Source of the DNA: Escherichia coli
Lineage (GTDB): Bacteria; Pseudomonadota; Gammaproteobacteria; Enterobacterales; Enterobacteriaceae
Reading direction: 5' to 3' (one strand)
Length of the DNA: 64,000 bases
NCBI RefSeq assembly: GCF_003334785.1
Contig: NZ_QOWV01000001.1
In this document: piece after piece, positions 1 to 64,000 of the stretch
How the letters are laid out: every line of letters starts with the position of its first letter
Position numbering within the stretch: position 1 is the first letter of the stretch
The notes under the pieces: generated by a model
Told to the model about the DNA's origin: nothing
Seen by the model: the letters and a program-made list of their open reading frames with translations, nothing else
Databases searched by the model: none
Translations under genes and position numbers: made by a program

Positions 1-51
1 AAATTTGCCAACCTGGCTACATAATGCCGCGCATGTCGCGGCATTGTTTTC

Positions 52-540
52 ATGGAAGACGAAACGTTGGGATTTTTTAAGAAAACATCTTCATCTCATG
101 CTCGCCTGAATGTGCCTGCGCTGGTGCAGGTGGCGGCGCTCGCCATTATTATGATCCGTGGCCTCGACGTGCTGATGATTTTCAATACGCTGGGCGTGCG
201 CGGTATTGGCGAGTTCATTCATCGCAGCGTACAAACCTGGAGTTTAACGCTGGTCTTTTTAAGCAGTCTGGTGCTGGTTTTCATTGAGATCTGGTGTGCG
301 TTTTCACTGGTGAAAGGGCGTCGCTGGGCGCGCTGGCTATATCTGCTGACACAAATCACCGCCGCAAGTTACTTGTGGGCGGCTTCGCTGGGGTACGGTT
401 ATCCGGAGCTGTTCAGCATTCCCGGTGAATCAAAACGTGAAATCTTCCATAGCCTGATGCTGCAGAAGCTGCCGGATATGCTCATCCTGATGCTGCTGTT
501 CGTTCCCTCGACCAGTCGGCGGTTCTTCCAGTTGCAATAA
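52..540 (+). CDS. ybjO: inner membrane protein YbjO
   Basis: 162-aa ORF with hydrophobic membrane segments; position immediately upstream of rlmC as in E. coli K-12. Confidence 0.8.
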   Translation: MEDETLGFFKKTSSSHARLNVPALVQVAALAIIMIRGLDVLMIFNTLGVRGIGEFIHRSVQTWSLTLVFLSSLVLVFIEIWCAFSLVKGRRWARWLYLLTQITAASYLWAASLGYGYPELFSIPGESKREIFHSLMLQKLPDMLILMLLFVPSTSRRFFQLQ

Positions 541-580
541 TGTGTATAATCGTCGCCCCTGATGATGTGAAGGTCAATGT

Positions 581-1708
581 ATGCAGTGCGCACTTTACGA
601 CGCGGGTCGCTGTCGTTCCTGTCAGTGGATAATGCAGCCGATTCCAGAGCAACTCTCCGCTAAAACCGCCGATCTTAAAAATCTGCTCGCCGACTTTCCG
701 GTTGAGGAATGGTGCGCGCCGGTGTCAGGCCCGGAACAAGGGTTTCGTAATAAAGCCAAAATGGTGGTGAGTGGTAGCGTTGAAAAACCACTGCTCGGTA
801 TGCTGCATCGCGATGGCACACCAGAAGACCTTTGTGACTGCCCGCTTTATCCTGCCTCATTTGCGCCCGTTTTTGCGGCGCTAAAACCGTTTATCGCCCG
901 AGCGGGGTTAACGCCCTACAACGTGGCGCGTAAGCGTGGCGAACTGAAATACATTCTGCTGACTGAAAGCCAGAGTGATGGAGGCATGATGCTGCGCTTT
1001 GTACTGCGTTCTGATACCAAGCTGGCGCAACTGCGTAAGGCGCTGCCGTGGTTACACGAACAACTACCGCAGCTGAAAGTTATTACCGTCAATATTCAGC
1101 CGGTACATATGGCGATTATGGAAGGGGAGACGGAGATCTACCTGACCGAACAACAGGCACTGGCGGAGCGTTTTAATGACGTACCGCTGTGGATCCGTCC
1201 GCAAAGTTTCTTCCAGACTAATCCGGCGGTCGCCAGCCAGTTGTACGCCACCGCGCGCGACTGGGTACGACAGCTGCCGGTTAAACATATGTGGGATCTG
1301 TTCTGCGGTGTGGGGGGCTTTGGTTTACACTGCGCGACGCCTGACATGCAGTTAACCGGGATCGAAATTGCATCAGAGGCCATTGCCTGTGCAAAGCAGT
1401 CAGCCGCTGAACTGGGCTTAACGCGTTTGCAATTTCAGGCGCTGGACTCCACTCAGTTTGCCACCGCTCAGGGGGATGTGCCGGAGCTGGTGCTGGTTAA
1501 CCCGCCGCGCCGCGGCATTGGTAAACCGCTGTGTGATTATCTCTCAACGATGGCACCGCGTTTTATCATCTACTCCAGCTGTAACGCCCAAACTATGGCG
1601 AAAGATATCCGCGAACTGCCTGGGTTTCGTATTGAACGGGTGCAGCTTTTCGATATGTTCCCGCATACCGCGCACTATGAAGTGCTGACGCTGCTGGTGA
1701 AGCAATAA
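581..1708 (+). CDS. rlmC: 23S rRNA (uracil747-C5)-methyltransferase RlmC (RumB)
   Basis: 375-aa ORF; N-terminal Cys cluster (CRSCQW...CDCPLY) and SAM-methyltransferase glycine motif ([10 protein letters not shown]). Confidence 0.9.
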
Positions 1709-1730
1709 AAAAGCCGCATGTGCGGCTTCA
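1707..1730. terminator. GC hairpin (aagccgc-atgt-gcggctt) flanked by A-run/T-residues between rlmC and artJ
   Basis: inverted repeat read directly after rlmC stop; T-run is stronger on the minus strand (end of artJ transcript). Confidence 0.4.
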
Positions 1731-1757
1731 GATTGCTGACAAAGTGCGCGTTGTTTA

Positions 1758-1856
<99 letters not shown>

Positions 1857-1906
1857 AATTTTACCTTTGTCATCAGTCTCAAGCCGCGGTTGCGGCTTTC
1901 TGAATC

Positions 1907-2638
1907 TTACTGTGGGAACCACTGGTCACTGATTTTTTGATAAGTACCGTCAGCTTTAATTGCTGCCAGCGCGTTATTCAGTTTTTCCAGCAGGGCTTTG
2001 TTATCCGGACGTACAGCGATGCCCAGGCCGGTGCCAAAATATTGCGGATCGGTCACTTTCTCAGTAGCAACACCAAGTTGTGGATTGGTTTTCAGCCATT
2101 CGTTTACCACCGCTGTGTCACCAAATACCCCATCAATACGACCATTTTTCAGATCGATAAAGGCATTCTGATAACTGTCATAAGAGACAGTTTTCACTTC
2201 CGGGTGCTGATCCTGAATATATTTCTGGTGCGTAGTACCGTTTTCCATCCCAATACGTTTGCCTTTCAGATCGGCAAACGTTTTGTAGGTATCTTTTTTG
2301 GCAATCACGACGGCTGAGTTTTCATAGTAGGGCGTGGTAAACGATACCTGTTTGCTACGCTCCGGGGTGATATCCATACCGGAGATTACGGCGTCATATT
2401 TTCTGAATTTCAGGGACGGGATCAGGCTGTCGAACGCGTGATTAGTAAAAGTACATTCTGCCTGCATTTGTTTGCACAAGGCTTTTGCCAGATCGATATC
2501 AAAGCCGACAATCTCATTATTAGCACCTATAGATTCAAAGGGTGGATAGGTGGCTGAAACGCCAAAATTGATTTTCTCTGCGGCAGAAGCACCGAAAGTA
2601 AAGGAAGCAAGTAAAGCGGCAAGAACTAACTTTTTCAT
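1907..2638 (-). CDS. artJ: arginine ABC transporter periplasmic binding protein ArtJ
   Basis: 243 aa from MKKLVLAALL signal peptide; paralog of ArtI downstream; the track ORF extends 17 codons upstream of the likely start. Confidence 0.9.
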   Translation of the reverse strand: MKKLVLAALLASFTFGASAAEKINFGVSATYPPFESIGANNEIVGFDIDLAKALCKQMQAECTFTNHAFDSLIPSLKFRKYDAVISGMDITPERSKQVSFTTPYYENSAVVIAKKDTYKTFADLKGKRIGMENGTTHQKYIQDQHPEVKTVSYDSYQNAFIDLKNGRIDGVFGDTAVVNEWLKTNPQLGVATEKVTDPQYFGTGLGIAVRPDNKALLEKLNNALAAIKADGTYQKISDQWFPQ

Positions 2639-2707
2639 GATGGAACTCCCGTCTGTCAATCTTATGATTTTTGGCCGTGTCTGCGGCATGGGATAACAAT
2701 GCCATCA

Positions 2708-2725
2708 AGTGAATTTATATGCAAT
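2708..2725. promoter_or_regulatory. candidate ARG box (ArgR operator) in artJ promoter region
   Basis: aagTGAATttatATgCAat resembles the wnTGAATwwwwATTCAnw consensus; the art genes are known ArgR regulon members. Confidence 0.3.
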
Positions 2726-2753
2726 AAACATGATTAAATAATTTAAATGAAAT

Positions 2754-2786
2754 AAAAAAGACGGACAACTTAGTGGGTTGTCCGTC
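2754..2786 (-). terminator. rho-independent terminator downstream of artM (end of artPIQM transcript)
   Basis: gacggacaac-ttagtggg-ttgtccgtc stem-loop followed by a U-run on the minus strand. Confidence 0.6.
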
Positions 2787-2810
2787 TTCATTATAAGAAT
2801 TTATGCACTA

Positions 2811-2900
2811 TGTAGGCCGGATAAGGCGTCCCCGCCGCATCCGGCACAGGCACCGTGCTGATGTCTGATGCGACGCTGGCGCGTCTTATCAGACCTACAA
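2811..2900. repeat. REP/BIME palindromic elements
   Basis: tgtaggccggataaggcgtccccgccgcatccggca ... cgtcttatcagacctaca match the REP consensus. Confidence 0.8.
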
Positions 2901-2928
2901 AACCCCCCGGCGAATGTACGCAGCCACA

Positions 2929-3597
2929 TTAATTTCGCCGTTCGAATGCCAGCGCTTTGCGCTCGATCAGACGCATCATCAGCGTCAGCAGGCCGTTAAC
3001 GACCAGGTAAATAATCCCTGCCGCACCGAACACCATTACATCGTAGGTGCGTCCGTACAACAACTGGCTGTATCCCATCACTTCCATCAGCGTAATGGTG
3101 TATGCCAGAGAGGTACTTTTGAATACCAGCACCACTTCGTTGGAATAAGAAGAGAGCGAGCGTTTAAAGGCATACGGCAGCAGGATCGCCAGCGTATCTT
3201 TTTTGCTCATTCCCAGGGCGCTACAGGACTGCCACTGACCTTCCGGGATCGCACGAATTGCACCGTAAAACAGCTGCGTGGTATACGCCGCACTATTCAG
3301 CGACAACGCAATCAGCGCACATAACCACGGTTCTGACAACAAATGCCACAGTGCCGGATACTCCTGCAAAGTCGGAAACTGGCCCGGCCCGTAATAAATC
3401 AGGAAGATCTGCACCAGCAGCGGCGTACCGGTAAACAGCGTGATATAACCCCGCACCAGCCACACCAGCACCGGCGTTTTCAGCGTCAGGATGATGGTAA
3501 AAATCAATGCCAGAATCAGTGCCACAATCAGCGAGGCAACGGTTAGCGTCAGGCTGGTGTGTAGCCCTTTCATCAGTTCGGGTAAATACTCAAACAT
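2929..3597 (-). CDS. artM: arginine ABC transporter permease ArtM
   Basis: 222-aa polytopic membrane protein; start overlaps artQ stop by 1 bp. Confidence 0.95.
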   Translation of the reverse strand: MFEYLPELMKGLHTSLTLTVASLIVALILALIFTIILTLKTPVLVWLVRGYITLFTGTPLLVQIFLIYYGPGQFPTLQEYPALWHLLSEPWLCALIALSLNSAAYTTQLFYGAIRAIPEGQWQSCSALGMSKKDTLAILLPYAFKRSLSSYSNEVVLVFKSTSLAYTITLMEVMGYSQLLYGRTYDVMVFGAAGIIYLVVNGLLTLMMRLIERKALAFERRN

Positions 3598-4313
3598 TAG
3601 CTGGGCCTCCGCTCAAAACGTGTCGCGCGCAGGTCAATGCGTTTGAGAATGTACTGACTGAGCAGGGTGATCACCAGGTAAATCGCCGCCGCCACAATGT
3701 ACCAGGTAAATGGTTCCTGGGTACGAGTAGCGATGCTTTTTGTTTGCAGCATTAAATCATTCACACTAATCAAACTGACCAGCGCGGTATCTTTCAGCAG
3801 CACCAGCCACTGGTTACCGAGGCCAGGCAGCGCATGACGCCACATCTGCGGCATCACCAGACGGAAAAAGATAGCCGATTTCGACAGCCCCAGCGCCTGA
3901 CCAGACTCCCACTGACCCACCGGCACCGCTTTCAACGCGCCCCGAAGCGTTTGCGAGGCATAGGCGGCATACAGCAGTGACAGAGCGATGACACCACAAA
4001 GGAACGGGCTAACGTCGAAGTTCTCAATGTCCATCTGCACTGGGATCTGCACGAACCCAAGATTGATAGTGAAGCCATCCGAAAGCGTCAGCAGCAGCTG
4101 CGAGGAGCCAAAATAGATAAACAGCACCACCAGAATTTCTGGCAGGCCACGCAGAATGGTTACCAGCGCTGAACCTGCCCACGCGACAGGACGCCATTTT
4201 GCCGACTCCCATACCGCAAAGAACATCGCCAGCGCCAGCCCGACAATCAATGCACAAACGGCAAGGCCGACGGTCATCCCGGCGGCGCTTGCTAAAGGAA
4301 AAAATTCATTCAT
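3597..4313 (-). CDS. artQ: arginine ABC transporter permease ArtQ
   Basis: 238-aa polytopic membrane protein in the art operon. Confidence 0.95.
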
Positions 4314-4319
4314 CAGGAA

Positions 4320-5051
4320 TTACTTCTGGAACCATTTGTTGTAGATGGTTTCGTAAGTGCCATCTTTCTTCACTTTTTCCAGCGCAGTGTTGAGTTTCTG
4401 CTGCAGCTCAGTGTTGCCCTGACGTACCGCGATGCCGAGGCCAGTGCCGAAGTAATCTTTATCGGTCACTTTGTCGCCCACCGCCGCCAGTTTCGGGTTA
4501 TCTTTCAGCCACTCAGTGACCACTGCGGTGTCACCGAAGACGCCGTCGATACGCCCGTTTTGCAGATCCAGTTTTGCGTTCTGGTAGCTGTCATACGGAA
4601 CGGTAGTGATTTCCGGGTGCTTATCCATAATGAATTTCTGGTGTGTCGTCCCGTTCTGTACGCCGACTTTTTTGCCTTTCAGCTGATCAACACTGGTGTA
4701 TTTGCCTTGCTGACCCACAAACAGGGCAGAGTTGTCATAGTACGGGGTGGTAAACAGCACCTGCTTTTCACGCTCCGGAGTGATATCCATGCCCGCCATC
4801 ACGGCTTCTACGCGACGGAATTTCAGGCTTGGGATCAGGCTGTCAAACGCCTGGTTAGAGAAAGTGCAGGTTGCATCAATCTCTTTACACAGCGCTTGTG
4901 CCAGGTCGACGTCAAAACCAACGATCTGGTTGTTTGCATCAATCGATTCAAACGGAGGATAGGAGGCTTCGGTAGCAAAACGAATGGTTTCGGCAGCTGT
5001 GGCGGAAAGACTAAAACCTGCAATTAACGCGGCAATCAGAACTTTTTTCAT
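4320..5051 (-). CDS. artI: arginine ABC transporter periplasmic binding protein ArtI
   Basis: 243 aa with signal peptide; about 60 percent identical to ArtJ by eye. Confidence 0.95.
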   Translation of the reverse strand: MKKVLIAALIAGFSLSATAAETIRFATEASYPPFESIDANNQIVGFDVDLAQALCKEIDATCTFSNQAFDSLIPSLKFRRVEAVMAGMDITPEREKQVLFTTPYYDNSALFVGQQGKYTSVDQLKGKKVGVQNGTTHQKFIMDKHPEITTVPYDSYQNAKLDLQNGRIDGVFGDTAVVTEWLKDNPKLAAVGDKVTDKDYFGTGLGIAVRQGNTELQQKLNTALEKVKKDGTYETIYNKWFQK

Positions 5052-5068
5052 TGTTGTTATCCCGAATC

Positions 5069-5797
5069 TTAGTGAGAGAGATAGTTTTTAAATGCTTCGG
5101 TTTGCGGCTCGGTAAAGCAGCTCGCGTCGCCTTGTTCTACGATATGACCATTTTCCATATACACCACTCGGCTGGCGGTTTTACGCGCCACTTCAACTTC
5201 GTGGGTGACGATCACCTGGGTAATATTCGTTTCTGCCAGCTCACGAATGATGCTGACGATTTGTGCCGTAATTTCCGGGTCCAGTGCGGCGGTCGGTTCA
5301 TCGAACAGCAGTACCTGCGGTTCCATCATCAACGCACGGGCAATAGCAACACGCTGCTGCTGACCACCAGAAAGATGCAGCGGGTAACGATCGCTATAAG
5401 GTTTGAGACGCAGACGTTCCAGCAGTTTTTCTGCACGGGCCAGCGCCTGATCTTTACTCAACCCCAGTACACGGCAGGGCGCTTCAATCAGGTTTTGCTG
5501 CACGGTCAGATGCGGCCACAGGTTGTATTGCTGAAACACCATGCCAACGTTACGACGCAAATCGCGAATCGCTTTGTCAGAGGGTGTTTTGGTGAAATCG
5601 AAATGGTTGCCTGCAATGTTGAGCGTACCGGAGCGCGGCATCTCAAGCAGATTGAGTACACGCAGCAGCGAGCTTTTACCCGCGCCGCTGGGGCCAAGTA
5701 ACACCAGCGTTTCGCCCTGTGGGCAATCCAGCGTGATATCGAACAGCGCCTGATGCGCGCCGTAGAAGCAATTAATGCCGTTTAATTGAATACTCAT
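5069..5797 (-). CDS. artP: arginine ABC transporter ATP-binding protein ArtP
   Basis: 242 aa from [13 protein letters not shown]; Walker [13 protein letters not shown] signature [15 protein letters not shown]; the track ORF has a 33-codon upstream extension that I reject. Confidence 0.95.
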
Positions 5798-5852
5798 TGA
5801 CACTCGTATACTGGCAGTCTGATAGCTATTGAGGTCGAAGATAGTACCTTTG

Positions 5853-5870
5853 ACAGAATAATTATGCAAT
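5853..5870. promoter_or_regulatory. candidate ARG box upstream of artP
   Basis: acagaataattatgcaat is a partial match to the ArgR operator consensus about 60 bp upstream of the artP start. Confidence 0.25.
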
Positions 5871-6014
5871 ATTTCTGCTTTAAAAGTTAAAAGCAAAGCG
5901 CATTATTCAATAAACATAGCACAAAATAACGGGGGCGGTGGTCGGCGAGCATAAATGTCGGCATTCCTCACGAAATGCCGGACAATTTACGGGGTTTATT
6001 GGTTGATCAAGGCG

Positions 6015-6530
6015 TTAGCGATTCTCGATGGACTGACGGAGCGTACCCGCCGTGGCATGAACGCTACCGCCTAAGTAACGCACATCGTCGATGACCCAAC
6101 ACTGGCCTTCCTGAATCATTAACACTTCATCCTGCCAACCCTGGTCACCCTGTTTGAGATCCACGCGCAATGGAATGTTACGGGCATCACGATTAGGGAT
6201 AGTCGATGCACTGGCAACGTGGGCGCTATCTGGCAAGGTGGTTCGACTGGAGAATGGATCGTTGGTCAGTAGTTCCCGATGGTTATTATCCCGGGAGGCA
6301 TCGCTAAGCAGTGTCGCCAGTTTGTCGCTCAGATAAGGGCGCAAGGCGGTGATGTCGTTGCTGCGGTGCAAAATGCGGTAGTCATAAAATTGCTGGGCCA
6401 CGTTATCCGGGCCTCCTTCAACGCAAGGACCACTGCGTGTGCCGTTATCTTTATAAGCTGGAGTGACTGTGGTGCAGGCACTGAGGAGCAGTGCGCAGGG
6501 GATAAGCATTGTCAATTTGCTGTAGCGCAT
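6015..6530 (-). CDS. ybjP: lipoprotein YbjP
   Basis: 171 aa; signal peptide with lipobox LLSAC. Confidence 0.85.
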   Translation of the reverse strand: MRYSKLTMLIPCALLLSACTTVTPAYKDNGTRSGPCVEGGPDNVAQQFYDYRILHRSNDITALRPYLSDKLATLLSDASRDNNHRELLTNDPFSSRTTLPDSAHVASASTIPNRDARNIPLRVDLKQGDQGWQDEVLMIQEGQCWVIDDVRYLGGSVHATAGTLRQSIENR

Positions 6531-6655
6531 AATGATTTCCTTATAAGCGATCGCTCTGAAAGCGTTCTACGATAATAATGATATCCTTTCAATAATAGCG
6601 TATCAGTCTGATAATGCTTTTGAGATCGAAGGCTTAGCAAACAAGGAGATCGATC

Positions 6656-6979
6656 ATGCAATTTTCTACAACCCCAACTCTGGAAGGCCAGACCATCGTT
6701 GAATATTGCGGTGTGGTGACCGGCGAAGCGATTTTAGGTGCCAATATTTTCCGTGATTTCTTTGCCGGTATCCGCGATATCGTTGGCGGACGTTCCGGTG
6801 CGTATGAAAAAGAACTGCGTAAAGCACGGGAGATCGCCTTTGAGGAATTAGGCTCCCAGGCGCGGGCGCTGGGGGCCGATGCCGTCGTCGGTATTGATAT
6901 CGACTACGAAACGGTCGGGCAAAACGGCAGTATGCTGATGGTTAGCGTCAGCGGTACGGCGGTGAAAACGCGTCGATGA
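6656..6979 (+). CDS. ybjQ: UPF0145 family protein YbjQ
   Basis: 107-aa ORF; stop overlaps amiD start (ATGA). Confidence 0.85.
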
Positions 6980-7806
6980 GAAGATTCTTCTGGCTGGTCG
7001 CTGCCGCTCTGTTATTGGCAGGGTGTGCAGGCGAAAAAGGCATTGTCGAGAAAGAGGGATATCAGCTTGATACCCGACGCCAGGCGCAGGCGGCGTATCC
7101 GCGCATTAAAGTGCTGGTGATCCACTACACCGCAGATGATTTTGATAGCTCGCTGGCGACACTGACCGATAAGCAGGTCAGCTCGCATTATCTGGTCCCT
7201 GCGGTACCACCGCGATACAACGGTAAACCGCGCATCTGGCAACTGGTGCCGGAACAAGAACTGGCCTGGCATGCGGGGATTAGCGCCTGGCGCGGGGCAA
7301 CGCGCCTTAACGACACCTCTATTGGCATTGAGCTGGAAAACCGTGGCTGGCAAAAATCGGCCGGAGTGAAATATTTTGCCCCGTTTGAACCGGCACAGAT
7401 TCAGGCGCTTATTCCACTGGCGAAAGATATTATTGCCCGTTATCACATCAAGCCGGAAAACGTAGTGGCACATGCGGATATCGCACCGCAGCGCAAAGAC
7501 GATCCGGGGCCATTATTTCCCTGGCAGCAACTGGCGCAGCAGGGGATTGGTGCCTGGCCGGATGCGCAGCGGGTTAACTTTTACCTTGCCGGGCGCGCGC
7601 CGCACACACCGGTAGATACCGCGTCATTGCTGGAGCTTTTGGCGCGCTACGGTTATGACGTTAAACCTGATATGACACCGCGCGAGCAGCGGCGCGTGAT
7701 TATGGCATTCCAGATGCATTTCCGCCCGACGTTATATAACGGCGAAGCGGATGCAGAAACTCAGGCGATTGCCGAAGCATTGCTGGAGAAATACGGGCAG
7801 GATTAG
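6976..7806 (+). CDS. amiD: N-acetylmuramoyl-L-alanine amidase AmiD (lipoprotein)
   Basis: 276 aa; lipobox LLAGC; amidase_2/PGRP-like body. Confidence 0.9.
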
Positions 7807-8816
7807 CGCGGCAGTTTTCCGTGGTCGCGTAGCCAGGCGGCAGTTTTCTCGATACCTTCATCCAGGGTGATGACCGGCTGATAACCTAACTCTTCCTGCG
7901 CACGCGTAATATCCAGCGTAAAGTCAAAATTCAACTTGGAGACGCCGTAGTGGGTCAGCGGCGGCTCTTTTGCTGACTTGCGGCCTAAACGCTCCATGCT
8001 GCGGGCGATCATATCCAGCATCGGGTAGGGGACGGAACGAATACGACAGTCAATATTCAACTCGTCGATCAGCTTCTGCACGATGCTGCGCAGTGTGCGA
8101 TGCTCGCCGTTGGTGATGTTGTACACACGCCCGGAAGGTAGCTTATCGCAGGCTTCCTGGCTTGCCAGCCACATTGCGTGCACGGCATTTTCATAGTAGG
8201 TCATATCGACCAGCGCACTGCCGCCATGCGGTAACAGAATACTGCCGTAGTGGTGCATCATATGCGCCAGACGGGGAATAAAGACTTTATCGTGCGGTCC
8301 GAACAGACTTTGTGGGCGCAGAATAGTAAAGCGCGTTTGTGGATTCGCCTGCGAAAGCATATTGATCACTTCTTCGCTGGCTGCTTTGCTGCGGGCAAAC
8401 TCGTTGGCGAAGCGGTGAGGGCGAAAATCTTCTTTAATATCGCGATGGTGGTGATAATCGAAGTACAGGGAGGGGGAAGAGATATGAATAAAGTTACGCA
8501 CACCCCAGGCGACAGCCCATTCACCCAGGCGGCGAGTGGCGCGAACGTTAGCCAGATCGAAAGCCTGTTGTGTCCCCCAGGGTGAGGTAAAGCTGGAGCA
8601 GTGCCACAGCGTATCAATGCCCGCGAGCATCACTTTAGCTTGTGATGAAACCAGCTCGGTCAGATCCGCCGGAACAAACTCTGCGCCCATTTTTTCCAGC
8701 AATTTGCCCATTGCCTCGTTGCGACCGGTCGCTCGCACGCTGATGCCTTTCTGGCATAAAAACTCTACCGCGTTTCGACCTAAGCCGCTGGTGGCGCCGG
8801 TAACCAGTACCTTCAT
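7803..8816 (-). CDS. ybjS: NAD-dependent epimerase/dehydratase family protein YbjS
   Basis: 337 aa from [17 protein letters not shown] (Rossmann GxxGxxG); track ORF has a 21-codon upstream extension. Confidence 0.8.
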
Positions 8817-8914
8817 ATCAATCCACTGTTGTTGAGAAAATAACGTGCGCATTCTTCCGTGATTTCCCCCATGATGCAATGGGAAACATGAAAGAATAAC
8901 GCAGGTTTTGTCGA

Positions 8915-10345
8915 TTAATCTGTGCTTTGTTCTGCCAGTCTGGCGATTTGTTTTGCCATTCCGCGAAAAATAAACAGATGCGCGGGGATCATCAATAACC
9001 AGTAAAACAGCCCCGGCATACCGTGCGGATGCCAGAAAGCGCGGACATCGATAGTACGATAGTCGCCTTTATCTTCCAGGCTAAAACACAGTCGTCCCAG
9101 CCCCGGCGCTTTCATGCCAAATAACAACGTAAGTTGTTTTTCCGGTTCAACGACAATCACTTTCCAGCTATCCACCGCATCGCCAGTCTGTAAATATTCG
9201 CGCTCCGGGCGGCCTTTCGCCAGCTTATGACCGATCGCGCGGTCCATCAACGCCCGTGTCTGCCACAAAATATTGCCAAAGAAATAACGCTCTTTACCGC
9301 CGATTTGGTTCACTACCTGCCATAAAGCAGCAAGGCTGGCGGACGTTTTAACGGTAAACCCCGCCTGTTTGGCAAAATAACCGTACTCCGGTCGCCAGCG
9401 GGCAAAGGCCTGAGCGTCGTAGCCCCAGTCGCTGGAGTTGACCAGTTTTTCCTCCTCTTTCAACGTGCTACGTACCGCGTCATCGAAAGCGATCAGCCGT
9501 TGTGGGATGAGTGCACGTAGCGCGGTATCATCCGCCAGCAGATCGTGTTTCAGCCCCTGAATCAACGCCCTGGCGGTGGTGGGCGGTACGGAAGTAATCA
9601 CATTGAGAAACCACACCGAAATCCAGCGGGTGGGGAGGGGGATGGGGATCAACCAGCGGCGCTTACCGCTCACCGCCATAAAATGTTCAAACTGTTGCTG
9701 ATAACTGAGCACCTCTGGTCCGGCGGCTTCGAAGATGCGGTGTTCGCTGGCCGGATGATCTAACAACGCAACCAGATAGTGCAGCAAGTTTTCCAGCGCA
9801 ATGGGCGTGGTGCGTGAACGAACCCAGCGCGGAGGCGTTAAGACTGGCAGGTTGTAGACCATATCGCGCATGACTTCGAACGCCGCGGAACCTGCGCCAA
9901 CGATAATTCCGGCCCGCAGTTCGGTCACGGGTACATTCGCTTCACGCAGAATGTCCGCCGTAGCCTGACGAGCACGCAGATGATCCGACTGCTCATGTGG
10001 CGGGGCCTGCAACGAACTAAGAAAGATTAATTGCTTAACTGGTACTTCACGTAGCGCATCGCGGACGTTGAGAGCCACCTGGCGCTCCTGAGCGATAAAA
10101 TCGCCGCCTTCGCCCATGCTGTGCACCAGAAAATAGACCGTATCGATATCCTGCAACAGGGCCGGTAGGTTATCCGGCCAGCTGAGATCGACTTTATGGC
10201 AACTGACGTTTGCCAGTTGCAGCTTTGCAAGCCTGTCGACATGACGTGCCGCCGCCAGGATCTGATGCCCTTGCTGGCTGAGTGTGCGCACCAGATGCTG
10301 ACCAATGTAGCCACTGGCACCGAGAACTAAAATGCGTTGCGGCAC
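8915..10345 (-). CDS. ybjT: NAD(P)-binding (atypical SDR) protein YbjT
   Basis: Rossmann motif [11 protein letters not shown] near N-terminus; GTG start inferred at 10343-10345 giving 476 aa and removing the overlap with ltaE. Confidence 0.8.
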
Positions 10346-10355
10346 GTCTCTCTCC

Positions 10356-11357
10356 TTAACGCGCCAGGAATGCACGCCAGTGGGCGGCGACTTCCGCCAG
10401 TTGTTCGCGCGAGACGTCAAGATGCGTCACCAGGCGGACAATCGGCGAGGCGTTAATCAGCACGTTTCTCGCTTTCATGTATTCGCCTAACGCGGCAGCA
10501 TTTTCTTCCCCGACGCGAACAAACAGCATATTGGTGTCCTGACGCATCACATCCGCGCCTGCTTCACGCAGCTGCTCCGCCATCCAGGCAGCGTTGTCGT
10601 GGTCTTCCTGCAAGCGCGCAACGTTATTTTTCAGGGCATATATCCCGGCGGCAGCCAGAATGCCGGACTGGCGCATCCCGCCACCTGTCATTTTCCGCCA
10701 GCGAATGGCACGTTTAATGTAATCACGATTACCGACGAGTAATGAACCGACTGGCGTCCCAAGACCTTTCGACAGGCAAATGGTGAACGAATCACAATAT
10801 TGCGTGATCTCTTTCAGTTCGCAGCCGTAAGCCACCACGGCATTAAAGATGCGCGCACCGTCAACATGCAGCGCCAGATTGCGCTCGCGGGTAAATTCCC
10901 ATGCTTCTTTCAGGTATTCCCGCGGCAACACTTTGCCGTTGTGGGTGTTTTCCAGACTGAGTAATTTGGTGCGGGCGAAATGGATATCGTCGGGTTTGAT
11001 TTTCATCGCCACTTTATCCAGCGGTAGCGTGCCGTCGGCAGCCGCGTCTATGGGTTGCGGTTGAATACTGCCCAGCACCGCCGCGCCACCGGCTTCAAAC
11101 AGATAGTTATGCGCGGCCTGACCGACAATATACTCTTCGCCGCGTTCGCAGTGACTGAGCAGAGCGACCAGGTTGGCCTGAGTGCCGGTAGGCAGAAAAA
11201 TGGCGGCTTCTTTACCGGAAAGCTCTGCTGCGTAGTCCTGCAGAGCATTAACGGTAGGGTCGTCTCCGTAAACGTCGTCCCCAACCGGGGCGGCCATCAT
11301 CGCTTCGAGCATGGCGCGGCTTGGTCGGGTAACGGTATCACTGCGTAAATCAATCAT
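10356..11357 (-). CDS. ltaE: low-specificity L-threonine aldolase LtaE
   Basis: 333-aa PLP-dependent aldolase fold. Confidence 0.9.
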
Positions 11358-11393
11358 GGCATGTCCTTATTATGACGGGAAATGCCACCCTTT

Positions 11394-13112
11394 TTACCTT
11401 AGCCAGTTTGTTTTCGCCAGTTCGATCACTTCATCACCGCGTCCGCTGATGATTGCGCGCAGCATATACAGGCTGAAACCTTTGGCCTGTTCGAGTTTGA
11501 TCTGCGGTGGAATGGCTAACTCTTCTTTGGCGACCACCACATCCACCAACACCGGACCGTCGATGGAGAAGGCGCGTTGCAGGGCTTCATCAACTTCAGA
11601 CGCTTTTTCTACACGGATACCCGTAATGCCGCACGCTTCGGCAATGCGGGCAAAGTTTGTGTCGTGTAGTTCGGTGCCGTCAGTCAAATAGCCACCAGCT
11701 TTCATCTCCATCGCCACAAAGCCCAGCACGCTGTTGTTAAAGACGACAATTTTCACTGGCAGTTTCATCTGCACTACTGAGAGGAAATCGCCCATCAACA
11801 TGCTAAAACCGCCATCGCCGCACATGGCGACCACCTGACGTTCTGGCTCTGTCGCCTGCGCACCCAGCGCCTGCGGCATGGCGTTAGCCATCGAACCGTG
11901 GTTAAACGAACCTAACAGGCGACGCTTGCCGTTCATTTTTAGATAACGTGCCGCCCACACCGTTGGCGTACCAACGTCACAGGTGAAAATAGCGTCATCG
12001 GCGGCAAAATGACTAATTTGCTGCGCCAGATATTGCGGGTGAATGGCTTTCTCGCTCGGTTTAGCTAAATCGTCCAGCCCTTTGCGGGCGTCGCGGTAAT
12101 CTTCCAGCGCTTTATCCAGAAACTTGCGATCGGCTTTTTCTTCCACCAATGGAAGCAATGCACGCAGAGTCGACTTGATATCGCCGACCAGTGCCATATC
12201 CACCTTGCTGTGAGCGCCGATGCTGGCTGGGTTGATATCAATCTGAATGATTTTGGCATCGGTCGGGTAGAAGGCGCGGTAGGGAAATTGCGTGCCGAGT
12301 AGCACTAACGTGTCGGCGTTCATCATGGTATGGAAACCTGACGAGAAGCCGATTAACCCGGTCATTCCAACATCATACGGATTATCGTATTCGACATGTT
12401 CTTTACCGCGCAGGGCATGAACAATAGGCGCTTTAATTTTCCCGGCAAACTCAACTAACTCTTTATGCGCCCCCGCGCAGCCGCTGCCACACATCAGGGC
12501 GATATTGCTGGAATAACGCAGCAGTTGCGCCAGTTTGCGTAACTCTTCTTCTTCCGGCGTCACGACTGGTTGTGGCGCATGATACCAGTGCATGGTTGCC
12601 CCTTCTGGCGCAGGTTTTAACGCCACGTCGCCTGGTAACACGACAACCGAAACGCCACGGTTAAGCACCGCTTTGCGCATGGCAATCGCCAGTACTTGTG
12701 GGATCTGCTCCGGGCTGGAAACCAGCTCGCAATAGTGACTACATTCGCGGAATAGCTCTTGTGGGTGGGTTTCCTGGAAATAGCCGCTGCCAATTTCGCT
12801 GGAGGGAATATGAGCGGCAATCGCCAGTACCGGAACGTGATTGCGGTGGCAATCGAACAGGCCGTTGATTAAGTGCAGGTTGCCGGGGCCGCACGATCCG
12901 GCGCAGACCGCCAGTTCTCCGCTAAGTTGTGCTTCAGCGCCAGCGGCAAAGGCCGCCACTTCTTCGTGGCGGGTGGACATCCACTCGATGGTGCCCATGC
13001 GATTAAGACTGTCACTAAGACCGTTCAGAGAGTCGCCTGTGACTCCCCAGATGCGTTTCACCCCTGCCGATTCGAGTGTTTTGGCGATATAAGCTGCAAC
13101 CGTTTGTTTCAT
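11394..13112 (-). CDS. poxB: pyruvate oxidase (ubiquinone) PoxB
   Basis: 572-aa thiamine-diphosphate/FAD enzyme. Confidence 0.95.
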
Positions 13113-13244
13113 GGTTCTCCATCTCCTGAATGTGATAACGGTAACAAGTTTAGTTCATCTGACGGAGGGGGAAGGGATGGGAGAGAAAGGAGGCACTAAC
13201 GGTTAAATAGCCCGATGAAAGGAATATCATCGGGCATAAGGCGA

Positions 13245-14213
13245 TTATGCGAGAACCAAATCCCCCTGCGGATGGCAGGAGCAGGCCAGTACGTAACCTT
13301 CAGCGATTTCGGCGTCGGTCAGCGTCATTGTGCTGCTCACCGTATATTCACCGGAAACCACTTTTGTCTTACAGCAGCCGCAAACACCCGCACGGCAGGC
13401 AGCGACAACCGGAACGTTATTGCTTTCCAGCGCCTCCAGTAGCGTGGTGCCAACCGGGGCGTAAAATTCTCGTGCCGGTTGCAGTTTGGTGAATTTCAGA
13501 CCGCTGGTCGCCGCTTCTGCTACTGGGGTGAAGAATTTCTCTTTAAAGAAACGCGTCACGCCGAGCGCTTTCACTTCCTGCTCTACCCAATCCATATACG
13601 GAGCCGGGCCGCAGGTCATCACGGTACGTGAAGCTAAGTCAGGTACACCTGCCAGCAGTTCGCGAGTGAGACGACCAGCGATAAAGCCTTCGGTAACGTT
13701 ATTTTCTGCCACCAGCGTTACCGGATAGTTACGCCACTCATCGGCGAAAATAACATCCTGCGGCGTACGCACGTTGTAGATCACCCGCACATCGGCCTGT
13801 GGACGGTTCTTCGCAAGCCAGCGACGCATCGACATAATCGGCGTGACGCCGCAGCCTGCCGCCAGCAACAGGAATTTATCTTCTGCTTTATCGTCGCAGG
13901 TAAATTCCCCCATCGCGTCCGAAAGCCAGAGATAATCACCGCGTTTTACATCGCGCGTCAGCCACTGGGAGCCGACACCGTCATCAATCCGCCGCACGGT
14001 CAGGGTGATATATTCACTCACGCCTGGCGTGGAGGAAATGGTGTAAGCACGCAGCGTTTCCGCTGAGTTTCGCACGCTGACCAGTGCATATTGCCCGGCG
14101 CGATATGGGTAGTAATCGTGGCAAATCAGGGAAATCGTCCACACATCCGGCGTTTCTTGCGTAATGTGATGAACCTGCATCCGCCACGGGCATTGATTCG
14201 TTGGCATCGTCAT
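13245..14213 (-). CDS. hcr: NADH oxidoreductase for hybrid-cluster protein Hcr
   Basis: 322 aa; FNR-type flavin reductase domain plus C-terminal 2Fe-2S ferredoxin Cys motif (CRAGVCGCC). Confidence 0.9.
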   Translation of the reverse strand: MTMPTNQCPWRMQVHHITQETPDVWTISLICHDYYPYRAGQYALVSVRNSAETLRAYTISSTPGVSEYITLTVRRIDDGVGSQWLTRDVKRGDYLWLSDAMGEFTCDDKAEDKFLLLAAGCGVTPIMSMRRWLAKNRPQADVRVIYNVRTPQDVIFADEWRNYPVTLVAENNVTEGFIAGRLTRELLAGVPDLASRTVMTCGPAPYMDWVEQEVKALGVTRFFKEKFFTPVAEAATSGLKFTKLQPAREFYAPVGTTLLEALESNNVPVVAACRAGVCGCCKTKVVSGEYTVSSTMTLTDAEIAEGYVLACSCHPQGDLVLA

Positions 14214-14224
14214 CGACAAACTCC

Positions 14225-15877
14225 TTACGCGCTCAACAGTTGCTTCATGTCTTCTTCAACAGTGGTGATAGAACGCAGGCCGAATTTCTCGTTCAGCACC
14301 GCCAGCAGGTCTGGTGTCAGGAAACCAGGTGCAGTCGGGCCGGTGACGATATTTTTCACGCCCAGAGAAAGCAGCGTCAGCAGAATGACGATCGCTTTCT
14401 GTTCAAACCAGGAGAGCACCAGCGACAGCGGCAGATCGTTGACACCGCAGCCCAGTTTCTCTGCCAGAGTGACAGCCAGAATAATCGCTGAGTAAGCATC
14501 GTTACATTGACCTGCATCTACCAGACGCGGCAGACCTTCGATATCGCCAAACTCAAGTTTGTTAAAGCGATATTTACCACAGGCGAGGGTCAGGATCAGG
14601 CAGTCATCCGGCACGCTGGTGGCGAAATCGGTGAAGTAGTGGCGCTCGCCGCGTGCGCCGTCACAGCCACCAAGCAGGAAGATATGACGCAGTTTTTCAC
14701 GGCTCACCAGATCAATCAGCGTATCAGCAGCGCCAAGCAGCGTCTGGCGACCAAAACCCACGGTGATAAGGTGCGGAATTTCGCTGTACGGGAAGCCTGC
14801 CATCTGTTGCGCCTGGGTGATAACCGCAGAGAAATCATCACCGTCCAGATGACGCACGCCAGGCCAGCCAACAATGCTGCGGGTCCAGATACGATCGTCA
14901 TAAGCGCCTACGGTTGGGTCGATGATGCAGTTCGAGGTCATCACGATGGGGCCAGGGAAACGAGCGAACTCCACTTGCTGATTCTGCCAGCCGCTGCCGT
15001 AGTTACCGACCAGATGCTTGAATTTACGCAGCTCCGGGTAGCCATGCGCAGGCAGCATTTCGCCGTGGGTGTAGACATTAACGCCCGTGCCTTCGGTCTG
15101 TTCCAGCAGGTTGTAGAGATCTTTGAGATCGTGACCGGAAATCAGAATGCATTTACCCGCCGTCGCTTTGACGTTGACCTGGGTTGGCGTCGGGTGACCG
15201 TATTTACCGGTTTCGCCTGCATCCAGAATGCTCATCACTTTGAAGTTCATCTGGCCGATTTCCATTGAACACTCAAGAAGCGCGTTCATATCGGCAGGCC
15301 AGGTCCCCAGCCACGCCATGATTTTATGGTACTGGGCATAAATATCGTTGTCGTATTGACCGAGAACATGCGCGTGTTCCATATAGGCCGCCGCACCTTT
15401 CAGGCCATACAGGCACAGCAGACGCAGGCCGAGAATGTTTTCGCCAATCGCCGCTTTATCTTTGTTAGGGGTAAATTCTGCTGCCTGACGTTGCAGCTCG
15501 CCGAGATCGTCGCTCACCAGTTGCAGGTCAGCCATCGGGTTATCGACGCGCGCGTTGGCATCTACAGCCAGGCATTGCGCTTTCAGCGCCTCGCGCAGGG
15601 CAATCGCTTCACGAGCGTAGCCGACAATACGCGGAGAATCGAAGTTAACGTTGGTCAGGGTTGAGAAAAAGGCACGTGGCGCGAAGCTGTCAACATCGTG
15701 GTTGATGATGCCGTATTCACGCGCTTTTACCGCCCAGGCAGAAAGCCCTTGCAGCGCCGCGATGAGTAAATCCTGAAGGTCAGAAGTTTCCGCCGTTTTA
15801 CCACACATCCCCTGCGCGTATGAGCAGCCGTTTCCTGCCGGAGTACGGATAGTTTGTTCACATTGCACACAAAACAT
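14225..15877 (-). CDS. hcp: hybrid-cluster protein (hydroxylamine reductase) Hcp
   Basis: 550 aa from MFCVQCEQT with N-terminal Cys cluster; co-oriented with hcr. Confidence 0.95.
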
Positions 15878-15973
15878 GATCACACCTTTTAAAGTTATAT
15901 TTAATATACATGTTTAAGGTTAAGACGCTTAACGCGGGGATAAAAGGGATTTTTCATGCAACTTTAAGGGAGA

Positions 15974-15987
15974 TTGATTTAGCGCAA
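15974..15987. promoter_or_regulatory. candidate FNR site upstream of hcp
   Basis: ttgat-ttag-cgcaa is an 8/10 match to TTGAT-N4-ATCAA about 95 bp upstream of the hcp start; hcp is a known anaerobically induced gene. Confidence 0.3.
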
Positions 15988-16020
15988 TTTTGGCGGCAGG
16001 GATCTACCGCCAGAGAGGTA

Positions 16021-16920
16021 TTACGCAGAGAAAAAGGCGATGAGGATCGGCACTAACAGGCTAAGAATAAAACCGTGAACAATTGCCGCCGGGACCATAT
16101 CCAGCCCGCCAGTACGTTGAAGAACGGGCAGGGTGAAATCCATTGATGTGGCACCGCATAAGCCCAGTGCAGTAGAGCGGCTGCGGCGAATCAGCCCAGG
16201 GATCAACATAATAGCAATCAGTTCACGGGCCAGATCATTAAAAAACGCCGCGCTCCCGATTACCGGACCAAAAGATTCGGTCAATAAAATACCGGAAAGA
16301 GAATACCAGCCGAAACCGGAGGCCATTGCCAGCGCGGTATTGATGGGGAGATCAAGAATAAAGGCGTTAATTAAACCACCAATTAATGAACTGACAACCA
16401 CCACCACGGCGACAATCATTCCCCGGCGATTAAGGACAATCTGCTTTAAGGTCATGCCATTATTGCGCAACTGAATACCAACGAGGAAAAGTAGCAAAAT
16501 TAACGTGTATTCACTGGCTTCGGTCGCGTGTTGTAAGAAAGCCAGTCCACTTAGACCAATGGCAAAACCAATCACTACTACGCCGCACAGTTTTAGCGAC
16601 TCCAGCGCCATCGCAATACGCGACGGGAGTTTTTCTTGCTGATGGTGGTTGCGCCACGGCAGGCCTCGCTCCAGCCACATCAGGGCGGCAATATTACACA
16701 GTAAAATAACGGTAATACTGACGGCAGAATAATGCAGAATCGCCAACAGGTTACTGGCGAGGTTATCGAGAAACGCCAGACTGATACCCATAAAAAAGAG
16801 AATAAGGTAAACCATCCAGCTTAATAGCTGATTAATAACTTTTAACGCAGCTTGTTGGCGAAGCGGAATGAGGTAACCCACAATCAGGGGAACCAGAATG
16901 ATTAACAGCCCAGAAAACAT
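16021..16920 (-). CDS. ybjE: L-lysine exporter LysO (YbjE)
   Basis: 299-aa polytopic membrane protein from MFSGLLIILVPL. Confidence 0.85.
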   Translation of the reverse strand: MFSGLLIILVPLIVGYLIPLRQQAALKVINQLLSWMVYLILFFMGISLAFLDNLASNLLAILHYSAVSITVILLCNIAALMWLERGLPWRNHHQQEKLPSRIAMALESLKLCGVVVIGFAIGLSGLAFLQHATEASEYTLILLLFLVGIQLRNNGMTLKQIVLNRRGMIVAVVVVVSSLIGGLINAFILDLPINTALAMASGFGWYSLSGILLTESFGPVIGSAAFFNDLARELIAIMLIPGLIRRSRSTALGLCGATSMDFTLPVLQRTGGLDMVPAAIVHGFILSLLVPILIAFFSA

Positions 16921-17094
16921 GAAAACCCAGTCCTTGCAAAGATGAAGTCGAAATGCGCGATGACACACTACTGAAAGCGGAAGGACGAGTAAAGTTGCAA
17001 TTAAAAGGAAATGTTATGCATAAGGAGCAGTAGAGTATTCGTTTTCATTTAAAGATATTCTTGCGCTTTAATTACAAACTGCACCGATGTTGGT

Positions 17095-17300
17095 GGCGTC
17101 AAAATCGCCGAGGCGTTCCCTGAAGGCCGGGGCAGCCCACATGGATGTGGGCTGAGGGCGCGTTTTACAGGGATGTTACCTCGCGCCCGACCCGGTAGCC
17201 GTAAGGGATAAGTCGAGGGCACCGCGCAGCGGCGATTTTGTTCGCCAGAGCCCGGGGGTGCAGGGGGCGGCGGCGATTGGCCGCCCCCTGCGCGCTCCTT
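17095..17300. repeat. GC-rich cluster of nested perfect and imperfect palindromes (unclassified)
   Basis: perfect 10-bp-arm inverted repeats at 17133-17154 and 17261-17290, a 7-bp-arm pair gggcgcg/cgcgccc, and an outer imperfect pair 17095-17115/17225-17246, embedded in AT-rich intergenic DNA. Confidence 0.5.
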
Positions 17301-17375
17301 GCGCCAGTGGCAATATGTTGCTTAGCTCATGAAAGGAGCGCAACAAGATGATGAATCAACATATAACAACATCTT

Positions 17376-17405
17376 AAAAAAAGGCCTGACATTACGCCAG
17401 GCCTT
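17376..17405 (-). terminator. rho-independent terminator downstream of aqpZ
   Basis: aaggcctg-loop-caggcctt stem followed by a U-run on the minus strand. Confidence 0.65.
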
Positions 17406-17414
17406 CTGCGTTAA

Positions 17415-18110
17415 TTAATCACGCTTTTCCAGCAGGGTCCGGTAAATCAGACCACCGATAATGCCGCCGACAATTGGCACCACCCAGAAGAACCACAGTT
17501 GTTCTAATGCCCAGCCGCCCTGGAAGATAGCAACCGCGGTGCTGCGCGCCGGGTTAACAGAAGTGTTAGTCACCGGAATACTAATTAAGTGAATCAGGGT
17601 TAAGGCCAGACCAATAGCGATCGGCGCAAAACCTGCCGGCGCGAATTTGTCGGTTGCGCCGTGGATCACCAACAGGAAACCTGCACTCAATACCAGTTCA
17701 ACTACCAGCGCGGAAAGCATGGAATAACCGCCTGGTGAATGCTCGCCATAACCGTTAGAAGCAAAACCGCTGGCTGCCGCGTCAAAACCCGTTTTACCAC
17801 TGGCAATTAAATACAGCAGCGCCGCTGCAACAATACCGCCGACAACCTGGGCAATTACGTAGCCAACGACTTCTTTTGCCGGAAAACGTCCGCCAGCCCA
17901 TAAACCAATAGTGACCGCCGGGTTAAAATGACCACCAGAAATATGACCAACAGCAAAGGCCATCGTCAGAACGGTCAGACCGAACGCCAACGCCACGCCG
18001 GCAAAACCAATGCCTAATTCCGGGAAGCCTGCGGCCAGTACAGCACTACCACAGCCACCAAAAACAAGCCAGAAAGTACCAAAACATTCAGCTGCTAATT
18101 TTCTGAACAT
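17415..18110 (-). CDS. aqpZ: aquaporin Z
   Basis: 231-aa MIP-family channel with two NPA motifs (GGHFNPAVT and NPARS). Confidence 0.95.
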
Positions 18111-18535
18111 ATCCACCTCAATTAAAAATTGACCCTGTGAAAAATATGGTCGTTTTATAGGGTCGTCGTAAAAAAGTGACGACGGAAATAATGCGCGGCT
18201 ATTTTAAAAACGAAGGCGAGTCATTCACCAGATAAATAAATCCAGTAAATTTGATTTAGGGCAACAGCGGGTTGCCCCATATAGTCATTTGTCTGATTGA
18301 CAGTGTAGTGCACGCAAAAGATTTAATCCTTTAGGCGTAATAAAAAATAATTTATCATGCTAATTATTTGATTTTGTTGTTTTTGCAGACTTATCAGCAA
18401 GAGGGAGTATAACGCGATTATTCGCTCATTTTTCAGACATTTGCCATGCTTAAATGTGATGTCATCACGTATTAGCAAGGCCTTTCCCGTTATACTGCCA
18501 GCGTAAAGGATAAGTCACATATTTCTGGAGGGGAT

Positions 18536-20194
18536 ATGATTCTTGAGCGCGTTGAAATTGTGGGTTTTCGCGGTATCAACCGTTTGTCGTTGATGCTGGA
18601 ACAAAACAACGTCCTGATTGGGGAGAACGCGTGGGGTAAATCCAGCTTGCTGGACGCCTTAACTCTGCTGCTATCGCCAGAATCAGATCTCTACCATTTT
18701 GAGCGCGACGATTTCTGGTTCCCGCCGGGAGATATCAACGGGCGAGAACATCATCTGCATATTATTTTGACCTTCCGCGAATCGCTGCCAGGCCGACATC
18801 GGGTTCGCCGTTATCGGCCGCTGGAAGCGTGCTGGACGCCATGCACCGATGGCTATCACCGTATTTTTTATCGTCTGGAAGGGGAGAGTGCGGAAGACGG
18901 CAGCGTGATGACACTGCGCAGTTTTCTCGATAAAGACGGACATCCGATTGATGTCGAGGATATTAACGATCAGGCACGCCATCTGGTGCGTTTAATGCCG
19001 GTGCTGCGCTTGCGTGATGCCCGTTTTATGCGCCGTATTCGTAACGGCACGGTGCCAAATGTCCCTAATGTGGAAGTCACCGCGCGCCAGCTCGATTTCC
19101 TCGCCCGTGAGTTATCCTCACATCCGCAAAATCTCTCTGATGGGCAGATTCGTCAGGGACTTTCCGCAATGGTACAGCTGCTTGAGCATTATTTCTCTGA
19201 GCAGGGGGCCGGACAGGCGCGATATCGTTTAATGCGGCGGCGAGCCAGCAATGAGCAACGAAGCTGGCGCTATCTGGATATCATCAACCGGATGATTGAC
19301 CGACCTGGTGGGCGCTCGTATCGGGTTATTTTGCTCGGCCTATTTGCTACTTTGTTGCAGGCAAAAGGCACATTGCGACTGGATAAAGACGCCCGTCCAT
19401 TGTTGCTGATCGAAGATCCAGAAACCCGTTTACACCCCATTATGCTTTCAGTTGCCTGGCATCTGTTGAATCTTCTGCCATTGCAGCGCATTGCCACCAC
19501 CAACTCGGGTGAGTTGCTTTCGTTAACGCCGGTAGAGCATGTTTGCCGACTGGTACGTGAGTCCTCGCGCGTTGCCGCCTGGCGTCTGGGGCCGAGTGGC
19601 TTGAGTACCGAAGATAGCCGACGCATATCCTTTCACATTCGTTTTAACCGTCCGTCATCGCTGTTTGCACGCTGCTGGTTGCTGGTGGAAGGGGAAACGG
19701 AAACCTGGGTTATCAATGAACTGGCGCGTCAGTGCGGACATCATTTTGATGCCGAAGGGATCAAGGTCATTGAGTTTGCCCAGTCCGGGCTAAAGCCACT
19801 GGTTAAATTTGCCCGCCGAATGGGGATTGAATGGCATGTACTGGTCGATGGCGATGAAGCAGGGAAGAAATATGCCGCTACGGTACGCAGCCTGTTGAAT
19901 AACGATCGGGAAGCCGAACGAGAACATTTAACGGCGTTACCGGCGCTGGATATGGAACATTTTATGTATCGCCAGGGATTTTCCGATGTGTTCCACCGCA
20001 TGGCGCAAATCCCGGAAAATGTACCGATGAATCTACGCAAAATTATCTCGAAAGCGATCCATCGCTCTTCCAAACCCGATCTTGCCATTGAAGTGGCAAT
20101 GGAGGCAGGACGTCGTGGTGTGGACTCCGTACCGACGCTGCTGAAAAAAATGTTCTCACGCGTGCTGTGGCTGGCGCGCGGTCGCGCGGATTAA
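18536..20194 (+). CDS. ybjD: OLD-family ATPase-Toprim protein YbjD
   Basis: 552 aa; N-terminal P-loop GENAWGKSS, Walker-B-like LLLIEDPE, C-terminal Toprim-like E (LLVEGETE) and DxD (VLVDGDEAG). Confidence 0.85.
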   Translation: MILERVEIVGFRGINRLSLMLEQNNVLIGENAWGKSSLLDALTLLLSPESDLYHFERDDFWFPPGDINGREHHLHIILTFRESLPGRHRVRRYRPLEACWTPCTDGYHRIFYRLEGESAEDGSVMTLRSFLDKDGHPIDVEDINDQARHLVRLMPVLRLRDARFMRRIRNGTVPNVPNVEVTARQLDFLARELSSHPQNLSDGQIRQGLSAMVQLLEHYFSEQGAGQARYRLMRRRASNEQRSWRYLDIINRMIDRPGGRSYRVILLGLFATLLQAKGTLRLDKDARPLLLIEDPETRLHPIMLSVAWHLLNLLPLQRIATTNSGELLSLTPVEHVCRLVRESSRVAAWRLGPSGLSTEDSRRISFHIRFNRPSSLFARCWLLVEGETETWVINELARQCGHHFDAEGIKVIEFAQSGLKPLVKFARRMGIEWHVLVDGDEAGKKYAATVRSLLNNDREAEREHLTALPALDMEHFMYRQGFSDVFHRMAQIPENVPMNLRKIISKAIHRSSKPDLAIEVAMEAGRRGVDSVPTLLKKMFSRVLWLARGRAD

Positions 20195-21183
20195 CCGCGA
20201 AACATCGTGGCCATTTGTGGCTGAATAGCGTCGAGCATCTCATAGCGCCGACGGTATTCAGCCCGTTTTTTACTGGCGATTTCGGCAATCTCTTTTCGTG
20301 CTATCTGTGCTGGAAGGCGGTAATGGCGTTCAGCATCACATACGCCGCCAACCGATTCCCAGAAAGCGTTGTAATCAGCGTGGATCTTGCCTTCTTTATC
20401 GCGATAACGCAGGCTGCGGTAAATATGCGTTTCATTGCTGACGGCAATAATCTGCTCTACCTGCAAACGTTGGGCAAACAGACAGGCCGCTTCCATCACG
20501 AGGCGTTTGGGAAATAGCCCGTGGCAGGCTTTCGTCGCATTCTGGATTTCCTGATGTGGAATTTCCCATTTTGCGCCTTGCAGTCCGCCAATAAACATCG
20601 TTCTTTTCCCCTGATATTCACACAGGGTAAACGTGATCTCTGCCAGAGGAATACCTTCGCTGTTGCGGAACAGGATTGTGCTGTCACCTTCTTTATCCAT
20701 TGAGATCATCATGGTCAGCTCAAGCGTGAACTGCTCGCCGTTTTTGCCTTCCAGCTTCGCCAGTTGCAGCCCGGGGGTATTCAAATATAAGCTGAATTCT
20801 TCCGCCGACATACATTCGCGGAGTAACGCATAATGGTAACGTAACGCCTCCAGCAATTGCTTACGGCTAAGATTCGCCGCAAGGTAAGGGCGATGCAGAC
20901 GCACAGGCAGTCGCGGCTGGCGCGTTAACAATACATTGAGATTAGGCCAGTGGGAAAGTTCGTTCATCCACTCAACGCTTAAACGCGGCATAATCAACGA
21001 GCGCAGCAAAAATTTCTGGCGAAAACTACGGCGATGCCAGAATTTACCCGGCCGACACTGTCCACGTGCCAGACTAAGAAAAAGTGACAGGCTGCTGAGA
21101 GATTCAGATGGCGTAAAGGTCCGTTCAGTTAGCTGCGACATATTCATGAAATCAATGGTTATACATGGCGTCGATTTCACCAT
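20191..21183 (-). CDS. ybjX: VirK-like DUF535 protein YbjX
   Basis: 330-aa ORF convergent with ybjD; stop codons overlap (TTAA at 20191-20194). Confidence 0.8.
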   Translation of the reverse strand: MVKSTPCITIDFMNMSQLTERTFTPSESLSSLSLFLSLARGQCRPGKFWHRRSFRQKFLLRSLIMPRLSVEWMNELSHWPNLNVLLTRQPRLPVRLHRPYLAANLSRKQLLEALRYHYALLRECMSAEEFSLYLNTPGLQLAKLEGKNGEQFTLELTMMISMDKEGDSTILFRNSEGIPLAEITFTLCEYQGKRTMFIGGLQGAKWEIPHQEIQNATKACHGLFPKRLVMEAACLFAQRLQVEQIIAVSNETHIYRSLRYRDKEGKIHADYNAFWESVGGVCDAERHYRLPAQIARKEIAEIASKKRAEYRRRYEMLDAIQPQMATMFRG

Positions 21184-21297
21184 TGCGTATCTTAACCAAA
21201 CATCAATAGTGTGATTACTAACGTAAATTTTAGGGTTTTGTTGATATTTCGTTGAAGTTAATGACCCGGATTGGCATATGGAGTATTCAGAAAATTT

Positions 21298-22413
21298 ATG
21301 AAAAAGCGGAAAACCGTGAAGAAGCGTTACGTTATTGCGCTGGTGATAGTCATCGCCGGACTGATTACGTTATGGAGAATTCTTAACGCACCCGTGCCGA
21401 CTTATCAGACGCTGATTGTGCGCCCCGGTGATTTACAGCAAAGCGTGCTGGCGACCGGAAAGCTGGACGCGCTGCGTAAGGTTGATGTGGGCGCGCAGGT
21501 CAGCGGTCAGTTGAAAACTCTGTCGGTGGCGATTGGCGATAAAGTAAAAAAAGACCAGCTTTTAGGGGTTATTGATCCTGAACAGGCTGAAAACCAGATT
21601 AAGGAGGTCGAAGCAACGCTGATGGAGCTACGTGCGCAGCGGCAGCAGGCGGAAGCGGAGCTGAAACTGGCGCGGGTGACGTATTCCCGTCAGCAACGTC
21701 TGGCACAAACGAAGGCTGTTTCACAGCAGGATCTCGACACCGCCGCGACGGAGATGGCTGTGAAACAGGCGCAAATTGGCACCATTGACGCGCAAATCAA
21801 GCGCAATCAGGCTTCTCTCGATACGGCTAAAACCAATCTCGATTACACTCGCATCGTTGCCCCGATGGCCGGGGAAGTCACGCAAATCACCACTCTGCAA
21901 GGCCAGACGGTGATTGCCGCACAACAAGCACCGAACATTCTGACGCTGGCAGATATGAGCACCATGCTGGTAAAAGCGCAGGTTTCTGAAGCGGATGTAA
22001 TCCACCTGAAGCCGGGGCAAAAAGCCTGGTTTACGGTGCTTGGCGATCCACTGACGCGCTACGAGGGGCAAATCAAGGATGTACTACCGACGCCGGAAAA
22101 GGTTAACGACGCTATTTTCTATTACGCCCGTTTTGAAGTCCCCAACCCCAATGGTTTGCTGCGGCTGGATATGACTGCGCAAGTGCATATTCAGCTCACC
22201 GATGTGAAAAATGTGCTGACGATCCCTCTGTCGGCGTTAGGCGATCCGGTTGGCGATAATCGTTATAAAGTCAAATTGTTGCGTAATGGTGAAACACGCG
22301 AGCGTGAAGTGACGATTGGCGCACGTAACGATACCGATGTTGAGATTGTCAAAGGGCTTGAAGCGGGCGATGAAGTGGTGATTGGTGAGGCCAAACCAGG
22401 AGCTGCACAATGA
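21298..22413 (+). CDS. macA: macrolide efflux periplasmic adaptor MacA
   Basis: 371 aa from [18 protein letters not shown]; membrane-fusion-protein coiled-coil and barrel regions; stop overlaps macB start. Confidence 0.9.
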
Positions 22414-24356
22414 CGCCTTTGCTCGAATTAAAGGATATTCGTCGCAGCTATCCTGCCGGTGATGAGCAGGTTGAGGTGCTGAAGGGCATCAGCCTCGATA
22501 TTTATGCGGGTGAGATGGTCGCGATTGTTGGCGCTTCGGGTTCCGGTAAATCGACCCTGATGAATATTCTCGGCTGTCTGGATAAGGCCACCAGCGGCAC
22601 CTATCGCGTCGCCGGTCAGGATGTTGCCACGCTGGACGCCGATGCGCTGGCGCAACTGCGCCGCGAGCATTTCGGCTTTATTTTCCAGCGTTACCATTTG
22701 CTTTCGCATTTAACCGCCGAGCAGAACGTTGAAGTACCCGCCGTCTATGCTGGTCTTGAGCGGAAACAGCGACTGCTTCGTGCCCAGGAGTTGCTGCAAC
22801 GGCTGGGGCTGGAAGACCGTACAGAGTATTATCCGGCACAGCTTTCGGGTGGTCAGCAACAGCGCGTCAGCATCGCGCGGGCATTGATGAACGGTGGTCA
22901 GGTAATTCTTGCCGATGAACCAACCGGCGCACTGGACAGCCATTCTGGCGAAGAGGTGATGGCGATCCTGCATCAGCTGCGCGATCGTGGGCATACGGTG
23001 ATTATCGTCACCCACGATCCGCAGGTCGCTGCTCAGGCCGAGCGGGTGATCGAAATTCGCGACGGCGAAATTGTGCGCAATCCTCCCGCCATTGAAAAAG
23101 TGAATGTTACTGGCGGGACGGAACCTGTTGTCAACACGGTGTCTGGCTGGCGGCAGTTTGTCAGCGGTTTTAACGAGGCGCTGACGATGGCATGGCGGGC
23201 GCTGGCAGCGAATAAAATGCGTACTTTACTGACCATGCTGGGGATTATTATCGGTATTGCGTCGGTGGTTTCCATTGTCGTGGTGGGTGACGCCGCCAAA
23301 CAAATGGTGCTGGCGGATATTCGTTCTATTGGTACGAATACTATTGATGTCTATCCCGGGAAAGATTTTGGCGATGACGATCCGCAATATCAGCAGGCGC
23401 TGAAGTACGACGACTTAATCGCCATCCAAAAACAACCGTGGGTCGCCTCAGCCACACCTGCCGTCTCGCAAAACCTGCGCCTGCGTTATAACAATGTTGA
23501 TGTTGCTGCCAGTGCCAATGGCGTGAGCGGCGATTATTTTAATGTCTATGGCATGACCTTCAGTGAAGGAAACACCTTTAATCAGGAGCAGCTGAACGGT
23601 CGTGCGCAGGTCGTGGTTCTCGACAGTAATACTCGCCGCCAGCTTTTCCCCCATAAAGCAGATGTGGTTGGCGAGGTGATTCTGGTCGGCAATATGCCCG
23701 CCAGAGTCATTGGTGTGGCGGAAGAAAAACAGTCGATGTTTGGTAGCAGTAAAGTGCTGCGTGTCTGGCTACCTTACAGCACGATGTCCGGGCGAGTTAT
23801 GGGCCAGTCGTGGCTTAACTCCATTACTGTCAGGGTGAAAGAAGGATTTGACAGCGCCGAGGCGGAACAGCAACTCACGCGTTTACTTTCACTGCGCCAC
23901 GGAAAGAAGGATTTCTTTACCTGGAACATGGACGGCGTCTTGAAAACTGTTGAAAAGACCACACGTACTTTACAACTGTTTCTGACGCTGGTGGCGGTGA
24001 TTTCGCTGGTGGTGGGCGGTATTGGTGTAATGAATATTATGCTGGTGTCAGTGACCGAGCGGACGCGGGAAATTGGCATTCGCATGGCTGTAGGTGCGCG
24101 AGCAAGCGATGTTTTGCAACAGTTCCTGATCGAAGCCGTACTGGTTTGCCTGGTCGGTGGCGCGTTGGGAATAACACTGTCACTGTTAATTGCTTTCACC
24201 TTGCAGCTTTTCTTACCCGGCTGGGAGATTGGTTTTTCACCGTTGGCGCTGCTGCTGGCGTTTCTCTGCTCGACGGTCACCGGGATTTTATTTGGCTGGT
24301 TACCCGCACGAAATGCGGCACGACTGGATCCAGTAGATGCTCTGGCACGAGAGTAA
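22410..24356 (+). CDS. macB: macrolide ABC exporter ATPase/permease MacB
   Basis: 648 aa; Walker [13 protein letters not shown] signature [16 protein letters not shown]-terminal FtsX-like permease domain. Confidence 0.95.
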
Positions 24357-24428
24357 TTTTTGAGATAAAAATGCCAGCCGATCGGGCTGGCATTTTGCCT
24401 TTAGGATGTACACAATGAGACAGAAGAG

Positions 24429-24653
24429 CTATGCGACTGCCGCTTCTACTTCGACGGGCACAATAACACTGGCGTGATTGCCTTTTGGCCCCTGGTGGAC
24501 ATCAAACTGAACGGATTGTCCAGCTTTTAGCGTTCTGTAACCATCCATCTGAATGGTGGAATAATGAGCGAAAATATCTTCGCCGCCGCCTTCAGGGCAG
24601 ATGAAACCAAACCCTTTGGCATTGTTGAACCACTTAACAGTACCCTTTTCCAT
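24429..24653 (-). CDS. cspD: cold-shock-like protein CspD
   Basis: 74 aa from MEKGTVKWFNNAKGFGFI (CSD RNP motifs). Confidence 0.9.
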   Translation of the reverse strand: MEKGTVKWFNNAKGFGFICPEGGGEDIFAHYSTIQMDGYRTLKAGQSVQFDVHQGPKGNHASVIVPVEVEAAVA

Positions 24654-24975
24654 GCTTCGACATCCTTCGCAAATCTTATACAAGTAAGATGGAATAAACC
24701 GGGGTCAGAGAGGGGGCTGTTCAAAACCTCGCCAACTCTAGAAATACAATTTAGAGAATTAGGGCGAGCCGTCAAGCATTTGACAGGGGACAAGGGGCAG
24801 GTATGAATCAAAAATTTGAAGCAGTTAACGCTATTGACAGGAATGTGACAGATGTCGCTGATGCCAACGATAGATGATAGTTATCTATCATGTGGAGTAG
24901 ATTGGTCAGGCAAATAAGCTCTTGTCAGCGGCAGGGCGTTCTGCCGATAACCGTAACCGAAGATGATAACTGACA

Positions 24976-25296
24976 ATGGGTAAAACGAACGACTGGCTGG
25001 ACTTTGATCAACTGGCGGAAGAAAAAGTTCGCGACGCGCTAAAACCGCCATCTATGTATAAAGTGATATTAGTCAATGATGATTACACTCCGATGGAGTT
25101 TGTTATTGACGTGTTACAAAAATTCTTTTCTTATGATGTAGAACGTGCAACGCAATTGATGCTCGCTGTTCACTACCAGGGGAAGGCCATTTGCGGAGTC
25201 TTTACCGCCGAGGTTGCAGAAACCAAAGTGGCGATGGTGAACAAGTACGCGAGGGAGAATGAGCATCCATTGCTGTGTACGCTAGAAAAAGCCTGA
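24976..25296 (+). CDS. clpS: ClpA adaptor protein ClpS
   Basis: 106-aa ORF immediately upstream of clpA. Confidence 0.95.
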
Positions 25297-25326
25297 ATGC
25301 AGGCATAAAAATTGGGGGAGGTGCCT

Positions 25327-27603
25327 ATGCTCAATCAAGAACTGGAACTCAGTTTAAATATGGCTTTCGCCAGAGCGCGCGAGCACCGTCATGAGTTTAT
25401 GACCGTCGAGCACTTGTTACTGGCGCTGCTCAGTAACCCATCTGCCCGGGAGGCGCTGGAAGCGTGTTCTGTGGATTTGGTTGCGCTCCGTCAGGAACTG
25501 GAAGCCTTTATTGAACAAACCACACCCGTTCTGCCTGCCAGTGAAGAGGAGCGCGACACACAGCCGACGCTGAGTTTTCAGCGTGTACTGCAACGTGCGG
25601 TCTTCCATGTCCAGTCCTCCGGTCGCAATGAGGTTACCGGTGCAAACGTTCTGGTCGCTATCTTTAGCGAACAGGAGTCGCAGGCGGCATATCTGTTGCG
25701 TAAACATGAAGTCAGCCGTCTCGATGTGGTGAACTTTATCTCTCATGGCACGCGTAAAGACGAGCCGACACAGTCTTCTGATCCTGGCAGCCAGCCAAAC
25801 AGCGAAGAACAAGCTGGTGGGGAGGAACGTATGGAGAATTTCACGACGAACCTGAATCAGCTTGCGCGCGTGGGCGGAATCGACCCACTGATTGGTCGTG
25901 AGAAGGAGCTGGAGCGTGCTATTCAGGTTCTCTGCCGTCGCCGTAAAAACAACCCGCTGCTGGTGGGGGAATCTGGTGTCGGTAAAACCGCGATTGCGGA
26001 AGGTCTTGCCTGGCGAATTGTTCAGGGCGATGTGCCGGAAGTGATGGCTGACTGTACGATTTACTCTCTCGATATCGGTTCTCTGTTAGCGGGCACAAAA
26101 TATCGCGGCGACTTTGAAAAACGTTTTAAAGCGTTGCTCAAGCAGCTGGAGCAGGACACTAACAGCATCCTGTTTATTGATGAGATCCACACCATTATCG
26201 GTGCGGGTGCAGCGTCTGGTGGTCAGGTCGATGCGGCTAACCTAATCAAACCGTTGCTCTCCAGCGGTAAAATTCGTGTAATTGGTTCGACAACCTATCA
26301 GGAGTTCAGCAACATTTTCGAGAAAGACCGTGCTCTGGCGCGTCGCTTCCAGAAAATTGATATTACTGAACCGTCGATCGAAGAAACTGTTCAAATCATC
26401 AATGGCCTGAAACCGAAGTATGAAGCGCACCACGACGTGCGTTATACCGCAAAAGCGGTGCGTGCGGCGGTAGAGCTGGCGGTGAAATACATTAACGATC
26501 GTCATCTGCCGGATAAAGCCATTGATGTTATCGACGAAGCGGGCGCTCGCGCACGCCTGATGCCGGTAAGCAAACGCAAGAAAACCGTTAATGTGGCGGA
26601 TATTGAGTCCGTGGTGGCCCGTATTGCACGCATTCCAGAGAAGAGTGTTTCTCAGAGTGATCGTGATACCCTGAAAAACCTCGGCGATCGCTTGAAAATG
26701 CTGGTCTTCGGTCAGGATAAAGCCATTGAGGCGCTGACTGAAGCCATTAAGATGGCGCGTGCAGGTTTAGGTCACGAACATAAACCGGTTGGTTCGTTCC
26801 TGTTTGCCGGCCCTACCGGGGTCGGGAAAACAGAGGTGACGGTACAGCTTTCGAAAGCTTTGGGCATTGAGCTTCTGCGCTTTGATATGTCCGAGTATAT
26901 GGAACGCCATACCGTCAGCCGTCTTATTGGTGCGCCTCCGGGATACGTTGGTTTTGATCAGGGCGGTTTGCTGACTGATGCGGTCATCAAGCATCCACAT
27001 GCGGTGCTGCTGCTGGACGAAATCGAGAAAGCGCACCCGGACGTGTTCAATATTCTGTTGCAGGTGATGGATAACGGTACGCTGACCGATAACAACGGAC
27101 GCAAAGCAGACTTCCGTAACGTGGTGCTGGTGATGACCACCAACGCCGGGGTACGGGAAACTGAGCGCAAATCCATTGGTCTTATCCACCAGGATAACAG
27201 CACCGATGCGATGGAAGAGATCAAGAAGATCTTTACACCGGAATTCCGTAACCGTCTCGACAACATTATCTGGTTTGATCATCTGTCAACCGACGTGATC
27301 CATCAGGTGGTGGATAAATTCATCGTCGAGTTGCAGGTTCAGCTGGATCAGAAAGGTGTTTCTCTGGAAGTGAGCCAGGAAGCGCGTAACTGGCTGGCCG
27401 AGAAAGGTTACGACCGGGCAATGGGCGCTCGTCCGATGGCGCGTGTCATCCAGGACAACCTGAAAAAACCGCTCGCCAACGAACTGCTGTTTGGTTCGCT
27501 GGTGGACGGCGGTCAGGTCACCGTCGCGCTGGATAAAGAGAAAAATGAGCTGACTTACGGATTCCAGAGTGCACAAAAGCACAAGGCGGAAGCAGCGCAT
27601 TAA
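25327..27603 (+). CDS. clpA: ATP-dependent Clp protease ATP-binding subunit ClpA
   Basis: 758 aa; two AAA+ modules with P-loops GESGVGKT and GPTGVGKT. Confidence 0.95.
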
Positions 27604-27627
27604 TCTGATTGTTAGGTAGGTTGGTCA

Positions 27628-27666
27628 AGTCCGTAATCTCGAAAGAGGTTACGGACTTTTTGTTTA
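27628..27666 (+). terminator. rho-independent terminator of clpA
   Basis: agtccgtaa-tctcgaaagagg-ttacggact stem followed by ttttt. Confidence 0.7.
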
Positions 27667-27815
27667 TGGGGTGGAGGAGGTTCAGACCCTTTTTTTAATG
27701 ATGATGGTAAGTTGTTGATAATTAGTGCTGCGGGAAGGTAAGGATAAAAAAGGGTGCTGCAGGAGAATGGGATGGTTTTGCTTTATTAACAACGGGCTAA
27801 ACGTGTAGTATTTGA

Positions 27816-27903
27816 GTTCACTGCCGTACAGGCAGCTTAGAAATTCACAGGTAACATACTCCACCCGCCCACCATGTTCACTGCCGTACAGACAGATAAA
27901 ATG
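27816..27903 (+). CRISPR. orphan type I-F CRISPR remnant (repeat-spacer-degenerate repeat)
   Basis: 28-bp repeat gttcactgccgtacaggcagcttagaaa at 27816-27843, 32-bp spacer at 27844-27875, second repeat 27876-27903 identical at 22/28 positions; no cas genes in window. Confidence 0.8.
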
Positions 27904-27905
27904 CG

Positions 27906-27934
27906 AAAAAAAAGCTCGCACTTTCGTACGAGCT
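27906..27934 (-). terminator. rho-independent terminator downstream of serW
   Basis: agctcg...cgagct stem followed by an 8-nt U-run on the minus strand. Confidence 0.55.
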
Positions 27935-27946
27935 CTTCTTTAAATA

Positions 27947-28034
27947 TGGCGGTGAGGGGGGGATTCGAACCCCCGATACGTTGCCGTATACACACTTTCC
28001 AGGCGTGCTCCTTCAGCCACTCGGACACCTCACC
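27947..28034 (-). tRNA. serW: tRNA-Ser (anticodon GGA)
   Basis: 88-nt sequence whose reverse complement starts GGTGAGGTGTCCGAG and ends CACCGCCA with a long variable arm; anticodon loop CUGGAAA. Confidence 0.95.
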
Positions 28035-28077
28035 AAATTGTTTTGCTACCAAACCTCATGGGTGGCAACGGGGCGCT

Positions 28078-28106
28078 ACTATAGGGAGTTGGAGTAAAAC
28101 GGTCAA
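28078..28106 (-). promoter_or_regulatory. candidate sigma70 promoter of serW
   Basis: minus-strand TTGACC (-35) and TATAGT (-10) spaced 17 bp, followed by a GC-rich discriminator, about 45 nt upstream of the tRNA 5' end. Confidence 0.4.
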
Positions 28107-28221
28107 GAAGAATTTTAATGATAATTATTGTTTGCTCATACTGTAAACAAGTTGTGCAGTATATCTACATCGAGACAAGTTACGGACTTATACTTCCAAA
28201 GTACTTCATACATATCACAAA

Positions 28222-28249
28222 ATAAAAAGGCCGGTTAAACCGACCTTTT
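28222..28249 (-). terminator. rho-independent terminator downstream of infA
   Basis: ggtcggtt-taa-aaccggcc stem (one G-U pair) followed by a U-run on the minus strand. Confidence 0.6.
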
Positions 28250-28287
28250 ACTCGTTCTTTCTCTTCGCCCATCAGGCGGTAAAACAA

Positions 28288-28509
<222 letters not shown>

Positions 28510-28790
28510 ATCCTCTGGGGTATCACTACCGTAATTTGAACCGGCAAGATAATGCCGAAGTTCTGTAAATAAGTAAAGATTTGCGCGCTAAATCGCAACA
28601 AACAGGTTCGGCACATTACTCCGAAAACACACGGCTAAGCCGCACCAAAAGCGCAACGTATAAGGGAGCGGTGAGATAAACGATGGGCGTTACCTGACGC
28701 GAAAAATTCCTTATCGGCAGCGGGGTAATGAGCGTAACCAACTCTGCGACCGCAATTATAACACTCTGGGGAGAAATGTGCCGAAAACAT

Positions 28791-29495
28791 TCATTCTTGT
28801 GGTGAAAACAAGCATCGTGGTACCCAGAAATTATTCGGCAATCGTCCGAGGCGCATTTGATTGAGATAATTAAGGTAATCCCGGCGGGGAATTTCGCAGG
28901 CACCAAGCGATGCTGTGTGATCGTTAAGGACCTGGCAGTCGATAAGCTTACCGCCATGACCGATAAATTCCTCACAGAATACCAGAAGCGCCGTTTTAGA
29001 CGCATTTTCCATCCGGCTGAACATGGACTCGCCACAAAATAGCGTTCCCTGGGCCACGCCGTACATACCGCCGACAAGCTCATCTTCACGCCAGACTTCA
29101 ATGGAGTGGGCATGGCCGAGTTCGTGAAGGCGATGGTAGGCTTCGACCACGCCACGCGTGATCCAGGTTCCTTCTTCGCGATCGCTGGCACAGCCTTCAA
29201 TGACCTGACCAAAAGCGTAATTCATCGTGACACGATAGGGCGAGCGTTTATGAAATCGCTTCATACTACGGCTGATATGCAGTGATTCTGGCCATAGCAC
29301 CGCGCGGGGATCGGGCGACCACCAGAGGATGGGGTCGCCTGGAGAAAACCACGGAAAAATACCACGCTGGTAAGCCATTAACAGGCGCGCAGGGCTAAGA
29401 TCGCCCCCAAGTGCCAGCAGGCCGTTAGGCTCACGTAATGCGCCTTCCGGGGAAGGGAAGGCTATTGAATGGCGAGAAAGCTGAACCAGGCGCAT
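28791..29495 (-). CDS. aat: leucyl/phenylalanyl-tRNA--protein transferase
   Basis: 234-aa ORF in the conserved position between infA and cydC. Confidence 0.95.
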
Positions 29496-29536
29496 GACCG
29501 CAAAACTCCACGCAAGTCGGATCGTTCAATAATAGC

Positions 29537-31258
29537 TTACAAACCCTGCTTGAACTGGTAATAACGCCCCTGTCTGGCAAGCAGTTCTGCGTGAGTACCT
29601 TGCTCAATAATTTGCCCGTTGTCCATCACTATTATTTGTTGGAAACGAGAGAGTCCGCGAAGTCGATGGGTGACCATTAACACCGTTTTCTCACGCATCA
29701 TTTCTGCAAGCAATTCAAGGATCTGGCTTTCGGTTGTGGCATCTAAGCCTTCGGTAGGTTCATCCAGCAACACCAGTGGCGCATCATGTAACAGCGCACG
29801 GGCGATAGCCAGACGGCGCAGTTCACCACCGGAGAGCTGGCGTCCGCCTTCACCTAACCAACTGTTGAGACCTGCATCCTCGAGCAGCTTTTCCAGGCCA
29901 ACGCGACGCAAGATCTCCGACAGAGCCTCATCACTACTGCCAGGCGAGGCGAGTAAAAGATTATCACGCAGCGTGGCGCTAAACAGATGCACTCGCTGAG
30001 GAACAACGCTGATGGTCTGTCGTAGAGCCGCTTCATTCAGGCTGGCTATGGGGCTATCGTTAAGCAAAATCTCGCCCTGTTGCGGGTCCCATGCGCGGGT
30101 CAGCAGTTGTAACAGTGTTGATTTGCCGCATCCGGTTCGCCCGAGAATCGCTATATGTTCCCCGGCGTTTACCTGAAGAGAAATCCCTTTAAGTGCCTGT
30201 TGAGATTGCTCCGGATAAGTGAACTGAACATCCCGTAACGTCAGCGAAACGCGATCGGCAACACGAGTTTGGGTATCAGGAAAGGTGACCTCCGGTTTTT
30301 GATCCGTTAAGTCAGAGATACGTACGGCAGAGGCAATGACTTGCCCCAGATGCTGAAATGCACCCGTTACTGGTGCCAGTGCTTCAAACGCGGCTAACGC
30401 GCAGAAGACAAACAGGGCAATTAACGCGCCGGGTTGAGCATTGCCGCCAACGCCGCCAGACGCCATCCACAGCATCAGGATCACCGCTAACGCGCCAATG
30501 AGCAGCATTATCGCTTGCGACAATGCGGTCAGTTCAGATTGACGGCGTTGCGCTTCCAGCCATTGAATTTCTGTATTCTCTAGTTGCGTGCGATAACGAT
30601 CGCTGGCACCAAAAATGGTCAGCTCAGCTTGCCCTTGCAGCCAGGCCGTCAGTTGTTGGCGATACTGTCCGCGAAGATGAGTCAGATTTTGCCCGGTGCT
30701 TTTTCCCGCACGATAAAACAGCGGTGGCATCAGGAAAAGCGTCAGTAACATAATGCCGCCCAGCGTAAAGGCGAGGGTGAAATCAAGGAAACTTAACCCG
30801 ATTGTCACCACCATAATCACCACAAAAGCGCCCACCAGCGGCGAGATAACGCGCAGGTAAAGATGATCGAGCGTATCAACATCCGCCACCACGCGATTGA
30901 GCAATTCGCCCTGACGATAGCGCGCCAGTCCGGCAGGGGAGAGGGGCAGCAATTTGCTGAAGGTGTAAATGCGCAGATGCTGCAACACGCGGAAAGTCGC
31001 GTCGTGACTTACCAGACGTTCAAAATAGCGCCCGGCAGTACGGGTGATTGCTGCGCCACGCACGCCCGCAGCGGGTAGCATATAGTTGAAGCTGTACAGT
31101 CCGGCAACCCCCGCAACCGCTGAGGCCGAGAGGAACCAGCCGGAAAGTGTCAACAGACCGATACTGGCGAGCAGCGTCACAATTGCCAGCACAATACCAA
31201 GACTTAACATCCATTTATGACGTTTATACAGTGCCAGATAGGGTAGCAAAGCGTGCAT
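29537..31258 (-). CDS. cydC: cysteine/glutathione ABC exporter subunit CydC
   Basis: 573 aa; TM domain plus ABC ATPase (GRTGCGKST, LSGGELRRLAIARAL). Confidence 0.95.
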   Translation of the reverse strand: MHALLPYLALYKRHKWMLSLGIVLAIVTLLASIGLLTLSGWFLSASAVAGVAGLYSFNYMLPAAGVRGAAITRTAGRYFERLVSHDATFRVLQHLRIYTFSKLLPLSPAGLARYRQGELLNRVVADVDTLDHLYLRVISPLVGAFVVIMVVTIGLSFLDFTLAFTLGGIMLLTLFLMPPLFYRAGKSTGQNLTHLRGQYRQQLTAWLQGQAELTIFGASDRYRTQLENTEIQWLEAQRRQSELTALSQAIMLLIGALAVILMLWMASGGVGGNAQPGALIALFVFCALAAFEALAPVTGAFQHLGQVIASAVRISDLTDQKPEVTFPDTQTRVADRVSLTLRDVQFTYPEQSQQALKGISLQVNAGEHIAILGRTGCGKSTLLQLLTRAWDPQQGEILLNDSPIASLNEAALRQTISVVPQRVHLFSATLRDNLLLASPGSSDEALSEILRRVGLEKLLEDAGLNSWLGEGGRQLSGGELRRLAIARALLHDAPLVLLDEPTEGLDATTESQILELLAEMMREKTVLMVTHRLRGLSRFQQIIVMDNGQIIEQGTHAELLARQGRYYQFKQGL

Positions 31259-33025
31259 TTAAATCTCCTCCTGACGATGGGCCAGTAATGTGGCGAATGG
31301 GCCACCAGCCACACTTAATTCCGCGTAACGTCCTTGCTCAATAATCCGGCCATCCTGCATAACCCAAATGACATCCCAGTCAGCAAGATCTTCTAACTGG
31401 TGGGTGACCATTAACGTTGTCTGGCGCAGAGAGGCGGCATTCAGCGCCTCCATTACGCGCTGTTCACTGTGAGCATCAAGGCTGGCAGCGGGTTCATCCA
31501 ACAGTAATAGCGAACAGGGATTTAGTAACGCACGGGCCACCGCCACGCGCTGCGCCTGCCCCACGGAAAGGCGGGCAGCCTGGTCGCCAACAGGCGTATC
31601 AACGCCTTGTGGGAGGAGCGGTAGAAACTCGCTGACCCAGGCGTTATCCAGCGCTGCTTGTAATTCTTGTTCGCTGGCATCAGGTCGCGCCAGTAGTACG
31701 TTATCCCGCAATGTTGCTGCCGGTAATTGTGGGTTTTGCCCAACCCAGGAGAGATGTTTACGCCATGATTCTGGTGATAAATCGCGTAATTCTATCCCGT
31801 TGATTCGTAGCGATCCCTGATATGAGAGAAAACCAGAAAGCGCGTTCAGCAGTGAGCTTTTACCTGAACCGCTGCGACCAACCAACACCGCACGTTGGCC
31901 TGCTGGCAAAGTAAAGTTCAGCGGTCCGGCCAGCGTTTTACCTTCCGGCGACGTGATAAACAGCTCCTCGGCCTCAATGGTCACCGGATCGGTCGATGCT
32001 AATTCCGCCTCACCACGTTGCGGATGGGCGAGCGGGGTTTCCATAAACGTTTTCAGACTGTCAGCTGCGCCAACAGCCTGGGCTTTAGCATGATAAAACG
32101 TACCGAGATCGCGTAATGGCTGGAAAAACTCTGGCGCAAGGATCAGGGCCAGAAAACCCGCAGCCAGCGTCACACCGGTATCGTAGTGACCAAAATCCAG
32201 CTCGCCGAGATAGGAAAAACCAAAGTAGACCGCCACCAGAGCAATTGACAGCGAGGTAAAAAATTCGAGAATGCCGGAGGATAAAAACGCCAGCCGTAGC
32301 ACTTCCATTGTCCGTTGGCGGAAATCTTCCGAAGCAGAACGAATACTTTCAATTTCAGCTTCACCACGACCAAAAATACGCAATGTTTCCATGCCGCGCA
32401 GGCGATCGAGGAAATGCCCACTTAAGCGAGCAAGAGCGAGAAAGTTACGTCGGTTAGCATCGGCAGCCCCCATTCCAACCAGCGCCATAAACAACGGAAT
32501 TAACGGTGCAGTGCCCAGCAGAATGAGCGCCGCAGCCCAGTTAGAGGGGAAGATTGCCACCACAATCAGCAACGGCACCGACACTGCCAGCGCCATTTGC
32601 GGCAGATAGCGTGCATAGTAATCATGCATATCGTCAATTTGCTCGAGTACCAGCGTCGCCCAGCTCCCCGCAGGTTTACCCTGAATCCACGCTGGCCCTG
32701 CTTGTTGCAGACGGTCGAGAACCTGACGGCGGATGGCAAAGCGGATATGCTGCCCGGCGTGATAACCCACCCGTTCGCGTAACCAGACCACCCATGCGCG
32801 CAGTACAAAGGTCAGAACCAGTAACGTAAAGGGAAGCAGCAGGGCTTCACGGGGAATATTCTCCATAATCATATGTTGCAGAATTCGCGCCATGAACCAG
32901 GCCTGGGCAATGATCAATATGCCGCTCACAAAGCCCAGCAGACGAGAAATATTCAGCCAACGTTGGGAGATGACGCTTTGCTGTTTTAACCAGCGGGTTA
33001 ACTCTTTTTGACGAGATTTATTCAT
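31259..33025 (-). CDS. cydD: cysteine/glutathione ABC exporter subunit CydD
   Basis: 588 aa; TM domain plus ABC ATPase (GRSGSGKSS); directly abuts cydC. Confidence 0.95.
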   Translation of the reverse strand: MNKSRQKELTRWLKQQSVISQRWLNISRLLGFVSGILIIAQAWFMARILQHMIMENIPREALLLPFTLLVLTFVLRAWVVWLRERVGYHAGQHIRFAIRRQVLDRLQQAGPAWIQGKPAGSWATLVLEQIDDMHDYYARYLPQMALAVSVPLLIVVAIFPSNWAAALILLGTAPLIPLFMALVGMGAADANRRNFLALARLSGHFLDRLRGMETLRIFGRGEAEIESIRSASEDFRQRTMEVLRLAFLSSGILEFFTSLSIALVAVYFGFSYLGELDFGHYDTGVTLAAGFLALILAPEFFQPLRDLGTFYHAKAQAVGAADSLKTFMETPLAHPQRGEAELASTDPVTIEAEELFITSPEGKTLAGPLNFTLPAGQRAVLVGRSGSGKSSLLNALSGFLSYQGSLRINGIELRDLSPESWRKHLSWVGQNPQLPAATLRDNVLLARPDASEQELQAALDNAWVSEFLPLLPQGVDTPVGDQAARLSVGQAQRVAVARALLNPCSLLLLDEPAASLDAHSEQRVMEALNAASLRQTTLMVTHQLEDLADWDVIWVMQDGRIIEQGRYAELSVAGGPFATLLAHRQEEI

Positions 33026-33071
33026 TGCACGCTTAGCAGGTGAGTTATCAGAATTATTTGCAGAGCAATGT

Positions 33072-33109
33072 TACAACGGGGAAAAAATAAAGGCGACCCA
33101 TAGTCGCAT
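33072..33109 (-). terminator. rho-independent terminator downstream of trxB
   Basis: aggcgac...gtcgcct stem followed by a U-run on the minus strand. Confidence 0.6.
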
Positions 33110-33147
33110 GGTGTCGCCTTCTTTACTTTTGTTACTGATTTGTAAAA

Positions 33148-34230
<1,083 letters not shown>

Positions 34231-34657
34231 TCAAATTCTCCCGTCATTATCACCTCTGCTACTTAAATTTCCCGCTTTATAAGCCGATTAAATGATGAAT
34301 AAACGCCCCTGTTAATGAATATCTGGCATGTTGTACTAAAAATCGATGTTTTGCTTTGACAATCCCCTGGTGTTTTGCGAAAACATTCGAGGAAGAAAAA
34401 AAACAGTATTCTTATATGCGCATAACCATGCATGTAAATACCATGTTTACCGTGCTAGTGAAATCTACGTATGGCGTGGACAGACGCCATTCGTGATGTC
34501 GATAGCTGCCACAAGGCAACGGTCTTCTCACCGTAGACCCAGGCATTGCGCGCCGTGAATCTTCATGATTTCGGTCTATCGTGACGGGTAGCGACTCTGA
34601 ACAGTGATGTTTCAGGGTCAGACAGGAGTAGGGAAGGAATACAGAGAGACAATAATA

Positions 34658-35152
34658 ATGGTAGATAGCAAGAAGCGCCCTGGCAAAGATCTCGACCGTA
34701 TCGATCGTAACATTCTTAATGAGTTGCAAAAGGATGGGCGTATTTCTAACGTCGAGCTTTCTAAACGTGTGGGACTTTCCCCAACGCCGTGCCTTGAGCG
34801 TGTGCGTCGGCTGGAAAGACAAGGGTTTATTCAGGGCTATACGGCGCTGCTTAACCCCCATTATCTGGATGCATCACTTCTGGTATTCGTTGAGATTACT
34901 CTGAATCGTGGCGCACCGGATGTGTTTGAACAATTCAATACCGCTGTACAAAAACTTGAAGAAATTCAGGAGTGTCATTTAGTATCCGGTGATTTCGACT
35001 ACCTGTTGAAAACACGCGTGCCGGATATGTCAGCCTACCGTAAGTTGCTGGGGGAAACCCTGCTGCGTCTGCCTGGCGTCAATGACACACGGACATACGT
35101 TGTTATGGAAGAAGTCAAGCAGAGTAATCGTCTGGTTATTAAGACGCGCTAA
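34658..35152 (+). CDS. lrp: leucine-responsive regulatory protein Lrp
   Basis: 164 aa from MVDSKKRPGKDLDRIDRNIL; AsnC-type HTH plus RAM domain. Confidence 0.95.
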   Translation: MVDSKKRPGKDLDRIDRNILNELQKDGRISNVELSKRVGLSPTPCLERVRRLERQGFIQGYTALLNPHYLDASLLVFVEITLNRGAPDVFEQFNTAVQKLEEIQECHLVSGDFDYLLKTRVPDMSAYRKLLGETLLRLPGVNDTRTYVVMEEVKQSNRLVIKTR

Positions 35153-35192
35153 CACGGAACAGGTGCAAAATCGGCGTATTTTGATTACACTC

Positions 35193-35208
35193 CTGTTAAT
35201 CCATACAG
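35193..35208. promoter_or_regulatory. candidate LexA (SOS) box upstream of ftsK
   Basis: ctgt-taatccat-acag fits CTGT-N8-ACAG about 80 bp upstream of the ftsK start; an SOS-inducible promoter (dinH) is known for ftsK. Confidence 0.5.
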
Positions 35209-35286
35209 CAACAGTACTGGGGTAACCTGGTACTGTTGTCCGTTTTAGCATCGGGCAGGAAAAGCCTGTAACCTGGAGAGCCTTTC

Positions 35287-38200
35287 TTGAGCCAGGAATA
35301 CACTGAAGACAAAGAAGTCACATTGACAAAGTTAAGTAGCGGCCGCCGCCTTCTGGAGGCGTTGCTGATCCTTATTGTCCTGTTTGCCGTCTGGTTGATG
35401 GCTGCCTTACTAAGCTTTAACCCTTCGGACCCCAGCTGGTCGCAAACGGCCTGGCATGAACCTATCCATAATTTAGGTGGGATGCCCGGTGCGTGGTTGG
35501 CAGATACGCTGTTCTTTATTTTTGGCGTGATGGCTTACACCATTCCCGTCATTATTGTCGGCGGTTGTTGGTTTGCCTGGCGTCATCAGTCCAGCGACGA
35601 ATACATTGATTATTTTGCCGTTTCGCTACGCATCATTGGCGTTTTGGCGCTCATCCTTACCTCCTGTGGTCTGGCGGCAATCAACGCTGACGATATCTGG
35701 TATTTTGCCTCCGGTGGCGTCATTGGCAGCTTACTAAGCACTACGCTACAACCACTGCTACACAGTAGCGGGGGAACTATTGCGCTGCTCTGCGTTTGGG
35801 CAGCGGGCCTGACGTTGTTCACCGGTTGGTCATGGGTGACCATTGCTGAAAAACTCGGCGGCTGGATTTTAAACATTCTCACCTTCGCCAGTAATCGTAC
35901 CCGTCGCGATGATACCTGGGTCGATGAAGATGAGTATGAAGACGACGAAGAGTATGAAGATGAAAATCACGGCAAACAGCATGAATCACGCCGTGCCCGT
36001 ATTCTTCGCGGCGCGCTAGCGCGTCGTAAACGGTTGGCGGAAAAATTCATTAATCCGATGGGGCGGCAAACAGACGCTGCGTTGTTCTCCGGTAAGCGGA
36101 TGGATGATGACGAAGAGATTACCTACACTGCACGCGGTGTGGCTGCCGACCCGGACGACGTCCTATTTTCGGGCAATCGTGCAACGCAGCCAGAATATGA
36201 CGAATACGATCCATTATTAAACGGTGCGCCAATTACCGAACCTGTCGCTGTAGCAGCTGCTGCTACCACGGCGACACAAAGCTGGGCTGCGCCGGTTGAA
36301 CCTGTGACTCAGACGCCGCCTGTTGCCTCTGTTGATGTTCCACCTGCGCAACCTACAGTAGCCTGGCAGCCTGTACCGGGTCCACAAACGGGAGAGCCGG
36401 TTATTGCTCCTGCACCGGAAGGTTACCCACAGCAGTCACAATATGCGCAGCCTGCAGTGCAATATAATGAGCCGCTGCAACAACCAGTACAGCCGCAGCA
36501 GCCGTATTATGCACCTGCAGCTGAACAACCTGCGCAACAGCCGTATTATGCCCCTGCGCCAGAACAACCGGTGGCAGGTAACGCCTGGCAAGCCGAAGAG
36601 CAGCAATCCACTTTTGCTCCACAGTCTACATACCAGACTGAGCAAACTTATCAGCAGCCAGCCGCTCAGGAGCCGTTGTACCAACAGCCGCAACCCGTTG
36701 AACAGCAGCCTGTTGTGGAGCCTGAACCCGTTGTAGAAGAGACAAAACCCGCGCGTCCGCCGCTTTACTACTTTGAAGAAGTTGAAGAGAAGCGAGCCCG
36801 TGAACGTGAACAACTTGCGGCCTGGTATCAACCGATTCCAGAACCGGTTAAAGAACCAGAACCGATCAAATCTTCGCTGAAAGCACCTTCTGTTGCAGCA
36901 GTACCTCCAGTAGAAGCCGCTGCCGCTGTTTCCCCGCTGGCATCTGGCGTGAAAAAAGCGACACTGGCGACGGGGGCTGCCGCAACCGTTGCCGCGCCAG
37001 TCTTCAGTCTGGCAAATAGCGGTGGACCGCGTCCTCAGGTCAAAGAGGGGATTGGTCCGCAGTTGCCACGACCGAAACGTATCCGCGTGCCAACTCGTCG
37101 TGAACTGGCGTCTTACGGTATTAAGCTGCCCTCACAGCGTGCGGCGGAAGAAAAAGCCCGTGAAGCCCAGCGCAATCAGTACGATTCTGGCGATCAGTAC
37201 AACGATGATGAAATCGATGCGATGCAGCAGGATGAACTGGCACGTCAGTTCGCCCAGACACAGCAGCAACGCTATGGCGAACAGTATCAACATGATGTGC
37301 CCGTAAACGCAGAAGATGCAGATGCTGCGGCAGAGGCTGAACTGGCTCGTCAGTTTGCGCAAACTCAACAACAACGTTATTCCGGCGAACAACCGGCTGG
37401 GGCGAATCCGTTCTCGCTGGATGATTTTGAATTTTCGCCAATGAAAGCGTTGCTGGATGATGGTCCACACGAACCGTTGTTTACGCCAATTGTTGAACCT
37501 GTACAGCAGCCGCAACAACCGGTTGCACCGCAGCAGCAATATCAGCAGCCGCAACAACCAGTTCCGCCGCAGCCGCAGTATCAGCAGCCACAACAGCCGG
37601 TTGCGCCGCAGCCACAATATCAGCAGCCGCAACAACCGGTTGCGCCACAGCAGCAATATCAGCAGCCGCAACAACCGGTTGCGCCGCAGCAGCAGTATCA
37701 GCAGCCACAACAGCCAGTTGCGCCACAACCGCAGGATACCCTGCTTCATCCGCTGTTGATGCGTAATGGCGACAGCCGTCCGTTGCATAAACCGACGACG
37801 CCGCTGCCTTCTCTGGATTTGCTGACACCGCCGCCGAGCGAAGTGGAGCCGGTAGATACCTTTGCGCTTGAACAAATGGCTCGCCTGGTGGAAGCGCGTC
37901 TGGCTGATTTCCGTATTAAAGCCGATGTCGTCAATTACTCTCCGGGGCCGGTTATCACTCGCTTTGAATTGAACCTGGCACCGGGCGTAAAAGCGGCGCG
38001 CATTTCTAACTTGTCACGGGACCTTGCCCGTTCACTTTCGACGGTGGCGGTGCGTGTCGTTGAAGTTATTCCTGGCAAACCCTATGTAGGTCTGGAGTTA
38101 CCGAATAAAAAACGACAAACCGTTTATCTGCGCGAAGTTTTGGATAACGCCAAATTCCGCGATAATCCGTCGCCATTAACCGTGGTGCTGGGTAAAGATA

Positions 38201-39276
38201 TCGCCGGTGAGCCGGTGGTTGCCGATCTGGCGAAAATGCCGCACTTGTTGGTTGCGGGGACTACCGGTTCCGGTAAATCTGTCGGTGTGAACGCGATGAT
38301 CCTGAGCATGCTTTATAAAGCACAGCCAGAAGATGTGCGTTTCATCATGATCGACCCGAAAATGCTGGAGCTTTCGGTTTATGAAGGCATTCCGCATCTG
38401 TTAACGGAAGTCGTTACTGATATGAAAGATGCCGCCAACGCGCTGCGCTGGTGTGTTAACGAGATGGAGCGTCGGTATAAACTGATGTCTGCGCTGGGTG
38501 TGCGTAATCTGGCGGGTTATAACGAAAAAATTGCTGAAGCCGATCGCATGATGCGTCCGATTCCAGACCCGTACTGGAAGCCGGGTGACAGTATGGATGC
38601 CCAGCATCCGGTGCTGAAAAAAGAACCATACATTGTGGTGTTGGTTGACGAATTTGCCGACCTGATGATGACGGTAGGTAAAAAAGTGGAAGAGCTGATA
38701 GCACGTCTGGCGCAAAAAGCCCGTGCCGCGGGTATCCACCTCGTACTGGCAACTCAGCGTCCATCGGTTGATGTTATTACTGGTCTGATTAAAGCGAATA
38801 TTCCGACCCGTATCGCCTTTACCGTATCCAGTAAGATTGACTCACGTACCATTCTTGATCAGGCTGGCGCGGAATCACTGCTGGGTATGGGGGATATGCT
38901 CTACTCTGGGCCGAACTCCACGTTGCCGGTACGTGTCCATGGTGCTTTTGTTCGCGATCAGGAAGTTCATGCCGTGGTGCAGGACTGGAAAGCGCGTGGT
39001 CGCCCACAGTATGTTGATGGCATCACCTCCGACAGCGAAAGCGAAGGTGGTGCGGGTGGTTTCGATGGCGCTGAAGAACTGGATCCGTTGTTCGATCAGG
39101 CGGTGCAGTTTGTCACTGAAAAACGCAAAGCGTCAATTTCTGGCGTACAGCGTCAGTTCCGCATTGGTTATAACCGTGCAGCGCGTATTATCGAACAGAT
39201 GGAAGCGCAGGGGATTGTCAGCGAACAGGGGCACAACGGTAATCGTGAAGTGCTGGCCCCACCGCCGTTTGACTAA
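35287..39276 (+). CDS. ftsK: DNA translocase FtsK
   Basis: 1329 aa; TTG start; N-terminal TM domain, Pro/Gln-rich linker, C-terminal motor with Walker A GTTGSGKS and gamma domain. Confidence 0.95.
37504..37734 (+). repeat. in-frame 39-bp tandem repeat (about 5.9 copies) in the ftsK linker
   Basis: cagcagccgcaacaaccggttgcaccgcagcagcaatat repeated head-to-tail, encoding ([13 protein letters not shown])n. Confidence 0.9.
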
Positions 39277-39290
39277 CTAATGCATCGTAT

Positions 39291-39322
39291 GCCGGATAAG
39301 GCGCGGTAGCGTCGCATCCGGC
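39291..39322. repeat. REP palindromic element
   Basis: gccggataaggcgcggtagcgtcgcatccggc matches the REP consensus in the ftsK-lolA intergenic region. Confidence 0.75.
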
Positions 39323-39434
39323 ACTCTATCAACTGAAAATTCAGTATTTTCTTCTTTCCTCAAGCTGATTATTAGCCTGGAATAGAGAGTAGAGGGAACT
39401 CCCGATCGGGAGTGACGTAATTTGAGGAATAATG

Positions 39435-40046
39435 ATGAAAAAAATTGCCATCACCTGTGCATTACTCTCAAGCTTAGTAGCAAGCAGCGTTTGGGCTGAT
39501 GCCGCAAGCGATCTGAAAAGCCGCCTGGATAAAGTCAGCAGCTTCCACGCCAGCTTCACACAAAAAGTGACTGACGGTAGCGGCGCGGCGGTGCAGGAAG
39601 GTCAGGGCGATCTGTGGGTGAAACGTCCAAACTTATTCAACTGGCATATGACACAACCTGATGAAAGCATTCTGGTTTCTGACGGTAAAACACTGTGGTT
39701 CTATAACCCGTTCGTTGAGCAAGCTACGGCAACCTGGCTGAAAGATGCCACCGGTAATACGCCGTTTATGCTGATTGCCCGCAACCAGTCCAGCGACTGG
39801 CAGCAGTACAATATCAAACAGAATGGCGATGACTTTGTCCTGACGCCGAAAGCCAGCAATGGCAATCTGAAGCAGTTCACCATTAACGTGGGACGTGATG
39901 GCACAATCCATCAGTTTAGCGCGGTGGAGCAGGACGATCAGCGCAGCAGTTATCAACTGAAATCCCAGCAAAATGGGGCTGTGGATGCAGCGAAATTTAC
40001 CTTCACCCCGCCGCAAGGCGTCACGGTAGATGATCAACGTAAGTAG
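39435..40046 (+). CDS. lolA: outer-membrane lipoprotein carrier LolA
   Basis: 203 aa with signal peptide [21 protein letters not shown]. Confidence 0.95.
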
Positions 40047-40056
40047 AGGCACCTGA

Positions 40057-41400
40057 GTGAGCAATCTGTCGCTCGATTTTTCGGATAATACTTTTCAACC
40101 TCTGGCCGCGCGTATGCGGCCAGAAAATTTAGCACAGTATATCGGCCAGCAACATTTGCTGGCTGCGGGGAAGCCGTTGCCGCGCGCTATCGAAGCCGGG
40201 CATTTACATTCTATGATCCTCTGGGGGCCGCCGGGTACCGGCAAAACAACTCTCGCTGAAGTGATTGCCCGCTATGCGAACGCTGATGTGGAACGTATTT
40301 CTGCCGTCACCTCTGGCGTGAAAGAGATTCGCGAGGCGATCGAGCGCGCCCGGCAAAACCGCAATGCAGGTCGCCGCACTATTCTTTTTGTTGACGAAGT
40401 TCACCGTTTCAACAAAAGCCAGCAGGATGCATTTCTGCCACATATTGAAGACGGCACCATCACTTTTATTGGCGCAACCACTGAAAACCCGTCGTTTGAG
40501 CTTAATTCGGCACTGCTTTCCCGTGCCCGTGTCTATCTGTTGAAATCCCTGAGTACAGAGGATATTGAGCAAGTACTAACTCAGGCGATGGAAGACAAAA
40601 CCCGTGGCTATGGTGGTCAGGATATTGTTCTGCCAGATGAAACACGACGCGCCATTGCTGAACTGGTGAATGGCGACGCGCGCCGGGCGTTAAATACGCT
40701 GGAAATGATGGCGGATATGGCCGAAGTCGATGATAGCGGTAAGCGGGTCCTGAAGCCTGAATTACTGACCGAAATCGCCGGTGAACGTAGCGCCCGCTTT
40801 GATAACAAAGGCGATCGCTTTTACGATCTGATTTCCGCACTGCATAAGTCGGTACGTGGTAGCGCACCCGATGCGGCGCTGTACTGGTATGCGCGAATTA
40901 TTACCGCTGGTGGCGATCCGTTATATGTCGCGCGTCGCTGTCTGGCGATTGCGTCTGAAGACGTCGGTAATGCCGATCCACGGGCGATGCAGGTGGCAAT
41001 TGCGGCCTGGGATTGCTTTACTCGCGTTGGCCCGGCGGAAGGTGAACGCGCCATTGCTCAGGCGATTGTTTACCTGGCCTGCGCGCCAAAAAGCAACGCT
41101 GTCTACACTGCGTTTAAAGCCGCGCTGGCCGATGCTCGCGAACGCCCGGATTATGACGTGCCGGTTCATTTGCGTAATGCGCCGACGAAATTAATGAAGG
41201 AAATGGGCTACGGGCAGGAATATCGTTACGCTCATGATGAAGCAAACGCTTATGCTGCCGGTGAGGTTTACTTCCCGCCGGAAATAGCACAAACACGCTA
41301 TTATTTCCCGACAAACAGGGGCCTTGAAGGCAAGATTGGCGAAAAGCTCGCCTGGCTGGCTGAACAGGATCAAAATAGCCCCATAAAACGCTACCGTTAA
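40057..41400 (+). CDS. rarA: replication-associated recombination protein A (RarA/MgsA)
   Basis: 447 aa; AAA+ Walker [10 protein letters not shown] and Walker [11 protein letters not shown]. Confidence 0.95.
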
Positions 41401-41469
41401 TGTTATCGTTGCGGTAATGTTGTTACTGTATCCCTGTGGTCGCAGGCTGTGGCCACATCTCCCATTTAA

Positions 41470-42783
<1,314 letters not shown>

Positions 42784-42803
42784 TACCCAATTTTTCTGAA
42801 TCT

Positions 42804-42830
42804 AAAAAGCGCCTGCGGGCGCTTTTTTTG
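42804..42830 (+). terminator. rho-independent terminator of serS
   Basis: agcgcc-tgcg-ggcgct stem followed by ttttttt. Confidence 0.75.
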
Positions 42831-42837
42831 TCTCCCT

Positions 42838-42851
42838 TTGATACCGAACAA
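42838..42851. promoter_or_regulatory. candidate FNR site upstream of dmsA
   Basis: ttgat-accg-aacaa is a 9/10 match to TTGAT-N4-ATCAA; dmsABC is a known FNR-activated operon. Confidence 0.5.
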
Positions 42852-43021
42852 TAATTACTCCTCACTTACACGTAATACTACTTTCGAGTGAAAATCTACC
42901 TATCTCTTTGATTTTCAAATTATTCGATGTATACAAGCCTATATAGCGAACTGCTATAGAAATAATTACACAATACGGTTTGTTACTGGAATCAATCGTG
43001 AGCAAGCTTGAGTGAGCCATT

Positions 43022-45466
43022 ATGAAAACGAAAATCCCTGATGCGGTATTGGCTGCTGAGGTGAGTCGCCGTGGTTTGGTAAAAACGACAGCGATCGGCG
43101 GCCTGGCAATGGCCAGCAGCGCATTAACATTACCTTTTAGTCGGATTGCGCACGCTGTCGATAGCGCCATTCCAACAAAATCAGACGAAAAGGTTATCTG
43201 GAGCGCCTGTACAGTTAACTGTGGTAGTCGCTGCCCGCTACGTATGCACGTCGTGGACGGTGAAATCAAATATGTCGAAACGGACAATACCGGCGATGAC
43301 AATTACGACGGCCTGCACCAGGTTCGCGCCTGCCTGCGTGGGCGTTCCATGCGTCGCCGTGTCTACAATCCGGACCGCCTGAAATATCCGATGAAACGAG
43401 TCGGGGCGCGCGGTGAAGGCAAATTCGAGCGCATTAGCTGGGAAGAAGCCTACGACATCATCGCGACCAATATGCAGCGCCTGATCAAAGAGTACGGCAA
43501 CGAGTCTATCTATCTGAACTATGGCACCGGTACGCTGGGCGGCACCATGACCCGCTCCTGGCCGCCGGGAAATACCCTGGTCGCGCGGCTGATGAACTGC
43601 TGCGGCGGCTATCTGAACCATTACGGCGACTACTCCTCCGCGCAAATTGCGGAAGGTTTGAACTATACCTACGGCGGCTGGGCAGATGGCAACAGCCCGT
43701 CGGATATCGAAAACAGTAAGCTGGTAGTGCTGTTTGGTAATAACCCTGGCGAAACGCGAATGAGTGGCGGTGGGGTGACTTACTATCTTGAACAGGCACG
43801 CCAGAAATCTAATGCCCGCATGATCATCATCGATCCGCGCTATACCGACACCGGTGCCGGGCGCGAAGATGAGTGGATCCCTATTCGTCCGGGAACAGAT
43901 GCCGCACTGGTTAACGGTCTGGCGTACGTCATGATCACTGAAAACCTGGTGGATCAGGCATTCCTCGATAAATATTGCGTTGGCTACGATGAGAAAACCC
44001 TGCCAGCCAGTGCGCCGAAAAATGGCCACTATAAAGCTTATATTCTGGGTGAAGGGCCAGATGGCGTGGCTAAAACGCCGGAATGGGCCTCGCAAATCAC
44101 TGGTGTTCCGGCAGACAAAATCATCAAATTGGCTCGTGAAATCGGTAGTACCAAACCGGCGTTTATCAGCCAGGGATGGGGCCCGCAGCGTCACGCTAAC
44201 GGTGAAATCGCAACCCGTGCTATCTCGATGCTGGCGATTCTGACCGGTAACGTTGGTATTAACGGAGGCAACAGCGGCGCGCGTGAAGGTTCATACAGCT
44301 TACCGTTTGTCCGTATGCCGACCTTGGAAAACCCGATCCAGACCAGCATTTCGATGTTTATGTGGACCGATGCCATTGAACGTGGCCCGGAAATGACGGC
44401 GCTGCGTGATGGTGTACGCGGGAAAGATAAGCTGGATGTGCCGATCAAAATGATCTGGAACTATGCCGGTAACTGCCTGATTAACCAGCATTCTGAAATC
44501 AACCGTACCCATGAAATCCTTCAGGATGATAAGAAGTGCGAGCTGATTGTGGTTATCGACTGCCACATGACCTCATCGGCGAAATATGCTGACATCCTGC
44601 TGCCTGACTGCACCGCTTCCGAACAGATGGACTTTGCGCTGGATGCATCCTGCGGGAATATGTCTTACGTGATTTTCAACGATCAGGTGATTAAACCGCG
44701 CTTTGAATGTAAGACCATCTATGAAATGACCAGCGAACTGGCAAAACGTCTTGGCGTTGAGCAACAGTTTACTGAAGGCCGTACCCAGGAAGAGTGGATG
44801 CGGCATCTGTATGCCCAGTCGCGGGAAGCGATTCCTGAACTGCCAACGTTTGAAGAGTTCCGCAAGCAGGGGATCTTTAAAAAGCGCGACCCACAAGGGC
44901 ATCACGTTGCTTATAAAGCCTTCCGTGAAGATCCGCAGGCAAACCCACTGACTACGCCATCGGGCAAAATTGAGATTTATTCGCAGGCGCTGGCTGACAT
45001 TGCCGCTACCTGGGAATTGCCTGAAGGCGATGTGATCGATCCACTGCCGATCTACACGCCGGGCTTTGAAAGTTATCAGGATCCGCTGAACAAACAGTAT
45101 CCGCTGCAGCTTACAGGTTTCCACTATAAATCTCGCGTTCACTCAACTTACGGCAACGTTGATGTGCTGAAAGCGGCTTGCCGTCAGGAAATGTGGATCA
45201 ACCCGCTTGATGCCCAAAAACGCGGTATCCACAACGGCGATAAAGTCAGGATCTTTAACGATCGTGGTGAGGTTCATATTGAGGCGAAAGTGACGCCACG
45301 AATGATGCCGGGTGTGGTCGCACTGGGTGAAGGTGCCTGGTATGACCCGGATGCAAAACGTGTCGATAAGGGTGGTTGTATTAACGTACTGACCACTCAA
45401 CGTCCGTCTCCTCTCGCTAAGGGGAATCCGTCACATACAAACCTTGTTCAGGTTGAAAAGGTGTAA
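43022..45466 (+). CDS. dmsA: DMSO reductase catalytic subunit DmsA
   Basis: 814 aa; twin-arginine signal (SRRGLVKTTAIGGLA), N-terminal Cys cluster, molybdopterin oxidoreductase body. Confidence 0.95.
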   Translation: MKTKIPDAVLAAEVSRRGLVKTTAIGGLAMASSALTLPFSRIAHAVDSAIPTKSDEKVIWSACTVNCGSRCPLRMHVVDGEIKYVETDNTGDDNYDGLHQVRACLRGRSMRRRVYNPDRLKYPMKRVGARGEGKFERISWEEAYDIIATNMQRLIKEYGNESIYLNYGTGTLGGTMTRSWPPGNTLVARLMNCCGGYLNHYGDYSSAQIAEGLNYTYGGWADGNSPSDIENSKLVVLFGNNPGETRMSGGGVTYYLEQARQKSNARMIIIDPRYTDTGAGREDEWIPIRPGTDAALVNGLAYVMITENLVDQAFLDKYCVGYDEKTLPASAPKNGHYKAYILGEGPDGVAKTPEWASQITGVPADKIIKLAREIGSTKPAFISQGWGPQRHANGEIATRAISMLAILTGNVGINGGNSGAREGSYSLPFVRMPTLENPIQTSISMFMWTDAIERGPEMTALRDGVRGKDKLDVPIKMIWNYAGNCLINQHSEINRTHEILQDDKKCELIVVIDCHMTSSAKYADILLPDCTASEQMDFALDASCGNMSYVIFNDQVIKPRFECKTIYEMTSELAKRLGVEQQFTEGRTQEEWMRHLYAQSREAIPELPTFEEFRKQGIFKKRDPQGHHVAYKAFREDPQANPLTTPSGKIEIYSQALADIAATWELPEGDVIDPLPIYTPGFESYQDPLNKQYPLQLTGFHYKSRVHSTYGNVDVLKAACRQEMWINPLDAQKRGIHNGDKVRIFNDRGEVHIEAKVTPRMMPGVVALGEGAWYDPDAKRVDKGGCINVLTTQRPSPLAKGNPSHTNLVQVEKV

Positions 45467-45476
45467 GGAGTAACCG

Positions 45477-46094
45477 ATGACAACCCAGTATGGATTTTTT
45501 ATTGATTCCAGCCGTTGCACCGGTTGCAAAACCTGCGAGCTGGCCTGTAAAGACTACAAAGATTTGACGCCAGAAGTCAGCTTCCGCCGCATTTATGAAT
45601 ATGCTGGCGGCGACTGGCAGGAAGATAACGGTGTCTGGCACCAGAACGTGTTTGCCTACTATCTGTCGATTTCATGTAACCACTGCGAAGATCCGGCTTG
45701 TACTAAAGTCTGCCCGAGCGGTGCGATGCATAAACGTGAAGATGGTTTTGTTGTGGTCGATGAAGATGTGTGCATTGGCTGCCGCTACTGCCATATGGCT
45801 TGCCCGTATGGCGCACCGCAATATAACGAAACGAAAGGCCATATGACCAAATGCGATGGTTGTTATGACCGTGTTGCGGAGGGTAAAAAGCCGATCTGTG
45901 TTGAATCTTGTCCGCTGCGGGCGCTGGATTTCGGCCCTATCGACGAGCTGCGTAAAAAACATGGCGATCTGGCGGCCGTTGCGCCGTTGCCGCGAGCTCA
46001 CTTTACCAAACCGAATATTGTGATCAAACCCAATGCCAATAGCCGCCCGACCGGGGATACCACTGGCTATCTGGCAAACCCGAAGGAGGTGTGA
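45477..46094 (+). CDS. dmsB: DMSO reductase iron-sulfur subunit DmsB
   Basis: 205 aa with four ferredoxin-type Cys clusters (CxxCxxC...C). Confidence 0.95.
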   Translation: MTTQYGFFIDSSRCTGCKTCELACKDYKDLTPEVSFRRIYEYAGGDWQEDNGVWHQNVFAYYLSISCNHCEDPACTKVCPSGAMHKREDGFVVVDEDVCIGCRYCHMACPYGAPQYNETKGHMTKCDGCYDRVAEGKKPICVESCPLRALDFGPIDELRKKHGDLAAVAPLPRAHFTKPNIVIKPNANSRPTGDTTGYLANPKEV

Positions 46095-46095
46095 G

Positions 46096-46959
46096 ATGGG
46101 AAGTGGATGGCATGAATGGCCGCTGATGATCTTCACGGTCTTCGGGCAATGTGTAGCAGGTGGTTTTATCGTTCTGGCTTTGGCGCTGCTCAAAGGCGAC
46201 CTGCGAGCAGAAGCCCAGCAGCGTGTTATCGCCTGCATGTTTGGTTTATGGGTGCTGATGGGCATTGGCTTTATCGCCTCTATGCTCCATCTTGGTTCAC
46301 CAATGCGCGCTTTTAACTCGCTCAACCGGGTAGGGGCTTCAGCACTCAGTAACGAAATCGCCAGCGGTTCGATCTTTTTTGCCGTAGGCGGCATCGGCTG
46401 GTTGCTGGCAATGCTGAAAAAGCTGTCACCGGCATTGCGTACGCTGTGGCTGATAGTGACGATGGTTCTTGGCGTCATCTTTGTCTGGATGATGGTGCGT
46501 GTGTATAACAGCATTGATACCGTTCCGACCTGGTACAGCATCTGGACGCCGATGGGCTTCTTCCTGACGATGTTTATGGGCGGCCCGTTACTGGGTTACC
46601 TGTTGTTGAGTCTGGCTGGCGTCGATGGCTGGGCGATGCGTCTGCTGCCAGCAATTTCTGTACTGGCACTGGTAGTGAGTGGCGTGGTGTCAGTGATGCA
46701 GGGCGCAGAGCTGGCGACTATTCATAGTTCTGTGCAGCAGGCCGCAGCGCTGGTGCCGGACTATGGTGCGCTGATGTCCTGGCGGATCGTGCTTTTGGCC
46801 GTTGCCCTGTGCTTGTGGATTGCACCACAGCTAAAAGGTTATCAGCCTGCGGTTCCGCTACTTTCTGTATCATTCATTCTGCTTCTGGCAGGGGAATTAA
46901 TCGGTCGCGGCGTATTCTATGGTTTGCATATGACCGTGGGGATGGCCGTCGCAAGCTAA
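46096..46959 (+). CDS. dmsC: DMSO reductase membrane anchor subunit DmsC
   Basis: 287 aa from MGSGWHEWPLMIF; polytopic; the track ORF start lies inside dmsB so I use the ATG 1 bp after the dmsB stop. Confidence 0.9.
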   Translation: MGSGWHEWPLMIFTVFGQCVAGGFIVLALALLKGDLRAEAQQRVIACMFGLWVLMGIGFIASMLHLGSPMRAFNSLNRVGASALSNEIASGSIFFAVGGIGWLLAMLKKLSPALRTLWLIVTMVLGVIFVWMMVRVYNSIDTVPTWYSIWTPMGFFLTMFMGGPLLGYLLLSLAGVDGWAMRLLPAISVLALVVSGVVSVMQGAELATIHSSVQQAAALVPDYGALMSWRIVLLAVALCLWIAPQLKGYQPAVPLLSVSFILLLAGELIGRGVFYGLHMTVGMAVAS

Positions 46960-46966
46960 TCATAAC

Positions 46967-47000
46967 AACCGGGGTTTCGGCCCCGGTTCTCTTTTATTTC
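46967..47000. terminator. terminator hairpin between convergent dmsC and ycaC
   Basis: aaccgggg-tttcgg-ccccggtt stem followed by a T-rich tract; overlaps the ycaC C-terminal codons. Confidence 0.6.
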
Positions 47001-47620
47001 TGCTTCGTTAACGTGTCATAACTGGTCATCAAATTACGATAATCAGGAATGTGGTTAGAGAACAACGTCGCCAGTCCTTCAATATCATTACGCCAGTCGC
47101 GATGCAGCTCGCACGCCACGCCGAACCATGTCATCAATTGCGCACCAGCTTGCGACAAGCGATCCCATGCCGAATGCCGGGTAATTTCATTAAAGGTCCC
47201 TGACGCGTCAGTCACGACAAAGACGTCAAACCCTTCTTCAATGGCTGAAAGCGCCGGGAATGCCACGCAAACTTCGGTTACCACACCGGCAATAATTAAC
47301 TGTTTTTTACCTGTCGCTTTGACAGCTTTTACAAAATCTTCGTTATCCCAGGCGTTAATATTTCCCGGGCGAGCAATGTAAGGTGTATCGGGGAATTGTG
47401 CTTTCAGTTCTGGAACTAATGGGCCGTTAGGACCGGTTTCAAAACTGGTGGTAAGAATAGTTGGTAAGTTGAAATACTTAGCCAGGTCACCCAGCGCCAG
47501 CACGTTATTTTTAAACTTATCGGGTTCGATATCCCGTACAAGGGAAAGTAAACCAGCCTGGTGATCAACAAGCAAAACGGCAGCATCATTTTTATCAAGA
47601 CGAACATACGGTTTGGTCAT
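46994..47620 (-). CDS. ycaC: isochorismatase-family hydrolase YcaC
   Basis: 208-aa ORF with isochorismatase-like fold and conserved Cys. Confidence 0.9.
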   Translation of the reverse strand: MTKPYVRLDKNDAAVLLVDHQAGLLSLVRDIEPDKFKNNVLALGDLAKYFNLPTILTTSFETGPNGPLVPELKAQFPDTPYIARPGNINAWDNEDFVKAVKATGKKQLIIAGVVTEVCVAFPALSAIEEGFDVFVVTDASGTFNEITRHSAWDRLSQAGAQLMTWFGVACELHRDWRNDIEGLATLFSNHIPDYRNLMTSYDTLTKQK

Positions 47621-47933
47621 CCTCTTCTCCTTTCGAGAGTCAGTGGTACGTCTGAAATCGATCAGACGCGATGCATTGCTCTGAAAGCATAGACGGGAAA
47701 TATGAGTTTGCTGTGACCATGAAATTTTTCGACTGAACGAAGCGTATGAAATTTGTGTTAGTTCAATAAAAACAATCAGATGAGACTAATCATCTCTTCA
47801 GCATTAGCGTTATGAATGAGTAATATAAATCGATAATACCGCCGCTGGGATATCGCGTATTTTCACCCATTGACAATGTTTTTGGCGGTGGCATGATGCG
47901 CATGAAATTTGAACTTCCTCACGGTTTTAATTC

Positions 47934-49082
47934 ATGTCCACGTATACCCAGCCTGTCATGCTTTTGCTGTCTGGCCTGCTTTTGTTGACTCTGGCGATTG
48001 CGGTGTTAAATACACTCGTGCCGCTTTGGCTCGCCCAGGAACACATGTCCACATGGCAGGTAGGCGTTGTCAGCTCATCCTATTTTACCGGCAACCTTGT
48101 CGGTACATTGCTGACAGGGTATGTCATTAAGCGCATTGGCTTTAACCGCAGCTATTATCTGGCCTCCTTCATTTTTGCCGCTGGCTGTGCCGGCCTTGGC
48201 CTGATGATTGGATTCTGGAGCTGGTTGGCTTGGCGTTTTGTCGCGGGCGTCGGCTGTGCCATGATTTGGGTGGTTGTTGAGAGCGCGCTGATGTGCAGTG
48301 GGACGTCACGTAACCGTGGGCGTTTGCTTGCTGCGTATATGATGGTTTATTACGTGGGAACGTTTTTAGGCCAGTTACTGGTCAGCAAAGTTTCAACCGA
48401 GCTGATGTCCGTATTGCCGTGGGTTACAGGTTTGACGTTGGCAGGGATCTTACCGCTGTTGTTTACGCGTGTGCTGAATCAGCAGGCTGAAAACCATGAT
48501 TCGACGTCAATTACGTCAATGCTAAAACTCCGTCAGGCGCGGCTTGGCGTGAATGGCTGCATTATCTCAGGAATCGTTCTGGGATCTCTATATGGCCTGA
48601 TGCCGCTGTACCTCAATCACAAAGGGGTGAGCAATGCCAGCATTGGTTTCTGGATGGCGGTACTGGTCAGTGCGGGTATCCTTGGACAATGGCCGATTGG
48701 ACGTCTGGCGGATAAGTTTGGTCGACTGCTGGTGTTGCGTGTTCAGGTCTTTGTCGTCATTCTCGGCAGTATCGCGATGCTTAGCCAGGCGGCGATGGCC
48801 CCAGCGTTATTCATCCTCGGTGCCGCTGGCTTTACGCTATATCCGGTGGCGATGGCATGGGCTTGCGAGAAAGTTGAACATCATCAACTGGTGGCGATGA
48901 ACCAGGCCTTACTGTTGAGCTATACTGTGGGAAGTCTGCTTGGCCCGTCATTTACCGCTATGCTAATGCAGAATTTCTCCGATAATTTATTGTTTATCAT
49001 GATCGCCAGCGTATCGTTTATCTATTTGCTGATGCTGCTGCGCAACGCCGGTCATACGCCGAAACCCGTTGCTCACGTGTAA
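47934..49082 (+). CDS. ycaD: MFS transporter YcaD
   Basis: 382 aa with about 12 predicted TM segments. Confidence 0.85.
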
Positions 49083-49091
49083 ATGAATTCA

Positions 49092-49133
49092 AGCAGAGTG
49101 TGAACTTACTGTTTCACACTCTGCTTTTTTGTT
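49092..49133 (+). terminator. rho-independent terminator of ycaD
   Basis: agcagagtgtgaa-loop-ttcacactctgct stem followed by ttttttgttt. Confidence 0.75.
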
Positions 49134-49291
49134 TCTTCTATCTGACTTGCTTTATTCCAAATTTTATTCGTTTAAAAATAAAATGTGCAGCAGGTTATAA
49201 TTTTGCATTTCGCTATTTCCGCACTTCTTATTTGCCGCGCATAATCCCTCGTTTTACAGATGCCCCTTTAATTTTGGCGAAGGATTTGTCT

Positions 49292-50722
49292 ATGGCTGGG
49301 AATGTTCAGGAAAAACAGTTGCGATGGTACAACATTGCGCTGATGTCTTTTATCACTGTCTGGGGTTTTGGCAACGTTGTTAATAACTATGCCAACCAGG
49401 GGCTGGTGGTTGTTTTTTCATGGGTGTTTATCTTTGCACTCTATTTCACACCTTATGCGCTAATTGTTGGTCAGTTAGGCTCGACCTTCAAAGATGGGAA
49501 GGGCGGGGTCAGTACCTGGATTAAACACACGATGGGACCCGGACTGGCTTATCTCGCCGCGTGGACCTACTGGGTGGTGCATATTCCCTATCTGGCACAA
49601 AAACCCCAGGCAATTCTGATTGCGCTCGGTTGGGCGATGAAAGGCGACGGTTCGCTAATCAAAGAATATTCAGTCGTAGCGTTACAGGGGTTAACGCTGG
49701 TGCTGTTTATCTTCTTTATGTGGGTTGCTTCACGCGGTATGAAATCGCTGAAAATCGTCGGTTCTGTGGCAGGGATTGCTATGTTTGTTATGTCGCTCCT
49801 GTATGTGGCGATGGCGGTAACCGCGCCTGCAATTACTGAAGTGCATATTGCGACCACAAACATTACCTGGGAAACGTTCATTCCTCATATCGACTTTACC
49901 TACATTACCACTATTTCAATGCTGGTTTTCGCGGTTGGCGGAGCAGAGAAGATTTCTCCTTACGTTAATCAAACGCGCAACCCAGGAAAAGAATTTCCAA
50001 AAGGGATGTTATGCCTGGCGGTGATGGTTGCGGTTTGTGCCATTCTGGGCTCGCTGGCGATGGGGATGATGTTTGATTCGCGTAATATCCCGGATGACTT
50101 AATGACCAACGGTCAGTATTACGCCTTTCAGAAGCTGGGCGAGTATTACAACATGGGTAATACTTTAATGGTGATTTACGCCATTGCGAATACCCTGGGA
50201 CAAGTAGCGGCGCTGGTATTCTCGATTGATGCCCCGCTTAAAGTGCTATTAGGTGATGCTGACAGCAAATATATTCCAGCCAGTTTATGTCGTACCAACG
50301 CTTCTGGTACGCCCGTTAATGGCTATTTTCTGACCCTGGTACTGGTGGCGATTCTGATTATGCTGCCGACTCTCGGCATTGGTGATATGAACAATCTCTA
50401 TAAATGGCTGTTGAACCTTAATTCGGTAGTGATGCCGCTGCGTTATTTATGGGTATTTGTTGCATTTATTGCAGTCGTTCGCTTGGCGCAGAAATATAAA
50501 CCAGAATATGTCTTTATTCGTAATAAGCCTCTGGCAATGACCGTCGGGATTTGGTGTTTTGCCTTTACCGCCTTTGCCTGTTTGACGGGGATCTTCCCGA
50601 AAATGGAAGCCTTCACTGCAGAGTGGACCTTCCAGTTGGCGCTGAATGTTGCAACGCCGTTTGTGCTGGTAGGATTAGGACTGATATTCCCGCTGCTGGC
50701 GCGTAAAGCGAATAGTAAATAA
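49292..50722 (+). CDS. ycaM: APC-superfamily amino-acid transporter YcaM
   Basis: 476 aa from MAGNVQEKQLRWYNIALMSF; the track ORF start at 49100 runs through the ycaD terminator and is rejected. Confidence 0.8.
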   Translation: MAGNVQEKQLRWYNIALMSFITVWGFGNVVNNYANQGLVVVFSWVFIFALYFTPYALIVGQLGSTFKDGKGGVSTWIKHTMGPGLAYLAAWTYWVVHIPYLAQKPQAILIALGWAMKGDGSLIKEYSVVALQGLTLVLFIFFMWVASRGMKSLKIVGSVAGIAMFVMSLLYVAMAVTAPAITEVHIATTNITWETFIPHIDFTYITTISMLVFAVGGAEKISPYVNQTRNPGKEFPKGMLCLAVMVAVCAILGSLAMGMMFDSRNIPDDLMTNGQYYAFQKLGEYYNMGNTLMVIYAIANTLGQVAALVFSIDAPLKVLLGDADSKYIPASLCRTNASGTPVNGYFLTLVLVAILIMLPTLGIGDMNNLYKWLLNLNSVVMPLRYLWVFVAFIAVVRLAQKYKPEYVFIRNKPLAMTVGIWCFAFTAFACLTGIFPKMEAFTAEWTFQLALNVATPFVLVGLGLIFPLLARKANSK

Positions 50723-51631
50723 TTATTGTGGTCGGTGACGCTGACTCTGGCAGATCTGACCCGTTTTTACATAATCGAGAAATGCGCGCAAGCCGCAGGA
50801 CATATACTGGCGGTTTGGATAATAGATCTGGAAGCCTGGACGCTCTGTGCTCCAGTCTTCCAGTACACATTCTAAACGACCAGTATCAAGGTACTCCTTG
50901 ATCTGTTCATAGAGCAGATACCCGATACCAGCACCCATCAAAACGGCCTCCAGTTCAGCATCAACATCATCCAGAATGATATTTCCTGCGACAGCAATTT
51001 CCAGCTCCTTTGCAAATTGCCAGTGGAAAGGTTTGCCGCTGGGATAACGAAAAACAACACATTGATGATTAAGCAGATCATGAGGATGGCGGGGTTTGCC
51101 ATATCTTGCAAAGTACTCTGGCGTTGCTGCTACACATAATTTCACTGGCGGGCCGATCGCCACGCTGATCATATCTTTTTCGACGATGCAACTAAGTCGA
51201 ACGCCAGCGTCAAAGCCCTGTTGGACGATATCGACAAGAGAGTCGTCAGTTGTGAGCTCGACTTTAATATCAGGATATTCACGTGTGAAACCAACCAGTA
51301 AAGACATTAAAAATATACGTGCAGCTACCCGGGCGGCATTGATTTTGAGCGTTCCTGTCGGTGTCAGACGAAAATCATTCATCTCATCTAACATGATCTG
51401 AATTTCGTCGAAAGCTGGGCGCAATCGTTCATAGAGATTAGAACCCGCTTCCGTTAACGATACGCTTCGGGTTGTCCGATTGAATAAGCGAATTTTAAGA
51501 CGTTGTTCCAGTGTTTTAATACTATGGCTAATGGCGGACGAGGATAAGCCTAACTCATCGCCCGCTGCACGAAAGCTTTGATTACGGGCCACGGCAAAGA
51601 AAGTGGCAAAGTCAGACATATTCATCCGCAT
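50723..51631 (-). CDS. ycaN: LysR-family transcriptional regulator YcaN
   Basis: 302 aa; N-terminal HTH plus LysR substrate-binding domain; divergent from ycaK. Confidence 0.85.
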   Translation of the reverse strand: MRMNMSDFATFFAVARNQSFRAAGDELGLSSSAISHSIKTLEQRLKIRLFNRTTRSVSLTEAGSNLYERLRPAFDEIQIMLDEMNDFRLTPTGTLKINAARVAARIFLMSLLVGFTREYPDIKVELTTDDSLVDIVQQGFDAGVRLSCIVEKDMISVAIGPPVKLCVAATPEYFARYGKPRHPHDLLNHQCVVFRYPSGKPFHWQFAKELEIAVAGNIILDDVDAELEAVLMGAGIGYLLYEQIKEYLDTGRLECVLEDWSTERPGFQIYYPNRQYMSCGLRAFLDYVKTGQICQSQRHRPQ

Positions 51632-51730
51632 TAGTGAAAATCCTTCATTAACTCATCCTGAATCATCACGTTTACAGGATTATGCCGCCTGCGTAAAGTG
51701 CGCTCCAGAACTTAACGTGGAGGTAAAATT

Positions 51731-52321
51731 ATGCAGTCTGAACGTATTTATTTGGTATGGGCCCATCCTCGTCATGATTCATTGACCGCACATATTGCTG
51801 ATGCGATCCATCAGCGGGCAATGGAGCGGAAAATACAGGTGACGGAACTCGATTTATATCGGCGTAATTTCAACCCAGTGATGACGCCGGAAGATGAACC
51901 AGACTGGAAGAATATGGATAAACGTTATTCTCCAGAGGTTCATCAGCTTTATTCAGAGCTGCTTGAACATGACACGTTAGTGGTGGTTTTTCCTCTCTGG
52001 TGGTACAGCTTCCCGGCAATGCTAAAAGGATATATTGACAGAGTATGGAATAATGGGCTGGCTTATGGAGATGGGCACAAATTACCATTCAATAAAGTTC
52101 GTTGGGTGGCGCTGGTTGGAGGAGACAAAGAATCATTTGTCCAGATGGGCTGGGAAAAAAATATAAGCGATTATTTAAAAAATATGTGCAGTTATCTTGG
52201 TATTGAAGATGCCGATGTCACTTTCTTGTGTAATACAGTGGTATTCGATGGGGAAGAACTTCACGCGAGCTATTATCAGTCGTTATTATCTCAGGTACGG
52301 GATATGGTAGATGCACTATAA
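51731..52321 (+). CDS. ycaK: NAD(P)H dehydrogenase (quinone)-like flavodoxin-fold protein YcaK
   Basis: 196-aa ORF with flavodoxin-like fold. Confidence 0.85.
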   Translation: MQSERIYLVWAHPRHDSLTAHIADAIHQRAMERKIQVTELDLYRRNFNPVMTPEDEPDWKNMDKRYSPEVHQLYSELLEHDTLVVVFPLWWYSFPAMLKGYIDRVWNNGLAYGDGHKLPFNKVRWVALVGGDKESFVQMGWEKNISDYLKNMCSYLGIEDADVTFLCNTVVFDGEELHASYYQSLLSQVRDMVDAL

Positions 52322-52360
52322 GATGTGTTAAAAACGCTGTAGCAGAATGAAGCGCGGAAT

Positions 52361-52393
52361 AAAAAAGCGGCAACTCAATAAAGTTGCCGCTTT
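52361..52393. terminator. terminator hairpin between ycaK and pflA (stronger for pflA)
   Basis: gcggcaact-caataa-agttgccgc stem; 6-nt U-run on the minus strand, short T-run on the plus strand. Confidence 0.65.
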
Positions 52394-52402
52394 ACGGGGA
52401 AA

Positions 52403-53143
52403 TTAGAACATTACCTTATGACCGTACTGCTCAAGAATGCCTTTCACGCGTTCCATGGTCTCTTTCTTCGGTGGTTTAACACCGTCGAGTTTGTACTCTT
52501 CACCCATTGCCACCCATTTGTGTTTGCCCAGCTCGTGGTAGGGGAGAAGCTCGATTTTCTCAACGTTGCCCATATCACGGGTAAATTCACCGAGGCGATG
52601 CGCTGAATCGTCATCGTCAGACCAGCCTGGGACAACAACGTAGCGGATCCACACCTTCACATTTTTGTTCGCCAGATATTTAGCGAACTCCAGCGTGCGG
52701 TGGTTGGAAACTCCAACCAGATTTTGGTGGATCTCGTCGTTCATCTGTTTGAGATCGAGCATTACCAGGTCGGTTACTTCCAGCAGTTCATCAATCACCG
52801 GATCGTAACGACGAACAAAACCGTTGGTGTCCAGACAGGTATGAATGCCTTCTTTTTTGCAGGCGCGGAACCAGTCACGAACAAACTCAGCTTGCAGGAT
52901 TGCTTCACCGCCGGATGCGGTAACGCCGCCGCCGGAAGCGTTCATAAAGTGGCGATAGGTCACCACTTCCTTCATCAAATCTTCAACGGTAACTTCTTTA
53001 CCGCCATGCGTGTCCCAGGTGTCGCGGTTATGACAATACAGGCAGCGCATCAGGCAGCCCTGGAAAAAGGTGATAAAGCGAATACCTGGGCCGTCTACGG
53101 TTCCACAGGATTCAAAGGAGTGAATGCGACCAATAACTGACAT
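52403..53143 (-). CDS. pflA: pyruvate formate-lyase activating enzyme
   Basis: 246 aa from [15 protein letters not shown]; radical-SAM CxxxCxxC ([10 protein letters not shown]). Confidence 0.95.
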
Positions 53144-53260
53144 TGCGGTGTTTCTCCAGATGTGGCCCATCTGAGGCCGTGTTGGTGCGCAGCTCGAAGG
53201 CTACGTCGAGTCTGTTTTGGCAGTCACCTTAAAGTATAGATAGCTGACAAAAAAGGCTCT

Positions 53261-53292
53261 CGCGCTAAAAAAGGCCCCACTTTCGTGGAGCC
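53261..53292 (-). terminator. rho-independent terminator downstream of pflB
   Basis: ggcuccac-gaaa-guggggcc stem (one G-U pair) followed by a U-run on the minus strand. Confidence 0.65.
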
Positions 53293-53334
53293 TTTATTGT
53301 ACGCTTTTTACTGTACGATTTCAGTCAAATCTAA

Positions 53335-55617
<2,283 letters not shown>

Positions 55618-55671
55618 GTAACACCTACCTTCTTAAGTGGATTTTTTATTTACTGCGTACTTCGACAACCA

Positions 55672-56529
55672 TTAATGGTGGTCGTTTTCACGCAGGTAAA
55701 TGACCCAGTATGTCAACCCAACCAACAAACCACCACCGATAATGTTGCCGATCGTAACCGGAATCAGGTTATCAGTGATGAAATTCATCACGGTCAGGTG
55801 AGAAAAATTTTCCGGTGCAGAACCGACTGCGGTCCAAAATTCCGGGGATGCGAAGTCGCGGATTACAATACCCATCGGGATCATAAACATGTTTGCGATA
55901 CTGTGCTCAAAACCGCTGGCAACAAACATCGCGACCGGCAGCACCATAATGAACGCTTTGTCCATCAGGCTGCGGCCAGAATAACTCATCCATACTGCCA
56001 GACATACCATCAGGTTTGCCAGGATACCAAGACAGACGGCCTCAATAAAAGTATGGTGCACTTTGTGGTCGGCGGTTTGTAGGACGTTTAGTCCCCATTG
56101 ACCATTTGCGGTCATATACTCGCCGGAAAGCCACATTAAAAGTACAAACAGCAGTGCGCCGACCAGGTTGCCAAAATAGACATTTAGCCAGTTTTTCGCC
56201 AACTGACCCCAGGTGATGCGCCCACTCGCCTTAGCAACAACAATCAACACGGTGGAAGTAAAGAGATCGGCTCCGCAGACAACACAAAGAATCAGCCCCA
56301 GAGAGAAGCAAATGCCGCCAACCAGTTTTGCCATGCCGAAGGGCATTGTGCCTGTGCCAGTGGTTGCTGTGATATAGAAGACGAATGCGATTGAGATGAA
56401 AACACCGGCGGTAATCGCCAGATAGAAAGTCTTAAGCGGATGTTTCGTTGCTTTATAGACACCCGCCTCTTCGGCCACTTTGGCCATTGCAGCAGGAAGT
56501 AAAAGATCAAAAGGGTTGTCAGCTTTCAC
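55672..56529 (-). CDS. focA: formate channel FocA
   Basis: 285 aa; GTG start at 56527-56529 (V-KADNPFDLLLPAAMAK); FNT-family membrane protein. Confidence 0.9.
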   Translation of the reverse strand: MKADNPFDLLLPAAMAKVAEEAGVYKATKHPLKTFYLAITAGVFISIAFVFYITATTGTGTMPFGMAKLVGGICFSLGLILCVVCGADLFTSTVLIVVAKASGRITWGQLAKNWLNVYFGNLVGALLFVLLMWLSGEYMTANGQWGLNVLQTADHKVHHTFIEAVCLGILANLMVCLAVWMSYSGRSLMDKAFIMVLPVAMFVASGFEHSIANMFMIPMGIVIRDFASPEFWTAVGSAPENFSHLTVMNFITDNLIPVTIGNIIGGGLLVGLTYWVIYLRENDHH

Positions 56530-56589
56530 ACTAACTCTCTCTTTATTAAGTCGGCGACGAGATACTAACAAAGCATTATAGATGAGAAA

Positions 56590-56603
56590 TTGATATAGAT
56601 CAT
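56590..56603. promoter_or_regulatory. candidate FNR site in focA-pflB promoter region
   Basis: ttgat-atag-atcat is a 9/10 match to TTGAT-N4-ATCAA about 60 bp upstream of the focA start. Confidence 0.45.
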
Positions 56604-56934
56604 ATCTCGCCTGGCTTATAGGCCCGTAACTCGCATGGTTTTTATGCAAATACGGAGTAAATATTTGATTATCCAAATAAAAATAAATTTTAAAAATTAA
56701 CAAATGAGTTGAATTTTTTCCGCATCCTCCGCTAAAACAGTTAATTAAAAGGGAGCATCAGGCGAATAAAGTAACAATATCGATCGTATTTATTAAATAC
56801 AAATTACCGATATTTAACCTTATAATTACAATTATTTTATTAATGCAAATATATGTAAAGCGGGGCATTAAAAAAACGCCCCGTAATATAACTCAGACTA
56901 ATCATTAAGCCTACATTGCGTAGGCTATTTGATT

Positions 56935-58695
56935 TTATTTTGCCCAGAATGCTGCTTTGGCGCGCTGCAGCTTTTCGTAGGCCTTCAACAACGACTGATG
57001 TGCAGCAAACGCGTGCAGATCGCTATCTACCGGTTGCAGGCCGTAAAACGCCGCTTCGCCGCTCATTGCCGCACTGGCGGCTTCTACGGCATCTGCGCCG
57101 TACATGCGAACAAACGCATTCAGATATTGCAGCGGCTGGCGATCTTCTTCCTGTGCCAGTAATAACAACGTTTGCAGGCAGCGATAATAGTTGGCGCGTT
57201 CCGGACTAAATACTGATGAGTTAAACTCCATCGTCCATTCGGTCCAGACCAGAGCCTGTTCCAGATCGCCACCAGCCAGCGCCAGCATGGCTTTTAATTC
57301 ACCGATACGCAGGGTGTACCAACCGTTATCCGACCCGGTCGCCAGACCCAACAGCTCACGCACGCGGGTAAAGTCATCAAAACCTTCTTCATCCAGTTGC
57401 TCGATGAGGTTCAGGTAATCTTCTTTTTCCCACTCGCTGCCTGGTAGCGAAAGAATCGTTTCACGTAAATGGCTGCCCATACTGTTATTCGCGAGCCACA
57501 GATCTTCAGCCGGATAAATATCGGACATGCCAGGCACGATAATACGGCAAGCATAAACGCCCAGATGCTCGTAATCGGCAATATAAACTTCTTTATCTTC
57601 TTTGTTGAAGATAGCCATCAGTGTGGCGAACTCTTCTTCCGTGGTGCCGGAGAAATTCCAGTCCACAAACGGATAATCGGCATCCTGCTTGAACAGGTCC
57701 CAGGAGATTAAACCGCTGGAATCGATAAAGTGCGTTTCGAGGTTGGTATGTTCAGCGACTTCTTCATCATCGAAGGTTGGCGGAGTAAACACATCCAAAT
57801 CTTTCAGGCCACGACCTTGCAGCAGCTCGGTCACGGTACGTTCCAGTGCTACGCCAAAATCAGGATGCGCACCGAAAGAGGCAAAGCAGGTACCGTTAGC
57901 AGGATTGAACAGTACCACGCAAATCACCGGATACTGGCCGCCAAGCGAACCGTCATAAGCGAAGATTGGGAAACCCTCCGCTTCCAGCGTTTCGATGGCT
58001 TCAACTACTGCTGGGTAACGCGCCAGCACGTCTGCCGGGATCTCTGGCAGGCTGATGCTTTCAGCAATAATGCGGTTTTTCACGTAGCGTTCGAAAACTT
58101 CAGACAATCCCTGAACGCGTGCTTCGTTGCGGGTATTACCTGCGGACATACCGTTGGAGACGTACAGGTTACCAATGATATTCATCGGAATATAAACGGT
58201 CTGATTGTCGGACTGACGCGTAAACGGCAGGCCGCAAATACCACGATCTTCGTTACCGGATTGTAGGTCAATCAGCATGCTGCCGGTCAGTTCATTCTCC
58301 GGATCATAAAACGCGCGCAGACGGTCATCGAGCAGCCCTTCTGGCACATCGTCATTTTCGGTCAGTGGGAACCATTTTTCGTTGGGATAATGCACGAACG
58401 GACCGTTGGCGATGGTTTCGCCCAGCCAGAAGTCCGCAAAAAAGTAGTTGGTTGAGAGACGCTCGAAATATTCACCGAGTGCAGAAGCCAGCGCCGCTTT
58501 CTTGGTTGCGCCTTTACCGTTGGTAAAACACAGTGCGCACTCTTTGTCGCGAATATGTACAGACCAGACGTTAGGCACGGGATTCAGCCAGGAGGCCTCT
58601 TCAATCTGAAAGCCGAGGTCTGAAAGTTTTTGCTGGAAGCGAGCGATGGAATCTTCCAGAGCGGCATCTTTGCCGGGGATAAATGTTTGCGTCAT
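56935..58695 (-). CDS. ycaO: YcaO-family ATP-dependent protein
   Basis: 586 aa from MTQTFIPGKDAALEDS; YcaO superfamily domain. Confidence 0.9.
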   Translation of the reverse strand: MTQTFIPGKDAALEDSIARFQQKLSDLGFQIEEASWLNPVPNVWSVHIRDKECALCFTNGKGATKKAALASALGEYFERLSTNYFFADFWLGETIANGPFVHYPNEKWFPLTENDDVPEGLLDDRLRAFYDPENELTGSMLIDLQSGNEDRGICGLPFTRQSDNQTVYIPMNIIGNLYVSNGMSAGNTRNEARVQGLSEVFERYVKNRIIAESISLPEIPADVLARYPAVVEAIETLEAEGFPIFAYDGSLGGQYPVICVVLFNPANGTCFASFGAHPDFGVALERTVTELLQGRGLKDLDVFTPPTFDDEEVAEHTNLETHFIDSSGLISWDLFKQDADYPFVDWNFSGTTEEEFATLMAIFNKEDKEVYIADYEHLGVYACRIIVPGMSDIYPAEDLWLANNSMGSHLRETILSLPGSEWEKEDYLNLIEQLDEEGFDDFTRVRELLGLATGSDNGWYTLRIGELKAMLALAGGDLEQALVWTEWTMEFNSSVFSPERANYYRCLQTLLLLAQEEDRQPLQYLNAFVRMYGADAVEAASAAMSGEAAFYGLQPVDSDLHAFAAHQSLLKAYEKLQRAKAAFWAK

Positions 58696-58824
58696 GAAAA
58701 TCACTTTAGTCGTACGGAAAGCGCGCAATAATACGGGTTTTATCTCAAAGGCGCTATCACCGCCGCCATGCCGATGAACTGTTGACTATGCTTTTAGCGG
58801 ATAAACCACGTTAAGAGCATAAAA

Positions 58825-59517
58825 ATGAAGGCGTTCGATCTCCACCGTATGGCATTTGATAAAGTGCCTTTTGATTTCCTTGGCGAAGTTGCACTACGTA
58901 GTCTTTATACCTTTGTACTGGTCTTTTTGTTCCTCAAAATGACCGGAAGACGCGGTGTGCGGCAGATGTCGCTGTTTGAAGTTTTAATCATTCTGACGCT
59001 GGGATCAGCGGCGGGAGATGTGGCGTTTTATGATGATGTGCCGATGGTCCCGGTACTTATCGTCTTTATTACTCTGGCGTTGTTATACCGCCTGGTAATG
59101 TGGTTGATGGCGCACAGTGAAAAACTGGAAGATCTTCTGGAAGGCAAGCCAGTTGTCATTATTGAAGATGGCGAGCTGGCCTGGTCGAAACTCAATAACT
59201 CCAACATGACGGAATTTGAGTTCTTTATGGAGCTACGATTGCGTGGCGTGGAGCAGCTGGGGCAGGTACGTCTGGCGATTCTCGAAACCAACGGGCAAAT
59301 CAGTGTCTATTTCTTTGAAGATGACAAGGTGAAACCGGGTTTACTTATTTTACCCAGTGATTGTACGCAGCGTTACAAAGTGGTGCCGGAGTCGGCGGAC
59401 TATGCCTGTATTCGTTGTAGTGAAATCATTCATATGAAAGCGGGGGAAAAACAATTATGTCCGCGCTGTGCAAATCCAGAATGGACGAAGGCAAGTCGGG
59501 CAAAACGGGTGACCTGA
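58825..59517 (+). CDS. ycaP: DUF421 family inner membrane protein YcaP
   Basis: 230 aa; N-terminal TM segments; C-terminal CIRC...CPRC Cys pairs. Confidence 0.8.
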   Translation: MKAFDLHRMAFDKVPFDFLGEVALRSLYTFVLVFLFLKMTGRRGVRQMSLFEVLIILTLGSAAGDVAFYDDVPMVPVLIVFITLALLYRLVMWLMAHSEKLEDLLEGKPVVIIEDGELAWSKLNNSNMTEFEFFMELRLRGVEQLGQVRLAILETNGQISVYFFEDDKVKPGLLILPSDCTQRYKVVPESADYACIRCSEIIHMKAGEKQLCPRCANPEWTKASRAKRVT

Positions 59518-59715
59518 CAGTAAAAACATCGGCTTTTTGCTAATAATCCGAGAGATTCTTTTGTGTGATGCAAGCCACATTTTTGCCCTCAACGGTTTTA
59601 CTCATTGCGATGTGTGTCACTGAATGATAAAACCGATAGCCACAGGAATAATGTATTACCTGTGGTCGCAATCGATTGACCGCGGGTTAATAGCAACGCA
59701 ACGTGGTGAGGGGAA

Positions 59716-60804
59716 ATGGCTCAAATCTTCAATTTTAGTTCTGGTCCGGCAATGCTACCGGCAGAGGTGCTTAAACAGGCTCAACAGGAACTGCGCGACT
59801 GGAACGGTCTTGGTACGTCGGTGATGGAAGTGAGTCACCGTGGCAAAGAGTTCATTCAGGTTGCAGAGGAAGCCGAGAAGGATTTTCGCGATCTTCTTAA
59901 TGTCCCCTCCAACTACAAGGTATTATTCTGCCATGGCGGTGGTCGCGGTCAGTTTGCTGCGGTACCGCTGAATATTCTCGGTGATAAAACCACCGCAGAT
60001 TATGTTGATGCCGGTTACTGGGCGGCAAGTGCCATTAAAGAAGCGAAAAAATACTGCACGCCTAATGTCTTTGACGCCAAAGTGACTGTTGATGGTCTGC
60101 GCGCGGTTAAGCCAATGCGTGAATGGCAACTCTCTGATAATGCTGCTTATATGCATTATTGCCCGAATGAAACCATCGATGGTATCGCCATCGACGAAAC
60201 GCCAGACTTCGGCGCAGATGTGGTGGTCGCCGCTGACTTCTCTTCAACCATTCTTTCCCGTCCGATTGACGTCAGCCGTTATGGTGTAATTTACGCTGGC
60301 GCGCAGAAAAATATCGGCCCGGCTGGCCTGACAATCGTCATCGTTCGTGAAGATTTGCTGGGCAAAGCGAATATCGCGTGTCCGTCGATTCTGGATTATT
60401 CCATCCTCAACGATAACGGCTCCATGTTTAACACGCCGCCGACATTTGCCTGGTATCTATCTGGTCTGGTCTTTAAATGGCTGAAAGCGAACGGCGGTGT
60501 AGCTGAAATGGATAAAATCAATCAGCAAAAAGCAGAACTGCTATATGGGGTGATTGATAACAGCGATTTCTACCGCAATGACGTGGCGAAAGCTAACCGT
60601 TCGCGGATGAACGTGCCGTTCCAGTTGGCGGACAGTGCGCTTGACAAATTGTTCCTTGAAGAGTCTTTTGCTGCTGGCCTTCATGCACTGAAAGGTCACC
60701 GTGTGGTCGGCGGAATGCGCGCTTCTATTTATAACGCCATGCCGCTGGAAGGCGTTAAAGCGCTGACAGACTTCATGGTTGAGTTCGAACGCCGTCACGG
60801 TTAA
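59716..60804 (+). CDS. serC: phosphoserine aminotransferase
   Basis: 362 aa [19 protein letters not shown]...; class V aminotransferase. Confidence 0.97.
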
Positions 60805-60823
60805 TGCCGAAATTTTGCTTAAT

Positions 60824-60853
60824 CCCCACAGCCAGCCTGTGGGGTTTTTATTT
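60824..60853 (+). terminator. intrinsic terminator/attenuator between serC and aroA
   Basis: ccccacag-ccagc-ctgtgggg stem followed by tttttattt. Confidence 0.75.
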
Positions 60854-60874
60854 CTGTTGTAGAGAGTTGAGTTC

Positions 60875-62158
60875 ATGGAATCCCTGACGTTACAACCCAT
60901 CGCTCGTGTCGATGGCACTATTAATCTGCCCGGTTCCAAGAGCGTTTCTAACCGCGCTTTATTGCTGGCGGCATTAGCACACGGCAAAACAGTATTAACC
61001 AATCTGCTGGATAGCGATGACGTGCGCCATATGCTGAATGCATTAACAGCGTTAGGGGTAAGCTATACGCTTTCAGCCGATCGTACGCGTTGCGAAATTA
61101 TCGGTAACGGCGGTCCATTACACGCAGAAGGTGCCCTGGAGTTGTTCCTCGGTAACGCCGGAACGGCAATGCGTCCGCTGGCGGCAGCTCTTTGTCTGGG
61201 TAGCAATGATATTGTGCTGACCGGTGAGCCGCGTATGAAAGAACGCCCGATTGGTCATCTGGTGGATGCGCTGCGCCTGGGCGGGGCGAAGATCACTTAC
61301 CTGGAACAAGAAAATTATCCGCCGTTGCGTTTACAGGGCGGCTTTACTGGCGGCAACGTTGACGTTGATGGCTCCGTTTCCAGCCAATTCCTCACCGCAC
61401 TGTTAATGACTGCGCCTCTTGCGCCGGAAGATACGGTGATTCGTATTAAAGGCGATCTGGTTTCTAAACCTTATATCGACATCACACTCAATCTGATGAA
61501 GACGTTTGGTGTTGAAATTGAAAATCAGCACTATCAACAATTTGTCGTAAAAGGCGGGCAGTCTTATCAGTCTCCGGGTACTTATTTGGTCGAAGGCGAT
61601 GCATCTTCGGCTTCTTACTTTCTGGCAGCAGCAGCAATCAAAGGCGGCACTGTAAAAGTGACCGGTATTGGACGTAACAGTATGCAGGGTGATATTCGCT
61701 TTGCTGATGTGCTGGAAAAAATGGGCGCGACCATTTGCTGGGGCGATGATTATATTTCCTGCACGCGTGGTGAACTGAACGCTATTGATATGGATATGAA
61801 CCATATTCCTGATGCGGCGATGACCATTGCCACGGCGGCGTTATTTGCAAAAGGCACCACCACGCTGCGCAATATCTATAACTGGCGTGTTAAAGAGACC
61901 GATCGCCTGTTTGCGATGGCAACAGAACTGCGTAAAGTCGGCGCGGAAGTGGAAGAGGGGCACGATTACATTCGTATCACTCCTCCGGAAAAACTGAACT
62001 TTGCCGAGATCGCGACATACAATGATCACCGGATGGCGATGTGTTTCTCGCTGGTGGCGTTGTCAGATACACCAGTGACGATTCTTGATCCCAAATGCAC
62101 GGCCAAAACATTTCCGGATTATTTCGAGCAGCTGGCGCGGATTAGCCAGGCAGCCTGA
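60875..62158 (+). CDS. aroA: 3-phosphoshikimate 1-carboxyvinyltransferase (EPSP synthase)
   Basis: 427 aa [35 protein letters not shown]. Confidence 0.97.
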
Positions 62159-62326
62159 ATGAACAACGGGCAATAAATAGCCAAATCTTTCTTTATCAAA
62201 ACGTCGGCACATTGTCGGCGTTTTTTTTCGGACCTTGTGAGTCATTTTGATTAATGGTAGCGTCGCTTGTCAATGTAAGTTGTTGATACATAATATTTAT
62301 ATATGATTAATCAACGGATGATTCAC

Positions 62327-63091
62327 ATGAAGAATACTAAATTACTGCTGGCGATTGCGACCTCTGCAGCATTACTGACAGGGTGTCAAAATACCCACGG
62401 TATTGATACCAATATGGCTATCAGCTCCGGTTTAAATGCCTATAAAGCAGCAACATTAAGCGATGCCGATGCAAAAGCGATTGCCAATCAGGGCTGTGCC
62501 GAAATGGACAGCGGCAATCAAGTCGCAAGTAAATCCAGCAAGTACGGTAAACGTCTGGCAAAAATCGCCAAAGCATTGGGTAACAATATTAATGGCACGC
62601 CGGTCAACTATAAGGTTTATATGACCAGCGACGTCAACGCATGGGCGATGGCGAACGGCTGTGTTCGTGTCTACAGTGGCCTGATGGACATGATGAATGA
62701 CAACGAAATTGAAGGCGTTCTGGGCCATGAACTGGGCCACGTCGCGTTGGGTCACTCGCTGGCTGAAATGAAAGCTTCTTATGCGATCGTTGCCGCACGC
62801 GATGCCATTTCAGCTACCAGCGGTGTGGCTTCCCAGCTTTCCCGCTCACAATTAGGTGATATCGCAGAAGGCGCTATCAATGCTAAATACTCCCGTGATA
62901 AAGAGTCCGAAGCAGATGATTTCTCCTTTGATCTGTTGAAGAAACGTGGCATCAGCACCCAGGGGCTGGTTGGCAGCTTTGAAAAACTGGCTAGCCTGGA
63001 TGGCGGTCGCACCCAGTCCATGTTTGACTCTCACCCACCATCAACAGAGCGTGCGCAACACATCCGTGATCGTATCGCCTCTGGTAAGTAA
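62327..63091 (+). CDS. ycaL: putative metalloprotease lipoprotein YcaL (M48 family)
   Basis: 254 aa from MKNTKLLLAIATSAALLTGC (lipobox); HEXXH zinc motif GHELGHVALGH. Confidence 0.85.
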   Translation: MKNTKLLLAIATSAALLTGCQNTHGIDTNMAISSGLNAYKAATLSDADAKAIANQGCAEMDSGNQVASKSSKYGKRLAKIAKALGNNINGTPVNYKVYMTSDVNAWAMANGCVRVYSGLMDMMNDNEIEGVLGHELGHVALGHSLAEMKASYAIVAARDAISATSGVASQLSRSQLGDIAEGAINAKYSRDKESEADDFSFDLLKKRGISTQGLVGSFEKLASLDGGRTQSMFDSHPPSTERAQHIRDRIASGK

Positions 63092-63263
63092 ATCATTGTC
63101 ATCTTTCGGGCTGGTCTTCTGCCAGCCCGCTATAATTGCGCAATAAATCCCCATCTGAATACAGACAAAACTGGTTTTTGCACACAACGTTAACGATTTG
63201 TGGCGTCGGCGCGTATAATGCGCGCGGTTATGTTAACGGTACGCCTGTTTTAAGGAGATAAAG

Positions 63264-63947
63264 ATGACGGCAATTGCCCCGGTTATTACCATTGATGGCC
63301 CAAGCGGTGCAGGGAAAGGCACCTTGTGTAAGGCTATGGCGGAAGCGTTGCAATGGCATCTGCTGGACTCGGGTGCAATTTATCGCGTACTGGCATTGGC
63401 GGCATTACATCACCATGTTGATGTTGCGTCGGAAGATGCGCTGGTACCGCTGGCATCCCATCTGGATGTACGTTTTGTGTCGACCAATGGCAATCTGGAA
63501 GTGATCCTCGAAGGGGAAGATGTCAGCGGCGAAATTCGTACTCAGGAAGTGGCGAATGCAGCTTCACAAGTCGCGGCATTCCCACGCGTTCGTGAAGCAT
63601 TATTGCGTCGCCAACGCGCGTTTCGCGAATTACCAGGTCTGATTGCCGATGGCCGCGACATGGGAACGGTGGTATTCCCTGATGCACCAGTGAAAATTTT
63701 CCTTGACGCCTCCTCGGAAGAACGTGCGCATCGCCGCATGCTACAGTTGCAGGAGAAGGGCTTTAGTGTTAACTTTGAGCGCCTTTTGGCCGAGATCAAA
63801 GAACGCGACGACCGCGATCGTAACCGAGCGGTAGCGCCACTGGTTCCGGCAGCCGATGCTTTAGTGTTGGATTCCACCACCTTAAGCATTGAGCAAGTGA
63901 TTGAAAAAGCGCTACAATACGCGCGCCAGAAATTGGCTCTCGCATAA
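63264..63947 (+). CDS. cmk: cytidylate kinase
   Basis: 227 aa; P-loop [13 protein letters not shown]. Confidence 0.95.
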
Positions 63948-64000
63948 GCGACCGAATTTGCAGTACCCCCGTTGCAATGGAATGACAGCGGGTATGTTAA

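Follow-up and report, generated by a model that had tools for sequence, protein, structure and literature searches.

A K-12-type orphan type I-F CRISPR array between clpA and serW of Escherichia coli carries a single spacer matching cas1f

The 64-kb stretch of DNA that we analyzed (hereafter the window) contains a short CRISPR array in the interval between clpA and infA. The clpA open reading frame ends at position 27603 and is followed by an intrinsic terminator (27627-27658, + strand), which consists of a 14-pair stem and a T run, lies upstream of the CRISPR leader and is kept in all six loci that were aligned (a K-12-like, an O157, a B2 orphan, a B2 I-F+, a B1 I-F+ and the divergent E69 locus). 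The leader (27659-27815, +) runs into a first repeat, GTTCACTGCCGTACAGGCAGCTTAGAAA (27816-27843, +), a single 32-nt spacer, TTCACAGGTAACATACTCCACCCGCCCACCAT (27844-27875, +), and a terminal repeat, GTTCACTGCCGTACAGACAGATAAAATG (27876-27903, +), so that, as read from the order of these features, the leader end of the array faces clpA. After two further bases the array adjoins the terminator (27906-27941, − strand) of serW, which encodes tRNA-Ser(GGA) (27947-28034, −), and a 108-bp A+T-rich segment (28116-28223) lies between serW and infA (28288-28506, −). The same locus is found in K-12 relatives, and over 12 kb the window is 99.975% identical to K-12 NEB 5-alpha.

The first-pass annotation of this DNA had placed the array between clpA and serW, had noted an interval of about 680 bp without a cas operon, and had called this the expected state of a K-12-like strain and nothing new. 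The coordinates agree with this placement, the clpA-infA gap measures 684 bp, and the element has been published before, as described below. A tblastn search with the six I-F Cas proteins of I-F+ E. coli detected no cas gene in the 64-kb window (no match had an E value below 0.27), and the best match to cas1f was an 11-aa translation of the spacer itself. With no Cas homologue in 64 kb and an interval of only 684 bp, the element counts as an orphan array, short of a complete system: the cognate cas1f, cas2/3f, csy1-3 and cas6f genes that adjoin the array in such a system are missing here.

The first repeat is a canonical E. coli type I-F repeat of the CRISPR-4 type. It scores 50.1 bits (E=1.3e-10) against CRISPR-DR4, the Rfam family of I-F repeats, which has a gathering score of 35; it conforms to the 28-nt I-F consensus with a 5-bp hairpin formed by positions 6-10 and 16-20 (−8.6 kcal/mol), and the 14 full repeats in the I-F+ locus of strain FDAARGOS_1292 (L001) all have the same sequence as this one. 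The second repeat is a degenerate copy that reaches 20 bits with the same family, below the threshold, and shares 22 of 28 positions with the first, from which it differs at repeat positions 17, 21, 23, 25, 27 and 28. The period of exactly 60 bp, given by the 32-nt spacer, and the A+T-rich leader are also those of an I-F array. The I-F repeat, the 32-bp spacer and the 22/28 second repeat that had been annotated on first pass are therefore all present. That annotation had also allowed that the repeat might prove to lie outside the I-F family or that the interval might belong to a longer array. The CRISPR-DR4 score and the identity to the L001 repeats settle the first point, and the exact repeat occurs only once in the 64-kb window (none expected from 100 shuffles), which, together with the lack of Cas homologues, rules out further array units and cas genes in the rest of the window.

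The second repeat had been described as decayed. The count of 22 matches stands, but this is how a terminal repeat ordinarily looks: the first 20 nt, which are repeat-derived and form the hairpin, are intact apart from a G17A substitution at position 27892, and its last 8 nt diverge as they likewise do in the terminal repeats of intact I-F arrays. G17A places a C-A mismatch in the hairpin stem, for which a folding energy of −1.4 kcal/mol was calculated, compared with −8.6 kcal/mol for both the canonical repeat and the O157-type terminal repeat, and the predicted 3' hairpin is not the preferred fold in this allele. On this folding model, the substitution could impair Cas6f binding and cleavage. 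G17A is the commonest variant of the terminal repeat in E. coli; for the exact terminal 28-mer, 2695 records gave a best match of at least 99% identity, and it also ends arrays that have a different last spacer (e.g., in O104:H4 and O111:H8). The substitution is either tolerated or neutral. When the established architecture of I-F crRNAs is applied to the window sequence, the predicted mature crRNA is 60 nt long (27836-27895, +) and consists of an 8-nt 5' handle, CUUAGAAA, which is the last 8 nt of the first repeat, followed by the 32-nt spacer and a 20-nt 3' hairpin; Cas6f would be needed to produce it.

Two mechanical open reading frames of 79 and 43 aa cross the array (27682-27921, −, and 27812-27943, +). 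In strain RM14516, RefSeq annotates a "hypothetical protein" (WP_012602745.1; L008 418-816, −) over the equivalent CRISPR array; this gene call is probably spurious.

In I-F+ strains, the array nearest to clpA (CRISPR4.1) has a leader homologous to that of the window, for which the G+C content is about 40% (0.39-0.44). From the end of clpA through the leader to the first repeat (window 27514-27844), the sequence is 95.5% identical to L001 3601-3931, and the last 36 bp of the leader before the first repeat are invariant across the six aligned loci. A consensus scan of the + strand of the leader found no sigma-70 promoter, and inspection by eye found only poor candidates. A perfect match to the integration host factor (IHF) consensus WATCAANNNNTTR, with the sequence TATCAACAACTTA (27708-27720, −), lies within another conserved block of the leader and overlaps the invariant TTGATAATTA. 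Matches to this consensus number nine in the window compared with about 2.9 expected; the match in the leader may be an architectural site for spacer integration.

The intact E. coli I-F locus, which is found mainly in phylogroup B2 (e.g., LF82, UTI89 and FDAARGOS_1292), occupies the same site, has the identical repeat and the 95.5% identical leader, and includes serW within it. In L001 the order is clpA, leader, array, cas1f, cas3f, csy1, csy2, csy3, cas6f, serW, second leader, second array and infA; thus, serW sits between cas6f and the second array in I-F+ strains, and the arrays are longer than that of the window. Homology between the window and L001 ends after the first repeat and resumes at the serW terminator, where window position 27907 corresponds to L001 13001, downstream of cas6f. 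The 11 nt at window 27896-27906, located between the truncated terminal repeat and the serW terminator, have no counterpart in the I-F+ locus. On the other side of serW, 698 bp of L001 (13210-13907) that comprise the second leader and array (CRISPR4.2) are absent from the window, and their place is taken by the unrelated 108-bp segment at 28116-28223, which had no match in the L001, L013 (E69) or L014 loci. Because this segment stands where the second array would be, a single deletion does not account for the difference between the cas-less and cas-containing loci, which consists of two replacement blocks. The comparison with an intact I-F strain, which had been proposed on first pass, thus shows a shared leader and the absence from the window of both the cas genes and the second array. 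This arrangement fits replacement by recombination at conserved flanks, as was suggested by Touchon & Rocha 2010 (PMC2886076). In FDAARGOS_1292, csy2 (L001 10430-11353) is annotated as a pseudogene with an internal stop, and the I-F system of this strain may itself be inactive.

The spacer matches the antisense strand of cas1f. It is identical at 30 of 32 positions to L001 4680-4711 (−), inside cas1f (4583-5566), and none of 100 shuffled sequences matched. The protospacer is directly preceded by 5'-CC, the canonical I-F protospacer adjacent motif (PAM), which is GG on the complementary (target) strand at the leader-proximal end and CC on the spacer-identical strand (Almendros et al. 2012, PMC3506596). 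Since the spacer matches cas1f beside the correct CC PAM, sequence comparison identifies it as a copy of I-F cas1f and therefore as an anti-cas spacer that targets its own type of system. This spacer is absent from the two I-F+ loci in which it was sought, L001 (complete from clpA to infA) and L014 (from clpA to the start of cas3f).

The degree of match differs among cas1f alleles. The common B2 allele matches at 30 of 32 positions (mismatches at positions 4 and 6) and a B1-type allele (ATCC 43896) at 29 of 32, with three mismatches. A scan of one genome per bacterial species found a single closer cas1f, that of Escherichia strain E69 (L013, CP089930.1), which matches at 31 of 32 positions with a mismatch at position 6 only. 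The E69 gene is 91.9% identical to the B2 allele and lies at the same clpA-proximal locus behind a 37-repeat array, in an I-F locus that is apparently active. Its protospacer, CC+TTCACTGGTAACATACTCCACCCGCCCACCAT, is the same as the O157-type spacer (L009), which it matches at 32 of 32 positions with the CC, making E69 cas1f the only allele found with a full match to this widespread anti-cas1 spacer. The window spacer is the O157-type spacer with a substitution at position 6, and in type I complexes position 6 is one of the bases, at every sixth position, that are flipped out and do not pair. An escape-mutation signature in extant cas1f was considered and is unsupported: the E69 and B2 genes differ at 80 of 984 positions (8%), which predicts about 2.6 differences per 32 nt, and only one was seen in the protospacer, so that there is no excess.

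The spacer is widespread in the species. The search of E. coli genomes that had been proposed on first pass returned matches in 2579 of 5426 complete genomes, 1433 of them exact and 888 with one mismatch (e.g., O157:H7), and in four genomes the spacer was found at two places. In I-F+ strains such as LF82, the match falls in the annotated cas1f gene. The cas1f gene itself is present in 241 of the 5426 genomes (~4%), and the spacer or a close variant occurs in about 2300 cas-less genomes.

To place the window array among others of its kind, we searched the L001 cas operon for matches to the spacers of the arrays at 11 further cas-less E. coli loci. Nine of the ten distinct spacers matched cas1f, cas3f or csy3 with one to five mismatches, and 5'-CC was present at seven of the eight target sites for which the flank was checked. 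By the measure of these matches, anti-cas spacers are shown to be common across the other orphan arrays. Other strains have two or three spacers at this site and, when the anti-cas1 spacer is accompanied, it is always the leader-distal (oldest) one, beside the terminal repeat. In strain YL3 the only spacer is a different one and matches csy3. In four arrays (L003, L006, L010 and L011) that also carry anti-cas3 spacers, the third or second spacer is a shortened anti-cas1 spacer of 28 nt, TTCACAGGTAACATACTCCACCCACCAT; it results from a 4-nt deletion inside the CCACCCGCCCACC run and indicates that decay does occur in some lineages. For the leader-proximal spacer of the B2 orphan array, GCACACGTCGAGCTGGTGGGGATTAATGCTGG (L007 541-572), a cas target was dropped, since no I-F cas match was found at up to eight mismatches; among E. 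coli genomes it matches only CRISPR arrays. Between the orphan array and serW, YL3 (L016 ~1000-1560) and one further locus (L004 646-781) have tandem copies of about 180 bp, each made up of a partial serW 3' end, the terminator and a GC-rich repeat that RefSeq annotates as "RtT sRNA"; these copies are absent from the window.

These features identify the element as a K-12-type orphan type I-F array, a known anti-cas array that has already been described. It lies at the clpA-infA site with no I-F cas genes, the latter being verified across the whole window, and its spacer matches an I-F cas gene, cas1f, beside the I-F PAM, CC. In the account of Touchon & Rocha 2010 (PMC2886076), all spacers of the cas-less array at this site match the Ypest (I-F) genes cas1, cas3 and csy2; they named the array "CRISPR3" or anti-CRISPR and argued that selection conserves it and that it pre-dates the extant cas genes. 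Diez-Villasenor et al. 2010, as cited in PMC2886076, put forward the proposal that such spacers caused the loss of cas genes. Almendros et al. 2016, as described in PMC8616872 and PMC5972030, found native orphan arrays to be constitutively expressed, to interfere with plasmids that carry I-F cas genes and to trigger primed adaptation. The Mojica group calls the single array of cas-less strains CRISPR4.1-2, in the CRISPR-III locus (PMC3903273). The window array shares with the orphan CRISPR4.1-2 anti-cas arrays (Almendros et al. 2016, Nat Microbiol 1:16081) its locus, repeat, leader, lack of cas genes, terminal repeat, short length and cas1-matching spacer with the I-F PAM; it is an instance of them without structural difference, and our results reproduce those of Touchon & Rocha 2010 and Almendros et al. 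2016. Among these arrays, the K-12-type allele is distinguished by its single spacer, the position-6 substitution relative to the O157 type and the G17A terminal repeat. The term "remnant" used in the first-pass annotation undersells an element whose kind is described in the literature as constitutively expressed and as able to destroy I-F cas plasmids that enter the cell (PMC8616872, PMC5972030, PMC2886076).

We consider it likely that the array acts as a latent vaccination against re-acquiring I-F immunity, which is the best explanation of its features. The conserved leader would drive transcription of the array, and the transcript would have no effect in this cell, which lacks Cas6f, the Csy proteins and Cas2/3. 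Upon entry of a cognate I-F cas operon, the incoming Cas6f would cut the resident transcript and the anti-cas1 crRNA would be loaded into the Csy complex, which would bind the CC-flanked protospacer of the incoming cas1f and recruit Cas2/3, leading to degradation of the incoming element; with an imperfect match, primed adaptation would add further anti-cas spacers instead. For this scheme, the identity of the array, the cas1f origin and PAM of its spacer, the lack of cas genes and the generality across strains come from the present analysis, and for expression and interference we rely on published work. A guide kept apart from its effector, and active only with a compatible one, is likewise found in self-targeting spacers and in isolated mini-arrays used in trans. 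This array differs from general mini-arrays in that its target is the effector operon itself, and for this reason activation and destruction would be coupled.

A different history, which follows the proposal of Diez-Villasenor et al. 2010 and which we regard as unlikely, is that an ancestral I-F system took up a spacer from its own cas1 gene, that the resulting autoimmunity favored cells without the cas operon, and that the leftover array persists by inertia and is idle today. The cas1f origin of the spacer and its CC PAM suit such a fossil as well as they suit vaccination, and several observations lean toward inactivity, namely the G17A substitution that weakens the terminal-repeat hairpin, the mismatch within the seed to the present-day B2 and B1 cas1f alleles, the 4-nt-deleted copy of the spacer in some lineages and the failure of the scan to find a consensus promoter in the leader. 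Nevertheless, native orphan arrays do interfere with I-F cas plasmids in the experiments summarized in PMC8616872. An array without function also sits poorly with the 36 bp of leader beside the repeat, which are invariant even in the divergent E69, and a plain deletion from the I-F+ locus would not yield the window, which contains 108 bp (28116-28223) that are missing there.

Several of the same observations bear on how well the K-12-type allele would perform as a latent vaccination. Position 4, which lies in the seed, is mismatched to both the B2 and B1 cas1f alleles (two mismatches in total with B2 and three with B1); in both types the position-4 difference is a synonymous AGT-to-AGC change. 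In type I systems, a seed mismatch typically weakens direct interference and still permits priming. Because of the position-4 mismatch and the further mismatches, direct interference against the B2 and B1 alleles may be weak, with priming the only response, and the weakening of the terminal-repeat hairpin by G17A makes it uncertain whether this allele is still competent. A speculative extension, and one that we doubt, is that the K-12-type allele is a weakened anti-cas module, in which case extant I-F operons would in part escape the most common anti-cas1 spacer and strains of the K-12-like type would be more I-F-permissive than the published model holds.

By default, any CRISPR spacer would be taken to stem from an earlier infection by a phage or plasmid, but no result of our searches favors such an origin here and we consider it very improbable. 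When the spacer was compared by blastn with phage and plasmid sequences, as had been suggested on first pass, no real match was obtained: among 50,697 phage records there was only a 17-nt chance match (E=3), and among 72,556 plasmid records only a weak match, itself located in a Vitreoscilla cas1f. The spacer finds its best matches in cas1f genes on chromosomes, beside the correct PAM, so that a phage or plasmid origin is effectively refuted. The earlier statement that the spacer records an old encounter holds in this modified form, in which the I-F cas1 gene takes the place of a phage or plasmid as the partner. Finally, although there are only two repeat copies and the second falls under the Rfam threshold, there is next to no chance that the structure arose by fortuitous duplication of an inverted repeat or belongs to the terminator of serW or clpA, a reading refuted by the identity of the first repeat to the I-F repeat, the exact 60-bp period, the conserved leader homologous to those of intact arrays and the arrays of two or three spacers at the same site in other strains.

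The locus is a textbook-grade curiosity and not a discovery, and it should be read as an orphan array of the known anti-cas kind, which is more than an uninformative remnant. The CRISPR array of this cell stores a guide directed at CRISPR machinery, and this helps to account for the low share (about 4%) of complete E. coli genomes with I-F cas genes. The resident anti-cas1 guide matters when an E. coli-type I-F system is introduced into K-12-like hosts.

Follow-up and report, generated by a model that had tools for sequence, protein, structure and literature searches.

The stretch of Escherichia coli DNA analysed here, 64 kb in length and called the window below, carries five genes at positions 46994-52321, namely ycaC (minus strand), ycaD and ycaM (plus), ycaN (minus) and ycaK (plus), with three strand switches among them. 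The locus is flanked by the end of dmsC at 46959 and by the start of pflA at 52403, the latter on the minus strand. Alignment to E. coli K-12 MG1655 identified the counterpart at 944931-950258, with identical gene names and only two mismatches in the 7,501 bases spanning window positions 46000-53500 (at 49258 and 49795). Since the five genes are annotated in a model organism, chance is not at issue. An earlier note on this DNA had described five open reading frames at these positions in a dms-pfl setting, with ycaN divergent from ycaK, and had assigned each protein to a family; the layout is borne out by the ORF list and the MG1655 alignment, and the family assignments by NCBIfam profile matches. 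A search of positions 46800-52600 against Rfam at a permissive E-value returned only two sub-threshold chance matches, PADLOC gave no defence-system match for the five proteins, and neither the gene list nor a repeat search revealed mobility genes, IS remnants or flanking direct repeats in the window. The features of the locus are collected in Table 1.

Table 1. Genes, predicted signals and haplotype-specific missing segments at the ycaC-ycaK locus (window coordinates).
Feature	Position	Strand	Evidence or remark
Bidirectional terminator, GC-rich hairpin	46967..46988	.	Between dmsC stop (46959) and ycaC stop (46994); terminator scan
ycaC, isochorismatase-like cysteine hydrolase, monocistronic unit	46994..47620	-	NF041461 and 1YAC match
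ycaC/ycaD divergent intergenic region, 313 bp	47621..47933	.	Sequence, promoter scan
ycaD, MFS transporter	47934..49082	+	PRK03633 match
ycaD intrinsic terminator, strong	49091..49132	+	14-bp perfect stem and T run; splits ycaD from ycaM
ycaM, APC-family permease (YjeM/GadC-like)	49292..50722	+	NCBIfam; PF13520 and PF00324 in orthologues
ycaN, LysR-type transcriptional regulator	50723..51631	-	PF00126 and PF03466, NCBIfam LysR
YcaN-type LTTR box, predicted, 21 nt, TTAATGAAGGATTTTCACTAA	51631..51651	-	Alignments across genera
ycaK promoter, predicted: TTTACA, 17-nt spacer, TAAAGT	51671..51699	+	Promoter scan and alignment
ycaK, Flavodoxin_2/NQO-type NAD(P)H oxidoreductase; predicted YcaN target	51731..52321	+	PRK09739; PF02525 in orthologues
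ycaK/pflA hairpin, strong bidirectional terminator	52364..52393	.	Terminator scan
O157:H7-type haplotype, missing segment	50836..52346	.	Most of ycaN and all of ycaK; ~1,049 genomes
Seattle 1946-type haplotype, missing segment	49133..52360	.	ycaM, ycaN and ycaK; about 1,054-1,061 genomes

YcaC scored 403.5 bits against the equivalog NF041461 (cut-off 310) and is the same known protein as PDB 1YAC, which it matched over its full length with 461.6 bits; 1YAC and the Pseudomonas aeruginosa YcaC (4WGF) are octameric isochorismatase-like cysteine hydrolases, and the residues Asp19, Arg84 and Cys118 (as given in PMC4519933) can all be read from the translation. YcaD reached 728 bits against the MFS equivalog NF002962 (PRK03633; cut-off 361), with orthologues 85-90% identical in Citrobacter, Salmonella, E. 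fergusonii, Enterobacter and Leclercia. YcaM fell below the equivalog cut-offs of both YjeM (161 bits vs 400) and GadC (102 bits vs 640); judged by its profile matches it is an APC-superfamily permease, and its sequence does not give the substrate. YcaN combines a winged HTH domain (PF00126) with a substrate-binding domain (PF03466), both detected in the representative of its 99%-identity cluster (P0001) and in all full-length homologues, and it matched many NCBIfam LysR profiles, every one under the equivalog cut-off. Its best solved relative in a PDB search is an unnamed putative regulator (3MZ1), followed by CrgA (3HHG; E-value 3.4e-29, residues 1-289). YcaK scored 354.3 bits against NF007280 (PRK09739; cut-off 162), with KefF and KefG as the next-best NCBIfam matches; its nearest PDB entries are of NQO type (4R81, 3LCM, NQO1 and NQO2; E-values from 1e-14 to 1e-8), and our structure and literature searches found neither a solved structure nor a published substrate for the E. 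coli protein.

Strong terminators stand past ycaD and past ycaK, and a further terminator hairpin separates dmsC from ycaC (Table 1); given these and the strand switches the five genes do not form an operon. RegulonDB, as cited in PMC4222967, gives ycaC its own transcription unit. A promoter-like site was predicted ahead of ycaD (TTGACA at 47870, a 16-nt spacer and CATGAT ending at 47897), and another at 49172-49201 for ycaM itself, whose annotated ATG lies at 49292 and whose longest open reading frame opens at a GTG at 49100. The stop codons of ycaM and ycaN adjoin (50720-50725) and the terminator scan found none between the two genes, which are listed among the convergent excludons called by ExcludonFinder from RNA-seq coverage (PMC12288877). 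Expression base means in glucose M9 are widely different, from 1012 for ycaC and 397 for ycaD to 74 for ycaK, 65 for ycaN and 18 for ycaM. The third-position GC content (GC3) of ycaD is 0.61, like that of the dms and pfl flanks, and ycaC, ycaM, ycaN and ycaK have values of 0.41-0.53 against 0.55-0.62 for ycaD, dms and pfl.

The spacer between the divergent genes ycaN and ycaK measures 99 bp and holds the predicted LTTR box, whose T-N11-A core (TGAAGGATTTTCA, 51634-51646) precedes the ycaN ATG by 3-15 nt and is centred at about -66 relative to the predicted start of ycaK. In alignments, the box was conserved in 10 genera, as were both hexamers of the ycaK promoter in 10 Enterobacterales genera, and the TGA-N7-TCA pattern was retained as far as Pseudomonas and Janthinobacterium. 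Part of this box conservation may reflect translation signals, because half of the box overlaps with the Shine-Dalgarno sequence of ycaN, AAGGA. On the opposite strand of the ycaK promoter, an ATAAT is a candidate ycaN -10 element. The whole window was searched for further boxes with the exact 21-mer (up to three mismatches), a degenerate dyad and a position weight matrix (PWM), and the box between ycaN and ycaK was the single one to stand out. The ycaN-ycaK box scored 36 bits with the PWM, as compared with a shuffle maximum of 20 and a next window match of 16, and no YcaN-type box was found upstream of ycaC, ycaD or ycaM, the PWM giving at most 2.6 bits in the ycaC/ycaD and ycaD/ycaM spacers. 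A palindrome at 29250 was rejected as a second box, as it fits the degenerate dyad only and lies within chance expectation.

The classical LTTR architecture comprises a recognition site near -65 and an activation site near -35 ahead of a divergent target. Sequence evidence places the ycaN-ycaK pair within this scheme: as in generic LTTR pairs, a protein with HTH_1 and LysR_substrate domains is separated by a short divergent spacer from a gene whose predicted promoter has a T-N11-A dyad near -65. Unlike in generic pairs, the box lies unusually near the start codon of the regulator and over its Shine-Dalgarno sequence.

The distribution of the genes was surveyed in 5,426 complete E. coli genomes, of which 5,423 carry ycaC-ycaD, 4,358 carry ycaM and 3,316 (61%) carry an intact ycaN-ycaK pair; ycaC-ycaD is kept without ycaN in 39% of the genomes. 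The differences between these counts are explained by two distinct deletion types. The O157:H7-type deletion leaves a 113-bp remnant of the 3' end of ycaN and has about 40 bp in place of the missing segment, and the breakpoints of the Seattle 1946-type deletion lie directly past the ycaD terminator and directly ahead of the pflA terminator.

Across the Enterobacteriaceae examined, through syntenic loci fetched via the contigs encoding the homologues, ycaD is the only constant gene of the dmsC-pflA interval, and ycaC, ycaM and ycaN-ycaK have been gained or lost independently of each other. Between dmsC and pflA, Shimwellia and Pseudocitrobacter carry ycaD-ycaN-ycaK, Salmonella carries ycaD-ycaM and E. 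fergusonii ycaC-ycaD-ycaM; Citrobacter freundii has ycaC-ycaD together with a PTS island, and Enterobacter has ycaD with one hypothetical gene. Neither among the 5,426 E. coli genomes nor in the loci of other genera were the five genes inherited together. A divergent YcaK homologue, about 100-140 bp away, accompanies YcaN, in differing gene neighbourhoods, in all 11 non-E. coli loci examined that have a YcaN homologue at least 56% identical, and is also present in two Janthinobacterium loci (YcaN homologues 52% and 45% identical); two YcaN paralogues at 51-52% identity have no YcaK partner. Of the ORF families in the 10 loci compared, only those of YcaK and YcaN occur in every one. The flanks of the non-E. 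coli ycaN-ycaK loci (6-10 kb, where the contig allowed) contain neither ycaC nor ycaM, and a ycaD orthologue occurs only in the two syntenic Enterobacteriaceae, Shimwellia and Pseudocitrobacter, where ycaD is the convergent neighbour of ycaN; among the loci examined, the ycaM/ycaN convergence is not conserved outside Escherichia. A profile scan of genome contigs with the YcaN alignment gave, among the matches listed, mostly LysR paralogues of 40-50% identity, which were used as negatives only. A recent entry of ycaN-ycaK into E. coli by horizontal transfer was considered and rejected, since in Shimwellia and Pseudocitrobacter the pair lies at the equivalent place in the dmsC-ycaD...pflA interval and has diverged to a similar extent as DmsC and YcaD; the sequence comparisons favour long-standing vertical descent with repeated losses.

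Published data bear on YcaN in two ways. RNA-seq of a ycaN deletion (PMC9068703) reports 702 differentially expressed genes, including ycaC (down), ycaD and focA (up), tnaAB, astCADBE and lsr, together with a formate-utilisation phenotype; ycaK is not listed among the changed neighbours in its main text. Table 6 of Rodionova et al. gives ycaC and ycaD as YcaN targets, and the same authors name a 'conserved cluster ycaN-ycaK-ycaM'. The transcriptomics of a ycaN mutant that the earlier note had proposed is in part already published, and some YcaN-dependent effect on neighbouring genes is possible. YcaN ChIP-exo in glucose M9 without inducer yielded six weak sites (signal/noise 1.06-4.45), none of them at the ycaN locus (PMC8464067, Dataset S4). 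Identical coordinates for at least two of the peaks, yihQ and ynjB, are found in the tables for other transcription factors, an indication of artefacts. The negative ChIP-exo result at the locus, obtained with weak peaks and no inducer present, gives no support to the predicted YcaN-ycaK site either. A table row of another regulator labelled "ycaN" was set aside, its coordinates (939919) not fitting the gene.

We consider, with a probability of roughly three in four, that the block is made of four independent units, of which only ycaN-ycaK is a functional module, juxtaposed in a variable interval that is flanked by two conserved operons, dmsABC and focA-pflBA. The first unit would be ycaC, a monocistronic cysteine hydrolase; the second ycaD, a core gene for an MFS transporter, with a promoter and a terminator of its own; the third ycaM, an accessory APC permease; and the fourth the putative two-gene cassette ycaN-ycaK. 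The earlier note's notion of a detoxification-type module is supported for this last pair, whose divergent layout, spacer of about 100 bp, box and promoter are conserved in at least 10 genera, and is not supported for the five genes taken together.

Within the cassette, we infer that YcaN binds the T-N11-A box and thereby represses its own gene, the box overlapping the ycaN leader and Shine-Dalgarno region. The effector would most plausibly be a compound of quinone-like or electrophilic nature, or derive from such a compound; effector-bound YcaN would then activate the conserved ycaK promoter from its box, centred some 66 bp ahead of the predicted start, and YcaK, as an NQO-type flavoprotein, would reduce the compound with NAD(P)H. 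Such a scheme has a counterpart in Neisseria meningitidis, where the LysR regulator CrgA is encoded divergently from the NADPH quinone oxidoreductase gene mdaB (PMC2724274; PDB 3HHG), represses its own expression and activates mdaB in an effector-dependent manner via T-N11-A sites (PMC2724274). By analogy, ycaN-ycaK appears to be a LysR regulator and target pair of the textbook type: in both systems the regulator is divergent from a gene for a flavoprotein of quinone-reductase type, and a T-N11-A motif sits in a short spacer, over the promoter or leader of the regulator and upstream of the -35 element of the target. Unlike MdaB, YcaK belongs to another subfamily (PRK09739, with KefF and KefG next), and while CrgA has two footprinted T-N11-A sites, the ycaN-ycaK spacer has one clear conserved box plus conserved blocks near -35, known from sequence. 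YcaK resembles the NQO1/NQO2/azoreductase superfamily of flavin-dependent NAD(P)H quinone oxidoreductases in sequence, and by this homology may use flavin in the two-electron reduction of quinone, azo or nitro compounds. E. coli ycaK and P. aeruginosa PA1225, labelled ycaK, were both part of a screened oxidoreductase library (PMC3596305), and PA1225 has been proposed as an azoreductase/NQO homologue (PMC4051601).

The earlier note had likened the five genes to a small catabolic or detoxification module; on this reading YcaN would control all of them, and the two transporters would import or export a compound for YcaC and YcaK to process. The genes are adjacent, one regulator with two transporters and two enzymes could plausibly work together, and in the ycaN deletion ycaC was down and ycaD up, both appearing in Table 6 of Rodionova et al. 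Two neighbours among the 702 changed genes of that mutant are nevertheless weak evidence, no YcaN-type box or ChIP-exo site accompanies ycaC, ycaD or ycaM, and the Keio kanamycin insertion in ycaN, being near pflA, pflB and focA, may act locally in cis. Together with the separate, terminator-bounded transcription units, the E. coli genomes without ycaN and the 12 loci of other genera with ycaN-ycaK and without ycaC or ycaM, this makes the single module highly unlikely. A smaller grouping, the cluster named by Rodionova et al., in which ycaM-ycaN-ycaK form a three-gene unit coupled as an excludon, high ycaM expression lowering YcaN and vice versa, accounts for the adjoining stop codons, the missing terminator, the excludon listing and the joint loss of the three genes in the Seattle 1946-type haplotype. 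However, Salmonella, E. fergusonii and the O157:H7-type genomes have ycaM but not an intact ycaN-ycaK pair, and 12 other loci have ycaN-ycaK but not ycaM, so that, with ycaD as the convergent partner in Shimwellia and Pseudocitrobacter, the coupling appears to have arisen by chance from the two genes being neighbours in Escherichia, and we regard the three-gene unit as improbable. YcaN could also act mainly elsewhere, on amino-acid, formate or threonine-related metabolism, its adjacency to ycaK being without regulatory meaning; the breadth of the reported expression changes, the formate phenotype and the ChIP-exo peaks at distant genes point that way. Those peaks are weak and in part recurrent, though, and the strict conservation across genera of the divergent ycaK, spacer length, box and promoter would be difficult to account for if there were no local regulation, which leaves this the least probable of the readings weighed here.

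A bolder extension of the four-unit reading, which we hold to be rather doubtful, is that ycaN-ycaK is a self-contained, widespread and repeatedly lost sensor and detoxifier cassette for a specific quinone-like or electrophilic compound, its presence (in 61% of complete E. coli genomes) or absence marking an ecological difference among lineages and the level of YcaN in Escherichia possibly being tuned by convergent transcription from ycaM.

The significance of these results is modest, as the genes are long-annotated, largely known y-genes of E. coli K-12, for which the published ycaN-mutant transcriptomics and phenotype arrays revealed no function. Work on these genes should not treat the five as a single module. 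What is gained is a specific prediction, namely that YcaN controls ycaK from its box, with CrgA-mdaB as a model; the E. coli lineages without ycaN-ycaK or without ycaM-ycaN-ycaK are natural variants usable for phenotype comparison.

The evidence argues for a two-gene ycaN-ycaK cassette accompanied by three unrelated neighbours in a variable slot, and against the five-gene catabolic or detoxification module proposed in the earlier note. The yca region is already annotated and in part studied. The only new testable point, as read from the sequence, would be a putative conserved YcaN box with the predicted ycaK promoter, together with natural deletion haplotypes.

The genes and their layout, between dmsABC and focA-pflBA, are as the earlier note had described them, since the ORF listing and the MG1655 annotation agree, and its family calls were upheld by NCBIfam for all five proteins. 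YcaC corresponds to equivalog NF041461 (403 bits), aligns with the solved structure 1YAC along its whole length and contains Asp19, Arg84 and Cys118. YcaD scores 728 bits with the MFS model PRK03633, and YcaK scores 354 bits with PRK09739, an NAD(P)H oxidoreductase model. YcaM is an APC permease whose top models, YjeM and GadC, score far under their cut-offs, and YcaN belongs to the LysR family. Window coordinates are converted to MG1655 coordinates by adding 897,937. Two mismatches to MG1655 were found in window 46000-53500 (7,501 bases), namely 49258 (A versus C, upstream of ycaM) and 49795 (G versus A, within ycaM), so that the window represents a close K-12 relative, neither MG1655 nor W3110; many non-K-12 strains are 100% identical to it here.

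Genes and transcription signals of the yca region (window coordinates), and ycaC loci of Acinetobacter (coordinates of comparison loci)
Feature	Position	Strand	Remark
Hairpin	46967-46988		between dmsC and ycaC
ycaC	46994-47620	-	ORF listing and MG1655 annotation
ycaD	47934-49082	+	ORF listing and MG1655 annotation
ycaD 3' end	49091-49132		14-bp perfect stem and T run
ycaM promoter-like site	49172-49201		own site, plus Shine-Dalgarno sequence
ycaM	49292-50722	+	ORF listing and MG1655 annotation
ycaM stop (TAA) abutting ycaN reverse-complement stop (TTA)	50720-50725		zero intergenic distance
ycaN	50723-51631	-	ORF listing and MG1655 annotation
ycaK	51731-52321	+	ORF listing and MG1655 annotation
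Hairpin	52364-52393		between ycaK and pflA
Acinetobacter ycaC, L056	14816-15439		
Acinetobacter ycaC, L065	16140-16763		
Acinetobacter ycaC, L070	18417-19040		

The block is not an operon. Two pairs are divergent, ycaC/ycaD across a 313-bp spacer and ycaN/ycaK across 99 bp. The longest ycaM ORF opens at GTG 49100, within the hairpin that terminates ycaD, and the plausible start is the annotated ATG 49292, preceded by a GAAGGA Shine-Dalgarno sequence. No terminator was found between ycaM and ycaN and their stops abut, so the convergent transcripts would be expected to overlap, and the pair figures as a convergent excludon in the ExcludonFinder list (PMC12288877). In glucose M9, read counts of the five genes span about 50-fold, with base means of 1012 for ycaC, 397 for ycaD, 18 for ycaM, 65 for ycaN and 74 for ycaK (PMC8464067 dataset), and ycaC is reported to be a separate transcription unit induced via the YdeO-GadE cascade (PMC4222967). 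Searches of the yca region for Rfam families, repeat structures, mobility genes and defence-system matches found none.

Among 5,426 complete E. coli genomes, with a segment counted as present at a coverage of at least 80%, ycaC-ycaD occurs in 5,423, ycaM in 4,358 and intact ycaN-ycaK in 3,316. Two deletion haplotypes explain these differing counts. The O157:H7 type (about 1,049 genomes) has some 40 bp in place of window 50836-52346 and keeps a 113-bp 3' remnant of ycaN, annotated as a pseudogene, while the Seattle 1946 type (about 1,054-1,061 genomes) cleanly lacks window 49133-52360, its breakpoints falling directly past the ycaD terminator and directly ahead of the pflA terminator. An IS421 (IS4-like) copy lies between dmsC and ycaC in E. 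coli FORC 064 (positions 2655-3767 of L001, the locus fetched for comparison) and in at least nine other strains, at a site near window 46960-46993, the carrier strains being otherwise 100% identical. On E. coli records labelled as plasmids, ycaC-ycaD, ycaM and ycaN-ycaK had six to eight matches, which could be chromosomal segments on large plasmids or labelling errors in assemblies.

In the genera compared, the sole constant gene of the dmsC-pflA slot is ycaD. Its product is a core protein that shows 85-90% identity in Citrobacter, Salmonella, E. fergusonii, Enterobacter and Leclercia. The slot holds ycaD, ycaN and ycaK in Shimwellia, the same three with a CBAH-LysR pair in Pseudocitrobacter, ycaD and ycaM in Salmonella, ycaC, ycaD and ycaM in E. 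fergusonii, ycaC and ycaD with a PTS/transketolase island in C. freundii, and ycaD with one hypothetical gene in Enterobacter asburiae. In E. fergusonii (L088), dmsABC is absent and serS is followed directly by ycaC. The Salmonella enterica locus (L087) carries a SopD-family effector gene at 11452-12411, and the position of this sopD between pflA and pflB makes that junction another insertion point. On a C. freundii-type metagenome contig (L089; 8195-12973 and 13860-14855), ycaM, ycaN and ycaK are replaced by a cluster of PTS genes (EIIA, EIIB, EIIC-GAT), a split transketolase and an RpiR-type regulator, and a phage integrase gene follows pflA.

YcaN is patchily distributed. Its best matches outside Escherichia/Shigella are in Pseudocitrobacter (79%) and a Budviciaceae bacterium (76%), with further ones in Hafnia, Shimwellia, Serratia and others. 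Identities to E. coli in Pseudocitrobacter and Shimwellia are 79 and 68% for YcaN, 82 and 62% for DmsC, and 82 and 76% for YcaD. This resemblance speaks against a recent import of ycaN-ycaK and favours an old resident of the slot that was lost repeatedly. GC3 is 0.61 for ycaD, similar to dms and pfl (0.55-0.62), and 0.41-0.53 for the other four genes. The YcaC proteins of E. coli and Acinetobacter spp. are 83-85% identical; Acinetobacter ycaC adjoins another LysR gene, 22% identical to YcaN, and L056 in addition has a LysR gene that diverges from a YcaC paralogue of 48% identity. That YcaC is unusually conserved was noted earlier (PMC4519933), with 77% identity to the P. aeruginosa protein.

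The conserved unit of the block is ycaN-ycaK. Loci were collected by a scan of species-representative genomes and by targeted look-ups. Among the matches listed, a divergent YcaK homologue accompanies YcaN at all 11 non-E. coli loci where YcaN is at least 56% identical (52% in the case of Janthinobacterium): Rahnella, two Cedecea species, Enterobacter sp. Ag1, Pseudomonas sp., Pseudocitrobacter, Shimwellia, Hafnia, Serratia, a Budviciaceae bacterium and one Janthinobacterium. These partners are 47-67% identical to YcaK and lie about 100-140 bp from the YcaN homologue. The arrangement recurs at a second Janthinobacterium locus (YcaN homologue 45%), and two YcaN paralogues of 51-52% (Cedecea neteri, Enterobacter sp. 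Ag1) have no YcaK neighbour. The surroundings are otherwise unrelated to each other, and in an all-against-all ORF comparison the only families common to all 10 loci were YcaK and YcaN. Among the matches listed, the flanking 6-10 kb, as far as each contig reached, contained no YcaC or YcaM homologue, and a YcaD orthologue was near in the two syntenic Enterobacteriaceae only.

Spacer alignments of 10 Enterobacterales genera, and of nine taxa including Pseudomonas and Janthinobacterium, both revealed conserved blocks standing out from a variable background. Directly upstream of the ycaN ATG lies a predicted LysR-type regulator box, TTAATGAAGGATTTTCACTAA, whose core TGAAGGATTTTCA is a T-N11-A dyad in which TGA-N7-TCA is invariant, distant taxa included; its left half overlaps the ycaN Shine-Dalgarno sequence, a caveat on its conservation. 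The conserved ACTTTA and CTGTAAA correspond, in reverse complement, to the predicted ycaK -10 (TAAAGT, 51694-51699) and -35 (TTTACA, 51671-51676), hexamers picked independently by a promoter scan. The other conserved blocks are ATAAT, a candidate ycaN -10, and, between these elements, ATT(T/C)(G/A)(A/G)(G/T)AT. The box is centred at 51640 and so precedes the ycaK transcription start, predicted at ~51706, by about 66 bp, where LysR recognition sites classically lie. The 21-mer is unique within the 64-kb window. A position weight matrix built from orthologues scored 36 bits at this box and 16.2 bits at the next best site, inside pflB; on shuffled sequence its maxima averaged 13.6 and reached 20 at most. 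It gave 2.6 in the ycaC/ycaD spacer, -0.2 in the ycaD/ycaM spacer and 6.6 upstream of focA.

Rodionova et al. (2022, PMC9068703) concluded that YcaN "regulates adjacent y-genes" but listed its role as unknown. In their RNA-seq and Biolog study, ycaN deletion changed the expression of 702 genes, among them ycaC, which fell, and ycaD and focA, which rose; a formate-utilisation defect was also reported. Gao et al. (2021, PMC8464067 Dataset S4) listed six ChIP-exo sites of YcaN (cspE, ynjB, yobF, ung, rho and yihQ; signal/noise 1.06-4.45), none of them in the yca region. Of these peaks, those at yihQ and ynjB at least reappear with identical coordinates under other regulators, which suggests artefacts. 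Peaks at yihQ (~4066580), uxaC (~3242820) and cspA (~3717903) recur across many unrelated candidate regulators, YcaN included, as do those at rplC/rpsJ (~3451330) and uxaB (~1608739), which suggests hyper-ChIPable sites and not specific binding. Elsewhere, ycaN::Km has served as a neutral, pflB-linked marker (PMC4158980), the ycaC/ycaD spacer is in use as a neutral integration site and a preprint links colistin sensitivity to ycaM. E. coli ycaK was found in the literature only within oxidoreductase screening libraries.

Of the solved structures, 3MZ1, an unnamed putative regulator, comes closest to YcaN (E 3.9e-33), followed by 3HHG (E 3.4e-29), which is CrgA of N. meningitidis; the nearest solved relatives of YcaK are quinone reductases of the NQO1/NQO2 type. 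CrgA represses itself and activates the divergent mdaB, encoding a putative NADPH quinone oxidoreductase, via footprinted T-N11-A sites in the spacer, and induction occurs when cells meet a quinone reductase inducer (PMC2724274). The best-supported model, by analogy, is that YcaN-YcaK may work like CrgA-MdaB. We infer YcaN binding, the direction of regulation, the effector and the YcaK substrate as follows: YcaN would be an autoregulated LysR sensor switching on ycaK upon a quinone-like or electrophilic signal, and YcaK would act as a two-electron flavoprotein reductase. Across the window, matches to a degenerate form of the YcaN dyad were within chance (three found for 1.16 expected), and a perfect palindrome, ATGAAATCGCTTCAT at 29250-29264, fits this pattern.

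Follow-up and report, generated by a model that had tools for sequence, protein, structure and literature searches.

The ycaO gene of the window (the whole 64-kb stretch of Escherichia coli DNA that was analysed) encodes a stand-alone YcaO, acidic and homodimeric, which very probably thioamidates Met82 of ribosomal protein uL16, while the genes beside it lie outside the system. Thioamidation of Met82 by this identical protein has been shown in PMC13063428, from a published ycaO deletion and from in-vitro reconstitution, and the sequence analysed here holds nothing contrary to the uL16-thioamidase reading. Published work already covers the gene and its crystal structure, and also its substrate and the stand-alone context. 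The features of the locus on which the following discussion is based are:

55672..56529, minus strand: focA, formate channel (NF008069, 634 bits, and annotation), the downstream syntenic neighbour of ycaO and not a YcaO partner
56530..56860, minus strand: focA upstream regulatory region, AT-rich, about 34% GC
56861..56926, minus strand: two stable RNA hairpins (56908-56926 and 56861-56883) directly 3' of the ycaO stop
56935..58695, minus strand: ycaO, a YcaO enzyme of 586 aa that stands alone and activates backbone amides with ATP
58696..58824, no strand assigned: ycaO/ycaP divergent intergenic region, 129 bp
58825..59517, plus strand: ycaP, 230-aa YetF/DUF421 membrane protein, divergent and upstream of ycaO

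The identity of the gene is confirmed: positions 56935-58695 on the minus strand are ycaO of E. coli K-12. The window is colinear with the MG1655 genome from ybjO to cmk with 99.99% identity, the DNA between 56400 and 59700 is 100% identical to that strain, and every one of the 5426 complete E. coli genomes contains this segment. In the RefSeq gene order pflA-pflB-focA-ycaO stands on one side and ycaP-serC-aroA-ycaL-cmk on the other, and the coordinates originally given for the ycaO/ycaP pair and for both intergenic regions agree exactly with the annotation, as does the placement of ycaO between focA and the membrane protein ycaP. The open reading frame list gives a frame of 597 codons at 56935..58728 on the minus strand, from which the annotated ATG at 58695 yields the 586-aa product, and this start is supported by the orthologues, whose N-termini align to the same point. 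The protein coincides over 586 of 586 residues with PDB entries 4Q84, 4Q85 and 4Q86, of which 4Q84 represents the founding member of the EcYcaO group, and UniProt P75838, the EcYcaO entry, corresponds to the same gene.

Two Pfam domains cover most of the protein, YcaO (PF02624, residues 59-391, E = 4e-75) and YcaO_C (PF18381, residues 407-581, E = 3.5e-65), the latter a TPR-like dimerisation domain, and the equivalog model NF040716 scores 917.2 bits over residues 4-577 against a cutoff of 700. The residues S71, E75, E78, E199, E202, R203 and R286 are all present and are invariant in an alignment of ten orthologous sequences; this list of ATP-binding residues is based on that invariance and on the E202A variant of Rice et al. 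(PMC13063428), E202 being conserved among orthologues together with the other acidic and basic residues of the active site. The computed pI is 4.38, against 4.4 in PMC13063428, and the acidity is kept (pI 4.4-5.7) in the full-length relatives that were fetched, down to 31% identity. Low pI was the criterion of Rice et al. 2026, and the protein shows four properties of the EcYcaO group, namely the NF040716 score, the domains and residues, the low pI and the lack of a nearby partner.

The original prediction was that ycaO acts alone on a protein substrate encoded elsewhere, which is supported and in fact already proven in the literature. The idea of such a substrate was right, but its treatment as an open question was not, the uL16 result having already been published (PMC13063428). 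Watson et al. 2020 (PMC7550191) first described a backbone thioamide at Met82 of uL16, with YcaO as the candidate enzyme, in ribosomes of aerobically grown cells. The experiment that had been proposed as a check, a comparison by mass spectrometry of the ribosomal proteins of wild type and of cells deleted for ycaO, is likewise found in Rice et al. 2026 (PMC13063428), where uL16 from the deletion strain is without the Met82 thioamide. In the same work purified EcYcaO, supplied with ATP, MgCl2 and Na2S, installed the thioamide in vitro only on full-length uL16; binding of EcYcaO to uL16 was tight, with a Kd of 9.8 nM, and folded uL16 was required, and the Klebsiella and Pseudomonas orthologues thioamidated in the same way. 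It should be noted that a ycaO deletion strain grows normally in LB and M9, a reservation as to the physiological importance. No uL16 gene lies in the 64-kb window, as judged from the annotation and from tblastn with a uL16 sequence. The pI of this query (11.22) and its R81-M82-G83 motif agree with PMC13063428, and the contrast between 11.2 for uL16 and 4.38 for YcaO agrees with the electrostatic complementarity to basic uL16 described there.

According to the mechanism that we favour, the homodimeric and very acidic YcaO binds folded uL16, the product of the distant rplP, and the extended loop of uL16 enters the YcaO active site. ATP and Mg2+ activate the backbone carbonyl of Met82, sulfur then takes the place of the oxygen, and the product is a backbone thioamide near the peptidyl-transferase centre. 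The enzyme does this with no RRE/E1-like partner, dehydrogenase, TfuA or local precursor peptide, and focA-pflB-pflA and ycaP represent lineage-specific synteny, external to the system.

A different ribosomal role is implied by the name under which the protein appears in RefSeq, NCBIfam and PDB, S12 methylthiotransferase accessory factor, according to which YcaO would mainly assist the radical-SAM enzyme RimO in the beta-methylthiolation of Asp88 of uS12. As summarised in PMC13063428, Strader 2011 found YcaO co-purified with tagged uS12, and deletion of ycaO lowered S12 modification from 99% to 84%. However, RimO needs no helper to modify an S12 peptide in vitro, and cells deleted for rimO are fully devoid of the modification, while the AlphaFold3 ipTM values are low for both YcaO-uS12 (0.31) and YcaO-RimO (0.16) (PMC13063428). 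Moreover, ATP-dependent activation of a backbone amide has no evident role in radical-SAM methylthiolation of a side chain, and the small effect of the ycaO deletion on S12 could be indirect, via altered ribosomes. This literature points to an effect of YcaO at uS12 that is weak and probably indirect; YcaO may have a secondary or indirect role there, but we consider an S12 accessory factor improbable as the main role of the protein.

The characterised YcaO enzymes mostly operate in RiPP clusters, and a cryptic cluster of this kind, with YcaO acting on an unannotated flanking precursor peptide or together with ycaP, had to be considered. The annotation of the 64-kb window contains no E1-like/RRE protein, SagB-type dehydrogenase, TfuA or precursor peptide, and tfuA is also absent from the 20 immediate (+1/-1) neighbours annotated in 12 sampled genomes; E. 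coli is without TfuA according to PMC13063428. An Rfam search over 55000-60500 at a permissive E-value gave zero matches. The intergenic regions flanking ycaO do hold several frames of 12-36 aa, and in or beside the two regions we counted ten small ORFs of at least 12 aa. In a tblastn conservation test, however, those beside ycaO stay open in no more than 0-4 further genera, and a count of 11 genera is reached only by frames that overlap the start and leader of focA. Specifically, the divergent region 58696..58824 contains no conserved small ORF, its frames of 14-35 aa being open in at most three other genera, and 56530..56860 contains no conserved precursor-like ORF apart from frames overlapping the focA start. 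None of the intergenic small ORFs is rich in Cys, Ser or Thr in the manner of a RiPP core peptide, and a precursor peptide in the flanks was rejected for lack of conservation; PMC13063428 also states that EcYcaO has no small ORF nearby. The protein itself falls far under the cutoffs of the TOMM model (TIGR03604, 43.7 bits, cutoff 219.25) and of the McrA-type model (TIGR03266, 39.1 bits, cutoff 365) and is a member of neither family.

The other candidate in the flanks, ycaP, shares the 129-bp divergent region with ycaO and has a Cys-rich C-terminus, with a CxxC-x13-CxxC arrangement (Cys 195, 198, 212 and 215). Its product matches Pfam YetF_N (22-92) and DUF421 (97-170), followed by only weak zinc-ribbon matches at 175-226. 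We gathered related loci with the ten-sequence orthologue alignment, clustered the neighbouring genes into families and obtained a sample of 80 genomes with EcYcaO-type genes, with 78 loci in 16 taxon groups. The ycaP gene stands beside ycaO in 20 of the 78 loci, from 17 genera, all of them Enterobacterales, and it is missing where ycaO is kept in Pantoea, Erwinia, Mixta, Aeromonas, Pasteurellaceae and all non-enterobacterial loci. As a YcaO partner it was rejected, its co-occurrence being limited to part of Enterobacterales. No gene family is found beside ycaO in more than four of the 16 taxon groups, and the few that reach this number are at variable positions. These results, together with the demonstrated protein substrate, leave a local RiPP cluster largely refuted and with next to no probability. 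The claims that ycaO has no azoline or thioamide partner genes, and that no precursor-like ORF accompanies it, held in the window, and neighbour clustering over the 80 genomes gave no conserved partner; a conserved precursor or partner in the flanks, named at the outset as the sign of a local cluster, was found neither by annotation nor by tblastn ORF conservation nor by neighbour clustering.

Outside Enterobacterales and Aeromonas the neighbours of ycaO are unrelated housekeeping genes and include asd, manA, tsaD, an aroE-like gene, rsmJ, tatD and mscS. Thioredoxin-fold genes were seen at +1 in Oceanisphaera (DsbG/DsbC-like) and in Desulfoarculaceae (thioredoxin-like), two isolated cases that are too few for a pattern. 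In two related Haemophilus species ycaO adjoins a RiPP maturation gene of the HvfX family, and we took this as a coincidence.

A further association concerns the formate genes, and the synteny of ycaO with focA-pfl was already remarked in Watson 2020 (PMC7550191). In 42 of the 78 loci focA is the +1 neighbour of ycaO, always in Enterobacterales or Aeromonas, and pflB comes next after focA in 38; one Grimontia locus keeps pflB and pflA near ycaO. By analogy with the thioamidation of McrA, it might be supposed that the order ycaO-focA-pflB-pflA reflects a role of YcaO in anaerobic formate/pyruvate metabolism, for instance in the modification of a glycyl-radical enzyme. However, the link is absent where ycaO is kept in Pasteurellaceae, Shewanella, Pseudoalteromonas, Methylophaga, Bacteriovoracaceae and others, and focA/pfl was judged unlikely as a functional partner. 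The thioamide of uL16 is present in cells grown aerobically (PMC7550191), focA-pfl has promoters of its own, so that its transcription is independent of ycaO (Sawers 2005, as cited in PMC7550191), and a proteome-wide AlphaFold3 screen gave uL16, uL29 and YcaO itself as the only confident YcaO interactors, PflB and FocA not being among them (PMC13063428). A role in formate/pyruvate metabolism appears very improbable in view of these data.

Regarding the intergenic features, the RNA fold of 56861..56926 has an energy of -30.1 kcal/mol (z = -4.35 against shuffles), and a weak U-rich stretch comes after the hairpin at 56861-56883; this second hairpin and the U-rich stretch likely form the ycaO terminator region, a function suggested by the sequence. 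GC content is 0.336 at 56500-56999, and the upstream focA-pfl promoters are known to lie in 56530..56860. The consensus scans detected the 56908-56926 hairpin on the plus strand also, as a terminator, and a promoter-like TTTACA-17-AATAAT at 56859..56831 on the minus strand, a consensus match only, and both are given as description, the counts of the promoter and terminator scans not being above those of shuffles. The divergent region 58696..58824 presumably carries the ycaO and ycaP promoters, and the consensus scan gave no strong sigma-70 match in it.

The reaction in vitro used sulfide, a non-physiological donor, and for this reason a trans-acting sulfur carrier may be needed in the cell, so that "stand-alone" may be only partly true. 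A hint about such a carrier comes from the OsmC/YcaO fusions (TIGR03549) of Halobacteriovorax/Bacteriovoracaceae, the closest relatives of EcYcaO in that lineage. Their YcaO plus YcaO_C part shows 54% full-length identity to EcYcaO and is similarly acidic (pI 4.7). The fusions add an N-terminal OsmC-like domain of about 145 aa, which EcYcaO lacks according to Pfam; hence EcYcaO, with 681.9 bits over model positions 148-722 only, remains under the cutoff of 900 and is not a member of TIGR03549. Three cysteines of the OsmC domain are invariant in 120 of 120 sequences, and by the Rosetta-stone argument this hints at a thiol or persulfide protein as a co-worker of YcaO. That sulfur reaches the uL16-type YcaO in E. 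coli through an OsmC-like, cysteine-based protein from another locus is a tentative proposal to which we give a low probability; only one lineage has the fusion, and its OsmC domain could just as well be a peroxidase with no link to YcaO function. Homologues of 650-820 aa (P0234-P0261) were considered as further OsmC fusions and rejected, being YcaO proteins with long low-complexity insertions. The fusion is not discussed in Rice et al. 2026 or in the other literature searched, and it bears only on the route of sulfur where TfuA is absent, not on the effect of the thioamide in translation.

Compared with the known systems, the gene studied here is identical to that of EcYcaO, the Pseudomonadota thioamidase of uL16 Met82 (P75838; Rice et al. 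2026, PMC13063428), and shares its domains, pI, active site and stand-alone context, with no difference. The TOMM cyclodehydratases (SagD/McbD/BalhD-type) have in common with EcYcaO the YcaO ATP-binding fold and the conserved ATP/Mg2+ residues, but their systems include an E1-like/RRE partner, an FMN dehydrogenase and a precursor peptide, none of which is near E. coli ycaO, and their product is a heterocycle on a peptide, while that of EcYcaO is a thioamide on a protein. Closer in chemistry is the methanogen YcaO (with or without TfuA; TIGR03266; PDB 6PE3/6PEU, MJ1094), which thioamidates Gly465 of McrA, the methyl-coenzyme M reductase: in both cases a backbone thioamide is placed on a folded housekeeping protein by ATP-dependent amide activation and a sulfide equivalent. 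In sequence, however, the two are distant (39 bits against the TIGR03266 cutoff of 365; E = 7e-4 over about 130 residues with 6PE3), and the methanogen enzyme has no C-terminal YcaO_C/TPR domain, unlike EcYcaO. It often acts in concert with TfuA and a carrier of the ThiS type, lacking in E. coli, and short McrA peptides suffice for it, whereas EcYcaO requires folded uL16 (PMC13063428). The thioamide of uL16, which adjoins the peptidyl-transferase centre, is the second one known in a protein, after that of McrA.

The RefSeq gene order at this locus is pflA, pflB, focA and ycaO, all on the minus strand, followed by ycaP, serC, aroA, ycaL, cmk and rpsA on the plus strand, and the coordinates originally assigned to ycaO, ycaP and both intergenic regions proved to be exact:

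55672-56529, minus strand, focA
56530-56934, intergenic region between focA and ycaO
56935-58695, minus strand, ycaO (listed ORF 56935..58728; annotated ATG at 58695, giving a 586-aa product)
58696-58824, intergenic region between ycaO and ycaP
58825-59517, plus strand, ycaP (listed ORF 58825..59517)

Across 56400-59700 the DNA shows 100% identity to E. coli K-12 MG1655, and this stretch is matched in 5426/5426 complete E. coli genomes of the collection; the full 64-kb window, from ybjO to cmk, is colinear with MG1655 at 99.99% identity. In one E. coli strain, KFu015 (NZ_CP147130.1), an IS1A element interrupts the ycaO-ycaP stretch. Two stable hairpins lie directly 3' of the ycaO stop codon, followed by AT-rich DNA that forms the regulatory region of focA-pfl (Sawers 2005, as cited in PMC7550191).

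No E1-like/RRE protein, SagB-type dehydrogenase, TfuA, ThiS-like carrier or peptide precursor was found among the annotated genes of the 64 kb, and an Rfam scan of 55000-60500 gave no match, even at E <= 1. For every ORF of at least 12 aa in or beside both intergenic regions, 79 other genomes were examined to see whether it stays open in their ycaO flanks. The small ORFs adjoining ycaO are open in just 0-4 other genera; the sole ones open in 11 genera, 56516-56581 (plus) and 56565-56603 (minus), overlap both the leader and the start of focA, and are open only in close relatives with conserved DNA there. None of the intergenic small ORFs resembles a Cys/Ser/Thr-rich core peptide, and Rice et al. 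2026 (PMC13063428) likewise report no small ORF near ycaO. Window annotation, Rfam and small-ORF conservation therefore bear out the predicted lack of a partner or precursor in the ycaO flanks, and a cryptic RiPP cluster at this site is essentially excluded. The neighbouring ycaP encodes a 230-aa YetF/DUF421 membrane protein (YetF_N and DUF421 domains); its residues 195-215 carry a C-terminal CxxC-x13-CxxC motif, with weak Pfam zinc-ribbon matches.

The 586-aa YcaO agrees with PDB 4Q84/4Q85/4Q86 at every residue, contains the Pfam domains YcaO (59-391) and YcaO_C (407-581), and scores 917 bits with NCBIfam NF040716 (cutoff 700); the TOMM SagD-type and McrA-thioamidation models stay far under their cutoffs (43.7 against 219 and 39.1 against 365). 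It is acidic (computed pI 4.38, 92 acidic and 42 basic residues), and S71, E75, E78, E199, E202, R203 and R286 are all present and invariant across the aligned orthologues. Among 1.84 billion representative proteins searched, 665 relatives were found at E <= 1e-30, and the full-length ones fetched are all acidic (pI 4.4-5.7), down to 31% identity. Several relatives of 650-820 aa (P0234, P0237, P0240-P0242, P0246-P0248, P0261) have long insertions inside the YcaO domain, many of them acidic and of low complexity, e.g. DEYEYDD repeats.

Watson et al. 2020 (PMC7550191) saw in a 2.0-A ribosome map that uL16 carries a backbone thioamide at Met82; they proposed YcaO as the enzyme and remarked on the focA-pfl synteny. 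In Rice et al. 2026 (PMC13063428), the only confident interactors from a proteome-wide AlphaFold3 screen were uL16, uL29 and YcaO itself. In the same paper, thioamidation of full-length uL16 by purified MBP-EcYcaO required ATP, MgCl2 and Na2S, EcYcaO bound uL16 with a Kd of 9.8 nM and neither bound nor modified peptides of 11-24 residues, and the Klebsiella and Pseudomonas orthologues gave the same result. The mass spectrometry of ribosomal proteins proposed for a ycaO deletion and wild type is thus already published: ribosomal uL16 of the Keio deletion strain lacks the thioamide (PMC13063428). Deletion of ycaO alone causes no growth phenotype, but in minimal medium a strain lacking roxA grows slowly and the ycaO deletion relieves this defect. 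The literature on the identical protein shows that YcaO alone replaces the Met82 carbonyl oxygen with sulfur on folded uL16, dependent on ATP/Mg2+. In the chemistry established for the superfamily, a nucleophile attacks the amide, ATP phosphorylates the oxygen and phosphate is then eliminated (PMC13063428). E. coli has no TfuA, according to the same authors (PMC13063428).

The database name makes YcaO an S12 methylthiotransferase accessory factor, on the basis, as summarised in PMC13063428, of co-purification and a drop in S12 modification from 99% to 84%; as a primary function this is quite improbable, since RimO is enough by itself in vitro and modelled complexes for that role score poorly (PMC13063428). 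No uL16 gene is annotated in the window, and tblastn with a uL16 sequence gave only noise. Both the uL16 work (PMC13063428) and the lack of a conserved cis partner support the original prediction of a stand-alone YcaO acting on a protein substrate encoded elsewhere. Gene identity, domains, acidity, invariant active-site residues and the lack of a conserved cis partner are established here; the stand-alone enzyme with a remote protein substrate is already known, and the finding re-derives a published result.

To compare neighbourhoods, 80 ycaO loci with 10-kb flanks were taken from named genomes (Escherichia, Aeromonas, Pasteurellaceae, Gilliamella, Grimontia, Shewanella, Pseudoalteromonas, Methylophaga, Bacteriovoracaceae and a Desulfoarculaceae MAG), ORFs were called and 1309 neighbour proteins clustered.

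Table. Recurrent neighbours of ycaO (gene; position; loci; taxa).
focA; +1 of ycaO; 42; Enterobacterales, Aeromonas
pflB; after focA; 38; Enterobacterales, Aeromonas, one Grimontia locus
ycaP; -1 of ycaO; 20 (17 genera); Enterobacterales only
L-asparaginase II gene; -1 of ycaO; 9; Serratia, Hafnia, Photorhabdus, Edwardsiella, Budvicia

No family lies next to ycaO in more than 4/16 taxon groups, and those few stand at variable positions. Elsewhere ycaO lies beside unrelated housekeeping genes (asd, manA, tsaD, aroE-like, rsmJ, tatD, mscS, CoA-transferase, RRM protein), or, in metagenome contigs, cmoB-like, rng-like and CLC-channel genes; in Pantoea serC is directly divergent from ycaO, without ycaP. 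Because neighbours differ by lineage and Pantoea lacks ycaP, ycaO is stand-alone also in the genomic sense. A functional tie to focA-pfl, which the synteny might suggest, is very unlikely, because that synteny is lineage-restricted, focA-pfl is transcribed independently of ycaO (Sawers 2005, to the extent cited in PMC7550191) and the thioamide is found in aerobically grown cells (PMC7550191). The L-asparaginase II gene (NF008304, 688 bits), located between ycaO and ycaP or serC in L034, L037, L041, L045, L046 and L047, represents an insertion, specific to these lineages, in the gene order seen in E. coli. In the Haemophilus parahaemolyticus group (loci L064, 11962-12414, and L066) the gene immediately downstream of ycaO is an HvfX-family one for maturation of a Cu-binding RiPP; being seen in only two related species, it probably belongs to a separate RiPP operon and adjoins ycaO by coincidence.

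Elsewhere in the window, three Rfam gathering-level matches are ordinary E. coli K-12 features:

42797-42931, minus strand, sRNA STnc130 (140 bits)
2815-2895, plus strand, naRNA4/CssrE (75.5 bits)
1793-1835, plus strand, ES036/CssrF (42 bits)

Between clpA and tRNA-Ser (27947-28034, minus), two 28-nt CRISPR-type direct repeats (27816-27903, plus; Rfam CRISPR-DR4, 50 bits) are spaced by 60 nt, so that they enclose a single 32-nt spacer. No cas genes lie in the vicinity; this is presumably the orphan I-F-type CRISPR remnant known from the K-12 clpA-infA locus. In ftsK, a 195-nt self-match (37504-37737, 87% identity) at a 39-nt offset points to tandem repetition of a 39-nt (13-codon) unit in the linker region.

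EcYcaO also aligns to positions 148-722 of NCBIfam TIGR03549 (682 bits), a model of OsmC-domain/YcaO fusions. Rice et al. 2026 (PMC13063428) and the other searchable literature contain no discussion of such fusions. A search with one of them, P0123, returned at least 120 fusion clusters (P0123 and P0271-P0389; also locus L008, 7001-9190), among which all the named ones are Halobacteriovorax, Bacteriovorax, Bacteriovoracaceae or Bdellovibrionales. The fusion is confined to one lineage; at two other Bacteriovoracaceae loci the ycaO-type genes are unfused. The OsmC domain is N-terminal to the EcYcaO-type enzyme in the Halobacteriovorax/Bacteriovoracaceae fusions, and its cysteines C50, C59 and C112 are invariant in 120/120 fusion sequences. 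It is conceivable, if unlikely, that the fusion betrays the sulfur relay of uL16-type YcaOs, which would then be a thiol or persulfide protein; the domain could also be an unrelated add-on. The fusion is a possible hint to a sulfur or redox partner of these enzymes; its representative P0123, at 729 aa and pI 4.7, combines OsmC, YcaO and YcaO_C domains and is 54% identical to EcYcaO.
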